NCBI GenBank assembly: GCA_963803805.1 | Contig: CAWDOD010000010.1 | Location: 224,001 to 288,000, forward strand | Length of the DNA stretch: 64,000 nucleotides | Direction: 5' to 3' | Source: an uncultured cyanobacterium | GTDB lineage: Bacteria > Cyanobacteriota > Cyanobacteriia > Cyanobacteriales > CAWCAG01 | Part shown: positions 1 to 64,000 of the stretch, one piece after another | Layout of the letters: every line of letters begins with the position of its first letter | How positions within the stretch are numbered: position 1 is the stretch's first letter | Position numbers and translations under genes: made by a program | The notes under the pieces: model-generated | The model's input: the letters and a program-made list of their open reading frames with translations, nothing else | Database searches by the model: none | Told to the model about the DNA's origin: nothing

Positions 1-105
1 GCAACTGTCTGTGTATGCAAGATAAGGCTCACTTTAGTAGATTAACCCAAGACTTTAAAGATTGCTTTATAGACGGGTTGCTTAGTTATTGAATAATTTT
101 ATATT

Positions 106-1728
106 TTAAAGCCCAATGTTACAGCGATAAAGCTGATAGGGATAACTACCTAATCGATAAAATTGGCTGTTGTCAATATTACACTGAGTTCTATTGATAA
201 TCTGGACAGCAGGGAAGCTTTCATCTAAAAAGCCTGGGGCAATTAACCATAAGTTGCTTGGGGAAACAGATAGTTGAGATATTTGTTGCCAAATTTTTTC
301 ATATCCTTGGGAGTTATCTAGGAAAATAAAGTTAGTTTCTCTGGTTTCTATTCTGACATCTTTTAATGCTAAGGCATAACTCAATCCTAGTGCCAGGTCG
401 AGGGAATTACGGTAGGGAAAGACTATTAAGACAGGTTGTGGAGATTGATTAAAATGGTTGGCTACGGTGGCAGGGAAAAAAGGTTTTTGAAAGGCGAGGT
501 TGAAGGTGACGAAAAGAGAACTGATGATGCCAATACAAATCAGGAAGAAAGGGAAGGTATTTTGTTGTCTCCTGGCGGTTAAACCTGCTGCTAATAAACA
601 TTCAAAAGCAGGAAAGTAAATGAAATTGTAGCGGGGAACGATGGTGATATCTTTTTTCAAGCCATAAACTAAGGCAAGAAATTCTAGTAAAACTAAAACC
701 AGGAAGCAAGTGAGGCTAAAAGTAGAAAGATGGAAACGTTTGTGTTGTCTCATTTGCCTGAAGCCTGCCCAAGTTTGCCAAGCAACCCAGATACCAAAGG
801 CAACGGTGAAAAATATACTAAGAATTTGTATTTTTAAGGGTTGATTTTCTACGGGTAAAACAATAATTGTGGTTAACCAAGCCGCAATTATTTGTAATAA
901 AGGGAGAATATTTTGGGGAGAAGGAAGCCAATCGGTTTTAGGACTGGTGAAATGTTCTAAGAGGATGGGGAACCAGGGAGAAAAGATAGCAATTATTACC
1001 AAGGTGGAGATGGTTAAGTAAGCAAGGTTGATGAGTTTTTCTTTCTTGGTTTTTGGTAAGTAGTAAGTTAATAATAATAATGTTAAAATTTCAGCAACTA
1101 ATGCTAAAATACCAAAATAATGACTATATAAACTAATACCGTTAACCCCAATCCAACTCAACCATGGCAAAGGATTGAGTCGTTGTTTTTGTAAGTCTTT
1201 TTGGATTTGAATTAAATTAATCAAACCCAAAGTAATGAGAAACATGGGCAAAGTATAATGCCTCGCTTCTTGGGAAAGATAAACAGCAAAAGGAGAAACT
1301 GCCATTAAAGCTGCCCCTACTAAACCAGCCTGACGGGAAAAAGCAAGGCGGTTGAGGTAATAAACTGCCCCAATTTCCGCCACTCCAATTAAGGCAGGAA
1401 AGGCCCGTAGTTTCCAAGTTAAAGATTGAGTTAAAGGTGATAAGAGATTTAGCCAACTATGGGTTAAGCAAAAAAATAAGGGGGGATGGGTAGATTGTTG
1501 ATGTAAGTTGTTAGCAATTGTGGTGCAACTAACTTCAGGATTAAGAGTGAAAATTGGTGATAAATTGTGAGGAGAAAAAGTTACATTCACCGGAACATCA
1601 TTAAAGTTTTTGCCTAAACTAAATAAGGCGGTGATTACTTCATCAAGCCAGAATGGTTTAAGGTCTAGATTCAGAAAACGTAAAACTATTCCCAACCCTA
1701 AAATTAATGTTAGTAATAAATATTGCAT
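106..1728 (-). CDS. Glycosyltransferase family 39 / PMT-like membrane glycosyltransferase
   Basis: 540 aa multi-TM ORF with FWLDE, HPPLFF and SQEARHY motifs typical of GT-C/PMT_2 proteins. Confidence 0.8.
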   Translation of the reverse strand: MQYLLLTLILGLGIVLRFLNLDLKPFWLDEVITALFSLGKNFNDVPVNVTFSPHNLSPIFTLNPEVSCTTIANNLHQQSTHPPLFFCLTHSWLNLLSPLTQSLTWKLRAFPALIGVAEIGAVYYLNRLAFSRQAGLVGAALMAVSPFAVYLSQEARHYTLPMFLITLGLINLIQIQKDLQKQRLNPLPWLSWIGVNGISLYSHYFGILALVAEILTLLLLTYYLPKTKKEKLINLAYLTISTLVIIAIFSPWFPILLEHFTSPKTDWLPSPQNILPLLQIIAAWLTTIIVLPVENQPLKIQILSIFFTVAFGIWVAWQTWAGFRQMRQHKRFHLSTFSLTCFLVLVLLEFLALVYGLKKDITIVPRYNFIYFPAFECLLAAGLTARRQQNTFPFFLICIGIISSLFVTFNLAFQKPFFPATVANHFNQSPQPVLIVFPYRNSLDLALGLSYALALKDVRIETRETNFIFLDNSQGYEKIWQQISQLSVSPSNLWLIAPGFLDESFPAVQIINRTQCNIDNSQFYRLGSYPYQLYRCNIGL

Positions 1729-1859
1729 TTCCCGATGTAATACTTTTTAAGCGAAATAAGCTGTCAGGCATTTAATGTACTTATTAGGTTTGATGGGGAG
1801 ATAGGGGGAGAGTTTTAGGGCTTATTTCCTAGTTGAGTAATACACAGTTTAAATGCACA

Positions 1860-2042
1860 TCAGCTTACCAACTCACCAAGATCTTTGTCTCCTGTTATTA
1901 AAGGGGCCTTTTGTTCCTTTGTTTCACCCGCAGCTAGTTTTTCGAGGATTAGTTCAACAGTAATGCAAGTTCCAACAATAACAGGTTTACCCATCATTAC
2001 ATTAAGATGAGATGTAAGTAATTGCTTAAGTTCGGGCTGCAT
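1860..2042 (-). pseudogene. Chimeric remnant of a DUF433 antitoxin and DUF5615/PIN-like toxin
   Basis: N-part MMGKPVIVGTCITVELILEKLAAGET is DUF433-like; C-part LITGDKDLGELV matches the PIN-like LxTxDKDFGELV motif; only 60 aa. Confidence 0.6.
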
Positions 2043-2252
2043 AACTAGAAATCAAATCTCGACTCCCATATCATACCAGATCAGGTTTGATTTCATAGGT
2101 TATTTGTATGAGTAGGGAGTGGGCTGCATAGTTTAAAAAATTAAGTTGATAGATTTTTTAGCGGTACTTTAATAACAGGATTTGATATCAATAAAAAATT
2201 AGTAAACCCTATTGCTACAATTAACAATTAGCCATTAGTCAGCCCTGAAAAA

Positions 2253-4700
2253 ATGTCCCTAGACTCGGAAATAAATGCCACTGATAATTTAGATATTGAT
2301 TGGGATAATCTTTCTTTAGATTTAACCCAGAATCAATATCAAATGTTGCGGGAAAAGGCGATCGCCCAATTACGAAGTACTCTACGTAAAGGACAACTTA
2401 GCTTAGCAGACTGGCAAGGTGGGGCAATGGCAGTATCGGCAGTACCTGGGGCAGGGAAGTCTACGGGTATGGCAGTAGCAGCAGCGATCGCAGTAGCAAA
2501 ACATCAACTTAATTCTCGTCGTCAATTAATTGTAGTTACTTTTACCCGTTCGGCTGCCGCTAGTATTAAAGGAAAGATTAGGGATCGCCTTAAAGAGTTT
2601 CAGATGCCCCAAGGAGGCTTTGTTGTTCATACTTTACATGGTTTAGCCCTTAACATCGCTACCCGCCATCCTGAATTATCCGGACTAAACTTAGCAACAG
2701 CCACCATAGTAATTCCCACTCCTAGCCACCGGATTATGAGGGCTTGCGTCGAAAAATGGCTAGCCCGTCATCCCTCCCAATATAAAATTTTATTGGAAGG
2801 GGTGCAATTTGATGGGGAAGAAACAGAAAGATTGCGTCGCCAGTCTGTCTTACGGACAGAAGTACTGCCTAACTTAGCTTATACAATCATTCATGAAGCA
2901 AAAAGTTCTGGGTTGCTGCCGGAAGAGTTATGGCAACTGAGTAAGCAAGCAGAAGATGACTACAACATCTTAGGAGTAGGGGCTGGCTTATATGAACAGT
3001 ATCAACAAATCATGCGATCGCGGGATTTTATTGATTATGATGATATGATTCTGGCTGCTTTAAAGGTGTTGGAAAATCCCGCTATTCGGCAAATGTGGCA
3101 ACAACAAGTCTTTGCTGTTTTTGAAGATGAGGCCCAGGATTCTAGCCCTTTGCAAGAAAAACTTCTCAAAATCATTGCTGCCAATCCTAGTAGTAACAAC
3201 CCTAGTATTAATCTCGTTAGGGTAGGAGATCCCAACCAAGCAATCAACTCCACTTTCACCCCTGCTGATCCTCTTTACTTTAACTGGTTTTGTGATACCT
3301 GCAAAGCCAAAAATAGCCTTTCAACCATGGATCAAGCTGGGCGTAGTAGCAAGATTATTATAGATGCTGCTAACTTTGTGCTTCATTGGGTAGATCGTGA
3401 AATTCAAAATTCAAAATTCAAAATTCAAAATTCGGAAGTTATTGATGCAAGATTTCTCGTCGGAGAAGAGGAAGGAAGAGAAATTCTTCTGCCGCAATCT
3501 TTTCGTTTGCAAAACATCCAGCCAGTAGATAGGAATGATCCACAACCAGATGCCAACCCTAAACCGGAGGGTGCAGGGTTGGAAATTTATACCCCTAGTG
3601 ACATCTGTGAGACTGTAGACTTAATTGGCAAGAGGATTAAGGACTTATTTGCCCAAAACCCCAAAAAAAATGCTGCTGTCTTGGTTAGAGAAAATCGTCA
3701 AGGACGTTTTGTGGCTGAAAAACTGCACCATTTACAAAAAGAACAGGGCATTCCCATTTATGAAGTAGGAGAAGCAGAGCGTCATTCTCATATTCCCATT
3801 GAGATTCTCAAATTACTCAAATTTTTGGCCCGTCCCCATTCTCCAGATTATTTGAAAGGGGCTTTAGAAGTATTAGAAAAACGCAGTTTAATCGCCACCC
3901 AAGACTTAAACGCCTTAGCAACCTTCCCAGAACAATTCCTTTATCCAGCCCCCCTTGATCCTCCCCAAAAACCTCAAGTAGAACAAGCAAAGAAGTTTTG
4001 TTGCAACCTCCTCAAAGCCCGGTTAGAATTGCCCCACTACCAGCTTATTTCTTTCCTCGCCTTAAGTTTGAAGTATACAGGTTCAGAACTAGCTACAGCA
4101 CAAAAGTTAGCAGAAAGAATTAGTAAGGAAACTGTGGGTAAGAGTTCCTTACAAACCACTTTAGAAGTATTAGGAGAAATCGTCAACTCAGAACAGTTTG
4201 AAGCTGTAGAAGAAGAAAGCGAAGACCAATATACCAAAAAAGGTCAGTTAACTATTATCACCATGCACAAAGCCAAGGGTTTAGATTGGGACTATGTTTT
4301 TCTGCCCTTCTTACACGAAGACTCTATTCCTGGCAAACCTTGGGTTCCCAACGCCGCTAAGTTCTTAGGTAACTTTACCCTAGCAGAAGTTGCCCGGGCC
4401 CAAATTCGTGCTGGGGTACATAGCCAACATCTTCAACCAGACTTACCCCTCAATTTACCCCAACCAGAACAGGCTTGGCAAGAAGCAGGTTATTTAAAAA
4501 AAGCTGAAGAGTTTCGTCTTTTATATGTGGCTATGACGAGGGCAAAACGTTTGTTATGGATGTCTGCTGCCGAACAAGGGCCTTTCCGTTGGAATACTTT
4601 TCGCAGTTTCCAAGGCACAAATTTCCAAAACAAGAATCCTTGTCCCGTTATTCCAGCTTTGAAACGAAGGTTTCCTAACTCAGTTTTCACTTATAACTAA
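2253..4700 (+). CDS. UvrD/REP-family ATP-dependent DNA helicase
   Basis: AVPGAGKS, VTFTRSAA, DEAQD, VGDPNQAI, TMHKAKGLDWD and LYVAMTRAK SF1 motifs. Confidence 0.9.
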   Translation: MSLDSEINATDNLDIDWDNLSLDLTQNQYQMLREKAIAQLRSTLRKGQLSLADWQGGAMAVSAVPGAGKSTGMAVAAAIAVAKHQLNSRRQLIVVTFTRSAAASIKGKIRDRLKEFQMPQGGFVVHTLHGLALNIATRHPELSGLNLATATIVIPTPSHRIMRACVEKWLARHPSQYKILLEGVQFDGEETERLRRQSVLRTEVLPNLAYTIIHEAKSSGLLPEELWQLSKQAEDDYNILGVGAGLYEQYQQIMRSRDFIDYDDMILAALKVLENPAIRQMWQQQVFAVFEDEAQDSSPLQEKLLKIIAANPSSNNPSINLVRVGDPNQAINSTFTPADPLYFNWFCDTCKAKNSLSTMDQAGRSSKIIIDAANFVLHWVDREIQNSKFKIQNSEVIDARFLVGEEEGREILLPQSFRLQNIQPVDRNDPQPDANPKPEGAGLEIYTPSDICETVDLIGKRIKDLFAQNPKKNAAVLVRENRQGRFVAEKLHHLQKEQGIPIYEVGEAERHSHIPIEILKLLKFLARPHSPDYLKGALEVLEKRSLIATQDLNALATFPEQFLYPAPLDPPQKPQVEQAKKFCCNLLKARLELPHYQLISFLALSLKYTGSELATAQKLAERISKETVGKSSLQTTLEVLGEIVNSEQFEAVEEESEDQYTKKGQLTIITMHKAKGLDWDYVFLPFLHEDSIPGKPWVPNAAKFLGNFTLAEVARAQIRAGVHSQHLQPDLPLNLPQPEQAWQEAGYLKKAEEFRLLYVAMTRAKRLLWMSAAEQGPFRWNTFRSFQGTNFQNKNPCPVIPALKRRFPNSVFTYN
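3400..3433 (+). repeat. Heptamer tandem repeat (AAATTCA) x ~5 inside the helicase CDS
   Basis: aaattca aaattca aaattca aaattca aaattc, read as IQNSKFKIQNS. Confidence 0.9.
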
Positions 4701-4722
4701 AGAAACCCAAACTATTAGCTAA

Positions 4723-5148
4723 ATGAATTATACCGAAACCAAAACCGAGCATTTTATACCAATCAAAAACATAGAAGAGCCAGTTATCATTAACTACTTT
4801 GCTACCATTAACCAAGGAAAATTCGTAGAAACGGCTGCTTTATTCGCTGAGGAAGGAAAGTTGTTAGCCCCCTTCGAGAAACCTATCATAGGTAAAGAGG
4901 CGATCGCAACTTATTTAAGCAAAGAAGCTAAGGGGATGAAGTTGTTACCCCACCAAGGAATACATGAATCAACTGAGGATGATTTAGTAGAGATAATTAA
5001 GGTGACAGGGCAAGTAAAAACTTCTTTGTTTAGTGTCAATGTAGCTTGGCATTTTTGTTTAAACTCAGACCAGCAAATCACCACAGCTAAGATTAAGTTA
5101 CTAGCATCACCACAGGAATTGTTAGGTTTGCAACAAAAACGTAATTGA
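4723..5148 (+). CDS. CTDH: NTF2-like homolog of the orange carotenoid protein C-terminal domain
   Basis: NYFATIN, PFEKPIIG, VNVAWHF and KLLASPQELL match OCP-CTD/CTDH motifs; adjacent to an HCP gene. Confidence 0.85.
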   Translation: MNYTETKTEHFIPIKNIEEPVIINYFATINQGKFVETAALFAEEGKLLAPFEKPIIGKEAIATYLSKEAKGMKLLPHQGIHESTEDDLVEIIKVTGQVKTSLFSVNVAWHFCLNSDQQITTAKIKLLASPQELLGLQQKRN

Positions 5149-5355
5149 GTCAAGAAAGGCAATAAGTGATGAGCAATAGGAAATAGGCTAGTAAACAATT
5201 AATTTTTAAAGTCTCTACCCAAAGTTAAATATTAGCTTCAATGTTTCTCTACCTTTATACAGTTCTCTATCATGTCGAAAATTAATTAGCTTGAAGATTA
5301 GTAGCTTCAAGCAATTAAAGCTCAGAAAATAGCAAACCGGAGATCAATTAATAAT

Positions 5356-5838
5356 ATGGCTACAGCCAGTTCAGAACACAATATTGATGGCATACTAAGC
5401 AGCTATAACAACCTATCTACAGATGAAAAACTAGCTCTTCTTTGGTATGTTTACAAGAAAATGGGAACATCCATAACTCCTGCTGCCCCAGGAGCAGCCG
5501 GAGATACAATTGCAGAAGGATTGTTTGATCAAGTCAAAGAATTGTCTTTTGAAGAGCAATTGGATGCACAGCGTAAGATTATTGAAGGACAAGATACTCT
5601 TATTTCCCGTGAGTATGGTTCTTTAAGCGAAAACACTAAACTATATTTCTGGTATCGTTTAGCACAGGGAATGGATGCAGGAACCATTGTTCCTGTACCT
5701 GATGATTATGAACCTACTGGTAGTGTCAACCAAGTTTTATCTCAAATTGAAGGGATGGAGTTTCAACAGCAAATTACTGTCCTTAGAGATGCTGTAGTTG
5801 GTGGTGGTGCAGAACCAAAATCTGGTGCAGAAGTATAG
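5356..5838 (+). CDS. Helical carotenoid protein (HCP, OCP N-terminal domain homolog)
   Basis: LALLWYVYKKMG..ITPAAPGAA, NTKLYFWYRLAQGM and QQITVLRDAV motifs. Confidence 0.9.
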   Translation: MATASSEHNIDGILSSYNNLSTDEKLALLWYVYKKMGTSITPAAPGAAGDTIAEGLFDQVKELSFEEQLDAQRKIIEGQDTLISREYGSLSENTKLYFWYRLAQGMDAGTIVPVPDDYEPTGSVNQVLSQIEGMEFQQQITVLRDAVVGGGAEPKSGAEV

Positions 5839-5881
5839 TTTTTTCCCTTTAAGTTAGTTGATTTATAGTCTAAACTAAGCG

Positions 5882-5906
5882 AAGTCCGTTCTGCGGACTT
5901 TTTTTT
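5882..5906 (+). terminator. Intrinsic terminator after HCP
   Basis: AAGTCCG-ttctg-CGGACTT hairpin followed by a T tract. Confidence 0.75.
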
Positions 5907-5930
5907 AGTATCAGGAATTAAACTAGTTTT

Positions 5931-6305
5931 ATGGTAAAAATATTCTTAACTATCGCTGCAATTTTAGGGGGTTTATCCGTAGCAGGAGGAGCATTCGCTA
6001 GCCATGCTCTGAAAACTCAATTAAGCGATCGCGCTTTAGAGATTTTCGAGACGGGAACTCAGTACCAAATGTACCATGCCCTAGCTTTATTATTGGTGGC
6101 TTTATTGTTAACTCAAACAGAAAATTCTTTACTTTTAACTATTTCCGGTAGCGCTTTTATTACTGGGATAGTGATTTTTTCTGGTAGTTTATATGCCTTA
6201 AGTTTAACAGGAATTAAGTGGCTAGGAGCCATTACCCCTATCGGTGGTGTCGCTTTTTTGATTGGTTGGGGCTGTTTGGCGATCGCCCCTAAGAATTTCC
6301 CCTAG
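5931..6305 (+). CDS. DUF423 family small membrane protein
   Basis: GAFASH, YQMYHAL, FSGSLY and ITPIGG motifs. Confidence 0.85.
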   Translation: MVKIFLTIAAILGGLSVAGGAFASHALKTQLSDRALEIFETGTQYQMYHALALLLVALLLTQTENSLLLTISGSAFITGIVIFSGSLYALSLTGIKWLGAITPIGGVAFLIGWGCLAIAPKNFP

Positions 6306-6322
6306 AATTATTCCCTCTTAAA

Positions 6323-8032
6323 CTACCCTAAGCAACTTTCTAAATAAACTTGTGCCACTTTATCATCAGCATTTTGCTTTAAACATTTTTGAAACAATCG
6401 TTTTGCCTCTTGAAAGTATTGACGTTCATAAAGACTTAAAGCTTGGGCAAATAATTCTTTTGTGGCTAGCTTTTTCTTCCTAACTTCCGGTAAATCAGCA
6501 GCACAAACTTCATATACAGTCACCTCTTCCAATTTACCTTTAACCCTTACTTTCGCAATGCGGCGTAAAGCATAATCTCCAGGATTTTGAAGAGAGGAAA
6601 AAGTATGATGAGAAATCAAGAAAGATACTTGATATTCTCTAGTTAATTTCTCTATGCGGGAAGCTAAATTAACAGCATCACTAATTACTGTACTATCCAT
6701 TCTAGATTGTCCCCCAACCACTCCTAGCATTAAAGAACCTGTATTAATACCAAGACCAATTTGCACAGGTATATCGTCTAAATGCTGATTGTTTTTGTTA
6801 AATTCAGCCAACAAATTTAACATAGCTAAACCAGCTTGAACTGCTTCATCAGCACTCCCCCCAAACAGAGCCATAATAGCATCACCAATATATTTATCAA
6901 TGAAACCATTATTATTAATAATTGCTGGTTCCATACAGAGAAAATAGGAATTAATAAACTTAAAATTATCTTGGGGAGTCATCTTTTCACTTAGGGTAGT
7001 AAAATTACGAATATCCGCAAAAAGCACTGACATTTCTTGCTGTACCGACTCCCCTAGTTCCACCTCAACAATACTTTGCTTATTTAATAGTTGCAGAAAC
7101 TGCCTGGGAACAAAGCGTTCGTTAGCAAGATTAAGCTCAAAAAGTTCGTGAGTAAATTTAGCCCGTTCTAACTCAGCTTTTTTGCGATCGCTAATATCCT
7201 GCATAACATTAATGCCATAGATGATATTCCCTTGTTCATCATAAATTGGTGTTGCCCAAGTTTCGATGGGAATGGTTTTGTTACCTATGTGAATTTCTAA
7301 ATCATTTGCCATTGCCGCTTCTCCCCGCAAGGCTTTAACAATAGGAAATTCTTCTATCGGATAAATTTGGTTTGTTCCTGCTTTATAAACCCCATAGGTT
7401 TGAGCTAAGTTTTGATAATTAACCTGTGGAGAAATAGTTTTACCTAATAATTCTTGGGCTTTTTGGTTAACATAATAGGGTTTACCTTCTGCATCAATCA
7501 CCCCCACTCCTACAGGTATGGCTTCTAAAAATTGAGTTAAGTGATTTCTGTTTTCATTGAGTTGAGTAATTAGTTCTGCTTGTTGCTGATTTAATTGCTG
7601 AAGTTTGAGGGTTTGTTCAGCTAATTTCTGTTTTTGAAAATAACTATGAATTGCTTCATTAACAGTTAAACTAAGGTCTTCTATTTGCCAAGGTTTAGCT
7701 ATATAACGATATAAATTAGCATACTTGATCGCATTACTGATCCCTTCAACACTAGCTTGTCCTGTGAGTAAAATCTTGAGAGTTTGGGGCGAAATATTGT
7801 GAATGAGCCTAAGTAATTCATCCCCTTTTAAATTAGGCATAATATAATCAGACAAAACTAGGGGAATATGATGCTTTTGTCCTAAAAGTTCTTCAACTAG
7901 CTCTAAAGCCTCTGCGGCAGTTTCTACAGTTTCAATCAGATAATCATCCCCAAAAATTTGAGACAATTCTCTTTCTAAGCTCTCTAAGATAATTGGTTCA
8001 TCATCGACACAAATAATAACAGGTCTATTCAT
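6323..8032 (-). CDS. Receiver-PAS-class III adenylate/guanylate cyclase
   Basis: REC (CVDDE, SDYIMP, KPW), PAS, cyclase motifs FADIRNFT, KYIGDA, TVISDAVNLASR; TPR-like tail. Confidence 0.9.
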   Translation of the reverse strand: MNRPVIICVDDEPIILESLERELSQIFGDDYLIETVETAAEALELVEELLGQKHHIPLVLSDYIMPNLKGDELLRLIHNISPQTLKILLTGQASVEGISNAIKYANLYRYIAKPWQIEDLSLTVNEAIHSYFQKQKLAEQTLKLQQLNQQQAELITQLNENRNHLTQFLEAIPVGVGVIDAEGKPYYVNQKAQELLGKTISPQVNYQNLAQTYGVYKAGTNQIYPIEEFPIVKALRGEAAMANDLEIHIGNKTIPIETWATPIYDEQGNIIYGINVMQDISDRKKAELERAKFTHELFELNLANERFVPRQFLQLLNKQSIVEVELGESVQQEMSVLFADIRNFTTLSEKMTPQDNFKFINSYFLCMEPAIINNNGFIDKYIGDAIMALFGGSADEAVQAGLAMLNLLAEFNKNNQHLDDIPVQIGLGINTGSLMLGVVGGQSRMDSTVISDAVNLASRIEKLTREYQVSFLISHHTFSSLQNPGDYALRRIAKVRVKGKLEEVTVYEVCAADLPEVRKKKLATKELFAQALSLYERQYFQEAKRLFQKCLKQNADDKVAQVYLESCLG

Positions 8033-8272
8033 AAACTATAGTAAGCTATTTATCTTCAGAGTTATCTATTGGGGCTAGGCAATAAACAATAATTGATAAT
8101 GGAGAATTGATGATTCTCAGTTAATAATAAGTTAAGATAGTGTAGCATTTGTCAAGCTATTGAACAAGATATAATAGTTCTTATAGAGATGATGTACAGT
8201 TTAGACTCTGATTTTTGTGCTTTTGCTAATTATTAATTGTCTTCTTCTTGGAACTGATAACTAAATTAATTT

Positions 8273-8635
8273 ATGGGTAAACAAACTTTTGAAAACTTGC
8301 CAGTCTATCAACTAGCCGAACAACTTGCTAATGAAGTTTGGACTCTTGTTAAAAATTGGGACTTTTTTGCCCAAGACACTGTAGGGAAAAGCTTAGTTAA
8401 TGCAGCAGATCGAATTGGAGCGAGGATAGCCGAAGGAAATGGACGTGATAATTTAGTAGACAATAGACGCTTCGTTAAACTTGCTAAGGGTTCTTTATAC
8501 GAAACTATTCATTGGTTGAGGATAGCTTATAATCGCCATCTTTTAACCGCAGCCGAAATTAATCAAGTTAGGGAAATTATCATTAAATTAGCTCCTCAAC
8601 TCAGGGCTTATTTAAAAACTTTGGAAGAAAATTAA
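8273..8635 (+). CDS. Four-helix bundle protein (23S rRNA-IVP-like family)
   Basis: FENLPVYQ, RIAEGNGR and AKGSLYET motifs. Confidence 0.8.
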   Translation: MGKQTFENLPVYQLAEQLANEVWTLVKNWDFFAQDTVGKSLVNAADRIGARIAEGNGRDNLVDNRRFVKLAKGSLYETIHWLRIAYNRHLLTAAEINQVREIIIKLAPQLRAYLKTLEEN

Positions 8636-8657
8636 TTTATTGTAACCAAATTTGGTA

Positions 8658-9638
8658 TTAATTGTTCTCCGGCAAGGGAGGAACTTTGGCTAAAGCTTCT
8701 TCAATCACTAGAGAATCAGCACCAGGTAAATAGACATTTTCGCTAATGTGACGTTTCCACGCTTTAGAGCCTGGTTGCCCAGAAAATAATTGTAGTAGAT
8801 GGCGACTGATGGAGTTTAACTTCAACCCCTTACTTAACCAATAATCGATATAGGGAAGCATTTTTGCAATAACTTCCTGGCGAGTTAACACAGCTTTGGA
8901 GTCGCCATAAATTTCTTGATCTACGGTAGCAAAAAGGTAGGGATTATCATAAGCTGCCCTGCCCACCATAACAGCATCAACATATTGATACTGTTCCTTG
9001 ATTTTTTCTAAGGTAGTAATACCGCCATTTATTTCAATAAAAAGCTGAGGAAAGTCTTCCTTGAGGTGATAGATATCTTCATAACGCAAAGGGGGAATGT
9101 GACGATTTTCTTTCGGGCTTAAACCTTTTAACCAAGCTTTCCTCGCATGAACAGTGAAGCGTTGACAACCTGCCGCTGCAACAATTTTAACAAAGTTAGC
9201 CATATCTTCATAGCTATCTTGTTCATCAATACCAATACGATGTTTCACAGTTACGGGTAGGGATGTTGCCTGTTGCATTGCTGCCACAGCCCAAGCAACT
9301 TTTTCTGGTTGCGCCATTAAACAAGCCCCAAAGTTACCATCTTGAACACGACTACTCGGACAACCGACATTGAGATTAACTTCGTCATAACCCCAATCTT
9401 CAGCAATGCGGGCGCATTCTGCTAACTCCTGGGGATTGTCACCACCAATTTGTAAAGATAAAGGTTTCTCTTCTAAGGAAAAATCTAATAATTTGTGGCG
9501 ATCGCCCCGTAAGATAGCTGCGGAGGTAATCATTTCTGTATAAAGTAAAGTATGACCTGTGATGGCACGCATAAAGTAGCGAAAATGCCGATCTGTGCGA
9601 TCCATCATTGGTGCAATACTAAGAGGATTGAAAAGCAT
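8658..9638 (-). CDS. dusA: tRNA dihydrouridine(20/20a) synthase
   Basis: APMMDRTDRHFR, NLNVGCPS, VHARKAWLKGLSPKENR. Confidence 0.92.
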   Translation of the reverse strand: MLFNPLSIAPMMDRTDRHFRYFMRAITGHTLLYTEMITSAAILRGDRHKLLDFSLEEKPLSLQIGGDNPQELAECARIAEDWGYDEVNLNVGCPSSRVQDGNFGACLMAQPEKVAWAVAAMQQATSLPVTVKHRIGIDEQDSYEDMANFVKIVAAAGCQRFTVHARKAWLKGLSPKENRHIPPLRYEDIYHLKEDFPQLFIEINGGITTLEKIKEQYQYVDAVMVGRAAYDNPYLFATVDQEIYGDSKAVLTRQEVIAKMLPYIDYWLSKGLKLNSISRHLLQLFSGQPGSKAWKRHISENVYLPGADSLVIEEALAKVPPLPENN

Positions 9639-9640
9639 TT

Positions 9641-9667
9641 TCAGTTATCAGTTATCAGTTATCAATT
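9641..9667. repeat. Heptamer repeat (TCAGTTA) x3+ spanning the kinase stop codon and dusA leader
   Basis: tcagtta tcagtta tcagtta tcaatt. Confidence 0.8.
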
Positions 9668-12600
9668 CTTCCTTTCAGCTTAACCAAAACATTTTGTAAA
9701 GCTAGTTTTACTCTCTCATATTCTTGTTGAAGTTGAGAATTAACTTCTTGTGAATTAGTCAGAGAATTTTCACACCCCATTGTTTCTAAATCTTGACATA
9801 ATTGGGAAAACTTCAGCGCTCCTAAAGTAGCACTACTAGACTTCAACAAGTGAGCAGTATTTTCTATAACTGTTGCTTCTTTTCGCTTAACAGCTTGGTT
9901 GATATTTTCTAGTTGTTTAGTAGTTTCTTCAAGATAAACTTCTACCAAATCCAAGCATTCTTGGGTATCATTATCAAGAGCGTTAAAAGTGTCTTGAAGC
10001 TGGTTAGTATCAATGGCAGATGGCAAGTTATGTTTCACTGTTTTGCTGTCGCTATCTTTTTGCTTAACCTCTAAAGGTGGGCATTGCTGAATAACCTGAA
10101 CCAAGTCTTCTAATCTAATCGGTTTACTCAGATAATTATCCATCCCCGCAGCTAAACATCTTTCCCTATCCCCCTGCATTGCATTAGCTGTCATAGCTGC
10201 AATATAAGGACGAGAGCTAGGTTCAATTTCTTGACAAATTATTTGAGTCGCCTTTAAACCGTCCATTTCTGGCATATGCACATCCATAAAAATCAGGTCA
10301 TAACTTTGTTTTTTTAAAGCTTTTATCACCTCAATACCATTAATAACCACATTCGCTCGATAACCCATTTTGTCCAAAATAGTTAGAGCCAGTTTTTGGT
10401 TAACTAAATTGTCTTCAGCGAGAAGAATATTAAGAGGATGTTTACTAGCCAATTCGCTATCGATGGTGATGCTTTCCGGGCGAGGTTGGCTTATTTTCGT
10501 TACCTGCCCCCCCAAAATTTTTGCTAAAATATTATAAAGTTGAGATTGCTTAATTGGCTTGTTTAAACAGGCAGCAAAATCGACTTTTTCAGCTTCGGCG
10601 ACTATTTCTGACTTACCAATGGAAGTTAACATTACCAGAGGTAAATGGGACTTTAAGGGTAGGTTGTGGATTTTTGTAGCTAGGGTTAAACCATCCATAG
10701 CTGGCATCTGCATATCTAAAATAGCCAGATCGAAAGTTTCGCCTTTTTGCAATAATTCTAAGGCTTTCTGCCCTGATGATGCAGTGCGAGAACTCATGCC
10801 CCAAGATTGAGCTTGGATAGAAAGAATTTTGCAGTTGGTAACATTGTCATCCACAATCAGAAGGTGCTTGCCTGCCATTTGGGAGTAATCAGTAACCAAA
10901 TTAGGGGAAGTATAGTTTATAACTTCCCTTGCCATAATCGTAAAAAAGAAAGTGGAACCTTTACCCACTTCGCTTTCTAACCACATTTTGCCCCCCATCA
11001 TTTCACAAAGCTGGCGGCAAATAGCTAAACCTAATCCTGTACCACCATATTCGCGGGTGGTGGAAGAGTCTACTTGACTGAAAGGTTCAAAGAGGCAGTT
11101 TTTACGTTCCTGGGGAATGCCAATACCTGTATCCTTAACGGCAAAACGGATCTCTGTGGCTTGGCTATCTGATTTGTAAGCCTCTACAAAAACAATCACT
11201 TCTCCTGTGGAAGTGAATTTAATAGCATTGCTGAGTAAGTTGACTAAGATCTGCCGCAACCGAGTAGTATCTCCCAGAATAGTTTGGGGGGTATGGGGAG
11301 CAATTTGATAAGCTAACTCCAACTGCTTCTGGGCAGCTTTAGCTGCTAATAAGTCAAGGGATTCTTCAATGCAAGTCCTTAATTCAAAAGGATGCTGTTC
11401 TAATTCCAGTTTGCCAGATTCAATTTTGGAAAAGTCGAGGATGTCATTGATAATGGTGAGGAGGGTATTGCCACTATTGCGGATTGTTTCAACAAAATCT
11501 CTTTGTTGCAAGGAAAGTTCTGTATCTGTGAGCAAGTCTGTCATACCAATAACCGCATTCATGGGGGTGCGTATTTCATGACTCATGGTGGCTAGAAATT
11601 CACCTTTAGCTATGGTTCCTGCTAAGGCTTCATCCCTAGCTTTAGCTAACTCTGTGGCTGCTTGTAAACGTTCAATTTCTCCACCAATCCACTGTGCCAT
11701 TAGCCTTAATAATTCTCGATCTAGGGCTTTAAACGGTTTAATGCGGGGATTGACACTACTAAAACTGAGAGTGCCGTAAATTTGCTCTCCCACAAACACT
11801 GGCACTCCCATATAAGCTTCTAGCTTGAAAGCCTGATAACAGGGGTGTTCTCTCCAAGCAGAGTTGCTAGCGCAGGCAAAAGAGATGGGTTTCGCTGCTG
11901 CAATGGTTTCTTGACAATAGGTTTGCTTTAAGTTGAGGATTGTGCCTTGAACATTGACTTTGTTGGGTAGTTGGGCGGCAACTATCTCATAACACTCTGC
12001 TTCAACATGGGCTAAAATCCCTAAACCTAAGCCAAATTCTCGACAACCAAAAGCCAATAGTTTACAGAGAGTTTGCTCAAAGTCAGCTTGCTGACAGGCA
12101 GTGATCTCATAGAGGGTGCGGATGGCAGATTCACTAGCCCTCAATTCCTGTTCTACCTGCTTTTGTGCGGTAATATCAAAAATGACTCCATCTAAGTAAA
12201 CTTTTTGAGTATTTTCTTCCCAATTACCTTGACCTTTTTCATATACCCAACAGATACTACCATCTGCCCTAACCAGGCGATATTCTAGTATAAAAGATTT
12301 TTTAGTCTGAATACTGCTTTCGATTTTTGCTTTAACTTTAGCAATATCTTCAGGATGAATAATGCTATTAAAGCTACGTACTTGGTTATTAATAAAATCA
12401 GTACTAGGATAACCAGAAAGAGAAGCAATTTCTTGGCTAATATAAATCATTGTCCAATCTTGCTCCCAAAGACAACGATAAATGGCTCCGGGGAGATTGT
12501 CTACTAAAGAATGAAATCTAGCATCCCTATTTTTCAAAGAAACCAGAGTCTGCTTTCTTTTGGTAATATCTTCTACGAACCCTTCATAGTAGAGGATTTC

Positions 12601-13029
12601 CCCGGTTTCATCTGTAATAGCGCGGGTATGTTCACAAATCCAAATAATGCTACCATCCCGGCGATAAACTTGGGATTCAAATTGAGAAACAACTCCCTCT
12701 TTAGCCATGATGCGGAGAAACTCTTCCCGTCGCTGTGGAGAAACGTAAAGATTTTTGGCAATATCTGTAAGCTGAGCTATTAATTCTTCTGGAGAATTGT
12801 AGCCATAAATGTTAGCTAAAGTTTGATTAACTTTAAGGAATTTTCCTGGGGCGCTGGTTTGGAAAATACCAACAACAGTATTGTTAAAGATACTATGATA
12901 CTTTTTTTCCTTATCTTGGAGGGCTGCTTCTGCTTGTTCACATCTTGCTGTTAACTCCGCCAACTTTTCGTTAGCTGAGGTAAGCTGAAGTTTTTGCTGG
13001 GTGACTAACTTTTGTAGTTTGTTACTCAT
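9655..13029 (-). CDS. Hybrid sensor histidine kinase (PAS-PAS-GAF-HisKA-HATPase-REC-REC-Hpt)
   Basis: [26 protein letters not shown], two receivers (DMQMP, DVHMP), AHLLKSSS Hpt. Confidence 0.92.
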
Positions 13030-13102
13030 TATCTAGAACAGAAGAGCTTTTCTTTGTGAGCCATGTTTATTGGTTATAGCTTAGAACAGTATAAATCAAC
13101 CA

Positions 13103-13960
13103 CTAAATTGAGCCGTGATCATGATCTGGTTTTGAGGAAGCTTTTCCTTCTAACAAATCTACTAGTAATAAATTTCTTCTCTCTTTTTTACGCTTTTCTA
13201 TACGTTGTCGTAGAGAATTTTCTTGCTTTTGTTTTTCATGGGAAGCCACCCAAGATAAGGTAATTGAAAGAGCAACTAAACTAAAAAACATAGCGATAAA
13301 TACTTCTGCCATCACCACAGTTTTTGCCAATAAAGAAACAGGATGAATATCTCCGTAACCAACGGTAGAAAAAGTGATTACTGAAAAGTAAATTGAGAGT
13401 AAACCATCTCTTAATCCCCAAAAATGCTCTGGATTAGAACGAAACATTTCTGCATAGAGACTAGAGAAACCAACAATAACAGTTAAAAAGCCGAGAAATA
13501 AAAATAGAAGGAGAAAATGTAATTGGTTAATAGAAGGAACAAATTGATATTCAAAAAACTTTTTGCCATCTTGTTGTAATTCGCATTCTAATTCTGAACC
13601 TGCACCAACAATAAGTTCTGTGACAATTAAAATAACTAGAGTCAATCCACAAATAATGCTTGCACTAGAAGCAATTAAATCAGGCCAAGAAAAGTTATTT
13701 TGAGGAAAGATAGGGATAAAAGTAATGCGAAGGCAACAGAGTAAAATGACGCCTGCTGCGATCGCTAAAGACTTGCGAGATAAAATCAGGTTGCTATGGC
13801 GGCTACTTTGCTGACAAGCAATTAATTTTGCTTCTTTGTTCTCTGTTAAAGAAGAATCTTCTAACCTGTCTAAGAGTAAATATTCAATTAGCTGACTTAA
13901 TTTATCTTCCCCTAGTAAATCTTGGAGCTTCTTTTTCAAGGCTTGGTCTTTGTCAGTCAT
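13103..13960 (-). CDS. Potassium channel family protein
   Basis: YFSVITFSTVGYGD selectivity filter flanked by TM helices. Confidence 0.85.
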   Translation of the reverse strand: MTDKDQALKKKLQDLLGEDKLSQLIEYLLLDRLEDSSLTENKEAKLIACQQSSRHSNLILSRKSLAIAAGVILLCCLRITFIPIFPQNNFSWPDLIASSASIICGLTLVILIVTELIVGAGSELECELQQDGKKFFEYQFVPSINQLHFLLLFLFLGFLTVIVGFSSLYAEMFRSNPEHFWGLRDGLLSIYFSVITFSTVGYGDIHPVSLLAKTVVMAEVFIAMFFSLVALSITLSWVASHEKQKQENSLRQRIEKRKKERRNLLLVDLLEGKASSKPDHDHGSI

Positions 13961-14056
13961 ATCTATAAAACAAAATATAAAAATTATTTAAACTTAGCTA
14001 TTTTTAATGATAGAATAAAATATTATCTTAATAGTAATATAGACTACCGCCAAGCA

Positions 14057-14503
14057 GTGACCAACAAAACAAACTCCCTGCCTGAAGGCCCTGGAATTGC
14101 CCTCTCATTCCTCTATTATTTTTCCACCACAACCATGATTGTGGCCTTTTTCTGTTCCCAAAGTCTTGGTACAGGTATGCTCTCTCCCCTTCCCTATCGT
14201 TACGGCATGATTTGTGGTGTTTTAACAGGAACCATCGGGGCTTATTTAAACCGTAGCAAGACTATTTCCACTTCCTTGAAAACGAGCCGTGCCAAGCAAG
14301 AATTCAGTAAAAAACTGCAACAAACTTTAGTAGAAATGGGATTTGAAGAAAAGTATAGAGAAGAAGACTATACTATTTATGGTAAATCTTCTCTCAGCTC
14401 ATTCTTCACCGGGAAAGTATTCGCTCAAATCGACAAGAAAGAAGCCACAATCATTGGCAGAGCGACAGATTTGAAGAAGTTGAGTAAAAAGTTGGAGATT
14501 TGA
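14057..14503 (+). CDS. Hypothetical membrane protein
   Basis: ORF 13922-14503; GTG at 14057 chosen to avoid head-to-head overlap with the K+ channel gene; two hydrophobic segments. Confidence 0.6.
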   Translation: MTNKTNSLPEGPGIALSFLYYFSTTTMIVAFFCSQSLGTGMLSPLPYRYGMICGVLTGTIGAYLNRSKTISTSLKTSRAKQEFSKKLQQTLVEMGFEEKYREEDYTIYGKSSLSSFFTGKVFAQIDKKEATIIGRATDLKKLSKKLEI

Positions 14504-14582
14504 AGGGAGTAGGGAATAGCGTTTGGCAAAAGTAATAAGTAATAAGTTAAGAAGATGGTTTCGCTCATTTGTTATCAACTAA

Positions 14583-14618
14583 CCATTAGCAACTAGCAAC
14601 TAGCCATTAGCCATTAGC
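14583..14618. repeat. Heptamer repeats (CCATTAG/CAACTAG) overlapping the mtnA 3' end
   Basis: ccattag caactag caactag ccattag ccattag. Confidence 0.8.
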
Positions 14619-15646
14619 AAATCTTCCGGTTTAAATGCACCTTTTTCAGTAATAATCCCTGTAATTAAATTTGCTGGAGTAACATCGAACGCGGGATTAT
14701 AATAATCAACCCCTTCAGGACATATTGTCGTAGTGCCAATTTGATAAATTTCTCGCTCATCTCTTTCTTCAATAGGAATTTCTTCCCCCCCAGCTAGCTT
14801 AAAATCAACGGTAGACAATGGTGCAGCCACAAAGAAAGGGACATCATGGGCTTTGGCTAACACTGCTAAACCGTAAGTACCAATTTTATTCGCTGCATCG
14901 CCGTTTGCAGCAATGCGATCTGCCCCCACAACCACTGCATCAATCAACCCTTGCTTCAGACAATGGGCAGCCATATTATCAGTAATAACTGTCACCGGAA
15001 TCCCTTCTTGAACACATTCCCAGGCTGTTAATTTAGCCCCTTGCAGACGAGGACGAGTCTCATCAGCATAAACCCTAGCTAGCCTGTTTTCCCGCCAAGC
15101 AGAGCGAATTACCCCTAATGCTGTACCATAACCAGCCGTAGCTAAAGCCCCGGCGTTGCAATGGGTAAGAATAGTTAACTGTGAAGGAGTAGGAGGTAAA
15201 ACTTCTAAGGCGCGATCGCCTATTTGCCTACAAGTGGATAAATCTTCTGTTTGAATAGTTTGGGCTGTTTTGAGTAATGCTGCTTTTATTTCTGCTACAG
15301 AACCTGGAGTTATTTTAGCTTGTTGTAACATCCGTTCAATAGCCCAAAACAAGTTTACTGCGGTGGGGCGAGTCTGACGTAACTTTTGAGCAACTTCTTC
15401 TAATTCAGCTAAAAACAAATCTCGCTTTTCGGTGGCAATTTCTGTTGCCCCCAAATACATTCCATAAGCAGCCGCCACACCAATAGCCGGCGCACCCCGT
15501 ACAATCATCGTTTTAATTGCCTTAGCCATTTCTAAACTACTTTTGATGGCAATGGTTGTATATTCTTGAGGCAATTTGGTTTGATCAATCAGTACAACCT
15601 GATCTTCTTGCCAAATTACCGGATAAATTGTTTTAGTATGATTCAT
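14600..15646 (-). CDS. mtnA: S-methyl-5-thioribose-1-phosphate isomerase
   Basis: [41 protein letters not shown]. Confidence 0.95.
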
Positions 15647-15759
15647 AGTAATATTCTCCGTTTACCCAAGTTACAAAACAAATCTAATTGTCCCTTCTTT
15701 GAGTCGCGCTTAACAGAAGTTAAATAAGAAGATGAGAGAAAAGCTGTTAATTGATAATC

Positions 15760-16044
15760 TTATGATTCAGCATCATGTATTTCTCGTCCTAAAGCCAAAG
15801 TTAACTTGGCACAGAGGACTGTAATCCAACCTATCCAAATCCTCTCATCAATCTTACCAAACAATAATAGACCACTTGGTTCTACCGAAGCCGAGATATA
15901 CTGCTCGTCCTCTTCAGTACCAAACCAGTAAGGATAGTCATGACTATCAACCCAACCATCCATTTCCTGATAGACAGTACTAACTTTTTCCCAATCAGAA
16001 TCAGAAAGGTTATAGGGTAGATTTAGGGTTATTGTTTGTTTCAT
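15760..16044 (-). CDS. Hypothetical protein
   Basis: 94 aa ORF with natural composition (ASVEPSGL); no family recognised. Confidence 0.6.
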   Translation of the reverse strand: MKQTITLNLPYNLSDSDWEKVSTVYQEMDGWVDSHDYPYWFGTEEDEQYISASVEPSGLLLFGKIDERIWIGWITVLCAKLTLALGREIHDAES

Positions 16045-16174
16045 ATTTACGCACTTCGTAGAGTGAAAATGGGAACGACATTTTTTCTGTTAGCCTCACG
16101 CTTTTTTTATTCGATATTACTAGTAAAAAGCGGCAGATCAATTCCCTATAGCCTAACGGCAACGTTTCACGAAC

Positions 16175-16195
16175 GCATAGCGTCTCCGTAGGAGA
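16175..16195 (+). repeat. Small dispersed repeat, copy 1
   Basis: GCATAGCGTCTCCGTAGGAGA, 18/21 identical to the reverse complement of 54610-54630. Confidence 0.6.
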
Positions 16196-16331
16196 TGCCC
16201 TACCCTAACAGATAAGTCATGCCGCCTGTGCAGGATTCGGCATAAATATCCTTCGGACTCAAAAAGATTCTTAAAGATACTTTTTTTTTGCCCCTGAAGC
16301 CTTATCCTAAATCCGGAGACTGAATCTTTGA

Positions 16332-17633
<1,302 letters not shown>

Positions 17634-17643
17634 TACTATTTTT

Positions 17644-17810
17644 GGCGTTGCTGATTTAAGGTATGAATCCGAAGATGATACTGCTCGTTGTTGGTTGTTA
17701 GTTTAGTCTGGCGACAAGGAAATGCGCCTATAGCTAGGAAGCTAACTTTTACACCTGCATCTGAGATTATCAAAGTAATTCGTTTTTTCATACCTCTATC
17801 CAGCAACGCC
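17644..17810. mobile_element. MITE (167 bp) with 24-bp imperfect terminal inverted repeats
   Basis: Left GGCGTTGCTGATTTAAGGTATGAA vs reverse complement of right end GGCGTTGCTGGATAGAGGTATGAA; flanks ctattttt / ccattttc may be a degenerate TSD. Confidence 0.8.
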
Positions 17811-17893
17811 CCATTTTCTTCCTCTTGTATAAAGGGATCACTTGGTTTAGAAAAGCGTATACTTATTAAGCCAAATTCCTGAAATTTGGCTGC

Positions 17894-18730
17894 TTATATG
17901 CCGTCAATGAAACCAGGTTGCAAGTCAAAGGAATATTTATAGGTGGGGAGTTTGGCTACTTTTTGATAGCCAAAAGCTGATACCCAATCAGCATATTCTT
18001 GAGTGAAGACTGCTCCTTCAGTGAGTTCAATAATGTCTGTCAATCCTTTTCTTGTCCCTTGGTCGTCAACAAAGGCTGTCCAAGAAAAACTGCTAAAGAT
18101 ATCGTATTTGTTGTTCGCGTATTCAGCAATTAAGAAGGTATCGAAGTTGAATGTTTGAGCAAAACCAGTACTCGAATTAGGAGAGTCGTTTAATAATAGT
18201 TCTGATGGAGTTAAACCATCTGGTGAAGTTGTTAAATGCTTTTCAAGAAGTCCATTCTCAAAAAAGAGTTTTCCATCAGGCAGTTCAAAAACTCCTCCTG
18301 GTCTTGGGTTAGCTTGTGACAGATTGCTAGGTTTGCTTTCATCCCAATACCAAGGTTTGTTATCTGCCCATTGAATACCAAGCCCTCCTGGGGGTGGCTC
18401 GACCAGAGGATCTACTATTCCTGGAGTATTGGGGTCTATGCTTACTATTTGCAACCAGTTAATACCTATTGCTCCGTTAAGAGTGTTTTGTAAGAAATCT
18501 GTATAAGACTCATTTGTCGTCGTGGTAAAGCTAGCAGTAATTCCAAAACCCCCTGCCTGTCTGGTACTGGGTGTAACCTCAACAAGCAAATCTCCAACCT
18601 TACTATTCTCTACTATTGGATCGAAGCTGATATCATCTCCTACCTTCAAGGCTGCTCCCAAAGCTGAATAATTCGGTAGCAATATTGAAGAAAGTATGCT
18701 CAAACTGGTTAGAATTGTTGTTTGTTTCAT
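17894..18730 (-). CDS. Hypothetical secreted protein
   Basis: Signal-peptide-like N-terminus; acidic, beta-rich body; no recognisable sorting tail. Confidence 0.65.
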   Translation of the reverse strand: MKQTTILTSLSILSSILLPNYSALGAALKVGDDISFDPIVENSKVGDLLVEVTPSTRQAGGFGITASFTTTTNESYTDFLQNTLNGAIGINWLQIVSIDPNTPGIVDPLVEPPPGGLGIQWADNKPWYWDESKPSNLSQANPRPGGVFELPDGKLFFENGLLEKHLTTSPDGLTPSELLLNDSPNSSTGFAQTFNFDTFLIAEYANNKYDIFSSFSWTAFVDDQGTRKGLTDIIELTEGAVFTQEYADWVSAFGYQKVAKLPTYKYSFDLQPGFIDGI

Positions 18731-18786
18731 GTTGTTTATCCTAAATTTTTACAACTAAATTGGGCTGTAACAGTTTTATAAATCCG

Positions 18787-19581
18787 CTACTGACCAAATA
18801 TTCTCTCAGGAAACTTTTCTACGATCTTGCGAGTTTGCAGATCAAATTTTATTGCACCAGAAGCTATACTGCCATCATCCATATAGAAACGGGCATTTGA
18901 TACTAAATAGTACTTTGAATCATCAGAAAAAAGTCCAATTGTTCTTGGCTCAAGAGAAGGACGCTCAGCAATTTCTATCTCACTACAGCTTTGGAGATCA
19001 TAAAGTCCAGATGATAGTGGTGGTTCTTTATAATATTCACTCTCCGGCTCGAAAAAAACAACAAAAAGAACAGCTAAGTAACGACCATCTGGAGATAAGC
19101 GGAAATAACCATTTTCTAGTTGTTCTAGAATACTTCCTATTTGACATTTTGAATCTAATTCCGGATAACTATAAGTAAGAATTTGTTCTTCTTTCTCTAC
19201 ATAAGTAACCATTCTGTTGTTTTGCCCCTCAAAAAAGTTATACATCCGCCCTTCAACACGACCAATCTCTTCACCCGTTTCCAAGTTCCAGAAAACTGTC
19301 TGTTCTTTCTGTGCCGCAGCAATAGTTTTACCCTCATCTAAGATAAATGTTTCTTCTATTACTCCTCCTTCCTCGATCTGAAAAGTATTAACTACTTCCC
19401 CAGAATCAGCATCAACAACAGTGACTTTTCCTGCCTCGTCTCCACTAACTTGATAACGCTCTTCAGGATTTGCTTTAATAGGAATACTACTTAATCCCAA
19501 AAAAGTTGCTGCTATTAACAAAGCAGTAGAAGTGCGACGAAGATTTTCAGATAGTTTGTTTAAGTTGAACATAGCAAGCAT
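18787..19581 (-). CDS. Secreted beta-propeller (WD40-like) protein
   Basis: Signal peptide; VFWNLETGEE, LSPDGRYLAV and FSDDSKY blade-like motifs. Confidence 0.6.
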   Translation of the reverse strand: MLAMFNLNKLSENLRRTSTALLIAATFLGLSSIPIKANPEERYQVSGDEAGKVTVVDADSGEVVNTFQIEEGGVIEETFILDEGKTIAAAQKEQTVFWNLETGEEIGRVEGRMYNFFEGQNNRMVTYVEKEEQILTYSYPELDSKCQIGSILEQLENGYFRLSPDGRYLAVLFVVFFEPESEYYKEPPLSSGLYDLQSCSEIEIAERPSLEPRTIGLFSDDSKYYLVSNARFYMDDGSIASGAIKFDLQTRKIVEKFPERIFGQ

Positions 19582-19996
19582 AATACCTTAATAAAAAAGG
19601 GAACAAGTAATAAATACTCTCTATTTTAGATGTCTTTAGTTTCAAGAAACTCCCTTAATTTGATTCCTATATCAAACTATAAAAACTGTATTTAATTTTC
19701 TTGAGAGGATTTACTTAAATTAGAATTTATTTGATTAAGAGATATCAATATTTTTTGTTGACTATACCTGGGGAAGATGAAAAGATTATTCTCTGTTTAG
19801 TAACTTATTAATCCCCAATCTTTTTCGCTTCTAAACTTTAACTAAACAAAATTCTACGAAAGGTGTATTCACCATACCTCTCCAGAAATCTTCATACAAA
19901 GGTGTACCAAATGAATCTATTGACGAGTTGTATGTCAAGCGAATCTGATAGATACTCAACTTTAAATAAGCGCGATCGCTGGCAACGGCAATCACT

Positions 19997-20028
19997 CTAA
20001 TGGCTAATGGCTAATGGCTAATGGCTAA
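19997..20028. repeat. Heptamer tandem repeat (CTAATGG) x4
   Basis: ctaatgg x4 followed by ctaa. Confidence 0.9.
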
Positions 20029-20031
20029 GAC

Positions 20032-20090
20032 GGGCGACCCAATTTAAACTCTGGTTTGTTGATAACATTTGGGAAACGGGTCGCCCCTAC
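20032..20090. repeat. REP-like inverted repeat downstream of hom
   Basis: GGGCGACCC ... GGGTCGCCC-CTAC (GTAG foot on the minus strand). Confidence 0.6.
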
Positions 20091-20093
20091 CTC

Positions 20094-21392
20094 CTACAAC
20101 ACCCGTACAATACTCGGTACACTATTAATCGCTGCTAACTCCTGAATCTCTGCCATCGCTTGTCGGAAGTTTCCTTCCTTAACATCGTGGGTAACAACAA
20201 CAATTTCTGCTAACTTATTTTGAAAACCGATTTGGACAATGGATTCTAAACTAACTTGATGATTGCCGAAGCAGGTTCCTAAATGGCCAATTACACCAGG
20301 GTTATCTTCAGTGAGAAAGCGGACATAGAAGCGAGTAACCAGTTCTTCTATAGGAGTTACAGTAAAGTATTCTTGGTGGGAACAACTAAAGAGGGGGTGG
20401 TTTTGTTTAGTTTGGTTGCCACTATTTTTTAGGGTTGCCACAATGTTAAGGATATCGGACACTACAGCACTCGCCGTTGCACCTGCACCTGCACCAGGAC
20501 CAAAAAACATTACTTGTCCTAAAGGTTCCCCAGCCACTAAAATAGCATTGTAGACATCGTTGATGCTCGCTAAGGGATGGTCTTTAGGTAAGAAGGTGGG
20601 ATGTACCCTAACTTGAAGTTCTTTGCTTTGAGCATCTTCCCTTTGAGCGATCGCCAATAACTTAATCACAAAACCTAATTTATCTGCATAGGTAATATCT
20701 GCTGCACTGCAACCGCGAATGCCTTCACAATGAACCTCATCTAATTTGATGCGTCCTCCAAAAGCCAAGGAAGCGAGAATGGCAATTTTATCGGCGGCAT
20801 CTAAACCATCTACATCAGCAGTAGGATCTGCTTCGGCATAACCTAATCTTTGGGCATCTGCTAAAACTTCAGCAAAGTCAGCCCCTTCTGCTGTCATGCG
20901 GGTAAGAATATAGTTGGTTGTACCGTTAACAATGCCAATTATGCTATTAAGGCGGTTGACACCCAGGGATTGCTTCAAAGGTTGAATTACTGGAATTCCT
21001 CCCCCCACCGCAGCTTCTATAAAAACATAAACCCCAGCTTGATTAGCAGCAGTAAAAATTTCATCACCATAGCGGGAAATAACGGCTTTGTTAGCGGTGA
21101 CAATATGTTTACCTTTGGCTATAGCTTTGAGAATGAGCGATCGCGCTGGCTCTAATCCCCCAATTAATTCCACGATAATATCTACATCGGGATTGGTAAC
21201 GATACTCTCCAAATCATCACTGATCACTTCTGGAGGCAACTGTACCTTCCTAGCTTTAGAGAGCGATCGCACCCCACAAGCACTAATTTCAATCTCTTTT
21301 AATAAAGAATGGCGACCATCGGGACTCAACAAGATCTCGGCTGTCCCCGTACCCACCGTACCTAATCCTAGTAAACCAACTTTAAAAGTCAA
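20094..21392 (-). CDS. hom: Homoserine dehydrogenase
   Basis: GLGTVG, VTANKA, EAAVGGGIP, GIVNGTTNYIL, GYAEADP, C-terminal ACT domain; TTG start. Confidence 0.95.
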   Translation of the reverse strand: MTFKVGLLGLGTVGTGTAEILLSPDGRHSLLKEIEISACGVRSLSKARKVQLPPEVISDDLESIVTNPDVDIIVELIGGLEPARSLILKAIAKGKHIVTANKAVISRYGDEIFTAANQAGVYVFIEAAVGGGIPVIQPLKQSLGVNRLNSIIGIVNGTTNYILTRMTAEGADFAEVLADAQRLGYAEADPTADVDGLDAADKIAILASLAFGGRIKLDEVHCEGIRGCSAADITYADKLGFVIKLLAIAQREDAQSKELQVRVHPTFLPKDHPLASINDVYNAILVAGEPLGQVMFFGPGAGAGATASAVVSDILNIVATLKNSGNQTKQNHPLFSCSHQEYFTVTPIEELVTRFYVRFLTEDNPGVIGHLGTCFGNHQVSLESIVQIGFQNKLAEIVVVTHDVKEGNFRQAMAEIQELAAINSVPSIVRVL

Positions 21393-21434
21393 AATAAATA
21401 TCCTTACTAATAGCTTTTTTACTCTAATACCATT

Positions 21435-21848
21435 TTGCCTAAGTCAATGATCAGTTATCAATATTCTAGCGATGAGGCTAAAGAAACAGTGAAACAATTA
21501 TCTCAAGGTAAAGTTGATTTAGCTACTCTATTTTTTGGGGCAACGGAAGTAGCAAGGCGACACGCTTTGAAAGATTTATCTTTAAGGATACCTGGTCGTC
21601 CTGTGGTAGGTTTTATTTATATGTATATATTCTTAAAAGGCTTCTTAGATGGTAAAGCTGGTTTTGTTTGGTGTGTTTTACAAGCTTTTTATGAATATTT
21701 AATTACTCTTAAAGTTTGGGAAATACGTAACAATCAATCTTGCTTAACTGAGGAACGAAATAAACTAGATTATGATTTCCAGGAGTTACATTCTTTACCC
21801 TTAAAAGCTATTAGCCAAAAGGAGGATTTAAGTTTAAGTAATAATTGA
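21435..21848 (+). pseudogene. C-terminal fragment of a family 2 glycosyltransferase
   Basis: YSSDEA...RRHALKDLSLRIPGRP...GFLDGKAGF..CVLQAFYEY is the usual GT2 tail; the catalytic N-terminal part is absent. Confidence 0.65.
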
Positions 21849-21855
21849 GAAAAAA

Positions 21856-21883
21856 GTAGAGACGCTCAAAAAAACGTCTCTAC
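21856..21883. repeat. REP-like palindrome, possible bidirectional terminator
   Basis: GTAGAGACG-N10-CGTCTCTAC between convergent genes. Confidence 0.75.
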
Positions 21884-21909
21884 AAAAATAATCTCTTAAG
21901 TTTATTAGC

Positions 21910-22071
21910 TTAGTTAAGTTTAAGATAATCGAGTTCAGCTTCAATCTGACGAATTAAAGTTTCATCACCGTTGGCACGAGCTACTTCTAGGCGACGTTGG
22001 ATATTTTTGCGCAGAGATTCGCGATAGTTACTAGCAGCTTGTTGGATATGTTCGCGACGTATGTTTTTCAT
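21910..22071 (-). CDS. pirA: PII-interacting regulator of arginine synthesis (PirA/Ssr0692-like), not in ORF track
   Basis: Hand translation MKNIRREHIQQAASNYRESLRKNIQRRLEVARANGDETLIRQIEAELDYLKLN (53 aa); RLEVARAxGDxxLIxxxEAE motif. Confidence 0.8.
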   Translation of the reverse strand: MKNIRREHIQQAASNYRESLRKNIQRRLEVARANGDETLIRQIEAELDYLKLN

Positions 22072-22142
22072 ATTGAGCAGTTTTCGATAATTGATTTAAT
22101 TTGACAACATTTACATTAATATTAGCATTTCCTTGAGAAAGT

Positions 22143-22156
22143 GTAACCAATTTGAC
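22143..22156. promoter_or_regulatory. Putative NtcA-binding site upstream of pirA
   Basis: tGTA-accaattt-GACa, one mismatch from GTA-N8-TAC; pirA is NtcA-regulated in Synechocystis. Confidence 0.5.
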
Positions 22157-22379
22157 AGAAAATTAATATTTTTTCTTTTTTGCTTTATGCAACAGGGTTT
22201 ATACTGATGATTGATTAAGTTTTTGTTAAAATTCAATTAATTATCTTCTATTTGTGCTAAGCACCTCTTTGAGGTGAAACCCCTAGTACTAAACCAACCA
22301 ACTAAGACTAAAGTTACTCTTAGTAGTTTTAATAATAAATATTCAATAATCAAGTGTAATCATTTTTAACAAACTAAAC

Positions 22380-23456
22380 TTGGAGGGCAGAGTGTCTTTT
22401 AAACGCAAGTTACTATCAATTGATGGAGGGGGTATTCGAGGAATAATTCCGGCTAAAATTCTCGTAGAGATTGAAAAACGCACCCAAAAAAGAATCTTTG
22501 AACTCTTTGATTTAATTGCGGGAACTTCTACAGGAGGTATTCTTGCTTTAGGACTAACTGTACCAAACCAAAAAAACGAACTAAAACCTCGTTACACCGC
22601 AGAAGATTTACTTAATCTTTATCGTCAAGAAAGCAAAAATATTTTCTATGAACCTCTCCTAGAAAAAATGACCAGTGTTGATGATTTAGTTAGGCCTAAA
22701 TATTCCTCTGTGGGTAGAGATGAAGTCTTAGGTCAATATTTCGGCAACACTCCTGTTAAAAAAGCCCTGACAGAAGTTTTAGTTCCTAGCTATGATATTG
22801 AACAAAGATTGCCAGTATTCTTCACCAGTGATACAGGAAAACAAGAAACTCGTTCCCCACTTTTTCGGAAAATTCGTGATGGTTTCACCATGAAACAAGC
22901 AGCTATGGCAACTTCTGCTGCCCCTACTTATTTTAAGCCCTACCGAGTTCCTACTACCCAAACTCGCAGTGGTTTTTATACCTTAGTTGATGGGGGAGTA
23001 TTTGCGAATAATCCTACTGCTTTAGCGACTATTGAAGCAATTACCGACTTAAGAAAAACATCTAATCATCTTAACATTAATTCCATCCTCGTTGTCTCCC
23101 TTGGTACTGGTTCTCTTACTCGCGAATATGCCTATGAACAAGCAGAAAATTGGGGTTTGTTAGGCTGGGTTAGACCTTTACTTAATATTACCTTAGATGG
23201 TTCTAGCGAATCTGTTGCAGTACAAATGGCTCAACTTTTGCCACCAGCTTATGATCAGCCTCAACAATACTATCGTTTCCAACAATTCCTCGGTGCTAGT
23301 AATGATGATTTGGATGACACTGGCAATTATAATATTCAAAAACTAGAAGCCTTAGCTGAGCAAACGATTGCCGAAAAAACGGAAGAAATAGATGGTTTGT
23401 GCCAGCAACTTTTAGAAGCAGTAAACAATAAGAAAAGTGCTAACTCTTTTAAGTGA
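22380..23456 (+). CDS. Patatin-like phospholipase
   Basis: DGGGIRG, GTSTG, SAAPTYF and DGGVFANNP motifs. Confidence 0.9.
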   Translation: MEGRVSFKRKLLSIDGGGIRGIIPAKILVEIEKRTQKRIFELFDLIAGTSTGGILALGLTVPNQKNELKPRYTAEDLLNLYRQESKNIFYEPLLEKMTSVDDLVRPKYSSVGRDEVLGQYFGNTPVKKALTEVLVPSYDIEQRLPVFFTSDTGKQETRSPLFRKIRDGFTMKQAAMATSAAPTYFKPYRVPTTQTRSGFYTLVDGGVFANNPTALATIEAITDLRKTSNHLNINSILVVSLGTGSLTREYAYEQAENWGLLGWVRPLLNITLDGSSESVAVQMAQLLPPAYDQPQQYYRFQQFLGASNDDLDDTGNYNIQKLEALAEQTIAEKTEEIDGLCQQLLEAVNNKKSANSFK

Positions 23457-24228
23457 TTTTGGTTATCAAGATGTTTATGTTGGGGTAATGAAAGGTGTGA
23501 TCGCTACTATAAATCCTCAATTAAAAGTAGTAGATTTGACCCACAAAATATCTCCTCAAAATATTGCTGCGGGCAGGTTTGCTCTAATGAATGCTTACCC
23601 TTACTTCCCTACTGGTACAGTTCATGTTGCTGTCGTAGATCCAGGGGTAGGAAGTCAACGACGAGGTGTGGCGATTCAAATTGAAGAAGGTTTTCTCGTG
23701 GGGCCAGATAATGGTTTATTTAGTGGTATTCTTGCTAAATCTCCTGGTATAGCGGCGGTAGAATTAACGAATTCCCAATATTGGCGAGTACCTTTTCCTA
23801 GCCATACTTTTCATGGCAGAGATATTTTTGCTCCTGTAGGGGCGCATTTGGCTAAGGGAGCTGCTTTAAAAGAGTTAGGTAAGGAAGTTGATATCAATAG
23901 TTTAGTGCAGCTACCCCTGCAAAGCTATAAAAGTATGCCGGGAAAAATTATTGGTTATATTCAATATATTGACCATTTTGGTAATCTAATCACCAATATT
24001 CCTAGTACTGAAGTTAAGGATAAATCTTGGTTAATAGTAATTGGTAATCAGCGAATTCCTCTTACCCAAACCTATAGCGATCGCCCTGTAGGAAAACTTG
24101 TTAGTTTAATTGGTAGTCATGGTTGGCTAGAAGTTGCTGTTAATGGTGGCAGTGCTAAGGAAGTTTTAGGATTAAACTGGGGGGACAATATTAAACTAAT
24201 GAGTAATAACGATTATTTGCTTCCTTGA
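23437..24228 (+). CDS. SAM hydroxide adenosyltransferase / chlorinase-fluorinase family (DUF62)
   Basis: LLSDFG, VVDPGVG, GPDNG, TFHGRDIFAP, IDHFGN. Confidence 0.9.
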   Translation: MLTLLSDFGYQDVYVGVMKGVIATINPQLKVVDLTHKISPQNIAAGRFALMNAYPYFPTGTVHVAVVDPGVGSQRRGVAIQIEEGFLVGPDNGLFSGILAKSPGIAAVELTNSQYWRVPFPSHTFHGRDIFAPVGAHLAKGAALKELGKEVDINSLVQLPLQSYKSMPGKIIGYIQYIDHFGNLITNIPSTEVKDKSWLIVIGNQRIPLTQTYSDRPVGKLVSLIGSHGWLEVAVNGGSAKEVLGLNWGDNIKLMSNNDYLLP

Positions 24229-24233
24229 ATTTT

Positions 24234-25007
24234 CTACTTTTTTACTCCTAAAAAGAAAGGTAATCTTTTCTCCAATCCTAGACGTATATCTTCATTTTCT
24301 TGGGCATATAAAGCAACCGAAGTTCCTCCATCTAAGTTAATAGCAGTTATTGCTTTACCAGAGAAGACATTTAAACAGAGAATATACTCTGCTAAATCAG
24401 TTAGGGAATATAACTCTGTGGTTGCCAGAAAAAATACTTCTCCTGTTTCAGTTATACCTAAAACAGAGCGAAGATATTCTCCATCACCATTTAAGGAATT
24501 GTGGATATAATCTTTTTGAATTTGGTTATTTTTTAAAATAAGTGGCCCAGTTTGGAATTTAGTTGTTTGATCACTATTAGTCTTGTAGGTAGAACTAGGA
24601 TAGATATTAATTGTTTCTCCGATTTCTACAATATGAGTAACTTGAACATCATTAGGTACTATAGGCGCAATAAGTTCTCCCTTAATTTCCAAAAGTCCTG
24701 AGTGATTATAATCACTATGAAAATATCCTGCATTAATGGCAGTATTTAATTCATTAGTTTGGATAACTTCTTGGAAATTCTGTAAGTTCTGCCAATCTTC
24801 TTGGATATAAAGCTTCAACTCTACCTCGTTGAGGTAAAATAAAGACAAATAGATTCCATCTTCTTTATAAACATAAGTTTGAATGTCTCTTGGTGTCTGG
24901 AAGTTAGTATCTAAATTAATTTGAGATTGAGCCAAAATAGAAGGGAGTCCTCCCGATAAAAGCATTCCTAAACAGACAACAAAAAAGATAACAATATATT
25001 TTTTCAT
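24234..25007 (-). CDS. Phosphodiester glycosidase (NAGPA-like) family exported protein
   Basis: Signal peptide; AINAGYF, QTGPLI, RSVLGI and NLDGGTS motifs. Confidence 0.75.
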   Translation of the reverse strand: MKKYIVIFFVVCLGMLLSGGLPSILAQSQINLDTNFQTPRDIQTYVYKEDGIYLSLFYLNEVELKLYIQEDWQNLQNFQEVIQTNELNTAINAGYFHSDYNHSGLLEIKGELIAPIVPNDVQVTHIVEIGETINIYPSSTYKTNSDQTTKFQTGPLILKNNQIQKDYIHNSLNGDGEYLRSVLGITETGEVFFLATTELYSLTDLAEYILCLNVFSGKAITAINLDGGTSVALYAQENEDIRLGLEKRLPFFLGVKK

Positions 25008-25062
25008 GGCCGACTCTATAAACTATAGTGATTTTATTTGAGGTATTAATAGAAATGACATC

Positions 25063-25407
25063 TTATCTTGCTTTATTATTAATTTGGCATCTAAGCTTAG
25101 GTTGCCATTGATATTGGCGAAGATTAATTTTAGCTTCAGCATTAAATTCAATTCCTTCTTTTTCCAATAAATCCTTCTGTAAATAATCTCCACCTCGGCG
25201 CAAATTGGAATAGGAAATCTCACCTTTAGCATTAATTACCCGATGCCAAGGAATATCGTCAGCAACGGTATCTACTCGAAATAAGGCATATCCTACCAAA
25301 CGTGCTTTACCATAAAGTCCTGCTAAATCTGCTATTTGTCCGTAGGTAGCAACTTTACCAGCCGGAATTTGACGAACAGTTTCGTAAATAAGGTCATAGG
25401 TAGTCAT
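25063..25407 (-). CDS. Alkyltransferase-like (ATL, MGMT family) protein
   Basis: GKVATYGQIA and PWHRV (Trp in place of the catalytic Cys). Confidence 0.88.
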   Translation of the reverse strand: MTTYDLIYETVRQIPAGKVATYGQIADLAGLYGKARLVGYALFRVDTVADDIPWHRVINAKGEISYSNLRRGGDYLQKDLLEKEGIEFNAEAKINLRQYQWQPKLRCQINNKAR

Positions 25408-25425
25408 GTTAAGGTTGTTTGCTAA

Positions 25426-27837
25426 TTAATACGGCCATTTCCAGTTAACTATTTCTGGTTTATCTATACCATATTCGTGAACGTAGGTGAGATTATCAAT
25501 AATTTCATTTCTCATTCTTTCTCGAACATAAGCTGCACGGGAACCCAATTTAGGGACGCGATCAATCACGTCAATTACTAAGTTAAAGCGGTCTATTTCG
25601 TTAACAATTGCCAATTCCAAGGGCGTATTAATATTACCTTCTTCCTTATAACCTCTAACATGAATTCTTTCTTGATTGGTACGACGGTAAGCTAATTTGT
25701 GAATCAACCAAGGATAGCCATGAAAATTAAATATAATAGGTTTATCAAGGGTGAAAAGAATGTCAAACTCTTTGTTAGATAAACCATGAGAATGTTCAGT
25801 TTCTGACTGTAGTTTATACAAATCAACTACATTAATAAACCTCACTTTTAGTTGAGGAAACTCTTCTCGTAAAATTGCTGTAGCGGCTAAAGATTCCATG
25901 GTGGGAATATCCCCACAACAAGCCATAATCACATCAGGTTCATCTGCTGCTTTACCACAGTCATCATTACTTGCCCATTCCCAAATACTAATACCTTTAC
26001 TACAATGCTTAATTGCTTCATCTATAGTTAGGTATTGTAGGTGTAGTTGTTTATCTGCCACAATTACATTTACATAATCTTTACTCCGTAAACAATGATC
26101 AGCAACAGAAAGCAAACAATTAGCATCAGGGGGAAAATAAATGCGAGTTACATCAGCACTTTTATTAGTAACTAAGTCGATAAAACCAGGATCTTGATGG
26201 GAAAAACCATTGTGATCTTGTCGCCAAACCAGAGAAGAAAGTAAAATATTTAAAGAAGAAACAGGAGCGCGCCAAGGAACGTGATTTTTGCAAATATCTA
26301 ACCATTTAGCGTGTTGGTTAAACATAGAGTCAATAACATGAACAAAGGCTTCATAGGTATGGAAAAGTCCATGTCTTCCTGTTAGTAAATAACCTTCTAG
26401 CCAGCCCTCTAAAGTATGTTCACTTAACATCTCCATTACCCTACCGTCAGGAGATAACATTCCTCCATCTTCATCTTCTGGTAAATAATCTGCCAGCCAA
26501 GTTTTCTTAGTTACGTTATAGATATCTGCGAGGCGATTGGAAGCAGTTTCATCAGGGCCAAAAACACGAAAGTTGTGCATATTTTGCCTCATTACTTCCT
26601 GTAAAAACTTTCCTAAAACCCTAGTATTTTCTACTTCTAAACTACCTGGTTTTTCTATCTCCACGGCAAAATCTTGGAAGTGGGGTAATCTTAAGGCTTT
26701 CCGTAACAAACCCCCATTAGCGGCTGGATTAGCACTCATACGTTTAATCCCCACAGGGGCTAATTCTTTTAACTCCGGGATTAAAGTACCATTTTCATTA
26801 AATAACTCCTCTGGTTGGTAACTCTTCATCCACTCTTCTAGAAGTTTGACGTGTTCAGGATTAGAGTGCATTGCACCCATGGGAACTTGATGAGATTGCC
26901 AATAACCTTCTACTTTATGACCATCTACTTCTTTTGGCCCAGTCCAACCTTTAGGACTACGCAAAATAATCATCGGCCAACGGGGACGAAAGGCTCTATT
27001 TTCGCTACGGGCTTCTGCTTGGATTTCCCGAATTTTAACAATGCACTCTTCCATTGTGGCTGCCATTTTTTTGTGCATCAATTCAGGGTCTGAACCTTCT
27101 ACAATATAAGGGGTGTAGCCATAGCCTTTAAATAAGTTTTCTAGTTCTTCTGGGCTAATACGAGCGAGGATGGTAGGATTAGCAATCTTATAACCATTCA
27201 GGTTCAAAATCGGCAACACAGCCCCATCACGGAGGGGATTGAGGAATTTGTTAGAATGCCAAGCGGTTGCTAATGCCCCTGTTTCTGCTTCCCCATCCCC
27301 TACCACACAAGCAGCAATCAATTCAGGATTGTCGTATACAGCACCGTAAGCATGGGAAATGCTGTAACCTAATTCTCCTCCTTCATGTATCGAACCAGGA
27401 GTTTCCGGTGTGCAATGACTGCCAATATAACCCGGAAAAGAGAATTGCTTAAAGAACTTCTGCATTCCTTCTGCATCTTCACTCTTGTCAGGATATATTT
27501 CTGAATAAGTCCCTTCTAAATAAACTGGCGCTAATACTCCGGGCGCGCCATGGCCTGGCCCCGCTATAAATATCGCGTTTAAATCGTATTTTTTAATTAA
27601 CCGATTAAGATGAACATAAATAAAGCTAAGGGCAGGAGAAGAACCCCAATGTCCCAGTAAACGTCGCTTGATATGTTCAGGTTTTAAAGGTTGTTTAAGT
27701 AAAGGATTATCTCGTAAGTAAATCATACCAATGGCAAGATAATTACAAGCACGCCAATAAGCATCAATTTTACTTAATTCTTCAGAACTTAAAGCATATC
27801 TTAAGGGATTTACTTGGGAAGATGAAGCTTGAACCAT
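25426..27837 (-). CDS. xfp: Phosphoketolase (XFP family)
   Basis: [40 protein letters not shown]. Confidence 0.95.
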
Positions 27838-28181
27838 GATTTGTTTACTTGCTCCTAATAAATACTAAGTTTTAAAAGCCTGAGTAAGCTGGGTGCTTGG
27901 TTTTTCAGCTATTAGGGTACACTTTTGCAACTAAGGCTACAATTAAGAAATGATGGGCAAGATTGTTACTAAGGAAATGATCTGAACTGAAAGTTACCGC
28001 AAAAACTATATCATAACAGTTCAAACAAAAATTCCTTCTAAAGTTTAATGAAAGACCTAATACTGACAAGAATTCTCAATCATAAATTATGGCTTTTTTT
28101 AATAAATAATATTAATCTTATTTTAGTCAAGGTCAATAAAGAGATAGATTGAAACAGAAGAGTTATTGCGGGCAAAGAATA

Positions 28182-29303
28182 ATGAAAAGTGCATCTATTC
28201 TCCTGTTTACTATCGCCATTCCGATCATTTTTAGCTCCGCCGTCAGTTTTGCTCAAAATAGTGCAGAAACCACAGATTTAGAACCGTTGCAAACATCAGA
28301 AAGTTTAAACCATGGTGTGCAAACAGAAGCTAAATTTTTAGAAGTCCCAGAAGAAGAGATAATTCCTAAACCTCTCCCTTCCCTTAATCTTGTCCAAACT
28401 TCCACCCCAGAAACAACAACCTCAGAATCAACCTGTTAATCAAGGCATTTACGGTTCCCTGAGTGGGGATTGGCGATTTTTTAACTCTGTTGACTTCACA
28501 GGAGTTAACATCCCGACTATCGGTGCAATAGACCCCATAGAAGCAGAATTTGATTCGGGCTTCGGCATCAATGGTTCTCTTGGTTACAAGTTTCCTAATC
28601 ATATTCGCTTAGAAGGTCAAATTTCCTATGGACGCAACGAAGTAGGTGATGTGGATTTACCAGGCATTCCTGCTGCTTTTGGCACTCCGATAACTACCCT
28701 GACTATTACTCCTGGCACTATAATTCCTGCTGGAACAACTATCGGGCCTATTACTGTTCCGACTGATATTAATATTGGAGGAGGAGTTATTCTCAATCCT
28801 GGCACTCCCCCAACTCTAGCTCAAGATGTTACCATCATTGGGATAACCGTTCCGCCGGAACACCTATTCCTCCAGGAATTCCGACAACAACTGATACAAT
28901 AACACCCCTCATCCGTCCAGAAATTCCTGCTACTACAGCTAATGCTAGCGGTAGCATCTCCACTCTTTCAGGCTTAGTCAACCTTTATTATGACTTTGAT
29001 ACTCAATCAAACTGGGAACCTTATATCGGGGGCGGCATCGGCGTTTCTCTTTTCTCTGCCCATGATTTGAGTATCAGCTATCCCGGTACAACTTTCACTG
29101 CTACAGTTGATGATTCTACTTTAGGATTTGTTTATCAGTTGATGGCTGGAGTTGGCTATTATTTTAATCCTCAAACTGCTGTTACCTTGGGCTATCGTTA
29201 TTTTAATACTTTCAATACTTCTTTCGATACGCCATTAGGAGAAGTTAATTTAGAAGGAGTTGGAATTCATAATCTTGAGGTGGGAGTGCGCTATTTCTTT
29301 TAA
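28182..29303 (+). pseudogene. Outer-membrane beta-barrel protein split by two frameshifts (pseudogene or assembly error)
   Basis: Signal peptide in frame 1, GFGINGSLGYKF..RLEGQISY in frame 2, LVNLYYDF..PYIGGGIG..YQLMAGVGY..LGYRYF..VRYFF in frame 3; shifts near 28400-28435 and 28852-28858. Confidence 0.75.
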
Positions 29304-29347
29304 AATAGTCAATAGTTAATTGCCAAGACATAAACCGTTTATTGCCG

Positions 29348-29992
29348 ATGAAACTTTTTACTATTGGGCATTCAAATCATTCCATTGAGACATTTATTAC
29401 TCTGCTGCAAAAACATAATATTACAGCAGTAGCTGATGTTCGCTCTCATCCTTATAGCAAATATTTACCTCATTTCAATCAAACACTCCTGAAAAAATCC
29501 TTAATTAAAGTGGGAATTAACTACGTATTTTTAGGAAGTGAATTAGGAGCAAGAGCCAATAATCTTAAGTGTTATGTTGATGGCAAAGCTATATACGAGA
29601 AAATTGCTTCTACTGAAGAGTTTAGGGAAGGTATTGAACGGATATTAAAAGGAGTAAAAAATCATCATATTGCTCTTATGTGTGCAGAAAAAGATCCCCT
29701 TACTTGCCATCGAGCAATTTTGATTTGTCCTTACTTACAAGTGGATGATTTGGAGATTAACCATATACTAAAAGACGGTGATTTAGAATGTCATAATCAT
29801 CTTGAAGAAAGACTTTTAGCATTGCATAATCTCAAACAACCGCAACAAATGCAACTATTTTTATTTGATAACCTCTTATCGTCTCAATCGTTAATGAACA
29901 ACTATTCTAGGGAAGAATCTTTACAAAAAGCCTATAAACTTCAAGGGGAAAGTATCGCTTATGTGGAGAAAAAACAGCAAGAAGATGAATAA
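29348..29992 (+). CDS. DUF488 family protein (long form)
   Basis: FTIGHSNH, DVRSHPYS, ELGAR, LMCAEKDPLTCHR. Confidence 0.88.
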   Translation: MKLFTIGHSNHSIETFITLLQKHNITAVADVRSHPYSKYLPHFNQTLLKKSLIKVGINYVFLGSELGARANNLKCYVDGKAIYEKIASTEEFREGIERILKGVKNHHIALMCAEKDPLTCHRAILICPYLQVDDLEINHILKDGDLECHNHLEERLLALHNLKQPQQMQLFLFDNLLSSQSLMNNYSREESLQKAYKLQGESIAYVEKKQQEDE

Positions 29993-30431
29993 AACAATTA
30001 ATCTCTATACAATTGGTTTTACGAAAAAGACTGCTCAACAGTTTTTTGAAACTTTAGTCAATAACGGAGTCAAAAGAGTTATTGATATTAGGCTCAATAA
30101 TGTTTCGCAATTAGCAGGATTTGCTAAACGTACTGACTTAGAATACTTTTTGCAGACAATAAGTGAGATTAAATATGACCATATTTTAGATTTAGCACCT
30201 ACTAAGGATATTTTGAATGATTATAAAAAAAAGCAAGTAAATTGGGAAACTTACGAACAAAAATTTTTGCACCTGATTAGCGATCGCCAAATCGAAAAAA
30301 AAGTTTCACGAGAACATTTAGAGAGCAGTTGTTTGTTATGTAGTGAAGCAAAACCTCATCATTGTCATCGTCGTTTAGTGGCAGAATACTTAAATGAAAA
30401 ACTAGGAAATATCAGCATACTTCATCTCTAA
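29985..30431 (+). CDS. DUF488 family protein (short form)
   Basis: YTIGFTKK, DIRLNNVSQLAGFAK, LAPT, LLCSEAKPHHCHRRLVAE; ATG overlaps the upstream gene end by 8 nt. Confidence 0.88.
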   Translation: MNKTINLYTIGFTKKTAQQFFETLVNNGVKRVIDIRLNNVSQLAGFAKRTDLEYFLQTISEIKYDHILDLAPTKDILNDYKKKQVNWETYEQKFLHLISDRQIEKKVSREHLESSCLLCSEAKPHHCHRRLVAEYLNEKLGNISILHL

Positions 30432-30499
30432 GCCAAAGCAAAAATCAAATAAGTTCATGTAATCACTATCTCAAATCAAGAGAAAATCTTTAATGATAA

Positions 30500-31315
30500 A
30501 TGAAAATTGTTTGTCTTGCTAACTCCTGGAAACGTGGTGAGCGGTGCATTGCTGGTATTAATCAAAATACTAAAAAATGGATTCGCCCTGTCTACCCCTT
30601 ATATCCTCAAGATGGTAGAATTCCTAAAGATATAAGATTGATACAAAGAAGAGAACCTACTTTACTAGATATTTTAGATATTCCTTTAGAAAAAAATGGG
30701 CTTAACTTCGGTTTTGAAAGTGAAAATGTCACAATCGCTGCGGGAAAATGGCGAAGATTAGGAGAAGTTCAACCTACAGATTTGCTTGAATATTGCCATA
30801 ATTACAATTACATTCTTCATAACTCAGAAAGGTATGTTACCGTACCTTATTTAAAATCATTACCTTTGTCAGAAAGACGTACTTTAGAGTTCGTCTATGC
30901 CACCAAGTTATCTGTACATGGTATACCCACAGGAGAAGGAATAAAATGGAGAGGTACACTTACAACTGAGACAGGATTGCGACTAATTAATGCTAGTATA
31001 ACCGACCCTGTATTTGTACAAAAACTCAGTTACGGTTATCGTCCTCAGCATCCTTGTTTAGTAACTGTAAGCTTAAGTATGCCCTATCGTTTTGAAGATT
31101 GGGAAGAAGATGATCCTTGTTGGAAACTCATTGCTGGAGTGATAGAATTATTTGAGTATGATTTAATTTTAGTAGAGATGAAACGAGTTGGTTGGAGTAT
31201 AGAACAAGGACGCTCTTATTTAAAAAGAAATTATCAAAAATGTTCTCGCCAACAATTAAGTAACCAGGAAATAGAAGAATTTTTGAATTATCTTAAATCT
31301 TTACCTAGCCTTTAA
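30500..31315 (+). CDS. Dual OB-fold domain protein with extra C-terminal helical domain
   Basis: IVCLANSWKRGERCIAGI..WIRPV, ITDP, TVSLSMP..CWKLIAGVI. Confidence 0.75.
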   Translation: MKIVCLANSWKRGERCIAGINQNTKKWIRPVYPLYPQDGRIPKDIRLIQRREPTLLDILDIPLEKNGLNFGFESENVTIAAGKWRRLGEVQPTDLLEYCHNYNYILHNSERYVTVPYLKSLPLSERRTLEFVYATKLSVHGIPTGEGIKWRGTLTTETGLRLINASITDPVFVQKLSYGYRPQHPCLVTVSLSMPYRFEDWEEDDPCWKLIAGVIELFEYDLILVEMKRVGWSIEQGRSYLKRNYQKCSRQQLSNQEIEEFLNYLKSLPSL

Positions 31316-31333
31316 TATTTAAAATGGCTTTTT

Positions 31334-32563
31334 TCACTTCTTACTAGTCAACTTATTCAACTCAGAAGCAGCTTCTTCAGGCTTGCCAGAAAGGGGAAAA
31401 ACTAAAATACTTTTAACTTCAGGATCATCAATTAAACTATCTAAATGCTTAAATTGTCGCTCAGTAATAGCAATACCATCATTCTGTTTAACGTAGTTTA
31501 ATTCCTCCTTAAACTTGTCTTCCCCATAAACTTGAATAAACACCCGATCTACATTCCAAGTTTTCCAATCCGCAGCAAAATATCTTTTCGCCCAATAAGG
31601 ATTATGATGACACAAATCAAAACTAACCGCAGGGTTAGATTTTTTCATCGCCGCAATCATATTCTGCACAAATTTGGTTAACTTAACTGTGCGATCAACC
31701 TTACCTGGTAACTCTGCATGATAACCCAGATAATCATCCCATTGCACCGCGTCAATAGAAGGATATTTATCAACAAACTCAACTAAAATATCAGTGAAAA
31801 ATTTAGCAACTTCAGGAATTTCCACATCAAGAACATAATGATCAACTGCTGTATGGGTGCGATCAACTCCTGGCACAATCCAACCTTTTTCCACAGCTAA
31901 ATCAAAAGCAGGACTATTTTCGTCAATTTTAATTCCTTTTTCAAAGTAAGCATGAACTTCCATACCTTGTTTATGGGCTTCATCAATTAACCAATCTAAC
32001 CATTTATCTTGAAATTGGTTAGGACAACTTTCATAGCCCAACGTTTTCTGCATCACTTCACTCTTGTACATAGTACAAGCATTGCCCCAAACCCCATGAA
32101 TAATCGTATTAAATCCTTGGGCGCGATAGTAACGAACTCTTTCTCTGATCATTTCTTCGCTAGCATTATTAGTAACTTGATAGCGACTTAAATAGATGCC
32201 TCTAATCGCTTTTTTTTGCCAAGGAGTTTGCGGTATTGCTGTTGTTTTAAGGGCTGTTTGTTCAGGAGAAGGAGAATTTGTTTGTTGTGGGGATTGAGGT
32301 GTAGTGACGGGAGAAATTGGTTGCTGATTGGATTGAGGAATTGGTGCTTTTGGTAAAGTAGTTGTTGGAGAAATTGCTGCTTCCGGGCTAGGAGAATTTA
32401 CAAAAGGAATGTTGTCTGGCAAATTGCTTGATAAAAACTTATTTATGCCTAAACTTTCTCTTTGGGTAAATAGGAAATATCCCCCTGCTAACATAACCAG
32501 AATCAGAGAAAAAGGGATACTTGAACAGCCACATCCCTTTGGTTCTTTTTTGTTGAGTGACAT
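31334..32563 (-). CDS. GHL10/DUF187-like glycoside hydrolase family protein
   Basis: N-terminal TM, Pro/Gln linker, IRGIYL, GFNTI, AHKQGMEVHAYFE, VQWDDY. Confidence 0.75.
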   Translation of the reverse strand: MSLNKKEPKGCGCSSIPFSLILVMLAGGYFLFTQRESLGINKFLSSNLPDNIPFVNSPSPEAAISPTTTLPKAPIPQSNQQPISPVTTPQSPQQTNSPSPEQTALKTTAIPQTPWQKKAIRGIYLSRYQVTNNASEEMIRERVRYYRAQGFNTIIHGVWGNACTMYKSEVMQKTLGYESCPNQFQDKWLDWLIDEAHKQGMEVHAYFEKGIKIDENSPAFDLAVEKGWIVPGVDRTHTAVDHYVLDVEIPEVAKFFTDILVEFVDKYPSIDAVQWDDYLGYHAELPGKVDRTVKLTKFVQNMIAAMKKSNPAVSFDLCHHNPYWAKRYFAADWKTWNVDRVFIQVYGEDKFKEELNYVKQNDGIAITERQFKHLDSLIDDPEVKSILVFPLSGKPEEAASELNKLTSKK

Positions 32564-32709
32564 AATTAGGTAATAGCTAAAGAATATTTGAGGATGCGGT
32601 TAATTCTTTAATACAAGTATAACTTAAGTTTCTTCATGTCTTTATAGTGATTGCTATGGTACATAATATCTACTTCAACAGCTTTAACTCAATTTCCGCA
32701 GTTCCAGCA

Positions 32710-32752
32710 AAATGAACAAGAAATGAACAGTTATTGACCTGGAAAACGAACA
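32710..32752 (+). promoter_or_regulatory. Phased direct repeats (putative operator) upstream of the ferritin-like gene
   Basis: AAATGAACA at 32710 and 32721 (11-bp period), AAACGAACA at 32744. Confidence 0.5.
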
Positions 32753-32803
32753 TTCCTCTTTTTAAAATGAAGTTAAGTAAATATTTACAACAAGGAAAAA
32801 ACT

Positions 32804-33454
32804 TTGACTAATCCAGAACAAAAAGCCTTAATTGCTTCGCCACAAAGACGCAAATTCTTAAAACTTGGTGTGCTGACTGGGGCAACTAGTGCTTTCGCCT
32901 TAGCGGCTGATAAAGTAATGGCTGCGGGCAAACCTAGCCGGGAAGCTGATGTAGAAATCCTTAACGGCGCAATCATGCTTGAGCAAAAAGCTATTAACAC
33001 CTATGTAGCGGCGGCTGAGAATAATTTGTTACCAACCAAAGCTTTCTTAGACGTGGCTGTACAATTTGCCGGAGATCATACCGAACATCGCGATCGCCTT
33101 AAAGATATTGTCTCAGGGGTATTTAAAGTAGAGCCGATGTCCACTGAAAATCTGGGTACTTTCCCCATTCCTGCCAATGTCTTAAATGGTAGTGAAGCTG
33201 ATGTACTAAGGTATGCTCTCACCCTAGAAATGCTTGCTTCTAAAAGTTACTTCGACTTCATCACCAAGGGGCTTACCTCCGAAGGAGCCAAGAATGTTGT
33301 TGCTAGCATCTTACCAATCGAAAATCAACACGTCGCTGTTTATCGCTCTGTATTACTAGTTCTGCTCAATGAACCTGCACTACCAGGAGATGATAAACTA
33401 GTCCCCTATCCTTTCTTAAATCAGCAACCAACTCCTCCTGTACCAGAAGCTTAG
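32804..33454 (+). CDS. Tat-exported ferritin-like domain protein
   Basis: QRRKFLK twin-arginine signal; LEQKAINTY..DHTEH and LEMLASKSY..IENQH di-metal helices; TTG start with AAGGA RBS. Confidence 0.8.
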   Translation: MTNPEQKALIASPQRRKFLKLGVLTGATSAFALAADKVMAAGKPSREADVEILNGAIMLEQKAINTYVAAAENNLLPTKAFLDVAVQFAGDHTEHRDRLKDIVSGVFKVEPMSTENLGTFPIPANVLNGSEADVLRYALTLEMLASKSYFDFITKGLTSEGAKNVVASILPIENQHVAVYRSVLLVLLNEPALPGDDKLVPYPFLNQQPTPPVPEA

Positions 33455-33458
33455 GTTA

Positions 33459-35555
33459 TTATAAATCTGTTCCCTGAATTTCTTGTTGCCACAAAATATC
33501 TGCTACTCGGATTATGCCATTCTTCAAATGACGGCGAAAAGTACTAAAGGGTATATCTAGGGACTCGGCAGCTTGTTCTTGGGTAGGTGCAGGTTCAAGG
33601 TAGGTTTGGTAAAGCGCTCGATAGTATTTAGCATGGCGAGGTGAGGAAAGTAAGGACTTTGCTGCATCCTCAACCAACCTCTGTAAGGTGGCAATTTGCT
33701 CTGCTTGATGTGCTTCTACTATTACCTTCTTCCTCACCAAACGCGACTGTAGTAAGGGGTTGCTATTTAGATCATTGGGACAAGTAAAATAGCGCAGGGC
33801 ATTCCATACCGCTTCTTTGAACTCAGCTTCACTCAAAACAACCAAGGGAGAGCTTACTTGAGAAGAGGAGATGGCTTGATCTGAGGCAGCAATTTCTCTT
33901 TGTGCCAAAAGTTCTTGCCATGCTTTAGCTGGTAGTACTCGCCAGTCGTGACCATAAATTCCGTAACATTGCTTTCCTATCTGAAAATCTGCTTCAGCAA
34001 TTCTGGTTAAGTCAGCATAAGCAAACATAGCTGCCCAGTCATCTGGTTCAGCACAAAGGAAGAAGCTGAAGGCTAATCCGGGGTCATTGCGGTGATATTG
34101 TATAAAGTTGATAAAAATGAGGCTTTGTACAGGAGAAACATCTTGATAGCTGTCCTGAGCCATCCAGAAACGAAAAAACGTAGCCCCTTCTCCTGAACGC
34201 AGGGGAGCATTTTTTTGTAGATACTGCCAAGCTTTATGGGTGGCTGGATCTGCCTTTAAGTCTTGGTCACTAGCTTGGTGTAAAGCGACTGTGAGCATAA
34301 ACCCGGCTAGGTGCTGTTTCTCATCGCGAAATACCCTTACACCTTGGGGTTGCAGTTTGAGCCAATGGGCAGCAATTTGAGCTGATTGAGAACCTTCATG
34401 CTTGTTTACCATAGCTAACAAAGCCTCCCTATCCCCTTTCCCTAGACTATCAGTGGTGAGGTCACTATTTTCTTGCCAAGTAAACCTTGGTTTGACGGCT
34501 GGATTGTCCCGGTGCAGGAAAATGTAGTCGAAGAGGTGGCGATGTTGTTCTTGCCCTTGAGTTTGCCCCAGACGCATTGTATAGTAGTTACGGGCGCGTT
34601 TATGAAGCTCACTGTACCAATCTGGATTACGCCAACGCAAGTCTGCCACCAAGACATCTCGAACTAAATCGTGAGGAAACAAACCCACAGGGGCAGGTTC
34701 TATAAATGATAAGCTACGCAACCAAGTAAATAGTTCGTGGGTATCAGCTTTTCCTAGCATCTGGGCTAGTAAAGTTTCGGTCACTGAACGGACTAAAGTA
34801 CAGGCTTCTAAGGCCTGACGATGAGTTCTACTAGGAACTTCTTGGACGAATTTTTCTAGCAATGCCTTAATAATATCTGGCATCGTTTCAGGTTGTAAAG
34901 TAAGTTTTTGACCTTGGGCCAAAACATCCCCTACTAAAGATAAAGCCAGAGGATGACCATGGGTAAAGTCGAGAATCCTTTGGTGTTGAGTTTTGGGTAT
35001 ATTGTGTTTAGCCAGGTATAGACAACTCTCTTCTGGTGAAAAATTGCGTAGAGGGAAAAAGTGAGTTAAAGTTTGCCAGCCAGGATCTGTATACCAAGGA
35101 ACCCCAGGAGAATGGCGGCTAGATATAACCATTAAAACCTTTTCTGGTAACTGGGGGAGAAAAACTTCCCGCAACCATTCATCCAGGTAAGTCAAGGTTT
35201 CATAGGTATCAAGTAAAATAACTTGGTTAGTTGGGTGATTAGCTAATGCCTGCAAGGGGGATTCCAAAGGCTGTAAATTCATCACAAAACGCAACCCCTT
35301 GAGAAAAGATTCAGGAGTAGCTTCGAGGTTGCGAGTATCTAAGTAAAAAGACTGGATTTGAGACTGTTGACAGATGAGGATAAACTCTCTGAGGAGAGTG
35401 GTTTTGCCAATGCCCCCTGGTCCGAAAATATGCAAAATATGAAAAGGTAATTTCGGTTTGGTGATCGCCTCTACAAATTTTTTCAACTCCTCTTTACGAC
35501 CAACAAAGTGGTGATGCCGTGCCAATTTCAAATGTTCTTCTAGGGGAAATGTCAT
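33459..35555 (-). CDS. STAND-like AAA ATPase with C-terminal helix-turn-helix (putative transcription regulator)
   Basis: FVGRKEEL, GPGGIGKT, ILLDTYE, GHPLAL; C-terminal TQEQAAESLDIPFSTFRRHL. Confidence 0.75.
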   Translation of the reverse strand: MTFPLEEHLKLARHHHFVGRKEELKKFVEAITKPKLPFHILHIFGPGGIGKTTLLREFILICQQSQIQSFYLDTRNLEATPESFLKGLRFVMNLQPLESPLQALANHPTNQVILLDTYETLTYLDEWLREVFLPQLPEKVLMVISSRHSPGVPWYTDPGWQTLTHFFPLRNFSPEESCLYLAKHNIPKTQHQRILDFTHGHPLALSLVGDVLAQGQKLTLQPETMPDIIKALLEKFVQEVPSRTHRQALEACTLVRSVTETLLAQMLGKADTHELFTWLRSLSFIEPAPVGLFPHDLVRDVLVADLRWRNPDWYSELHKRARNYYTMRLGQTQGQEQHRHLFDYIFLHRDNPAVKPRFTWQENSDLTTDSLGKGDREALLAMVNKHEGSQSAQIAAHWLKLQPQGVRVFRDEKQHLAGFMLTVALHQASDQDLKADPATHKAWQYLQKNAPLRSGEGATFFRFWMAQDSYQDVSPVQSLIFINFIQYHRNDPGLAFSFFLCAEPDDWAAMFAYADLTRIAEADFQIGKQCYGIYGHDWRVLPAKAWQELLAQREIAASDQAISSSQVSSPLVVLSEAEFKEAVWNALRYFTCPNDLNSNPLLQSRLVRKKVIVEAHQAEQIATLQRLVEDAAKSLLSSPRHAKYYRALYQTYLEPAPTQEQAAESLDIPFSTFRRHLKNGIIRVADILWQQEIQGTDL

Positions 35556-35731
35556 TGAGGATTATCTCTAATTTTCGGCAGAATTACTTAATCTTATAAG
35601 GTAACTGTCTGCCAAAATTCTGTCTAGGCGGCAATCTCTCCAGATTTTATAGCGAAGTTATATTAAATTCATTACGGTCAAGAATATTTTAGTTACAATT
35701 GCCCTTAAGTAGCGACAGGGATACCAAGAAA

Positions 35732-37441
35732 ATGATAGCTAATTTTCGAGACGTATTTAGGGAAGGCAACCCACAATTAATCAGGGAGCTGAAAGGAAAA
35801 CTAAAACCTGTTAATATGGCCATCGCCGTAGTAACTTCTCTATTTGGTCAATTTTTACTTTATTTATTTTTCCAAAAACTTTTACCAAATCCCCCTGGTT
35901 CCCTAGAAAAATTCAATCGTTATTGTCAGGGGAACGCACCAGACTTTTTAAATTATCATAGTTCTCCACACTGTACTATAGATAGCTTAGGTAACTTAGC
36001 TATTAACAGCCAGCTTTGGTGGTTAGATATGTTCATCTGCACCAGCATTCTTAGCATCTTTGCCCTGTGGCTAGGGGGAACTTATCTGTTGATCCGAGAC
36101 TTATCTCAAGAAGAGAGTCGGGGGACTTTAGGATTTATTCGCCTCTCTCCTCAACCCGCAGCAGGAATCTTAATGGGTAAGATGCTAGGAGTCCCCAGCT
36201 TACTATACTTATTTTGCGCCCTTGCCTTGCCCCTCAACTTTTATGCGGCACTACAAGCGAACATTCCCCCCCTTCTCATTGCCTCTTTCTATACAGTCTT
36301 AGCAGTTAGTTGTATATTCATCTACACCGCAGCTTTACTCTTTGCTTTAGTCAGTAACAAATTGGCAGTATTTTCCCCTTGGATTGGTAGCGGTATCGTT
36401 TTCGCCTTACTAGTCATCCCTAACTCCTTCTTTTTCTTTTCCCTCGGATATGCTGATGCATTAGCTATTACCCATACACCCTTTGATTGGTTTATGGTTT
36501 TTTATCCTGGTATCTTGCTACCTCACCTAGTTGAAGCAACTTCCTTAGCCTCAGCCTATAATTACTTTAATGTTGCCTACTTAACTCAATTAGAATGGTA
36601 CGGAATGCCTTTATGGAGTCATGGGGGAACAACAATAGCCTTTGTTTTAGCTAACTATCTTTTGTGGACAAATTGGCTGTGGCAAGGACTCAAACGCCGT
36701 TTCCACAACCCAACAAAAGCCTTAATCACCAGAAGACAAAGCTATTGGTTATCAGGTAGTTTCATCGTCACCATCATCGGCTTTGTCCCCCAACAACCGG
36801 AATTTGGTACTTACCAAGATGCCTTGTTTGAAAATTTCGGCTTTGTGATGGGGCTAACCTTAATTCTCTTCCTAGCTTTAATTCCGACCTTAAGTCCTCA
36901 ACGTCAAACCCTCCAAGATTGGGCTAGTTATCGCTACAAAAGTAAATATGATCGTTGGAGTTTGTGGAAAGATTTGGTTTGGGGAGAAAAAAGTCCGGCT
37001 ACAGTTGCGATCGCCCTTAATCTTTTTACCGCCACAGCCGTAATCTTGCCTGGAATCTTCATGCTACCCTTACAAGAATACAAACTGCCGGTTTTCTTCG
37101 GGATGTTATTTACCGCCAGTTTAATTTTGCTTTACGCTTGCATCTTCCAGTTAGCATTGCTCATGAAACGTCCTCAACATGGCATCTGGTTAGCAATGGC
37201 CGTCTTTGTCTCCACCATCTTACCTTTTATGACTTGGTGGCTACTTAAACTCAACCCCCATGCTGTACCAGGATTAGGCTTTTTCACCTTCGGCGCAACC
37301 ACAGCCATAGAATATACCCAAATTACAACTTTATGCTTCTCCCTACTTTTCCCCTGGTTAAGCATCGCCTTAGTTTCTTGGCAAACCAAACGTCAATTAC
37401 AAAAAGTGGGAGAGTCGGAAACGAAGGCTTTGTTAACTTGA
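35732..37441 (+). CDS. ABC-2-type permease-like multi-pass membrane protein
   Basis: NPQLIRELKG, EESRGTLGFIRLSPQ..GKMLG, many TM segments. Confidence 0.7.
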   Translation: MIANFRDVFREGNPQLIRELKGKLKPVNMAIAVVTSLFGQFLLYLFFQKLLPNPPGSLEKFNRYCQGNAPDFLNYHSSPHCTIDSLGNLAINSQLWWLDMFICTSILSIFALWLGGTYLLIRDLSQEESRGTLGFIRLSPQPAAGILMGKMLGVPSLLYLFCALALPLNFYAALQANIPPLLIASFYTVLAVSCIFIYTAALLFALVSNKLAVFSPWIGSGIVFALLVIPNSFFFFSLGYADALAITHTPFDWFMVFYPGILLPHLVEATSLASAYNYFNVAYLTQLEWYGMPLWSHGGTTIAFVLANYLLWTNWLWQGLKRRFHNPTKALITRRQSYWLSGSFIVTIIGFVPQQPEFGTYQDALFENFGFVMGLTLILFLALIPTLSPQRQTLQDWASYRYKSKYDRWSLWKDLVWGEKSPATVAIALNLFTATAVILPGIFMLPLQEYKLPVFFGMLFTASLILLYACIFQLALLMKRPQHGIWLAMAVFVSTILPFMTWWLLKLNPHAVPGLGFFTFGATTAIEYTQITTLCFSLLFPWLSIALVSWQTKRQLQKVGESETKALLT

Positions 37442-37446
37442 ATTGA

Positions 37447-37482
37447 CCTCTCCCCAACCCCTCTCCTAGCAAGAGAGGGGCT
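37447..37482. repeat. Dispersed hairpin repeat
   Basis: cctctccccaa-CCCCTCTC-ctagcaa-GAGAGGGG. Confidence 0.65.
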
Positions 37483-37490
37483 TAACATTG

Positions 37491-37648
37491 GGGAGCATCT
37501 CAAATTGGTAAATACAGGCTTTAGCCGTCAACTTGATATTAGCTTCACTGAAGCAGCAAGAAATGTATTCTTAAAGCTAACAGCTAACAGCTAATAGCTA
37601 ATAGCTAACTTCACAGACAAACTATTTCTGCAAAACTGAGATGCTCCC
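37491..37648. mobile_element. MITE (158 bp) with 12-bp perfect TIR and 8-bp target-site duplication
   Basis: TAACATTG|GGGAGCATCTCA ... TGAGATGCTCCC|TAACATTG; internal CTAACAG/CTAATAG heptamers. Confidence 0.9.
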
Positions 37649-37682
37649 TAACATTGTTAGTGTTTTTGGAGATATCTATTGA

Positions 37683-39367
37683 TTACTGCCACCCATTACG
37701 AGATTTAGCAATTCTCATACTCAAAAAAATCACCGGAATAATTCCTACTAAGACAATAGCTAAAGCTGGTGCAGATGCTTCTATTAACCTTTCATCAGAA
37801 GCATATTGATATACTTGCACTGCTAGGGTATCAAAATTAAAAGGACGCATTAATAAAGTTGCCGGTAACTCCTTCATCACATCCACAAATACTAACATCA
37901 CCGCCGTTAACATTCCCCCTAACATCAAGGGGGCATGAACTTTAACCAAAGTGCTGCTGGGACTATGACCCAAACTTCTGGCTGCATCATCTAAGCTGGG
38001 TTTAATCTTAGTTAAGCTAGATTCTACTGTATTGAAAGAAACAGCTAGGAAACGTACCAAATAGGCAAAGATTAAGGCCATAATTGTTCCTGTCAATAAT
38101 AACCCTGTGGAAATACCAAACATTGCTTCCATGCGACTATCTAACCAATTGTCAAACTGGGCTAAGGGAATCACTACACCCACGGCAATTACAGATCCAG
38201 GAATAGCATAACCCATAGAAGCAATGCGAACCGCTGAGTTCATGGTTATGTTACTATTGAGTCTGTGGCCATAGGCGATAATCAACGCAACTATGACAGC
38301 AACCCCAGCAGTAAGGGTGGCGAGGATGAAGCTATGGAAAGCTAATTGCCAAAAGTCTTGGTCAAGGGTTTCGGCCGCGTTTTCCCAGGTCATTTGCAAC
38401 AGTAGCCCTGCTGGAAGTATAAAACCGAGGGTTACAGGTAATAAACAAGTTAACCCCCCTAGAAGGCTACGCACTCCCTTTAACTGATAGGGATCGCAGG
38501 ATTGATGGGCATGACCCAAATCATAATAACGGGCTTGACGGCGAAACCATCTTTCTAAGGCAATCAGCATCAGCACAAACAGCATTAAAAAAGCCGCTAA
38601 TTGCGCGGCTGCCACAGGTTCACCCATACCTAACCAGGTACGATAGATACCGGTAGTGAAGGTGGTGACTCCGAAGTAATCTACAGTGCCGAAGTCCCCT
38701 AAAGTTTCCATTAATGCTAAGGCTAAACCCCCCATAATCGCCGCCTTGCTAAGGGTAAGGCGACGGTAAAAAAGCTACGCCAAGGGCCTCTGCCCAGGCT
38801 ACGAGAAGCTTCTAAGGTACGTACTGATTGTTCTAGGAAGGCAACCCTAGCAATTAAATAAACGTAGGGATATAAAACTAAGAATAACATGATGATTGCT
38901 CCCCCCAAAGAACGTACCGGAGGAAACCAATAGTCTTGTACACTTTGCCAACCAAAAGCATTCCTTAACCATGTCTGCACTGGGCCATAATAGTCTAGTA
39001 ATTCTGTGTAGGTATAAGCCAATAGGTATGCAGGTATGGCTAAGGGCAGTAATAATGCCCATTCAAAAATCTTACTGCCAGGAAAACGACAGGCGGTTAC
39101 TAGCCAAGCAGTACTAACCCCAATTAGTAAAACTCCGACCCCAACCCCCAACATTAAGCTGAGAGAATTGAGAATATAACCTGATAAAACTGTAGCTGCT
39201 AGATGAGTCCAAATTTCCTTAGCATCAGAGAATATACTACTTAAAACAAAAATAATTGGAGTGGCAATTAGTAGGGCGATCACCGTCACAAAAATAGTCC
39301 AGCCTTGTAAAACCTTGAGAAAAAAAGCTTTAAGGGATAATGGTTTTGCCAAGGAAAATGAAGACAC
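37683..39367 (-). pseudogene. futB: Fe3+ ABC transporter permease with a single-base frameshift near 38742 (possibly assembly error)
   Basis: Two ORFs join into one permease; PLARPAIMGGLAL is restored by one extra C (AGG C[C]G GCG ATT ATG); two EAA-like motifs. Confidence 0.8.
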
Positions 39368-39403
39368 TTTGACTTAAGCTCCAAAATGGGTTACAAGTTC
39401 TAA

Positions 39404-39420
39404 TTAGGAATTAATCTCAA
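39404..39420. promoter_or_regulatory. Putative Fur box between divergent futB and futC
   Basis: TTAGGAATTAATCTCAA, 14/17 match to the palindrome TTGAGAATnATTCTCAA; iron-uptake context. Confidence 0.55.
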
Positions 39421-39593
39421 GAAATACTTTACTATAAAAATCAGTAAAGGGCTAGATCAAAAGCTGCGTTTCTGATTCAACTAGTTGTTATCACTTAGTT
39501 ATCGTCACGCATTTTTTAGCCAAGATTTTGTTCAGGTCAGACAACTGCATTGCTTCATGTAACCCAAAATTGATAGCTTTTTTAGTTTAGAAT

Positions 39594-40670
39594 ATGGTAA
39601 TGACTGCACCTGTAATTTTGCACCTAGAAAAAGTAACCAAATACTTTCCTCGTTCTAGTTCCCCTGCTGTAGATAACGTGACTTTAAGTTTGCAAGAGGG
39701 GGAGTTATTGAGTTTTTTAGGCCCTTCCGGTTGCGGCAAAACAACTTTATTACGCATTGTTGCTGGATTTGAAGAACCCCAAACTGGCATAGTCAATTTA
39801 GCAGGACAAGTGGTTGCAGGAGAGGGAAAATGGGTTTCTCCGGAAAAACGAGATGTGGGGATGGTTTTCCAAGATTATGCTCTTTTCCCCCACTTAAATG
39901 TCGGAAAAAATATTGCTTTTGGTTTAATTAATTCCGGTAATGGTTTAAGCAGAGATACCAACAAGCGGGTAGGAGAAGTACTGAGGTTAGTTGGTTTAGA
40001 AGGTTTGGAGAAGCGTTATCCCCATGAATTATCTGGTGGGCAACAACAAAGGGTAGCTTTAGCGAGGGCGATCGCTCCCCGTCCTGCTTTAGTATTATTA
40101 GATGAACCTCTTTCTAACTTAGACGTGCAAGTTCGTTTACGCCTGCGTCAAGAACTACGAGAGATTATTAAAGCGGCGGGTACATCAGCAATTTTTGTTA
40201 CCCATGATCAAGAAGAAGCACTGTCTATTTCTGATCGCCTAGTGGTGATGCAAAATGGTCGTTTAGAGCAGTATGGCACTCCTGAACAGGTCTATCAAGA
40301 ACCTGCTACTCGTTTTGTTGCGGAGTTTGTCACCCAAGCTAATTTTATTCTCGCAGAACGCCAGGGGAGTTTTTGGCAGACAGAAATTGGTGATTTTCCT
40401 TGTCGTAAAGATCATTCTTTTAATCAAGGTGAATTAATGATTCGCCAAGAAGATTTAAAGTTAATACCAAAAGAAACAGGAAGTTTGTTAATCTGCGATC
40501 GCCAATTCCTGGGGCGAGAACATCGCTACGACTTGCAAACTCCCTCCGGAAAAAGAATTAGCGCCCGTACCACTGTTGGTAAGGTTTTACCTGTAGGTAC
40601 AAGGGTAGAAGTCTCTGTGGCAGCAGCTAATTTAAGGGTTTTTCCCTTGAATAATTTTTCTGTTGTATGA
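39594..40670 (+). CDS. futC: Fe3+ ABC transporter ATP-binding protein
   Basis: GPSGCGKT, FQDYALFPHL, LSGGQQQR, DEPLSNLD, TOBE-like tail; divergent from the permease. Confidence 0.85.
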   Translation: MVMTAPVILHLEKVTKYFPRSSSPAVDNVTLSLQEGELLSFLGPSGCGKTTLLRIVAGFEEPQTGIVNLAGQVVAGEGKWVSPEKRDVGMVFQDYALFPHLNVGKNIAFGLINSGNGLSRDTNKRVGEVLRLVGLEGLEKRYPHELSGGQQQRVALARAIAPRPALVLLDEPLSNLDVQVRLRLRQELREIIKAAGTSAIFVTHDQEEALSISDRLVVMQNGRLEQYGTPEQVYQEPATRFVAEFVTQANFILAERQGSFWQTEIGDFPCRKDHSFNQGELMIRQEDLKLIPKETGSLLICDRQFLGREHRYDLQTPSGKRISARTTVGKVLPVGTRVEVSVAAANLRVFPLNNFSVV

Positions 40671-40785
40671 CTTAAGAGTTAATTGATTCAGTATTTCTCC
40701 ACTCCACTTGTTTACTTGTTATAGATGTTTCAGTTAAGGCTAAGTTTATAGAATTAAATTTGTCAATGTTATTAAAGGAAAAATC

Positions 40786-41010
40786 ATGAGTGATTATACT
40801 CCTGTAAGTTGCGAACTATACGATCGCCTAGAAGCTACAGCAACACTAAAAAAAGAATGTCATTTGACCTATTTAGGTGAAAACAATAAATTGAGCGAAG
40901 TACAGGGTCAAATAGTAGATGTTTATGCTGCTGATGGTGCAGACTGGTGTAAGTTAAGCGATGGTACGGTGATTCGTCTTGATAGGATTAAACAATTACA
41001 GCCAGAATAA
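40786..41010 (+). CDS. Rof/YaeO-like (Rho-binding antiterminator family) protein
   Basis: YTPVSCELYDRLE...IRLDRI resembles the Rof pattern YxPIxCxxYDxLE...RLDxI; AAGGA RBS. Confidence 0.75.
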   Translation: MSDYTPVSCELYDRLEATATLKKECHLTYLGENNKLSEVQGQIVDVYAADGADWCKLSDGTVIRLDRIKQLQPE

Positions 41011-41090
41011 TTTTTCATCCTGTAACCAGAGTGAGAGTTGCAATGCCCTCACTTTACTCATCCATTGGAAATTGACAGACCACTAGGTAA

Positions 41091-41393
41091 ATGAATCCAA
41101 ATCACTGGTTGACAGTCTTAGTCTTTAGTGCGATCGCAGTAGTAATTCAGCTAGGGAGTGAAATAGTTTTGAGCCGTATTTTGTGTAAAAGTGTGGTGGT
41201 AATAATTGGAGTGCTTTATACGGTTTTTCGGATTGCGCAACTATGGTTGGGCTTGGAGTTAATAACTGATTCTCAGCCTTGGTTAGGTTTATTTTGGTTG
41301 GTTTTGCTATTTTGGGTAGGCAATATCATGATGCTGAGTACAATGGCAATTCCAAGCATCTTACCTCAAAGGCATAGTCAGAACGAAAGTTAA
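41091..41393 (+). CDS. Hypothetical membrane protein (possibly a fragment)
   Basis: 100 aa with three hydrophobic segments. Confidence 0.45.
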   Translation: MNPNHWLTVLVFSAIAVVIQLGSEIVLSRILCKSVVVIIGVLYTVFRIAQLWLGLELITDSQPWLGLFWLVLLFWVGNIMMLSTMAIPSILPQRHSQNES

Positions 41394-41514
41394 AAGTCAT
41401 TGTCGTAAGCCTTCTCTCAGAGTAAGTCATTATTTACTTAATTGGTTTGTCTATATGTTTCCTGCTCCCGGATAAACTTGGGTGTTTTATTTTCTGGAGT
41501 TCCCTAAGAACTAC

Positions 41515-41892
41515 CTAACTAGATGGTGCTGACCGAGAAGTTCCTGCTAAAGGAGCTTGACAAGCAAAACCGGGGCCAACAAAATCAGAAGAGATCCAAC
41601 CTGGGGCGCTAACAGCATTACCCGCTAAGGTTTCGTACATGGAGATACGCAACCACTTCCAGTTAGGATCATCAATCGGTACGTTATTTCTTTCTTCTAC
41701 CCGCACGATACTATCCTTGGGGATATTGCCAACATCCCGAAAGGCCGTACCTGGACCAGAACGGATATTGAGAGGGCCTCTGGCTACTTCTATTTTGGCA
41801 CAATAAACAGCCATAGCTTCAGTAGCACCAACTACAACTGTAGCTAGAGAGAGCATGGTTGCTATGGCGAGAGATTTTGATAAATTACTCAT
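41515..41892 (-). CDS. Secreted bacterial SH3 domain protein
   Basis: Signal peptide, LNIRSGPGT, GWISSDFV. Confidence 0.85.
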   Translation of the reverse strand: MSNLSKSLAIATMLSLATVVVGATEAMAVYCAKIEVARGPLNIRSGPGTAFRDVGNIPKDSIVRVEERNNVPIDDPNWKWLRISMYETLAGNAVSAPGWISSDFVGPGFACQAPLAGTSRSAPSS

Positions 41893-42223
41893 TATTCGGA
41901 AATAATTACTCGGAATATTGTTCTATTTATGTTTGGTCATTCTAAAGTTAGTATTCACCATAAGCAAGAAAGATTCCTGAATTTTTATGACGGTTTGAAA
42001 ATAAAAACGCCATTAAATAAATAAAAAAGCGAGGTGATACGGATATAGTCTACTGGATTATTCAGGGAATTCAGCAACAAAGATATCTCGATTACCTTGG
42101 CGATCGCTTGCCCCTGATTAGAGATATTTCAGAAATGTTTTAGGGGAAAGAAGCCAGAAAGCAGGAAGAGGCGCACTCTCTTAAAGTTACGCCCCCTAAA
42201 ATGTCTTGCTCCTATTTTAATTT

Positions 42224-42391
42224 TTAAGAGTTCCTGAGAAGATTCTTGAAAAGATTATCTTTAACCATCATCTGACGTAGAACTTCTAACAAATATTCTT
42301 GGGCTTGCTCCTGGGTTAAACCTTTGACTTGATCTCGGAAAACTTGCAGTTTGAATTGCTGCTCCAAAGTTAATTTTCCTGATGTTTCCAT
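42224..42391 (-). CDS. nblA: Phycobilisome degradation protein NblA, not in ORF track
   Basis: Hand translation METSGKLTLEQQFKLQVFRDQVKGLTQEQAQEYLLEVLRQMMVKDNLFKNLLRNS (55 aa); LTLEQQF and QMMVKDN motifs; AAGGAG RBS. Confidence 0.92.
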   Translation of the reverse strand: METSGKLTLEQQFKLQVFRDQVKGLTQEQAQEYLLEVLRQMMVKDNLFKNLLRNS

Positions 42392-42649
42392 AAGTTCACT
42401 CCTTAATCGGTGACTGAGCTTTAGCGATATTTAGGGCTAATTACCCCTTTAAGCATTGGTTCTTTGAGATTGAATATTATGTTTCTGTGCTTTTCAAAAG
42501 CTTAACACTACAACTATAAAATGTCTACCATGTCAAGCAATAACTAATTTTAGTAATAAATATTTACAAAAAGTTTAAGGTAAATAGCTTATCTCTGTCA
42601 AAATGAAAACAAAATAAGAAAATCATCTAAGATAATTTGGAGAGTCGCC

Positions 42650-43240
42650 ATGGATGCTAAAGAATTTTTTCAGCATAGTGCTGGTCAATGGAAATCTCAA
42701 CGCACTACCCATCATTTACCCTTTAGACGTGCGGAGACAGGAGGATCAGATATTTATGTGGAGTATTTAGACAAAGCTCATCCTAAAGTTGTGGAAATTT
42801 GTGAGATCCATGACACAGATCCTAACTTAACAGTAGGGGGAGCCTTTGTTAGTTGGAATGGTTCTATGGCTTGGGATAAAGAAGATGAAAATCACGAAGG
42901 AACCACTGTGTTTGCCCTTGTACCTGAAGCAGAAGATCCTCGTAAAGGAAAACTACTACGAGAAAGAGGTTACGCCGAAATTGTTCCTGTGGCAGGACAT
43001 TATGAGATGGACGATGAAGAGGGATTAGTTCTAGTAACGGAATATGAAACCATGAGCATTATTGAGCGTTTTTGGTTTGCTAGTCCTGATATTCGGATGC
43101 GAACTAGTACGGTAAAAAGATTTGGTGGTTTCAATACTGCTACTTTCTGTATAGAAGTTCGGGCAAAACCTGAAGAAAATGAATCACCTCAAAGCAATAA
43201 CCTTACCGAAGAGCCAATCTATAGTTTAAGCGGCTGGTAG
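42650..43240 (+). CDS. cpcS: CpcS/CpeS-type phycobiliprotein lyase
   Basis: EFFQHSAGQWKSQRTTHHL, RGYAE, ERFWFASP. Confidence 0.88.
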   Translation: MDAKEFFQHSAGQWKSQRTTHHLPFRRAETGGSDIYVEYLDKAHPKVVEICEIHDTDPNLTVGGAFVSWNGSMAWDKEDENHEGTTVFALVPEAEDPRKGKLLRERGYAEIVPVAGHYEMDDEEGLVLVTEYETMSIIERFWFASPDIRMRTSTVKRFGGFNTATFCIEVRAKPEENESPQSNNLTEEPIYSLSGW

Positions 43241-43414
43241 GAACAACGATGCTGTACCTGTTATCGGAAGATTTGAGTAAAGATAAGTAACGATAGGTAA
43301 AGTTAATTCAAGAATCAAGATTGTCATTCCCCAGTAAATCCGTAGAGAGTCCCTTCCTAGCTTATGATTGGGATTAAACTTTGCAAACTTTTATAAGATT
43401 TTGGAGGTTCATTG

Positions 43415-44167
43415 GTGGCTATTCCACTTTTAGAATACGCGCCCAAAAGTCAAAATCAGCGTGTAGCTGGATATCTTGTGCCAGGTGACGAACAGCCGAA
43501 GATTTATTCTACAGAAGATATACTTTCTTCTGTGGCGATGGATGAGCTAATTGAAGCAGCCTATCGTCAGATATTCTTCCATGCTTTCAAATCAGATCGT
43601 GAGTCTGTTCTAGAGTCACAACTTCGTAATGGTCAGATTACAGTACGGGATTTCATTCGCGGACTGTTGCTTTCTGAAACCTACAGAAATAGCTTCTATG
43701 AGAAAAACAGCAACTATCGCTTTGTAGAACACTGCATCCAAAAAGTTTTGGGGCGTGAACCCTACAATGAGCGGGAGAAAATTGCTTGGTCTATTGTAGT
43801 TGCTACTAAAGGAATCAAGGGATTGGTTGATCAGCTTCTAGATAGCGATGAGTATTTAGAAAACTTTGGTTATGATACTGTTCCTTTCCAACGCCGTCGG
43901 ATACTTCCTGGGCGAGAAGAGGGGGAACGACCTTTTAATATCAAATCTCCTCGCTACGATGCTTATCATCGCGCCCAGTTGAATTTCCCCCAAATCATCT
44001 GGCAAAACCAAGTGCGTAGCTTCACTCCCCAAGATAAGAAGGCTGTGGCTGGTTCTCCTACTCAATTTTTGGATATGGCACGCAATATCAACCCCAAGGG
44101 TGGTAATATACCCAGGGTTTCTGCGATGAATATCAGCCTTGATAAAGTACCTTATCGTGGTTCTTAA
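43415..44167 (+). CDS. cpcG: Phycobilisome rod-core linker polypeptide
   Basis: [35 protein letters not shown]; hydrophilic C-terminus; GGAGG RBS before GTG. Confidence 0.93.
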
Positions 44168-44351
44168 AAATTGAATTGAGCAATCTCTATTAATCCTTTC
44201 TGGATTGAAACAAGCGAGGTAGTTGGCAATTGGTAGGATAGTTTGTGGCTAGTTTAAACACTAGTTAAACAAATTATCTTGTGGATTACCGGCTACCTCT
44301 TTTGGTAAGCTGAAAACTCTACAAAGTTAAGCTCAAATATTTATTTTAATT

Positions 44352-45179
44352 ATGACTAATGAATCTCCTATTCCTGTAGTTATTAACGGTGCAGCAGGTA
44401 AAATGGGACGCGAAGTAGTTCGGGCTGTTTCCCAAGCAGAAGATATGATTTTGTTGGGGGCAGTGGATAGAAACCCCAATGTTCAAGGGCAAGATGTGGG
44501 GGAAGTGGCTGGGTGTGGAGAGTTGGAAGTACCTATTGTTAATGATTTACAAAGTATTCTGGTTTTAGCCACCCAAGAGAAAGTTCAAGGGGTGATGGTA
44601 GATTTTACTCATCCTGATGGTGTTTATGAGAATGTTAGATCTGCGATCGCCTATGGAGTTCGTCCAGTGGTGGGGACAACGGGATTGAGTGAGAAGCAAA
44701 TTCAAGAGTTAGGAGAGTTTGCTGAAAAAGCAAGTACGGGGGCATTAATTGTACCTAATTTTTCTATTGGTATGGTGTTGTTACAACAAGCAGCCATCCA
44801 AGCTTCTCAACATTTTGATCATGTGGAAATTATTGAGTTACACCACAACCAAAAAGCAGATGCCCCCAGTGGTACAGCGATTAAGACAGCGCAAATGTTA
44901 TCTGGTTTAGGTAAAACTTATAATCCGGCGGAAGTGGCAGAAAGTGAGAAGTTACCAGGGGCGAGGGGTAGCATTGCTGATGATAATATCCGCATTCATA
45001 GCGTCCGCTTACCCGGTTTAATTGCCCACCAAGAGGTGATTTTTGGTGCGCCAGGGCAAATTTATACCCTACGTCACGATACTTCCAATCGTTCCTGTTA
45101 TATGCCTGGTGTTCTTTTATCAATTCGCAAGGTTACTCAACTTAAGTCTTTGGTTTATGGTTTGGAGAAAATACTTTAA
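44352..45179 (+). CDS. dapB: 4-hydroxy-tetrahydrodipicolinate reductase
   Basis: [30 protein letters not shown]. Confidence 0.96.
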
Positions 45180-45211
45180 CTTGCTAGTTGCTAGTCGCTA
45201 ATGGCTAATGG

Positions 45212-45511
45212 TTAGAAGTAGAAGCTTCTGTGGATACTGGGGTTTAGTTTGGCTTTGACTTGCTGGTTTTTGCGGAGGTTTTCTTCGACAATTAGGGGAA
45301 CATCTTCTGGTTTGACTCGACAATACCAAGTTTCTTCTGGGAGGATTCTTACCGTCGGGCTAACGCTACATTGTCCCTGACAACCAGAAGCAATTATCTC
45401 AACTCCTTCTGGTAAGTCAGCAGCTTGAAAGGCAGCTAAAACTTCTGCTGAACCCTTTTCAACACAAGAACAGTGTTGGCAAACCATTACTGTTTTCTTA
45501 TTTTGAGTCAT
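45212..45511 (-). CDS. Thioredoxin-like (2Fe-2S) ferredoxin
   Basis: CQHCSC...GCQGQC..PTV..WY motif; ATG at 45511 preferred. Confidence 0.8.
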   Translation of the reverse strand: MTQNKKTVMVCQHCSCVEKGSAEVLAAFQAADLPEGVEIIASGCQGQCSVSPTVRILPEETWYCRVKPEDVPLIVEENLRKNQQVKAKLNPSIHRSFYF

Positions 45512-45621
45512 ATAAAATCTGCTTGAATAGCTACGGTGATCAAAAAGCCTATATAACATTCAGCCAAAAAATGTTTTAAACCCTTCTGCCTGCTCCCTAC
45601 TCCCTACCCTAGCAGTACAAT

Positions 45622-46077
45622 CTAAATACCTGACAGCTTAACTGAAGTAACCCAAGTAGAAGCACCATCCTGCCAATACTCTTTTTTCCAAATTGGCGCA
45701 TTATACTTCAATGTATCAATAGCATAGCTGCAAGCAGCAAAGGCTGCTGCTCTGTGGGGAGAGCCAATGGCGATTAAGACACTAATTTCCCCAATTTTTA
45801 GTTTGCCGATGCGATGGTGAATGACTACTTTTTTTACTTCTGGCCATTTTTGGCGAATTTGGTTAGCAATTTGCTCAAATACTTGTAGTGCCATCGGTTC
45901 GTAGGCTTGATAGTCAAGGTAAGCAACGGTGCGATCGCCTGTTTTGTTGCGTACCATACCACTCATAAGCACAACCGCCCCGTTTCCTGGCTCATCTGCT
46001 AGTTGATAAACTTGCTCAAGGGATAAAGGTTGAGGGGTGATGACCAAGTTATCAGAAGATGATGCTTCTAAATTCAT
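45622..46077 (-). CDS. moaE: Molybdopterin synthase catalytic subunit
   Basis: GMVRN, YQAYEPMA, HRIGKL, SPHR, APIWKKE. Confidence 0.93.
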   Translation of the reverse strand: MNLEASSSDNLVITPQPLSLEQVYQLADEPGNGAVVLMSGMVRNKTGDRTVAYLDYQAYEPMALQVFEQIANQIRQKWPEVKKVVIHHRIGKLKIGEISVLIAIGSPHRAAAFAACSYAIDTLKYNAPIWKKEYWQDGASTWVTSVKLSGI

Positions 46078-46426
46078 AGAAAGTATTTGCTAAGTAAGGA
46101 TTTTAAGATTTTGATATCATTTCTGCCATATATCATAAACAGCTTTTTTCGTCAAAAAAACTTTTTCAACCACCCTGAAAATTTGTTAAACCTAAAACTT
46201 CTATTAACTAAATTCTGCCGCCAAATACTAACTAAATTAACGGTTTATCAAGGTTATAGGGATTGAGTTTGAATTTTAGATATAAAAAGAGCAGTATGAT
46301 TTTCTTGATTTTACCATCAAACGACGCAAATACGTCTTTTTCAGAACAATTTCCCCCTTGACATTTATGAAGATGAAGTTGTGTAAATTCAGGATGTTTA
46401 ATAACAACATCCATCAAGCAAAATTA

Positions 46427-46454
46427 TTACTTATTACTTATTACTTATTACTTA
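46427..46454. repeat. Heptamer tandem repeat (TTACTTA) x4
   Basis: ttactta x4. Confidence 0.9.
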
Positions 46455-46534
46455 TCAGACGCTGCTCCCTATCTTTTTCGGATAAATCAGGTTAAATTAA
46501 CTTGTAGCTATGTAAGTAAGGCGAAGCTCATCTT

Positions 46535-47788
46535 ATGGATGCAAATAATTTTGCTGAACTGAAGTTTTTGTTAGAGTTGGCTTCTTATTCTAACCAAGAA
46601 GCATCTCTTAGTTCTTTTTTAACAAAATCCAAGAGCAAACGAAACAAACTTGACAGTAAACAAAGGGACGAAATTTGTCAGAAGTTAAGGGAAAGGGGGA
46701 TAGTCGATTTTAGCCGTGAGATTGATACTGTTGAAATTGCCCCTCCAGGAAATGCTTTACTAAATTTAGAAGCAAAGGAATTACCAATTTCAGTTGAGGA
46801 GTTTGAAGTATTAGAAAAGATTGCTAAAAAGGGTAAGGCTAAGTTAAGCGACCTGACAACTAAAAAGTTTAAGGCGGCGGCGAGAGATAAAATTCTCCAA
46901 GTTCTTTTGGAGAAAAATTTAGTTTCGGCAGAGATGGAATTAAATATTATCACTGTAGAAATTGCTCCTCCCGGAACTGCTTTATTGGAGTTGGAAACTG
47001 AGGAATTGCCACTTTCAGAAAAGGAATTTAAAGTATTAGAGCAAGTTGCTAAAAAAGGTAATACGAAGCCAAGCAAGATTACTTTTAAGATTGACAAAAA
47101 AAGTCTCGCAGCAGCAGAAAGAGATGAGATTTTGCAAGACTTTTTGGATAAAGGTTTAGTTACCGCGGAGATAGAAAAAAATATCGCCACTGTAGAAGTT
47201 GCTCCTCCGGGAAGTGATTTACTAAACTCTCAAGGGAATAAACCACCAATTTCAGAAAAAGAGTTTAAAGTATTAGAAAAAATTGCTAAAACAGGCAAAA
47301 TAAAGCCTAGTGAAATTAAAAGTCCTAAAGCCGCAGCAAGAGATAAAATTCTGCAAGATTTCTTGGATAAGGGTTTAGTTACGGCGGAAATGAAAGTTAA
47401 GCGCCAAGGGGCAAAAGTTTGGTTAACTGACCAAGGAAAAGATTGTTTAGAGAAAGTTAATCAACATTTCTTCTCTTTGCAAGAAGTTGCAGAAAAGAGA
47501 GTAGAAGTTGAAGAGAGTAAACCTACAGATGAAGAGATTTTCCAAGCGATTAAAGATTTAGATCATAAAATGAGTTTGGATAATTATTTACCAATTTTTT
47601 ACCTGCGAGACAAGTTTCAACCGCCCCTTTCTAGGGAAGAGTTAGATCAAGCACTTTATCGCCTATCAAAAGATGACCGGATTGAGTTGGGTGCGTTGCA
47701 GGAAACGAGAGTTTATAACTCTACAGAACTGAGTGCTGGTATTCCTCAAGATATTGGTGGACCTCTGTTTTTTATCTCTGTTAGCTAA
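46535..47788 (+). CDS. Protein with three tandem winged-helix-like repeats and a C-terminal wHTH-like domain (resembles proteins annotated RcaD-like)
   Basis: Three ~75-aa repeats starting TVE(I/V)APPG; tail LPIFYLRDKFQPPLSREELDQALYRL..GGPLFFI; the RcaD link is from memory and unverified. Confidence 0.65.
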   Translation: MDANNFAELKFLLELASYSNQEASLSSFLTKSKSKRNKLDSKQRDEICQKLRERGIVDFSREIDTVEIAPPGNALLNLEAKELPISVEEFEVLEKIAKKGKAKLSDLTTKKFKAAARDKILQVLLEKNLVSAEMELNIITVEIAPPGTALLELETEELPLSEKEFKVLEQVAKKGNTKPSKITFKIDKKSLAAAERDEILQDFLDKGLVTAEIEKNIATVEVAPPGSDLLNSQGNKPPISEKEFKVLEKIAKTGKIKPSEIKSPKAAARDKILQDFLDKGLVTAEMKVKRQGAKVWLTDQGKDCLEKVNQHFFSLQEVAEKRVEVEESKPTDEEIFQAIKDLDHKMSLDNYLPIFYLRDKFQPPLSREELDQALYRLSKDDRIELGALQETRVYNSTELSAGIPQDIGGPLFFISVS

Positions 47789-47817
47789 TTTTGCAGTAAA
47801 CCAAATTTTTTCTTCCT

Positions 47818-49869
47818 ATGACTCCTATAGATCAGCTTATTGCCCAGGAAGCTAATCCTTTTGATACCATAACTTTAACGCCCGGTAATTTTTGGAAAGA
47901 AGAACAGAAGCAAGAGTTAGTTGTTGATTCTATTCATCAAGAATTAGTTGTTGAAATAGAAAAATATCTTGATCTTGTAGCTAAGGATGGTCGTAGTCGT
48001 AGTTTACTTTTAATTGGAGATTCTGGTACAGGTAAAAGCTATTTATTAGGGCGAGTTAAGAAGTTATTTAACACTAAAGCTTTCTTTGCTTATATTGGCC
48101 CTTGGCCCGATGGTAATTATATTTGGCGACATACATTACGCTATTTAGTTGATAGTTTGATGTATGTGCCAGAAAACCAAGAGCAATCACAACTTTTACT
48201 TTGGCTCAATGGTTTGCTGCAAGGAAAAGAACAAAGTGTTGTTACTAAGTTGCTTGGGGAACGTAAACTTTTCGTCAACAACCTTAGAGCAGCTTATCCT
48301 ACTGGTATTTACAAGGCCAAAGAGTTTTTTACTGTTCTTTATAATCTTACTCAACCTGAACTATATACCCTTTGTTGTGACTGGTTAAAAGGAGATGATT
48401 TAGATGAAGAAGATAGAAAAAGAATTGGAGTTAAACGTAGTATTGATAATGAAGAAGCGGCACAAAATATTGTTGATAATTTTGGTGGAATTGCTAAGGA
48501 TACACAACCGATTGTCCTTTGCTTTGATAATTTAGATAATATCCCCCTCGCTAATAACGGTTTATTGGATTTACAACCTTTATTCAGAGTTAATTCAACT
48601 ATTCACAACCAGTATCTCAAGAACTTTCTGATCATTATTAGTTTTGTTAAAAGTACTTGGCAACTAAATAGTACATCTGTCCAATCAGCAGATAGAGTTA
48701 GAATTGCAGCTAAGTTAGCTCTCAAACCAATTAATTTAGACCAAGCAGAAGACCTTTGGCGAAACCGACTTTATCCTCTTCATCAAAAAGTCAGGTCTAA
48801 ACCTCAATCGCCTATTTTTCCTTTGAGCAAACAAGCTTTAGAACAAAAACATCCTGACAGTAAAACTAAGCCTCGTTCGGCGCTGAAGTTAGGAAAAGAA
48901 TTATATCAGGAGTATAAAAATCAACTCAAGGATAATCTGATTGTTGAGGCTAATCAAGTTACTAGTGAAAAACAACTTGGTGAGGAAAATAAAGTTAGTG
49001 AAGGCAATCAAGTTGGTAAGGATAATAACTCTAGTAATGAAAAAGAGCAATACTTAGGGGCATTTAAGCTTATTTGGCAAAAAGAGTTCAATAAAATCAA
49101 AAAACAAGTAACAAAAGTATCGCAATTCTCATCGCCAGAATTGATTAAAATGTTACAGGAAGCTTTAACTGCTTCGCGGGTTACTAATATTGAAACCAAG
49201 CTTTTAGCGGGGAAGTATAGTAGTTATTCTTTTAAATTTGCCAAAGAGAATGGTACAGAAATAGGAGTAGTTTGGAGTGAAGATGCTAACTTATCAAGCT
49301 TTTCCTTTTTAATGAAGGCTTGTAAGAAAGCTCTCAAAGATAAGCGATGCCAAAATCTCTTTTTAATTCGCGACAATAAATTGGGAAACCCTCAAAATCG
49401 AGGATACAAAGACTACAAACAGATTTTTATTGACTCCCCTCACCAACATCATAAACCTAATCAAGAGTCTGTTTGCTATCTGGCAACTTATCATAGTTTA
49501 GTTAACTCTGCTCGTTCAGGAGAATTAGTTGTGGGGGACGAAACTCCTGACTTAATAGAGTTAGAGAATTTAATTTCCCAAACCAAAGTTCTAGATAATT
49601 GTGATTTGTTGCAGAGACTTTTAGAAAAGGTTGTAGTGACAACACCGCCATCTGACAGAATCAAAGAGATTTTCTTGAACTTAATGATGAGCCAACAACT
49701 TATGGGTAAACCCACTTTGCTTGAAAATGCTAATGTTCAGTTTGCCGAAGCCAGTCCTGAGCAATTAGAAATAGCTATTAAAGAACTTTGTCAAGAACAG
49801 AAACTTAAAATTCTTGACCCCAATGCCAAGCCGGAAGCACAACTAATTTGTTGGGTTCCTCAAAAATAA
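47818..49869 (+). CDS. AAA+/P-loop ATPase with C-terminal accessory domains
   Basis: Walker A GDSGTGKS, Walker B IVLCFDNLD, DWLKGD motif. Confidence 0.8.
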   Translation: MTPIDQLIAQEANPFDTITLTPGNFWKEEQKQELVVDSIHQELVVEIEKYLDLVAKDGRSRSLLLIGDSGTGKSYLLGRVKKLFNTKAFFAYIGPWPDGNYIWRHTLRYLVDSLMYVPENQEQSQLLLWLNGLLQGKEQSVVTKLLGERKLFVNNLRAAYPTGIYKAKEFFTVLYNLTQPELYTLCCDWLKGDDLDEEDRKRIGVKRSIDNEEAAQNIVDNFGGIAKDTQPIVLCFDNLDNIPLANNGLLDLQPLFRVNSTIHNQYLKNFLIIISFVKSTWQLNSTSVQSADRVRIAAKLALKPINLDQAEDLWRNRLYPLHQKVRSKPQSPIFPLSKQALEQKHPDSKTKPRSALKLGKELYQEYKNQLKDNLIVEANQVTSEKQLGEENKVSEGNQVGKDNNSSNEKEQYLGAFKLIWQKEFNKIKKQVTKVSQFSSPELIKMLQEALTASRVTNIETKLLAGKYSSYSFKFAKENGTEIGVVWSEDANLSSFSFLMKACKKALKDKRCQNLFLIRDNKLGNPQNRGYKDYKQIFIDSPHQHHKPNQESVCYLATYHSLVNSARSGELVVGDETPDLIELENLISQTKVLDNCDLLQRLLEKVVVTTPPSDRIKEIFLNLMMSQQLMGKPTLLENANVQFAEASPEQLEIAIKELCQEQKLKILDPNAKPEAQLICWVPQK

Positions 49870-49877
49870 ATAAAACA

Positions 49878-52637
49878 ATGCCTTACTTAAGCGACTCTCA
49901 AGCCATTTGGCAAACAATTAACAAACTAACCCAAGCAAAAGTCCTGTGGTTAGATACAGAAGTGGCTGATTGGCGAACCAGAAATCCTCGACTTTCTCTG
50001 ATTCAAGCTTTAGTTGATGCTAAAGATTTTACAGGAGAAACTGCTTATGTTTTAGATGTTTTGCAAACACCAGAATTAATCAACTATTTTATTAGCCAAA
50101 TTATGGCTAATCCTCAGATTGAAAAAGTTTTTCATAACGCAAGTTACGATTTAAGATTTTTAGGGGGAAACAAAGCTAAGAATATTACTTGTACTTTAAA
50201 GTTAGCTAAAAGTAATCGTCACTTATTGCCAGAAGTAACCAACTTACAACTAAAAACCTTAGCCACAGAATTATGTAACTTTCCCGTAGCCGATGTCGAA
50301 CCTCAAGGGAGTGATTGGGGAAAACGTCCTTTAACAGCGACGCAGTTAAAGTATGCTCAAATGGATGTAGTTTATTTGGCACAGTTACATAATTACTTTC
50401 TCAAACTAACTCCCATAAATGTCAGGAAAAGACCTCTTTCTTCCCTCACTGTCACCAAAGTTTGTTTAGCTTTTGAATGTCCCCGTCTTTTTTATCTCGG
50501 ACATAAATCCGGCGGAAAAACCATGTTCGTCCCTGCTAATAAAGCCCCCGGTATTGGTAAAACCTTTCATCAATTGTCTGATCGCTTCGTCAAACTAATC
50601 AAACAAGAAGCTCAATTTCAACAACTATTAATAGCTACTCCACAACAACTAAATGCCACAGAAGTAGCTCAGAAAATGCAAGAATTATTATATGAATTAG
50701 CATTCTTTCCCTATTTACAAAATGCCATTAGAGTTGATCCGGCTAAAGCACAGCCTCTGTATACAATTTGGCAAGGATTACAAAATCTCATTGCACGTTG
50801 GGCAGAATTATTAGTTAGTAACCGTGCCTTTTGCCCTGCCGAAGAAGTTGTCAGTAAAACGTTCATCTCCCAAGAACTAGACATTAGTTACAAATTTATT
50901 TTAAACAACAATGAAGAACAATTAGTTAAAGGCAGATTTGATAGTTTAGTTTATGACTTTTCCCAACATCGGCTTTGTGTTGTCGATTATAAAACCTACC
51001 ATAGCCCCGACAAATCTGCTCAATTAGCTCAAGTTGCTCTCTATGGTTATATGCTTAAAAATAGAGTGGGAGTTCCCATAAATTCAGCCGTTTATACTGT
51101 CTTACCTAGCTGGGAAGAATCAACCTTAACCTGGGAACAATTAGAAGCAACCATTCATCAACTTATTCCCGAAAAACTCAAACAAATACAACAGTGGTTA
51201 AACTGGCAACAACCTCAAACCAATCCACCACCACCTACCTCTCAACCAGAATTACTTTGTCCTCTCTGCCCGCAACAACAAAAGTGTCAAACTTTCTTCC
51301 CAAATCCTCCTTTAATTGAAGGAAAATCTACTACTGCTAATCCCATTCCTAAACCCAAATTTGCTCCTCCACAAAAATCAACTCTTCCTACTAATCTAAC
51401 TGAAGCAAAAACACCAATTACAGAATCTCAATCTACTGTAGAAGCTAATATTCCTGAAACCAAAACAACACCTCAAACTGAGCCAATTATCGCCCCACAA
51501 GTAATTCTTAAAAATGAGCCAACAACTACAGCAAAACCAGTTGAGAAAACTAACCCAAATACAGAACCTCAACCAACTATAGAAGCCGATAAAATTGGTG
51601 AACAAGTAGTAACAATTTTAAAATCATTTAAAACCGATGTTGAATACTTAGGTGCAGATATTGGACCAGCTTTTATTAGAGTTAAACTCAAACCTAACTT
51701 AGGAGTTAAAGTAAGTTCTTTATTGAAATTAGCTGATGACTTACAAGTACAACTAGGCATTAGCAACCCTCCTTTAATTGCTCCGCAAGCTGGTTATGTT
51801 AGCGTTGACTTACCCCGCTCAAAAAGAATAATTGCCCACTTCAAAACTTATATACAACCAGAAAATTCTTCCCCCACAGCCCCAGTTAAAATCGCCATTG
51901 GCATCAACTTAAACAACCAATTAATAGAAGCCAACTTAGCTGACTCCAACACTTGCCATTTCTTAGTAGGAGGAACTACAGGTAGTGGCAAAAGTGAATT
52001 TTTAAGAGCATTACTCCTCAGTCTTTTATATCGCCATCCCCCTAACCAACTAAAAATTGCTTTAGTAGATCCTAAACGAGTCACCTTTCCAGAATTTGAA
52101 AAAATGCCCTGGCTACTTTCCCCGGTAGTTAAAGATAGCGATCGCGCCATTGAATTAATGGAAACATTAGTCATAGAAATGGAACGTCGCTACCAACTTT
52201 TTGAACTCAATTCCTGCCCTAACTTAACTGCCTATAACCAACACCTAGCACAACAGCAAAAAAAACCAGAACCTCCCATCGTTTGCATCTTTGATGAATA
52301 TGCAGACTTTATGGTAGAAAAAGAAACTCGCCAAACCCTAGAACAAAGTATCAAGCGTTTAGGGGCAATGGCAAGGGCGGCTGGTATTCATTTAATCATT
52401 GCTACTCAACGCCCAGAAGCCAGGGTTGTCACCCCCATCATTCGCTCTAACTTACCTGGTAGAATTGCCCTACGTACTGCAAGCGAAGCAGATTCAGAAA
52501 TCATTTTAGGAGGCAAACAAAAAGAAGCAGCTTGTTTATTAGGCAAAGGAGATTTATTGTTTTTAAATAATAGTAAATTAGAACGATTGCAGAGTTTGTA
52601 TGCTCAAGAAATCAAGCTTAATTTAGTTAATAGTTGA
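49878..52637 (+). CDS. Fusion of DEDDy 3'-5' exonuclease, PD-(D/E)XK nuclease and FtsK/HerA-type ATPase
   Basis: WLDTE, FHNASYD, YAQMD; ECPR..GRFD..VDYKT..CPLCPQQQKC; GTTGSGKS, FDEYAD, ATQRP, LLGKGD. Confidence 0.85.
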   Translation: MPYLSDSQAIWQTINKLTQAKVLWLDTEVADWRTRNPRLSLIQALVDAKDFTGETAYVLDVLQTPELINYFISQIMANPQIEKVFHNASYDLRFLGGNKAKNITCTLKLAKSNRHLLPEVTNLQLKTLATELCNFPVADVEPQGSDWGKRPLTATQLKYAQMDVVYLAQLHNYFLKLTPINVRKRPLSSLTVTKVCLAFECPRLFYLGHKSGGKTMFVPANKAPGIGKTFHQLSDRFVKLIKQEAQFQQLLIATPQQLNATEVAQKMQELLYELAFFPYLQNAIRVDPAKAQPLYTIWQGLQNLIARWAELLVSNRAFCPAEEVVSKTFISQELDISYKFILNNNEEQLVKGRFDSLVYDFSQHRLCVVDYKTYHSPDKSAQLAQVALYGYMLKNRVGVPINSAVYTVLPSWEESTLTWEQLEATIHQLIPEKLKQIQQWLNWQQPQTNPPPPTSQPELLCPLCPQQQKCQTFFPNPPLIEGKSTTANPIPKPKFAPPQKSTLPTNLTEAKTPITESQSTVEANIPETKTTPQTEPIIAPQVILKNEPTTTAKPVEKTNPNTEPQPTIEADKIGEQVVTILKSFKTDVEYLGADIGPAFIRVKLKPNLGVKVSSLLKLADDLQVQLGISNPPLIAPQAGYVSVDLPRSKRIIAHFKTYIQPENSSPTAPVKIAIGINLNNQLIEANLADSNTCHFLVGGTTGSGKSEFLRALLLSLLYRHPPNQLKIALVDPKRVTFPEFEKMPWLLSPVVKDSDRAIELMETLVIEMERRYQLFELNSCPNLTAYNQHLAQQQKKPEPPIVCIFDEYADFMVEKETRQTLEQSIKRLGAMARAAGIHLIIATQRPEARVVTPIIRSNLPGRIALRTASEADSEIILGGKQKEAACLLGKGDLLFLNNSKLERLQSLYAQEIKLNLVNS

Positions 52638-52646
52638 TAATTAAAA

Positions 52647-53690
52647 ATGGAACAAGAAAACATTAGTTGGTCAGGACTGCTACAACAGTTATTAGATCAA
52701 GAGTCTCTTTCTCAAAATCAAGCCTCTATTCTCATGGAAGGTTGGTTACAAGAAAAAATTCCCCCTGTCCTTTCTGGGGCGATTTTAGCGGCACTCCAAG
52801 CTAAAGGCGTATCGGCTGCTGAATTAGCGGGAATGGCCAAAGTCTTAAAATCTCAGTCTTTGCAACAAGAAACTCTGCAACATAACCAACCTGTTATTGA
52901 TACTTGCGGTACAGGAGGGGACGGGGCAGCCACTTTTAATATTTCCACAGCAGTAGCCTTTGTTTGTGCTGCTGCTGGGGTTGCTGTAGCTAAACATGGC
53001 AATCGTTCAGCTTCTAGCAAAGTTGGTTCTGCGGATGTCTTAGAAGCATTAGGCATCAATCTTTCTGCCCCTGCCGCAAAAGTACAAGCTGCCCTACAAG
53101 AAGTAGGTGTCACCTTCCTTTTCGCCCCTGGTTGGCATCCTGCCATGAAGAGTGTTGCTTCCCTACGCCGCACCTTAAAAATTAGAACAGTGTTTAATCT
53201 CCTTGGCCCTTTAGTCAATCCCTTAAGCCCCACGGGACAAGTGATTGGCGTTTCCAACCCTGAATTTCTCACCCCAATGGCAGAAGCCCTCAACCAAATA
53301 GGTATACCTAAAGCTATGGTTTTACATGGTCGGGAAAAACTAGATGAAGCAGGATTAGCAGATGCCACAGATTTAGCCTTAGTTGCCCAAGGAAAGACTG
53401 AAACCACCAGTATCAATCCCTCCGAGTTAGGTTTAGCTTACGCCCCTACAACAGCCTTACAAGGCGGTGACATAGCCGAAAACACGACTATTCTCACAAA
53501 CATTTTGCAAGGTAAAGGAACTAAGGCACAACAGGATGTTGTCGCCTTGAATACTTCCTTAGCTTTGCAAGTTGCTGATGCTGTTCCTTGGGGAGAATAT
53601 CAACAAGGCATCAAGTTAGCCAAGGATATTCTGGGTAGTGGGGAAGCTTGGTTAAAAGTAGAAGAATTAGCCAAGTTTCTAGCTGCCTAA
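52647..53690 (+). CDS. trpD: Anthranilate phosphoribosyltransferase
   Basis: [33 protein letters not shown]. Confidence 0.96.
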
Positions 53691-53713
53691 TTTCTACTCT
53701 AAAATTTTAATCA

Positions 53714-53741
53714 CCATTAGCCATTAGCCATTAGCTATTAG
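53714..53741. repeat. Heptamer tandem repeat (CCATTAG) x4
   Basis: ccattag x3 followed by ctattag. Confidence 0.85.
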
Positions 53742-53773
53742 CAAAACTATCAATTGTGCAAAAAAAACTAACT

Positions 53774-54577
53774 ATGGCGATTACGCTCCGCGTAGCAGCA
53801 AAGCTGAGCGCAACTATTTTTATCTTCCTGCAAACGGGCTGTGATTTTCTCTTAGGGTTTGATACCCCAACCAACCCTCACTTACTATTGGGTAATCCTA
53901 GCAATGCTGGATTAGAACCAAATAATTATTTAATAGAAAAGCCTCAATATGTTTTATCCTACAATCGAGAACGGGGAACAGCTAATTGGGTAGCTTGGCA
54001 GCTTAACCAAAGTTGGTTAGGTAAAGTAGAAAGACAAGATGATTTTCGTCCCGATGCCACCTTACCAGAAGATTGGTATCAAGTCAGACCAAACGACTAT
54101 AGAGGAAGCGGCTATGATCGTGGTCATCTTACCCCTTCAGCAGATCGCACAGACACTATAGAAGATAACTCAGCGACTTTTTTAATGACCAACATTGTAC
54201 CCCAAACCCCAAATAACAATCGGGGTGCATGGCGAGAGTTAGAAGAATATTGTCGAGAATTAGTAGAGGAAGGGAAAGAACTTTACATCATTGCTGGAGT
54301 TTATGGGGAAAGGGAAAAAATTGGCCCTGATAGACAAATAACCGTACCAACCTATACTTGGAAAGTTATCGTGGTTTTAGATGAACCAGGAGCAGGTTTA
54401 AATAATATCTCCGAAAATACTAGAATTATCGCTGTAGATGTGACCAATCGTGTCAATACCAGTTCAGATTGGGAAAACTATCAAGTCAGTGTCGATCAAC
54501 TAGAAGCTAAAACTGGCTACGACTTCCTTAATCGTGTTCCCGTCTCAATTCAAGATGTGATTGAAAGTAGAAGGTAG
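53774..54577 (+). CDS. NucA-like DNA/RNA non-specific endonuclease, probable lipoprotein
   Basis: LGNPS, DRGHLTP, TNIVPQ..NNRGAW; LQTGC lipobox-like motif. Confidence 0.88.
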   Translation: MAITLRVAAKLSATIFIFLQTGCDFLLGFDTPTNPHLLLGNPSNAGLEPNNYLIEKPQYVLSYNRERGTANWVAWQLNQSWLGKVERQDDFRPDATLPEDWYQVRPNDYRGSGYDRGHLTPSADRTDTIEDNSATFLMTNIVPQTPNNNRGAWRELEEYCRELVEEGKELYIIAGVYGEREKIGPDRQITVPTYTWKVIVVLDEPGAGLNNISENTRIIAVDVTNRVNTSSDWENYQVSVDQLEAKTGYDFLNRVPVSIQDVIESRR

Positions 54578-54609
54578 AGAAATTAAATTTGTAACTTAGA
54601 TCAGGTGAT

Positions 54610-54636
54610 TCTCTTCCGGAGACGCTACGCGATCGC
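54610..54636 (-). repeat. Small dispersed repeat, copy 2, abutting a HIP1 site
   Basis: Reverse complement reads GCGATCGCGTAGCGTCTCCGGAAGAGA. Confidence 0.6.
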
Positions 54637-54675
54637 TCTTGGAAAAAAATTAAACGAAAGAATACCAGCCAAGCC

Positions 54676-56304
54676 ATGAATCTTATCTCCCTTCTGCTGC
54701 GTACTTCCTGGTTAACAGTGGTTTTAGCGGTTATTACAGGCTTATTAAGTGGGGCTAGTAGTACAGGCTTAATTGCCTTAACTAACACTGCCTTAACTAA
54801 TAGTCGTTGGTCTGAACAACAACTTTTACTCAGCTTTATTGGGTTATGCTTTACTCTATTAATAGCTAATTTATGCTCGCAAATTCTGCTTGCCCGTCTT
54901 TCCCAAGGAGCTGTATTCGACTTAAGAATTTACCTCAGCCGTCGCATTCTCGCCTCACCTTTACGGAAGTTAGAAGAAGTTGGTACAGCTAGTTTACTGG
55001 CAACCCTAATTGATGATGTGCAATCGGTTTCTTTACTTCTATCGCGCTTACCTTTCATCTTCACCAACTTAGCCATTTTAGTTAGCTGTTTGATTTATTT
55101 AGGCTGGCTTTCTTTATCAGTCTTTTGGTTAATGTTAGTTGTTCTGGTAGTAGCTGTAGTTAGTGTTGAATTACTAATTTCTCAAGGGGGAAAAATGTTC
55201 TCCTTAGCTAGGGAGGAACAAGATTCTCTATTTCAGCACTTTCGTACTATTACAGAAGGAATCAAAGAACTTAAATTACATCAACCCCGTCAAGAAGCCT
55301 TTTTTAAACAAGATTTAGTAGCTACAGCAGACGCTTCTAGGTGTTACAAAATCAAAGCCTTTACCACTTTTTCCTTTGCTTCAAGTTGGGGGCTGATGAA
55401 TCTATTTATTGCCTTGGGGATAATTGTTTTTCTTGTCCCCAAAATTGTAGCAACAACTCCAGAGATTTTATCGGGTTATGCTTTAATCACTATTTATTTG
55501 ACCTTGCCTTTAAATGCCATAATTAATACCCTTCCTGACTTTACCACAGCAGCGATCGCCCTAAATAAGATCGACTCATTAGGTTTATCCTTAACAGCAG
55601 ATACCAAAGAAAAAGAAGCACCTGATTTAGCTCCTATCCAAAACTCCTGGCAACACTTACACCTTGCTAATATTACCCATAGCTACCATAACGAAAAAGA
55701 AGATAGTAACTTTACTTTAGGTCCAATTAATCTCACCATTAAAGCCGGAGAACTAATTTTTATTGTGGGAGGCAACGGTAGCGGCAAATCTACCTTAGCC
55801 AAACTAATTACCGGGCTATATTCTCCTGAATCTGGAGTTATTTCTTTGGATCAACAACCTATCAAAGATCATAATCGGGGGTGGTATCGCCAACATTTTG
55901 CCGTTGTTTTTGCTGATTTTTATCTTTTTGAGCGTCTTATTGGCATCAACAAACCTGAGTTTTTGAAAACAGCCCAGGAGTTTTTGAGAAAACTACAACT
56001 CGAACATAAAGTAAAAATTGAGCAAGGAAAGCTTTCTACCACTGCTTTATCTCAAGGGCAGCGCAAAAGATTAGCCCTGTTAAATGCTTATTTAGAAGAT
56101 CGCCCCATTTATTTATTTGATGAATGGGCTTCAGATCAAGATCCTGCGTTTCGAGAGATTTTTTATAGCCAATTATTGCAGGAACTAAAAAACAGAGGCA
56201 AAACTCTACTAGTAATAAGTCATGATGATCATTATTTCCATTTAGCAGACAGAATCATCAAATTAGATTATGGTCAAGTTGAATACGACAATTATCAAAG
56301 ATAA
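54676..56304 (+). CDS. Cyclic peptide export ABC transporter (SyrD/PvdE/YojI family)
   Basis: GIKELKL, GGNGSGKST, LSQGQRKRLAL, DEWASDQDP. Confidence 0.9.
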   Translation: MNLISLLLRTSWLTVVLAVITGLLSGASSTGLIALTNTALTNSRWSEQQLLLSFIGLCFTLLIANLCSQILLARLSQGAVFDLRIYLSRRILASPLRKLEEVGTASLLATLIDDVQSVSLLLSRLPFIFTNLAILVSCLIYLGWLSLSVFWLMLVVLVVAVVSVELLISQGGKMFSLAREEQDSLFQHFRTITEGIKELKLHQPRQEAFFKQDLVATADASRCYKIKAFTTFSFASSWGLMNLFIALGIIVFLVPKIVATTPEILSGYALITIYLTLPLNAIINTLPDFTTAAIALNKIDSLGLSLTADTKEKEAPDLAPIQNSWQHLHLANITHSYHNEKEDSNFTLGPINLTIKAGELIFIVGGNGSGKSTLAKLITGLYSPESGVISLDQQPIKDHNRGWYRQHFAVVFADFYLFERLIGINKPEFLKTAQEFLRKLQLEHKVKIEQGKLSTTALSQGQRKRLALLNAYLEDRPIYLFDEWASDQDPAFREIFYSQLLQELKNRGKTLLVISHDDHYFHLADRIIKLDYGQVEYDNYQR

Positions 56305-56338
56305 AAGGTAGTGATGATGAGATGATAATGAAGAAACA

Positions 56339-56377
56339 ATTAGCTATTAGCTATTAGCCATTAGCCACTAGCTATTA
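56339..56377. repeat. Heptamer tandem repeat (TTAGCYA-type) x ~5
   Basis: ttagcta ttagcta ttagcca ttagcca ctagcta. Confidence 0.8.
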
Positions 56378-56436
56378 ACTGTTTCAATATCTGTAACGGC
56401 GAACTTAATAGCTTTGTATTTGTTTAATCTATATTT

Positions 56437-57024
56437 ATGCAGCCCACCGTGACGACGTATCCGTCTGTTCCCCAGTGGGAGGAATTGTCCCTCGCCCAAG
56501 CACCCAATGCTAAGCAACTCGACAATATAAAATCCCACTTGGACTTAGTATTACTCGCCCTAGAAGCCCTTACCGCCATTGGATCTGAGGCTATGCTCAA
56601 AGCAGCCACAGATTTGGGGTTAGAGTCGGTTATTGGCGATCGCGTAGCCCTTTGGCGGTTGCGCCAAGCTAACCCGCAACGTAAAAGTTCAGGAGGCAGG
56701 AAAAAACTTGATGTAGAAGAAGCGCGATCGCTAGTTCTGATTATTTGTCACTTAGCCCAAGAGTACCAAGAGTTAATTCGCCGTGCTGTGAGCTTACTTG
56801 AACAAATGGCAGAACAAAATCAAGAACCTCATCGTAGTGCTTTATTAGGAGACTATCTAGATGTGTTCAGTAATACCTATCAAGAACGCATGGAAGACGG
56901 CGAGGAGATATCTTCTACCTTTTTGTCTCAGTTGGCATTCAAACTTTTAATTGATTTACTATTCTATAGCGCCCCCAAGGGGCATCGTCGTCTCTGGTTA
57001 GCTTTATTAGATTATGCCAAATAA
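56437..57024 (+). CDS. DUF3038 family protein
   Basis: LDLVLLALEAL, RVALWRLRQANP, LLFYSAPKGHRRLW. Confidence 0.8.
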   Translation: MQPTVTTYPSVPQWEELSLAQAPNAKQLDNIKSHLDLVLLALEALTAIGSEAMLKAATDLGLESVIGDRVALWRLRQANPQRKSSGGRKKLDVEEARSLVLIICHLAQEYQELIRRAVSLLEQMAEQNQEPHRSALLGDYLDVFSNTYQERMEDGEEISSTFLSQLAFKLLIDLLFYSAPKGHRRLWLALLDYAK

Positions 57025-57126
57025 AGGTTTTTGCTATTAGCTAGCTGAAGATATCTTACAAATCTAAAAACTATTCTATTCTATGTTTCTCTTGCTCCGC
57101 TTATCCATATTCTCACTTCTTCGGCG

Positions 57127-58620
57127 ATGGTAATTTCTAACTCAGTTGTCAGAATTTATACCCCTCCTACTTGTACCCTCAAAATTGTGGGTAAAAGTTC
57201 TCCCTTAGCACGTTGGGTAGGGGGAACAGTGTTGAAAAAAATGCGTTTCGAGTTGCGCTTCGATGATCCTCGTAAGCATAAAGATGAGCAGATTAAAGTT
57301 AAAGGAGAACAAGAAGAATTAGAGTTGTTGTGCGAAGTTGTCACAGAGTATATACAAAAATTCCTCCATCGTTCAGCTTTAGATTTACCTTTATTAACTC
57401 CAGAAACAACCACCTTAGAACGTTCTTTTTCTGAGGTCTTAAATCATCAAAGTGATAAAGTAGTTCCTTTCCCGGAAACTAATAATTCCGAAACTGAAAC
57501 AGAAGCAGAAGAATCACAAACATCCTCTCTCAGCCCTCCTCCTTTCGCCAGAGGACCTCGTTTAGAGTCAAAGGGTTTATTAGCTCACCAATTCCATTTA
57601 GGCTATTTGGGAAGCGAGGAAGCAAGGGAAAATGTTACTTTAAGTACTACACAACTATTTGATTTGGCTACAGCTTTAGATGAGTATGCCGAAGATATCG
57701 TCGCTTTGCCTTTTCTTAAAGATAGCGATCGCTCCGTAATCCCATATTGGGCAGGCACTGCGGCTGCGGTGGTAATAGCTGTGGGTTTAACTGCTGTTGG
57801 TATGAGGATGTTAGACAATTCTCCAGACGGACAAACCGTCGCTGATGTCAACGAGAGTTCCAACTCCCAAGCCCCCATTGGCATTGTACCCCCTCCTTCT
57901 GTTCCAGCAGTTTCTCCTACCCCTACCCCCACTCTTCCCTCAGCTTTAAAATCGAAAGAAAAACTAAAACCTCCTGGGGCTGTAAAAAGAGGCAGCGACG
58001 GAACCTCAACTCAACCTAGCAGCAGTAGTGGCACTAATATAGGAGCTACCGGCCCTAGCCAACCACCAAAAACTCCTAATTCAAGTAAAACTACTATTCC
58101 ATCTGTGGGGCCAGCACAACCAGCTAAGGCTCCTAGTGTAGCACCAGAAAAAACAGTTATACCCCCAACTGTAAGACCAGCACCTCCAGAAGTAAAGCCT
58201 TCTGTCCCCTCTAGAATAGATGGAACACCAACTATACCAGGTTTGCCACCCCTTGGGAATGATGATAAACGTACCGCCGGATTAGAAGAATCTCAAGGTG
58301 ATACTGCTTTGAGGCTTCCTCCTCAAGATCGTCTGTCTGATGTCATACCTCAAGTAGCTGAAGTTAGAAACTATTTCCAAGGAAATTGGAACCCTCCCCA
58401 GGATGTTACTAAACCTTTGGAGTATCAGTTAGTGTTAAATAGCGATGGTTCTCTAAGAACTGTTGTTCCTGTAGGGCAAGCTGCAACTACCCATATAGAA
58501 TCTACTAGTATGCCAATATTAGGGCAACAATTTGTTTCACCACTTTCAGGGGCGCAAAGCCGTATAATTCGCCTAGTGCTTTATCCTGATCGTAAGGTAG
58601 AAACTTTTTTAGAGCGGTGA
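57127..58620 (+). CDS. DUF4335 family membrane protein
   Basis: YTPPTCTL, LSTTQLFDLATALDEY, single TM, Pro-rich region; follows DUF3038. Confidence 0.75.
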   Translation: MVISNSVVRIYTPPTCTLKIVGKSSPLARWVGGTVLKKMRFELRFDDPRKHKDEQIKVKGEQEELELLCEVVTEYIQKFLHRSALDLPLLTPETTTLERSFSEVLNHQSDKVVPFPETNNSETETEAEESQTSSLSPPPFARGPRLESKGLLAHQFHLGYLGSEEARENVTLSTTQLFDLATALDEYAEDIVALPFLKDSDRSVIPYWAGTAAAVVIAVGLTAVGMRMLDNSPDGQTVADVNESSNSQAPIGIVPPPSVPAVSPTPTPTLPSALKSKEKLKPPGAVKRGSDGTSTQPSSSSGTNIGATGPSQPPKTPNSSKTTIPSVGPAQPAKAPSVAPEKTVIPPTVRPAPPEVKPSVPSRIDGTPTIPGLPPLGNDDKRTAGLEESQGDTALRLPPQDRLSDVIPQVAEVRNYFQGNWNPPQDVTKPLEYQLVLNSDGSLRTVVPVGQAATTHIESTSMPILGQQFVSPLSGAQSRIIRLVLYPDRKVETFLER

Positions 58621-58679
58621 TGCTAGTTGCTAATGGCTACGATTTATTAACCATTATCTTCCCAAAAGCCATCACTGCT

Positions 58680-59630
58680 TTAGTTAAAGCAGCAAGCAAA
58701 AGAACAATTTCCACTTCTCTGCCATAAAGCTTTTGAGAAATTTGCAAATTTTGACATAAGATCATGCTTTCCCAAGAAAAAAGGTTTGATTTCACCTTTG
58801 GTTTCTAATTGATAAAGACACAGTTCTAAATCAGCTTCTAAACCCCAACAACTTTGATAACGATCTTCAGCATTTTTTGCCAATAATTTCATGACAATCT
58901 CAGAGATAATTGGTGGGATTTTGGAGTTAATATAATGAGGAGGAATTGGCTGTTTAGCTATGTGAGCATATACCAACTCTCCGGCATCTTTGCTATCAAA
59001 AGGAAGCTGTTGAGTAAGTAGTTCGTAAAAGGTTACTCCCAGAGAATAAAAATCAGTGCGGTAGTCCACCACTCGATTTATTTTTCCCGTTTGTTCGGGA
59101 GATAAATAAGCAAGGGTAGATTCAATTTCTTGGGGGGCTTTAAATTGAGACTTTTCTGTATTTAAGATTGTCGCAATACCAAAATCAATAATTTTGAGTA
59201 AACCATTTTGGCCATTGTAAATAAGATGGTTAGGATTAATATCTTGATGAATAATCTTTTTAGCATGAATCAAACCTAAACTAGCTGTAATTTTACTTGC
59301 CGTTGTCAAGAATGCCTGGAGAGAAATGGGTTCACTGCGATTCTTCAACAAAGTCTTCAAAGATTCCCCTCCAAAGTCCTCTAAAACAATGACGAAACCC
59401 CTTTGGTAGGTTTCTAAACTATAAGCTCTAATTACCCCTTCTAAATTCAAAGAAGAGATGATTTCATACTCTTGTTTATATCTAGTTAGTTCCTGGCGAG
59501 TAGGATATTCTTGCTTTAGTACTTTGATAATTACTGATTTGGCATCATCTTCTCTCATACCGCGATATACCCGCGAACGAGAACCTTCATATATTTGCTC
59601 AGTAATTCGATAATTAGCAAGAGTAATCAT
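58680..59630 (-). pseudogene. Truncated Ser/Thr kinase (N-terminal remnant of a kinase-AAA-sensor protein)
   Basis: HQDINP, IIDFG, YLSPEQTG, DFYSLG; after a frameshift near 58745 the other frame reads QISQKLYGREVEI, then stops. Confidence 0.7.
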
Positions 59631-59634
59631 AAAA

Positions 59635-59991
59635 TCACTTCTCTAAAGTGAGAACTGTGAGTTCAGGAGTTTGGATGAATTTGCCATCTTCATCAGGCTC
59701 AAAATTCATAACACCAAACACCGCATCTGTATTTAGGGAACCATAAATGTGGGGAAAGTAACCTTCTTGATCGTTTCCTTCATAACGAACTTCTGCTTGC
59801 AGTTTTTCTGAATTTATTAATAAAAGTAATAGTCTGGGCTGGCCCCTAAAAAAGTTATTAGCTGTTGCCACAACTTGTTTCGGTGTTGAACAATGAATGA
59901 AACCTTCACGCTTCAGGGTATCACTACGATAAACCCCTGTTAATTGAGCTTCTTCCCACTGTTGAATCTCTGCAATATGTAAGATAGTCAT
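59635..59991 (-). CDS. DUF952 family protein
   Basis: EGFIHCST and FPHIYGSLN motifs. Confidence 0.88.
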   Translation of the reverse strand: MTILHIAEIQQWEEAQLTGVYRSDTLKREGFIHCSTPKQVVATANNFFRGQPRLLLLLINSEKLQAEVRYEGNDQEGYFPHIYGSLNTDAVFGVMNFEPDEDGKFIQTPELTVLTLEK

Positions 59992-60776
59992 GATTATAGG
60001 GTCTAATTACAATATCTTTTAGGATATCTCCAGACTTCTACTTGGAGCTAAATAAATTTGTCAGAAACTAGTTTCTCTATAGTTTTTTACTCAGGAAATG
60101 CTTAAAGGTAAAAGATATTACATAAACCTGACAGGAATTATTTACTTATTGATAGAATTTGCTGTGGTTAGTAATTAGATAAGCTAGCTGTTTGTGAAGT
60201 ATAGACATCAATCTACGTCTTCTTGCGTAAGAGAATTTGCCGTTTCCGCCATAAATAAACTACCATGAAGAAAAAGTAAGCAAATTACCTCTTCAACTAG
60301 CTTACAAAACCTTTAAAAAAGAATTATCGATTAAGAAATAAAAGTTATACAAAACAAACGCAATCTTATACCTCACGACATACATGGATGAATAAATATA
60401 GTCATAAGAGCAAATTAAATAGATGTGTTATCTAACTTAAAGTCAGTAGGTGCAGCTACAAATATATTTTCATCTTGATACTTATTAATAAGCCGAGGAG
60501 GTATTCAAAAAGCTATATTCCATGTCTCAAAGCAAGAGTTTTGTTGCAACAAGGGTAAAAGATGTTTTAAGTTCTCAGACCTTACCATCAATGAAGATTG
60601 CTTTTAGAGTAAAGGGCCATACTTTAAAAGGTTAACTTCAACTCAGTTTTGCCTAAGTAAATTAAGGTGCAAAGCTTACACAGACTATGTGTGAGAGGGA
60701 TTCTCATGTCTAAAAATTCCTTTTTCACTAACAATTTGGTTCCATTTCTTTAACGTAAATAATACCAGGTAAATCG

Positions 60777-61598
60777 ATGATTAATTTCAAACAAATTCTC
60801 GCTAGTACCAGCTTAGTTACTGGAGCAGTTGTTTCTATTTCTACCGGTTCTGCTCAAGCTTTCAGTTTCCAAACAGGTGAGGATCTCGGAGGTTGCAATC
60901 CTCTACGCCAAGAAGTTATTGATAAAAACGCTCCCTCTACAAACCTCACAAGCTGTGAAACTACTGATGGTTTTAAGTTAACTGCTGGTTTTGAAGGCAA
61001 TCCTGGCAACGAAACTGATTCACCTCTTCTTGCTGCCAAGAAAGTCAAGGATACTATCGGGCTTGGAGTCAACTTTGACAAAGATCTTAGTAGCAGTAAC
61101 CCAGGAGATTATGGCACAGATGGAGAAATTGATGCTGGGGAATATATCACTTTAGAAGCAACTAAAGGCCCATCTATCTTTGACTATATTGAGCTATCTT
61201 TTCTCTATCAGCCAGGAGTACATAACGATGCTGTCTATGAAATTGCTCTTTTAGAAACTTCCCAAGGGAAAACTGGTACTTTAAGAATTACTGGCAATAA
61301 TACAGCAGAGTACTTATTTAATGGTCAAACAACAATTATTAATGCCCTAAGTTCTTCTACAAAGAATGGTGGTGGTTACTACCGTATTGATAATCCTTTT
61401 GGTGATATCAAAGTTGGTCAAGTCAAGTTCACTGCACCCGGAAATCCTAGTGATAATTCTACTCAGCATGACTACTCTCTCGTAGCAGCTAAAGCTACCC
61501 AAGTTCCTGAACCGGGAAGTGCAGCAGCAGTTTTAGGCTTAGGTGCTTTGTTTGCTAGACGCTCTCGCCGCAAGGAATCAGTTAGTAATATAAAATAG
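60777..61598 (+). CDS. PEP-CTERM sorting domain protein
   Basis: Signal peptide ..AQAFSF; C-terminal VPEP, TM segment and RRSRRK. Confidence 0.9.
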   Translation: MINFKQILASTSLVTGAVVSISTGSAQAFSFQTGEDLGGCNPLRQEVIDKNAPSTNLTSCETTDGFKLTAGFEGNPGNETDSPLLAAKKVKDTIGLGVNFDKDLSSSNPGDYGTDGEIDAGEYITLEATKGPSIFDYIELSFLYQPGVHNDAVYEIALLETSQGKTGTLRITGNNTAEYLFNGQTTIINALSSSTKNGGGYYRIDNPFGDIKVGQVKFTAPGNPSDNSTQHDYSLVAAKATQVPEPGSAAAVLGLGALFARRSRRKESVSNIK

Positions 61599-61666
61599 TT
61601 CAATGTCTGCTGTGGATGATGTGATGATGGGAACCACTAGCATCTAATCTCAGTTGATCAGTAATT

Positions 61667-61703
61667 AAAAAAGAGAGTGGGGTTAGACCCTACTCTCTTT
61701 TTT
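61667..61703. terminator. Bidirectional intrinsic terminator
   Basis: AAAAAAGAGAGTGGGG-ttaga-CCCTACTCTCTTTTTT between convergent genes. Confidence 0.8.
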
Positions 61704-61791
61704 GTAGGTCAAAAGTTATCTAGTTCAGAATAACTTTATCTCTTGCTCTGAGCAATAACTGATAACTGTTCATTGATCATTGAACATTAAT

Positions 61792-62757
61792 TCAATATCC
61801 CGTTTCCTCCTCATATTCCGGAGTTTTAGTTTTCTCTGGAATATTTACCTTTGGTGGGTTGTAGGGTTCATTTTCTACATCGTCGTCCCAAACATCCCCT
61901 TCCACTTCAACAGGTTCGGGTTCGATATAGGCTTCTTGTTCGTAAGTAACCATAGGTTCATCCCCCCAATTACCTTCTTCTTCATATTCTTCCTCTTCAT
62001 AGGGTAAAGGGGCTTCCTGGCGGCGGCGTAAAGGTTGACGTTCTGTATCTTCCCAAGCATCTTCGTCCCAAGTTTCCTCTGGTACTCGCGATCGCGCTTC
62101 AATAGGGCGGGGGGCTTTGGCTGGTACGTCTACAGGTATGCCAGTACCTAATTGATTTTCAGGGTTAGCGACGCGAGGTGATGAGTACATATCTTCTTCT
62201 TGGCTTTCCCAAGGAGGTCTGCCAATACCAACCCTTTCTAAAACTCCTACGGTGAGTTGGCTAAGACGTTCTTCAGAGCCTTCAAAAACGATTAAACGGT
62301 TGGGACCACTGCTAACAATTTCTTCAATGGGTAAAGAGTAGGTACTAAGTACTTGGTCAGGAATTTGTGGTAAACCGATAGAAGCCAGAATCAAAGAAGA
62401 AACTTTACCATCAGCAAGATCAAATTGAAAGTCCCGAACCCGACCAAGAAGTTCACCAGTTTCAGTAATTACTTCGCTATTAATAAGTCGGCTGTAGGCT
62501 TCGACATCTACATCATCAATGACATCTTCGTCTTCTACGAGGATGACATCGCCAGTTTGGATGATACTAGTAAGATACATATACCTGGGCATCCCAGATA
62601 AGGAAATAATACTATCTCGCAAACCAAGGGCCACGACTTCCCTTTGGTCAACATCAACAAGGAGATCCTTGACCACTCCTAGGCGTTTGCCTGTATTGCG
62701 AGTAATGACCTGGGTGTTTAAAAATTCAGCGCGTAGACGGATGTTATCTATTGTCAT
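61792..62757 (-). CDS. PRC-barrel domain protein with acidic tail
   Basis: Two PRC barrels (QVITRNTGKRLG, EVITETGELLG); downstream of smc. Confidence 0.85.
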   Translation of the reverse strand: MTIDNIRLRAEFLNTQVITRNTGKRLGVVKDLLVDVDQREVVALGLRDSIISLSGMPRYMYLTSIIQTGDVILVEDEDVIDDVDVEAYSRLINSEVITETGELLGRVRDFQFDLADGKVSSLILASIGLPQIPDQVLSTYSLPIEEIVSSGPNRLIVFEGSEERLSQLTVGVLERVGIGRPPWESQEEDMYSSPRVANPENQLGTGIPVDVPAKAPRPIEARSRVPEETWDEDAWEDTERQPLRRRQEAPLPYEEEEYEEEGNWGDEPMVTYEQEAYIEPEPVEVEGDVWDDDVENEPYNPPKVNIPEKTKTPEYEEETGY

Positions 62758-62806
62758 TTTTTCCTACAGTGGAAGCTCCCAATCCAATTTCAATATGAAT
62801 AATTGT

Positions 62807-64000
62807 TTAAAGTTTAATTCCTAAAACTTGAGTATAAGCGCCCCTGGCTTGGGTAACACCGATGGTACGTTCGGAAGATTCGATCATCGGTCGTCGCAAG
62901 CTTACCACAATAAATTGTGCTTGTTGGGCCTGCTTTTTGATCATTCTAGCTAATCGTTCGACATTTGCGCCGTCTAAGAACATATCCACTTCATCAAAGG
63001 CATAAAAAGGGGAGGGGCGATAACGCTGTAAGGCGAAGATGAAGCTGAGGGCGGTGAGGGATTTTTCTCCCCCAGACATGGAACTAAGACGTTGTACTGG
63101 TTTCCCTTTGGGGTGGGCAACTAAGTTGAGTCCCCCAGAAAAAGGATCTTCGGTGTTATCTAGTTGCAAGTAACCGTCTCCTTGGGAAAGGGTAGCAAAA
63201 GTGCTTTGAAAGTTTTCGTTAACTGCGTCAAAGGCTTCTTTAAAAGCCCGTAATCTTAAGGTGGTGAAGTTTTCCACCCTTAATAATAATTCAGTACGTT
63301 CTGCTTCTAAGGTGGTTAATTTTTCTGTGAGTTCTTGTAAGCGAGTTTGGGTACGATCATATTCTTCTAAAGCCAGCATATTTACAGGTTCCATGTCCTG
63401 GAGGCGCTTTCCGGAATTACGCAAGTCTTTTTGTAATTTCTCTAGTTGTTCTGTAACGTTAGCAAAAGTGATACCTCCCCCTCCTTGGGGATCAACTAGG
63501 AAAGGAATCTCTGGTAAAGGATTGGGAAGTTCTGCTATTTGGCTAGCTATTTTTTCTTGCAACTCCTGTAATAATTTTCTTTGTTCTTGTTGAGTTTCTT
63601 GAAGTTTTTGGTTACTCCAGGTTTTCTTTTGTTGTTTTAGTTGTAGCGATCGCAGTTTTTCTTCTGCCTGATCCCTAGCTTGTTTAGCGGTTTGTAATTT
63701 TGTGGATAATTGAGCAAGTAATTCTTGAGTTGCCGCAATTTCTTCAGTTACAGCAACAATTCCAGCTTCTACTTCCCCTTCTTTATTAGTAATATTCAAT
63801 TTCTGTTGCTCAATTTCTCCGATTCTCTGTTGAGATTCTTGAGTTTTCTCGGCTAAGCGTTGTGCTTGATTGACTAAATCTTTCAACCGTCCTTCACTAT
63901 CGCGTAAAGTTATCTCCTTTTGCTGTAAACTATGTTCCTGTTCTTGAATAGCTTTACGCATCATCTGCCACTCACTATGGCTTTGAGACTCTTCTAAGGC
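62807..64000 (-). CDS. smc: Chromosome segregation protein SMC, 3' part (runs off the window end)
   Basis: Coiled coil, [17 protein letters not shown] signature, FDEVD Walker B. Confidence 0.95.

Follow-up and report, generated by a model that had tools for sequence, protein, structure and literature searches.

A cyanobacterial cassette encoding a multi-winged-helix protein, an Orc/Cdc6-fold ATPase and a nuclease-FtsK fusion, and its likeness to predicted HerA/FtsK capture systems

We analysed a 64,000-nucleotide stretch of DNA from an uncultured cyanobacterium (contig CAWDOD010000010.1, positions 224,001 to 288,000; henceforth the window), focusing on a cassette of three co-oriented genes, g1, g2 and g3, which the ORF map places on the plus strand with intergenic gaps of 29 and 8 bp. 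The first gene spans 46535-47788 (417 aa) and the second 47818-49869 (683 aa). The reading frame of g3 is open from 49848; we chose the ATG at 49878 (giving a 919-aa protein, 49878-52637), which we consider the conserved start given that 25 orthologues all share M1 and Y3. The upstream neighbour is moaE (45622-46077, minus strand), and the intergenic region between the divergent moaE and g1 (46078-46534 in the ORF map) presumably holds the cassette's promoter, although a consensus scan of it found no plus-strand sigma-70-like site. Downstream, trpD (52647-53690, plus strand) begins only 9 bp past the end of g3. The window also contains a CpeS-type lyase gene and a phycobilisome linker gene 2.4-3.9 kb upstream of the cassette. 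A preliminary description had reported three co-oriented genes with these gaps between moaE and trpD, encoding a multi-winged-helix protein, an AAA+ ATPase and an exonuclease-nuclease-FtsK fusion; the ORFs match it exactly, and the proposed anatomy was confirmed by Pfam, fold matches and conserved residues. All features described below lie on the plus strand.

Database matches, Pfam, alignment, an AF2 model and a tree together identify g1 as an RcaD-family multi-winged-helix DNA-binding protein. All of its Pfam winged-helix matches were sub-threshold (MarR, SarA/Rot, HTH_45 and ScpB), and the AF2 model (pLDDT 73.5) is a string of winged-helix units, with multi-winged-helix proteins as its best fold matches (Pol III C82/RPC62, TFIIIC tauB, MarR and MecI). 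The protein is longer than the usual RcaD (275-285 aa) by two winged-helix units, seen in the alignment as an insertion of ~150 aa, while its C-terminal domain (about residues 330-417) is conserved. At the DNA level, 46727-47400 holds three tandem repeats of 225-237 nt (66-76% identity to the reference copy; repeat families D1 and D2), each encoding one winged-helix unit. Homologues of g1 are named ‘transcription factor RcaD’ in public records, and in the tree g1 falls into one clade (support 100/99) with six records so named and the 285-aa Tolypothrix protein P0220. The RcaD/RcaG labels mentioned in the preliminary description were borne out, and by these sequence comparisons the published RcaD is placed within the clade of the cassette's g1 proteins.

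The product of g2 is an RcaG-like Orc/Cdc6-fold AAA+ ATPase, as judged from Pfam (AAA_16) and an AF2 model (pLDDT 83.7, pTM 0.83), with a Walker A motif GDSGTGKS, a Walker B motif CFDNLD and ~300 further residues. Its Walker B reads D-N-L-D, i.e., D[N/Q]x[D/E] in place of DE, which would fit a switch or clamp in the ATP-bound state better than a fast motor. VIA-align and Foldseek assign the AAA+ core with its helical lid (residues 6-371; 47833-48930) to the Orc/Cdc6 clade: in VIA-align comparisons of the AF2 model the core matched Drosophila Cdc6 (7jgr_G; Z 15.9, rmsd 3.4, 241 aligned) and Pyrobaculum Cdc6 (1fnn_B; Z 14.9), and in Foldseek the best match was 1fnn_A (E 8.4e-05), the top matches being all Cdc6/ORC, followed by BrxC and TnsC. 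The C-terminal winged helix (residues 607-681; 49636-49860) was likewise assigned by VIA-align, with matches to the cullin WHB domain 3rtr_A (Z 12.4, rmsd 2.5, 71 aligned) and to 3o6b_B (Z 12.2, rmsd 1.6, 67 aligned). Between the AAA+ module and this winged helix, the secondary structure of the AF2 model outlines an alpha/beta domain (about residues 465-570; 49210-49527), for which a Pfam search at E <= 10 was empty and which gave no separate fold match.

A predicted complex between g2 and the C-terminal part of g1 scored an ipSAE of 0.51 (runs 0.51, 0.40 and 0.54; best control 0.00), with at least 81% of contacts shared between runs and partner pLDDT of at least 72. In the calibration, which is only rough here since the prediction was run on alignments of our own, 58 of 80 solved complexes passed the ipSAE mark, as did 2 of 110 mismatched pairs; at <= 0.60, only 7 of the 80 solved complexes did so, together with both mismatches. 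The model thus lends weak support to binding of g2 by the C-terminal part of g1.

The third gene encodes a soluble fusion of an exonuclease, an Fe-S nuclease and an FtsK motor, delineated by Pfam, profile matches, conservation and hydropathy. Residues 5-176 (49890-50405) form a DEDDy 3'-5' exonuclease resembling RNase D, NrnC and Rrp6 (PF01612 DNA_pol_A_exo1, 2.1e-27); a diDNase ancestor, NanoRNase C, RNase D and Rrp6 are among the PDB sequences that it matches. It is followed by a Cas4/AddB-type PD-(D/E)XK nuclease (residues 190-471; 50445-51290; PF12705 PDDEXK_1, 2.2e-13) with four cysteines (C201 and CX2CX5C at 461-470) and weak, sub-cut-off matches to Cas4 models (PADLOC 9.1e-07; TIGR00372 3.4e-06). 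A low-complexity linker, recognised by its composition (17 P, 16 T and 9 K among 86 residues) and poorly conserved alignment columns, occupies residues 475-560 (51300-51557) and leads into an FtsK alpha domain (residues 557-646; 51546-51815; PF17854 FtsK_alpha, 3.8e-09) and a RecA-like FtsK beta motor (residues 667-895; 51876-52562; PF01580 FtsK_SpoIIIE at 667-846, 2.3e-42) with Walker A GGTTGSGKS and Walker B FDEYAD. Across 25 orthologues the invariant positions include D26, E28, N87, D91 and Y159 of the exonuclease (D163 being kept in at least 90%), C201, D355, K372, Q382, Q385, Y389, C461, C464 and C470 of the nuclease, and G698-S706 (Walker A), D806, E807 and Q844-R845-P846 of the motor. 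This conservation, together with a Kyte-Doolittle maximum of 1.03 (i.e., no 19-residue window hydrophobic enough for a membrane helix), agrees with the earlier reading of g3 as a soluble FtsK motor joined to two nucleases with intact-looking active sites. Overall identity across families is 52-63%, rising to ~70% within the motor.

The alpha and beta domains matched FtsK 2iuu by profile (5.9e-65), and from its sequence we regard the motor as a genuine FtsK alpha-beta module, matching the FtsK proteins of E. coli and P. aeruginosa in both domains and in all ATPase motifs. Could g3 then be the organism's own FtsK, the translocase that segregates chromosomes and resolves their dimers at cell division? 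No other FtsK_SpoIIIE-family (PF01580) gene was detected in this genome, the g3 motor is closest to solved FtsK structures, and public records label g3 homologues ‘DNA translocase FtsK’ or ‘cell division protein FtsK’. However, unlike the FtsK of E. coli and P. aeruginosa, g3 lacks the N-terminal membrane domain and is therefore not expected to be tied to the septum; it gave no Pfam match to the gamma (KOPS/XerD) domain at E <= 0.01 and would therefore neither read KOPS nor activate Xer recombinases; and it carries two fused N-terminal nucleases that appear active from their residues. Moreover, no g3 turned up in about two thirds of related genomes, though these organisms divide all the same, and the available text of a 2020 review (PMC7766704) likewise gives no such FtsK for Synechocystis 6803, S. 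elongatus 7942 or the Anabaena 7120 chromosome. We thus consider a cell-division role very improbable.

The three genes form a linked unit, as the preliminary description had supposed. By hand count, 51 of the 150 genomes sampled from the organism's order carry a g3 orthologue. In 49 of these 51 the next gene upstream, co-oriented and no more than about 2.2 kb away, is g2-like (the remaining two g3 loci being at contig edges), and in 47 of the 51 it is itself preceded by a g1-like gene. Among 49 named cyanobacterial loci, g2 was upstream of g3 in 43 and g1 was also present in 37, while 4 loci were cut by contig ends and 2 consisted of motor fragments only. A gene order repeated across dozens of genomes is far from anything expected by chance.

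This linkage bears on the published view of the first two genes, under which g1 and g2 would be RcaD/RcaG transcription factors coordinating phycobiliprotein operons and g3 a merely co-transcribed neighbour with a separate job. According to the available text of PMC2799420, RcaD of Calothrix/Tolypothrix PCC 7601 is a cpc2 promoter-binding protein that changes the expression of red-light operons, RcaG is an ATPase encoded downstream of RcaD, and a promoter probe pulled down an RcaD homologue from Lyngbya. The only genetic work on homologues (Noubir et al. 2002, as cited there) links RcaD to the expression of phycobiliprotein operons. Phycobilisome-related genes are also found nearby, both in the window (the CpeS-type lyase and linker genes above) and on a Pseudanabaena plasmid, where a phycobiliprotein lyase gene abuts the cassette. 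By contrast, none of 13 other loci examined had a phycobilisome gene adjoining the cassette, and all 20 members of the g1/RcaD clade with known context sit in an RcaD-RcaG-g3 cassette. Promoter regulation would also leave the Orc/Cdc6-fold ATPase and the nuclease-translocase unexplained, and we judge this account improbable, if less so than a cell-division role. The RcaD/RcaG genes of PCC 7601 (also Tolypothrix or Fremyella) are homologous to g1 and g2, in the same order and spacing and differing in the two extra winged-helix units of g1; the text available to us of PMC2799420 treats them as light-colour regulators, with the downstream nuclease-translocase gene unmentioned.

The distribution of the cassette is patchy, as anticipated: in addition to the 51 of 150 genomes, presence of g3 was partial within five genera (4/6, 2/4, 1/3, 1/2 and 2/3 genomes), and the 50 genomes from one large family within the phylum gave no match. 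The anticipated enrichment in defence islands, on the other hand, failed to appear in the sampled loci. Among 143 flanking ORFs from 13 loci (a subset of 217 ORFs listed from 20 loci), 13 matched PADLOC models at E <= 1e-15; only 3 of the 143 were plausibly defence-related by Pfam (one type II DNA methyltransferase and two Uma2/PDC-S03 proteins), a further PADLOC-matching ORF was TnpB, and the others were housekeeping. Nostocales genomes keep the locus in a syntenic setting, GT4 and GT2 glycosyltransferase genes preceding it and a ParA-like gene following it. Of 72,556 plasmid records, just one carried the cassette. The housekeeping setting, the synteny and the rarity on plasmids count against a simple defence reading, and the cassette itself lacks a modification or other self/non-self component. 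Judged from its sequence, the conservation of g3 looks less like that of a fast-moving defence gene than like that of a cellular function inherited vertically and lost repeatedly.

The housekeeping setting, the synteny and the conservation of g3 also fit a cellular DNA-repair or recombination machine, i.e., a single-chain analogue of HerA-NurA or AddAB that would resect broken ends or remove damaged or surplus chromosome copies in polyploid cyanobacteria without RecBCD. End resection would suit a motor with two nucleases equally well, AddAB uses a Cas4/AddB-type Fe-S nuclease, and RecC (PF04257) was found in none of 151 genomes of the order, while the E. coli control was positive. However, the roughly two thirds of sampled genomes without g3 are RecC-negative as well, so a replacement of this kind is not required; presence is patchy even within genera; and an ORC-like ATPase with a variable multi-winged-helix partner is foreign to known resection machines. 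The domain arrangement varies as well: exonuclease-less forms of g3 occur at 11 loci, the exonuclease, YbjN-FtsK and PD-(D/E)XK parts are separate ORFs at one locus (L039), and another (L012) has a TPR plus pentapeptide-repeat ORF. Such shuffling between polypeptides, together with the winged-helix repeat expansion in this lineage, appears more typical of conflict systems. We consider a repair role unlikely, although it is the strongest of the alternatives weighed here. Like HerA-NurA (archaea, Deinococcus) and AddAB/RecBCD, the cassette may follow the principle of an ATP motor feeding duplex DNA to nucleases of opposite polarity, and it has Fe-S PD-(D/E)XK chemistry in common with AddB; in contrast to them, its motor is of the FtsK clade rather than HerA or an SF1 helicase, it has no NurA, and motor and nucleases share one chain coupled to an ORC-like ATPase and a winged-helix protein.

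The preliminary description had found no named system to match. This overstated the novelty: the architecture is that of the Orc/CDC6-coupled ‘HerA/FtsK capture systems’ predicted from comparative genomics by Rakesh, Aravind and Krishnan (Nucleic Acids Res 2024; PMC10853773), and the cassette is hence within a described, predicted class rather than undescribed. As set out in the available text, these systems have an FtsK with an FtsK-alpha domain, an active REase and a protein with 2-4 winged helices, some with a fused 3'->5' exonuclease, and are predicted to act against invaders. Two REase families are distinguished there, of which the Cas4/AddB-type Fe-S nuclease of g3 may be one. Shared with the cassette are the Orc/Cdc6-fold AAA+ ATPase with a C-terminal winged helix, the active restriction-endonuclease-fold nuclease, the FtsK domain after FtsK-alpha, the separate protein of several winged helices, the 3'->5' exonuclease fused to the FtsK component and the different spread of domains over polypeptides in different genomes. 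The available main text contains no occurrence of cyanobacteria, RcaD/RcaG or Cas4, and it calls its neighbourhoods ‘mobile’, whereas the locus here is chromosomal and set among housekeeping genes. It also describes an ‘inactive REase’ in the ATPase and a DndG/SspB/FokI kinship of the winged-helix protein, neither of which was confirmed for g2 or g1; the modelled alpha/beta domain of g2 is a candidate for the former.

We therefore favour, at about an even chance, the interpretation that g1, g2 and g3 are one functional cassette, a cyanobacterial member of this capture class dedicated to ATP-driven DNA capture and degradation. The RcaD-like g1, whose homologues bind DNA in vitro (PMC2799420, available text), would bind DNA through its winged-helix array and partner with the RcaG-like g2, and the two might mark a DNA and then recruit or license g3. 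The latter would form an FtsK-like ring on double-stranded DNA and pump, with the flexible Pro/Thr linker of ~85 residues tethering both nucleases to each motor subunit, where they could degrade the reeled-in DNA much as HerA feeds NurA. The target is probably foreign DNA and the role putatively one of defence; incoming or resident plasmids, phage genomes and transforming DNA would be the likeliest substrates.

PADLOC called no system, an outcome that the preliminary description had named as supporting novelty: g2 matched none of its models, and only the FtsK part of g3 did so (SspH, mad8 and HerA). Compared with the DndFGH/SspFGH restriction modules, the cassette lacks counterparts of DndF/G or SspF/G as well as phosphorothioate genes; g3 shares with DndH and SspH a C-terminal FtsK-type translocase within a large nuclease-bearing protein, and the SspH model matched its residues 508-895 (1.4e-65), covering only the last 400 of 1766 model positions.

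Three genes on the forward strand form the cassette considered here: g1 (46535–47788), encoding an RcaD-like multi-winged-helix protein; g2 (47818–49869), encoding an RcaG-like AAA+ ATPase; and g3, whose frame is open from 49848 and which encodes a 919-aa soluble fusion of an exonuclease, an Fe-S nuclease and an FtsK motor. Our ORF map agreed with the preliminary description on the positions of all three. We placed the start of g3 at ATG 49878, because M1 and Y3 are invariant across 25 orthologues, which leaves gaps of 29 bp between g1 and g2 and 8 bp between g2 and g3. The surroundings in the window are those of an ordinary cyanobacterial chromosome, with genes for a CpeS-type lyase, a phycobilisome linker, DapB, a small thioredoxin-like ferredoxin and MoaE on the 5′ side, and for TrpD, a NucA-type non-specific endonuclease, an ABC transporter, DUF3038 and DUF4335 on the 3′ side. 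The G+C content of the cassette (0.34–0.38) is somewhat below that of its flanks (0.40–0.43). Scans for promoters and terminators performed no better than on shuffled sequence (21 promoter-like sites vs. 16.8 expected; 5 terminator-like sites vs. 6.6 expected). The trpD gene (52647–53690) starts 9 bp past the g3 stop with no terminator-like site in between, and it may therefore share a transcript with the cassette; after it, at 53756–54577, comes the gene for the NucA-type DNA/RNA non-specific endonuclease (PF01223, 2e-61).

Pfam searches resolved g3 into a DEDDy exonuclease, a PD-(D/E)XK nuclease, an FtsK-alpha domain and an FtsK motor. The exonuclease (PF01612, residues 5–176, 2.1e-27) has conserved DEDDy residues, while the PD-(D/E)XK nuclease (PF12705, 2.2e-13) carries a four-cysteine signature of the Cas4/AddB type, with D355, K372, Q382/Q385 and Y389 invariant in the 25 orthologues; across these, all catalytic residues of g3 were invariant or nearly so. 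The FtsK part (PF17854 and PF01580) matched FtsK 2iuu over the alpha and beta domains (5.9e-65). As g3 is the sole FtsK-family gene found in the source genome, we also weighed whether it is an ordinary FtsK, a reading that we regard as hardly credible. Canonical FtsK has an N-terminal membrane domain, whereas in g3 the nuclease domains occupy that end and no membrane segment was detected (maximum 19-residue Kyte-Doolittle mean 1.03). The C-terminal gamma domain of canonical FtsK (KOPS reading, XerD activation) was not found either: there was no Pfam match to the gamma family at E ≤ 0.01, and the motor is followed by no more than about 25 residues, since its PADLOC alignment extends to residue 895. 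The 2004 account of the FtsK-HerA superfamily by Iyer et al. reportedly mentions a nuclease-fused cyanobacterial FtsK.

PADLOC, one of the checks that the preliminary description had suggested, recognised no system here. The FtsK part of g3 matched the C-terminal 400 positions of SspH together with the mad8 and HerA models, and g2 had zero matches. The SspH match spans only model positions 1339–1737 of 1766, and g1 and g2 match no Ssp or Dnd model, meaning that the full DndFGH/SspFGH architecture with F and G partners is absent. With CRISPR Cas4, g3 has only the four-cysteine nuclease type in common; TIGR00372 scored 27 bits where the cut-off is 65, and there is no cas gene among the neighbours of the cassette.

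The second protein contains an AAA_16 P-loop domain (Pfam), and its AlphaFold2 (AF2) model is confident (pLDDT 83.7, pTM 0.83). Residues 6–371 aligned to Cdc6/Orc1 structures with VIA-align Z-scores of 15.9 (7jgr_G), 14.9 (1fnn_B) and 13.9, and the best 8 Foldseek matches were all Cdc6/ORC, followed by BrxC, TnsC and MuB. Residues 607–681 form a winged helix (Z 12.2–12.4, rmsd 1.6–2.5, 67–71 aligned residues), and between it and the AAA+ core the model places an alpha/beta domain at residues ~465–570. For this middle domain VIA-align of the g2 model gave no separate fold match; the middle domain and the C-terminal half had zero Pfam matches at E ≤ 10, and residues 405–683 retrieved only unnamed cyanobacterial clusters from the ESM Atlas. 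Profile-profile comparison of g2 with g3, run to look for kinship of the middle domain with the g3 nuclease, returned only the shared P-loop (probability 12.8%). In g2 and all 79 homologues from the fetched loci (80 in total), the Walker B motif reads D[N/Q]x[D/E] instead of DE; against the background of what is known about AAA+ proteins, such a motif suggests that ATP is bound and slowly hydrolysed, i.e., that g2 is a switch.

Winged-helix Pfam matches to g1 stayed below threshold, and profiles of g1 and g2 searched against PDB sequences turned up nothing beyond P-loop or marginal winged-helix matches. A multi-winged-helix architecture with repeat expansion was evident from three sources. Specifically, the gene contains three tandem DNA repeats of 225–237 nt each; alignment with 24 homologues showed the RcaD family plus ~150 additional residues, equivalent to two winged-helix units beyond the usual 275–285 aa RcaD; and the AF2 model (pLDDT 73.5) is a winged-helix chain. 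Its closest folds were multi-winged-helix proteins (Pol III C82/RPC62, TFIIIC tauB, MarR and MecI); the Foldseek list contained Pol III C82, TFIIIC and MarR-type proteins but neither FokI nor DndG.

The RcaD and RcaG labels given in the preliminary description were borne out. In the accessible text of PMC2799420, the 285-aa RcaD of Calothrix PCC 7601 is described as binding the cpc2 promoter and influencing red-light operons, with the ATPase RcaG encoded downstream of it; a promoter probe also pulled down a Lyngbya homologue of RcaD (protein 7968, whose neighbour is 7969). The cassette shares with this pair both sequence homology and the rcaD-rcaG gene order: g1 is 42–47% identical to database entries annotated as ‘transcription factor RcaD’, and Moorena producens 3L has an RcaD-like protein of 295 aa and an RcaG-like protein of 672 aa, followed by an 890-aa orthologue of g3. 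Among 65 RcaD-like proteins of at least 250 aa placed in a tree, a 28-row clade with support 100/99 held the g1 of the window, six ‘transcription factor RcaD’ records and a 285-aa Tolypothrix protein, P0220, which is probably the published RcaD because its length and organism match. All clade members of known context (20/20) lie in a g1-g2-g3 cassette. Gene order and phylogeny thus place the ‘chromatic adaptation regulators’ RcaD and RcaG as parts of a nuclease-translocase cassette, which would re-read a 20-year-old assignment. That g1 and g2 are regulators only, as the promoter binding and operon effects might suggest, is in our view very unlikely.

Genes for a CpeS-type phycobilin lyase and a phycobilisome linker lie 2.4–3.9 kb 5′ of g1 (window 42650–44167), and on a Pseudanabaena plasmid (locus L099, 9293–9919) a phycobiliprotein lyase gene abuts the cassette. 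Such neighbours echo the literature linking RcaD to phycobilisomes; no phycobilisome-type neighbour was seen at 13 other loci, and the proximity is probably coincidental.

Linkage and patchy distribution, which the preliminary description had proposed to check, both held. Within a sample of 150 genomes of the source's order, a g3 orthologue was present in at least 51 among the matches listed (hand count; 37 further matches), most other ‘matches’ being a separate ~310-aa exonuclease similar to residues 1–180 only; RcaG-like genes occurred in 65 and RcaD-like genes in 67 of the 150. Among the matches listed, an RcaG-like gene lies directly 5′ of g3 on the same strand in 49 of the 51 carriers, with g3 beginning at a contig edge in the other two, and an RcaD-like gene precedes it in 47. 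A similar picture emerged from 49 named cyanobacterial loci, with g2 upstream of g3 in 43 and g1 as well in 37 (4 loci were cut by contig ends and 2 held a motor fragment only); these include Rivularia, Scytonema, Moorena producens 3L, Leptolyngbya PCC 7375, Calothrix brevissima, Nostoc carneum, Prochloron and Richelia. The cassette is only partially present in five genera (4/6, 2/4, 1/3, 1/2 and 2/3 genomes, among the matches listed), and the search returned 0 matches in 50 genomes of one large family of the phylum and in 8 of 9 sampled genomes from other orders of the class. RecC was found in 0/151 genomes, so anti-correlation between g3 and RecBCD is impossible.

Beyond what is directly observed (domains, fold assignments, conserved active sites, fixed gene order and patchy occurrence), we infer that g1, g2 and g3 act together. 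Structure-based prediction of the g1 C-terminus with g2 gave an ipSAE of 0.51 (best control 0.00), a hint that the two may bind.

The combination of parts is not without precedent, and the earlier view that it fits no named system did not stand. Rakesh, Aravind and Krishnan (NAR 2024, PMC10853773) describe, in the accessible text, systems that combine an Orc/CDC6 ATPase with a HerA/FtsK domain and an active REase; the ATPase itself carries an inactive REase, inserted ahead of its C-terminal wHTH. One set has a HerA/FtsK component that bears FtsK-alpha, ‘captured’ from the FtsK of the cell, a subset includes a protein that evolves fast and has 2–4 wHTH domains, and in other members the FtsK component is fused to a 3′→5′ exonuclease; an anti-invader role is predicted. 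Going by that text, the cassette shares the Orc/CDC6-clade AAA+ ATPase and its C-terminal winged helix (g2) and an active REase-fold nuclease (g3) with the class, and FtsK-alpha ahead of the motor and an FtsK-fused 3′→5′ exonuclease (both g3) with subsets of it. Sporadic distribution is likewise common to both, and about six of the eight features that we compared are present in the cassette, the mobile neighbourhood being absent at the loci scanned. The alpha/beta domain of g2 occupies the position of the inactive REase, for which it is a candidate, and g1 shows a multi-wHTH build like that of the wHTH protein which the paper relates to DndG and FokI. We conclude that the cassette is real, well conserved and a member of a class that stands in print as a prediction; our literature search found no experimental work on this system. 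The main text of PMC10853773 contains 0 occurrences of cyanobacteria, RcaD, RcaG or Cas4, although its supplements may list such loci. In their accessible parts, Kaur et al. (eLife 2020) treat FtsK domains only as inactive effectors of other systems and leave RcaD/RcaG unmentioned, and the diDNase paper (PMC11706625) does not discuss an exonuclease-nuclease-FtsK fusion.

A DNA capture and degradation system aimed at foreign DNA has, in our judgement, about an even chance of being the right reading, because of the architecture, sporadic distribution, domain shuffling and repeat expansion. Under this reading g3 would form a ring that feeds DNA to its own nucleases, with foreign DNA as the presumed target. 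The genomic context points elsewhere. The flanks out to 6.5 kb at 20 loci yielded 217 ORFs, of which we scanned 143, from 13 loci. Pfam assigned the flanks to glycosyltransferases, ParA-like ATPases, AlaRS, RodA, LytB, PsaF, MreB/MreC, peptidases and similar; 13 of the 143 matched a PADLOC model at E ≤ 1e-15, of which only three were plausible defence genes (a type II DNA methyltransferase and two Uma2/PDC-S03), with one further being TnpB. The suggested enrichment in defence islands was thus not seen at the 13 scanned loci. In Nostocales the flanks are conserved and syntenic (GT4 and GT2, cassette, ParA-like), and only 1 of 72,556 plasmid records, the 329-kb Pseudanabaena plasmid, carried the cassette. 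The proposed defence role therefore draws support from architecture and sporadic distribution and is opposed by the housekeeping context. The latter, together with synteny, rarity on plasmids and strong conservation, would fit a cellular repair or maintenance machine, which we rate as possible but rather unlikely.

It is also conceivable, if quite unlikely, that the cassette serves not immunity but site-directed processing of chromosomal DNA. RcaD would select genomic sites and ORC-like RcaG would load the nuclease-tipped FtsK ring there, with local pumping or degradation remodelling or removing chromosome copies in polyploid filamentous cyanobacteria. If true, this would account both for the stable, syntenic, housekeeping-type locus and for the presence of RcaD on a phycocyanin promoter and its effect on operon expression.

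If aimed at foreign DNA as proposed, the cassette would amount to a compact DNA shredder, a motor with two nucleases steered by an ORC-like ATPase; we know of no system for which this mode of action has been demonstrated. It is mechanistically interesting, and could be among the barriers that filamentous cyanobacteria pose to transformation and plasmid transfer. Among the matches listed, about one third of sampled genomes carry it, including Nostoc-, Calothrix-, Moorena- and Leptolyngbya-type strains. A 2020 review (PMC7766704), in its accessible text, credits Synechocystis 6803, S. elongatus 7942 and Anabaena 7120 only with HerA-clade ‘FtsK’ proteins and one plasmid-borne FtsK; absence from these three standard model strains may be why the cassette was never studied.

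A ParA/MinD-like ATPase gene (294–303 aa) recurs just 3′ of the cassette in Nostocales and Aliterella (fetched loci L031, 12765–13649; L037, 12702–13598; L053, 14232–15143; L002, 16311–17195), a recurrence that could be mere synteny or could tie the cassette functionally to DNA partitioning. We also observed a second module, RcaD′-RcaGa-RcaGb, consisting of an RcaD-like gene and two paralogous RcaG-like ATPase genes with no nuclease-FtsK gene (L082–L092, e.g., L083, 298–5558; L008, 1358–6649; L045, 1411–6650; L094–L097). It stands alone in some genomes and elsewhere lies directly 5′ of the cassette, giving a six-gene array. Ga paralogues (Walker B DQLD) form a 100%-supported clade and Gb paralogues (DNLD) a separate, weaker one (SH-aLRT 89); g3-linked RcaG-like proteins have either motif. 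The g2 of the window groups with Gb (SH-aLRT 93) on a long branch (1.02), unlike g1, which sits firmly inside the g3-linked RcaD clade. This disagreement between trees could stem from module recombination or a long-branch artefact, and given the position of g1 we place no weight on the g2-Gb grouping.

The architecture of g3 itself varies. In Leptolyngbya-, Phormidium- and Pseudanabaena-type genomes it lacks the exonuclease (Fe-S nuclease and FtsK only) and is abutted by g2 (L019–L021, L023–L026, L028, L029, L040, L043 and L099). At locus L012 (8054–10246) a 730-aa ORF with TPR and pentapeptide repeats runs into the exonuclease start, a variant that a 1541-aa open frame in genome G246 may resemble; at L039 (10001–16228) an exonuclease, a YbjN-FtsK protein and a PD-(D/E)XK nuclease lie on separate ORFs, and genomes G190 and G154 hold further variants. 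Short ORFs of 184–288 aa, 72–74% identical to the C-terminal half of the motor only (residues ~624–914), occur at L046 (10007–10873), L047 (9986–10822) and L049 (20225–21007) and in genomes G044, G059 and G032; they have no g1 or g2 nearby, Hormoscilla has them as well as a full cassette, and they are perhaps remnants, or else a separate truncated gene. Finally, the standalone ~310-aa 3′-5′ exonuclease (50–60% identity to g3 residues 1–180) went undetected at E ≤ 1e-10 in the genome that the window comes from but is widespread across the order, sometimes a few kb from the cassette (L008, 17091–18014; L017, 13252–14181).
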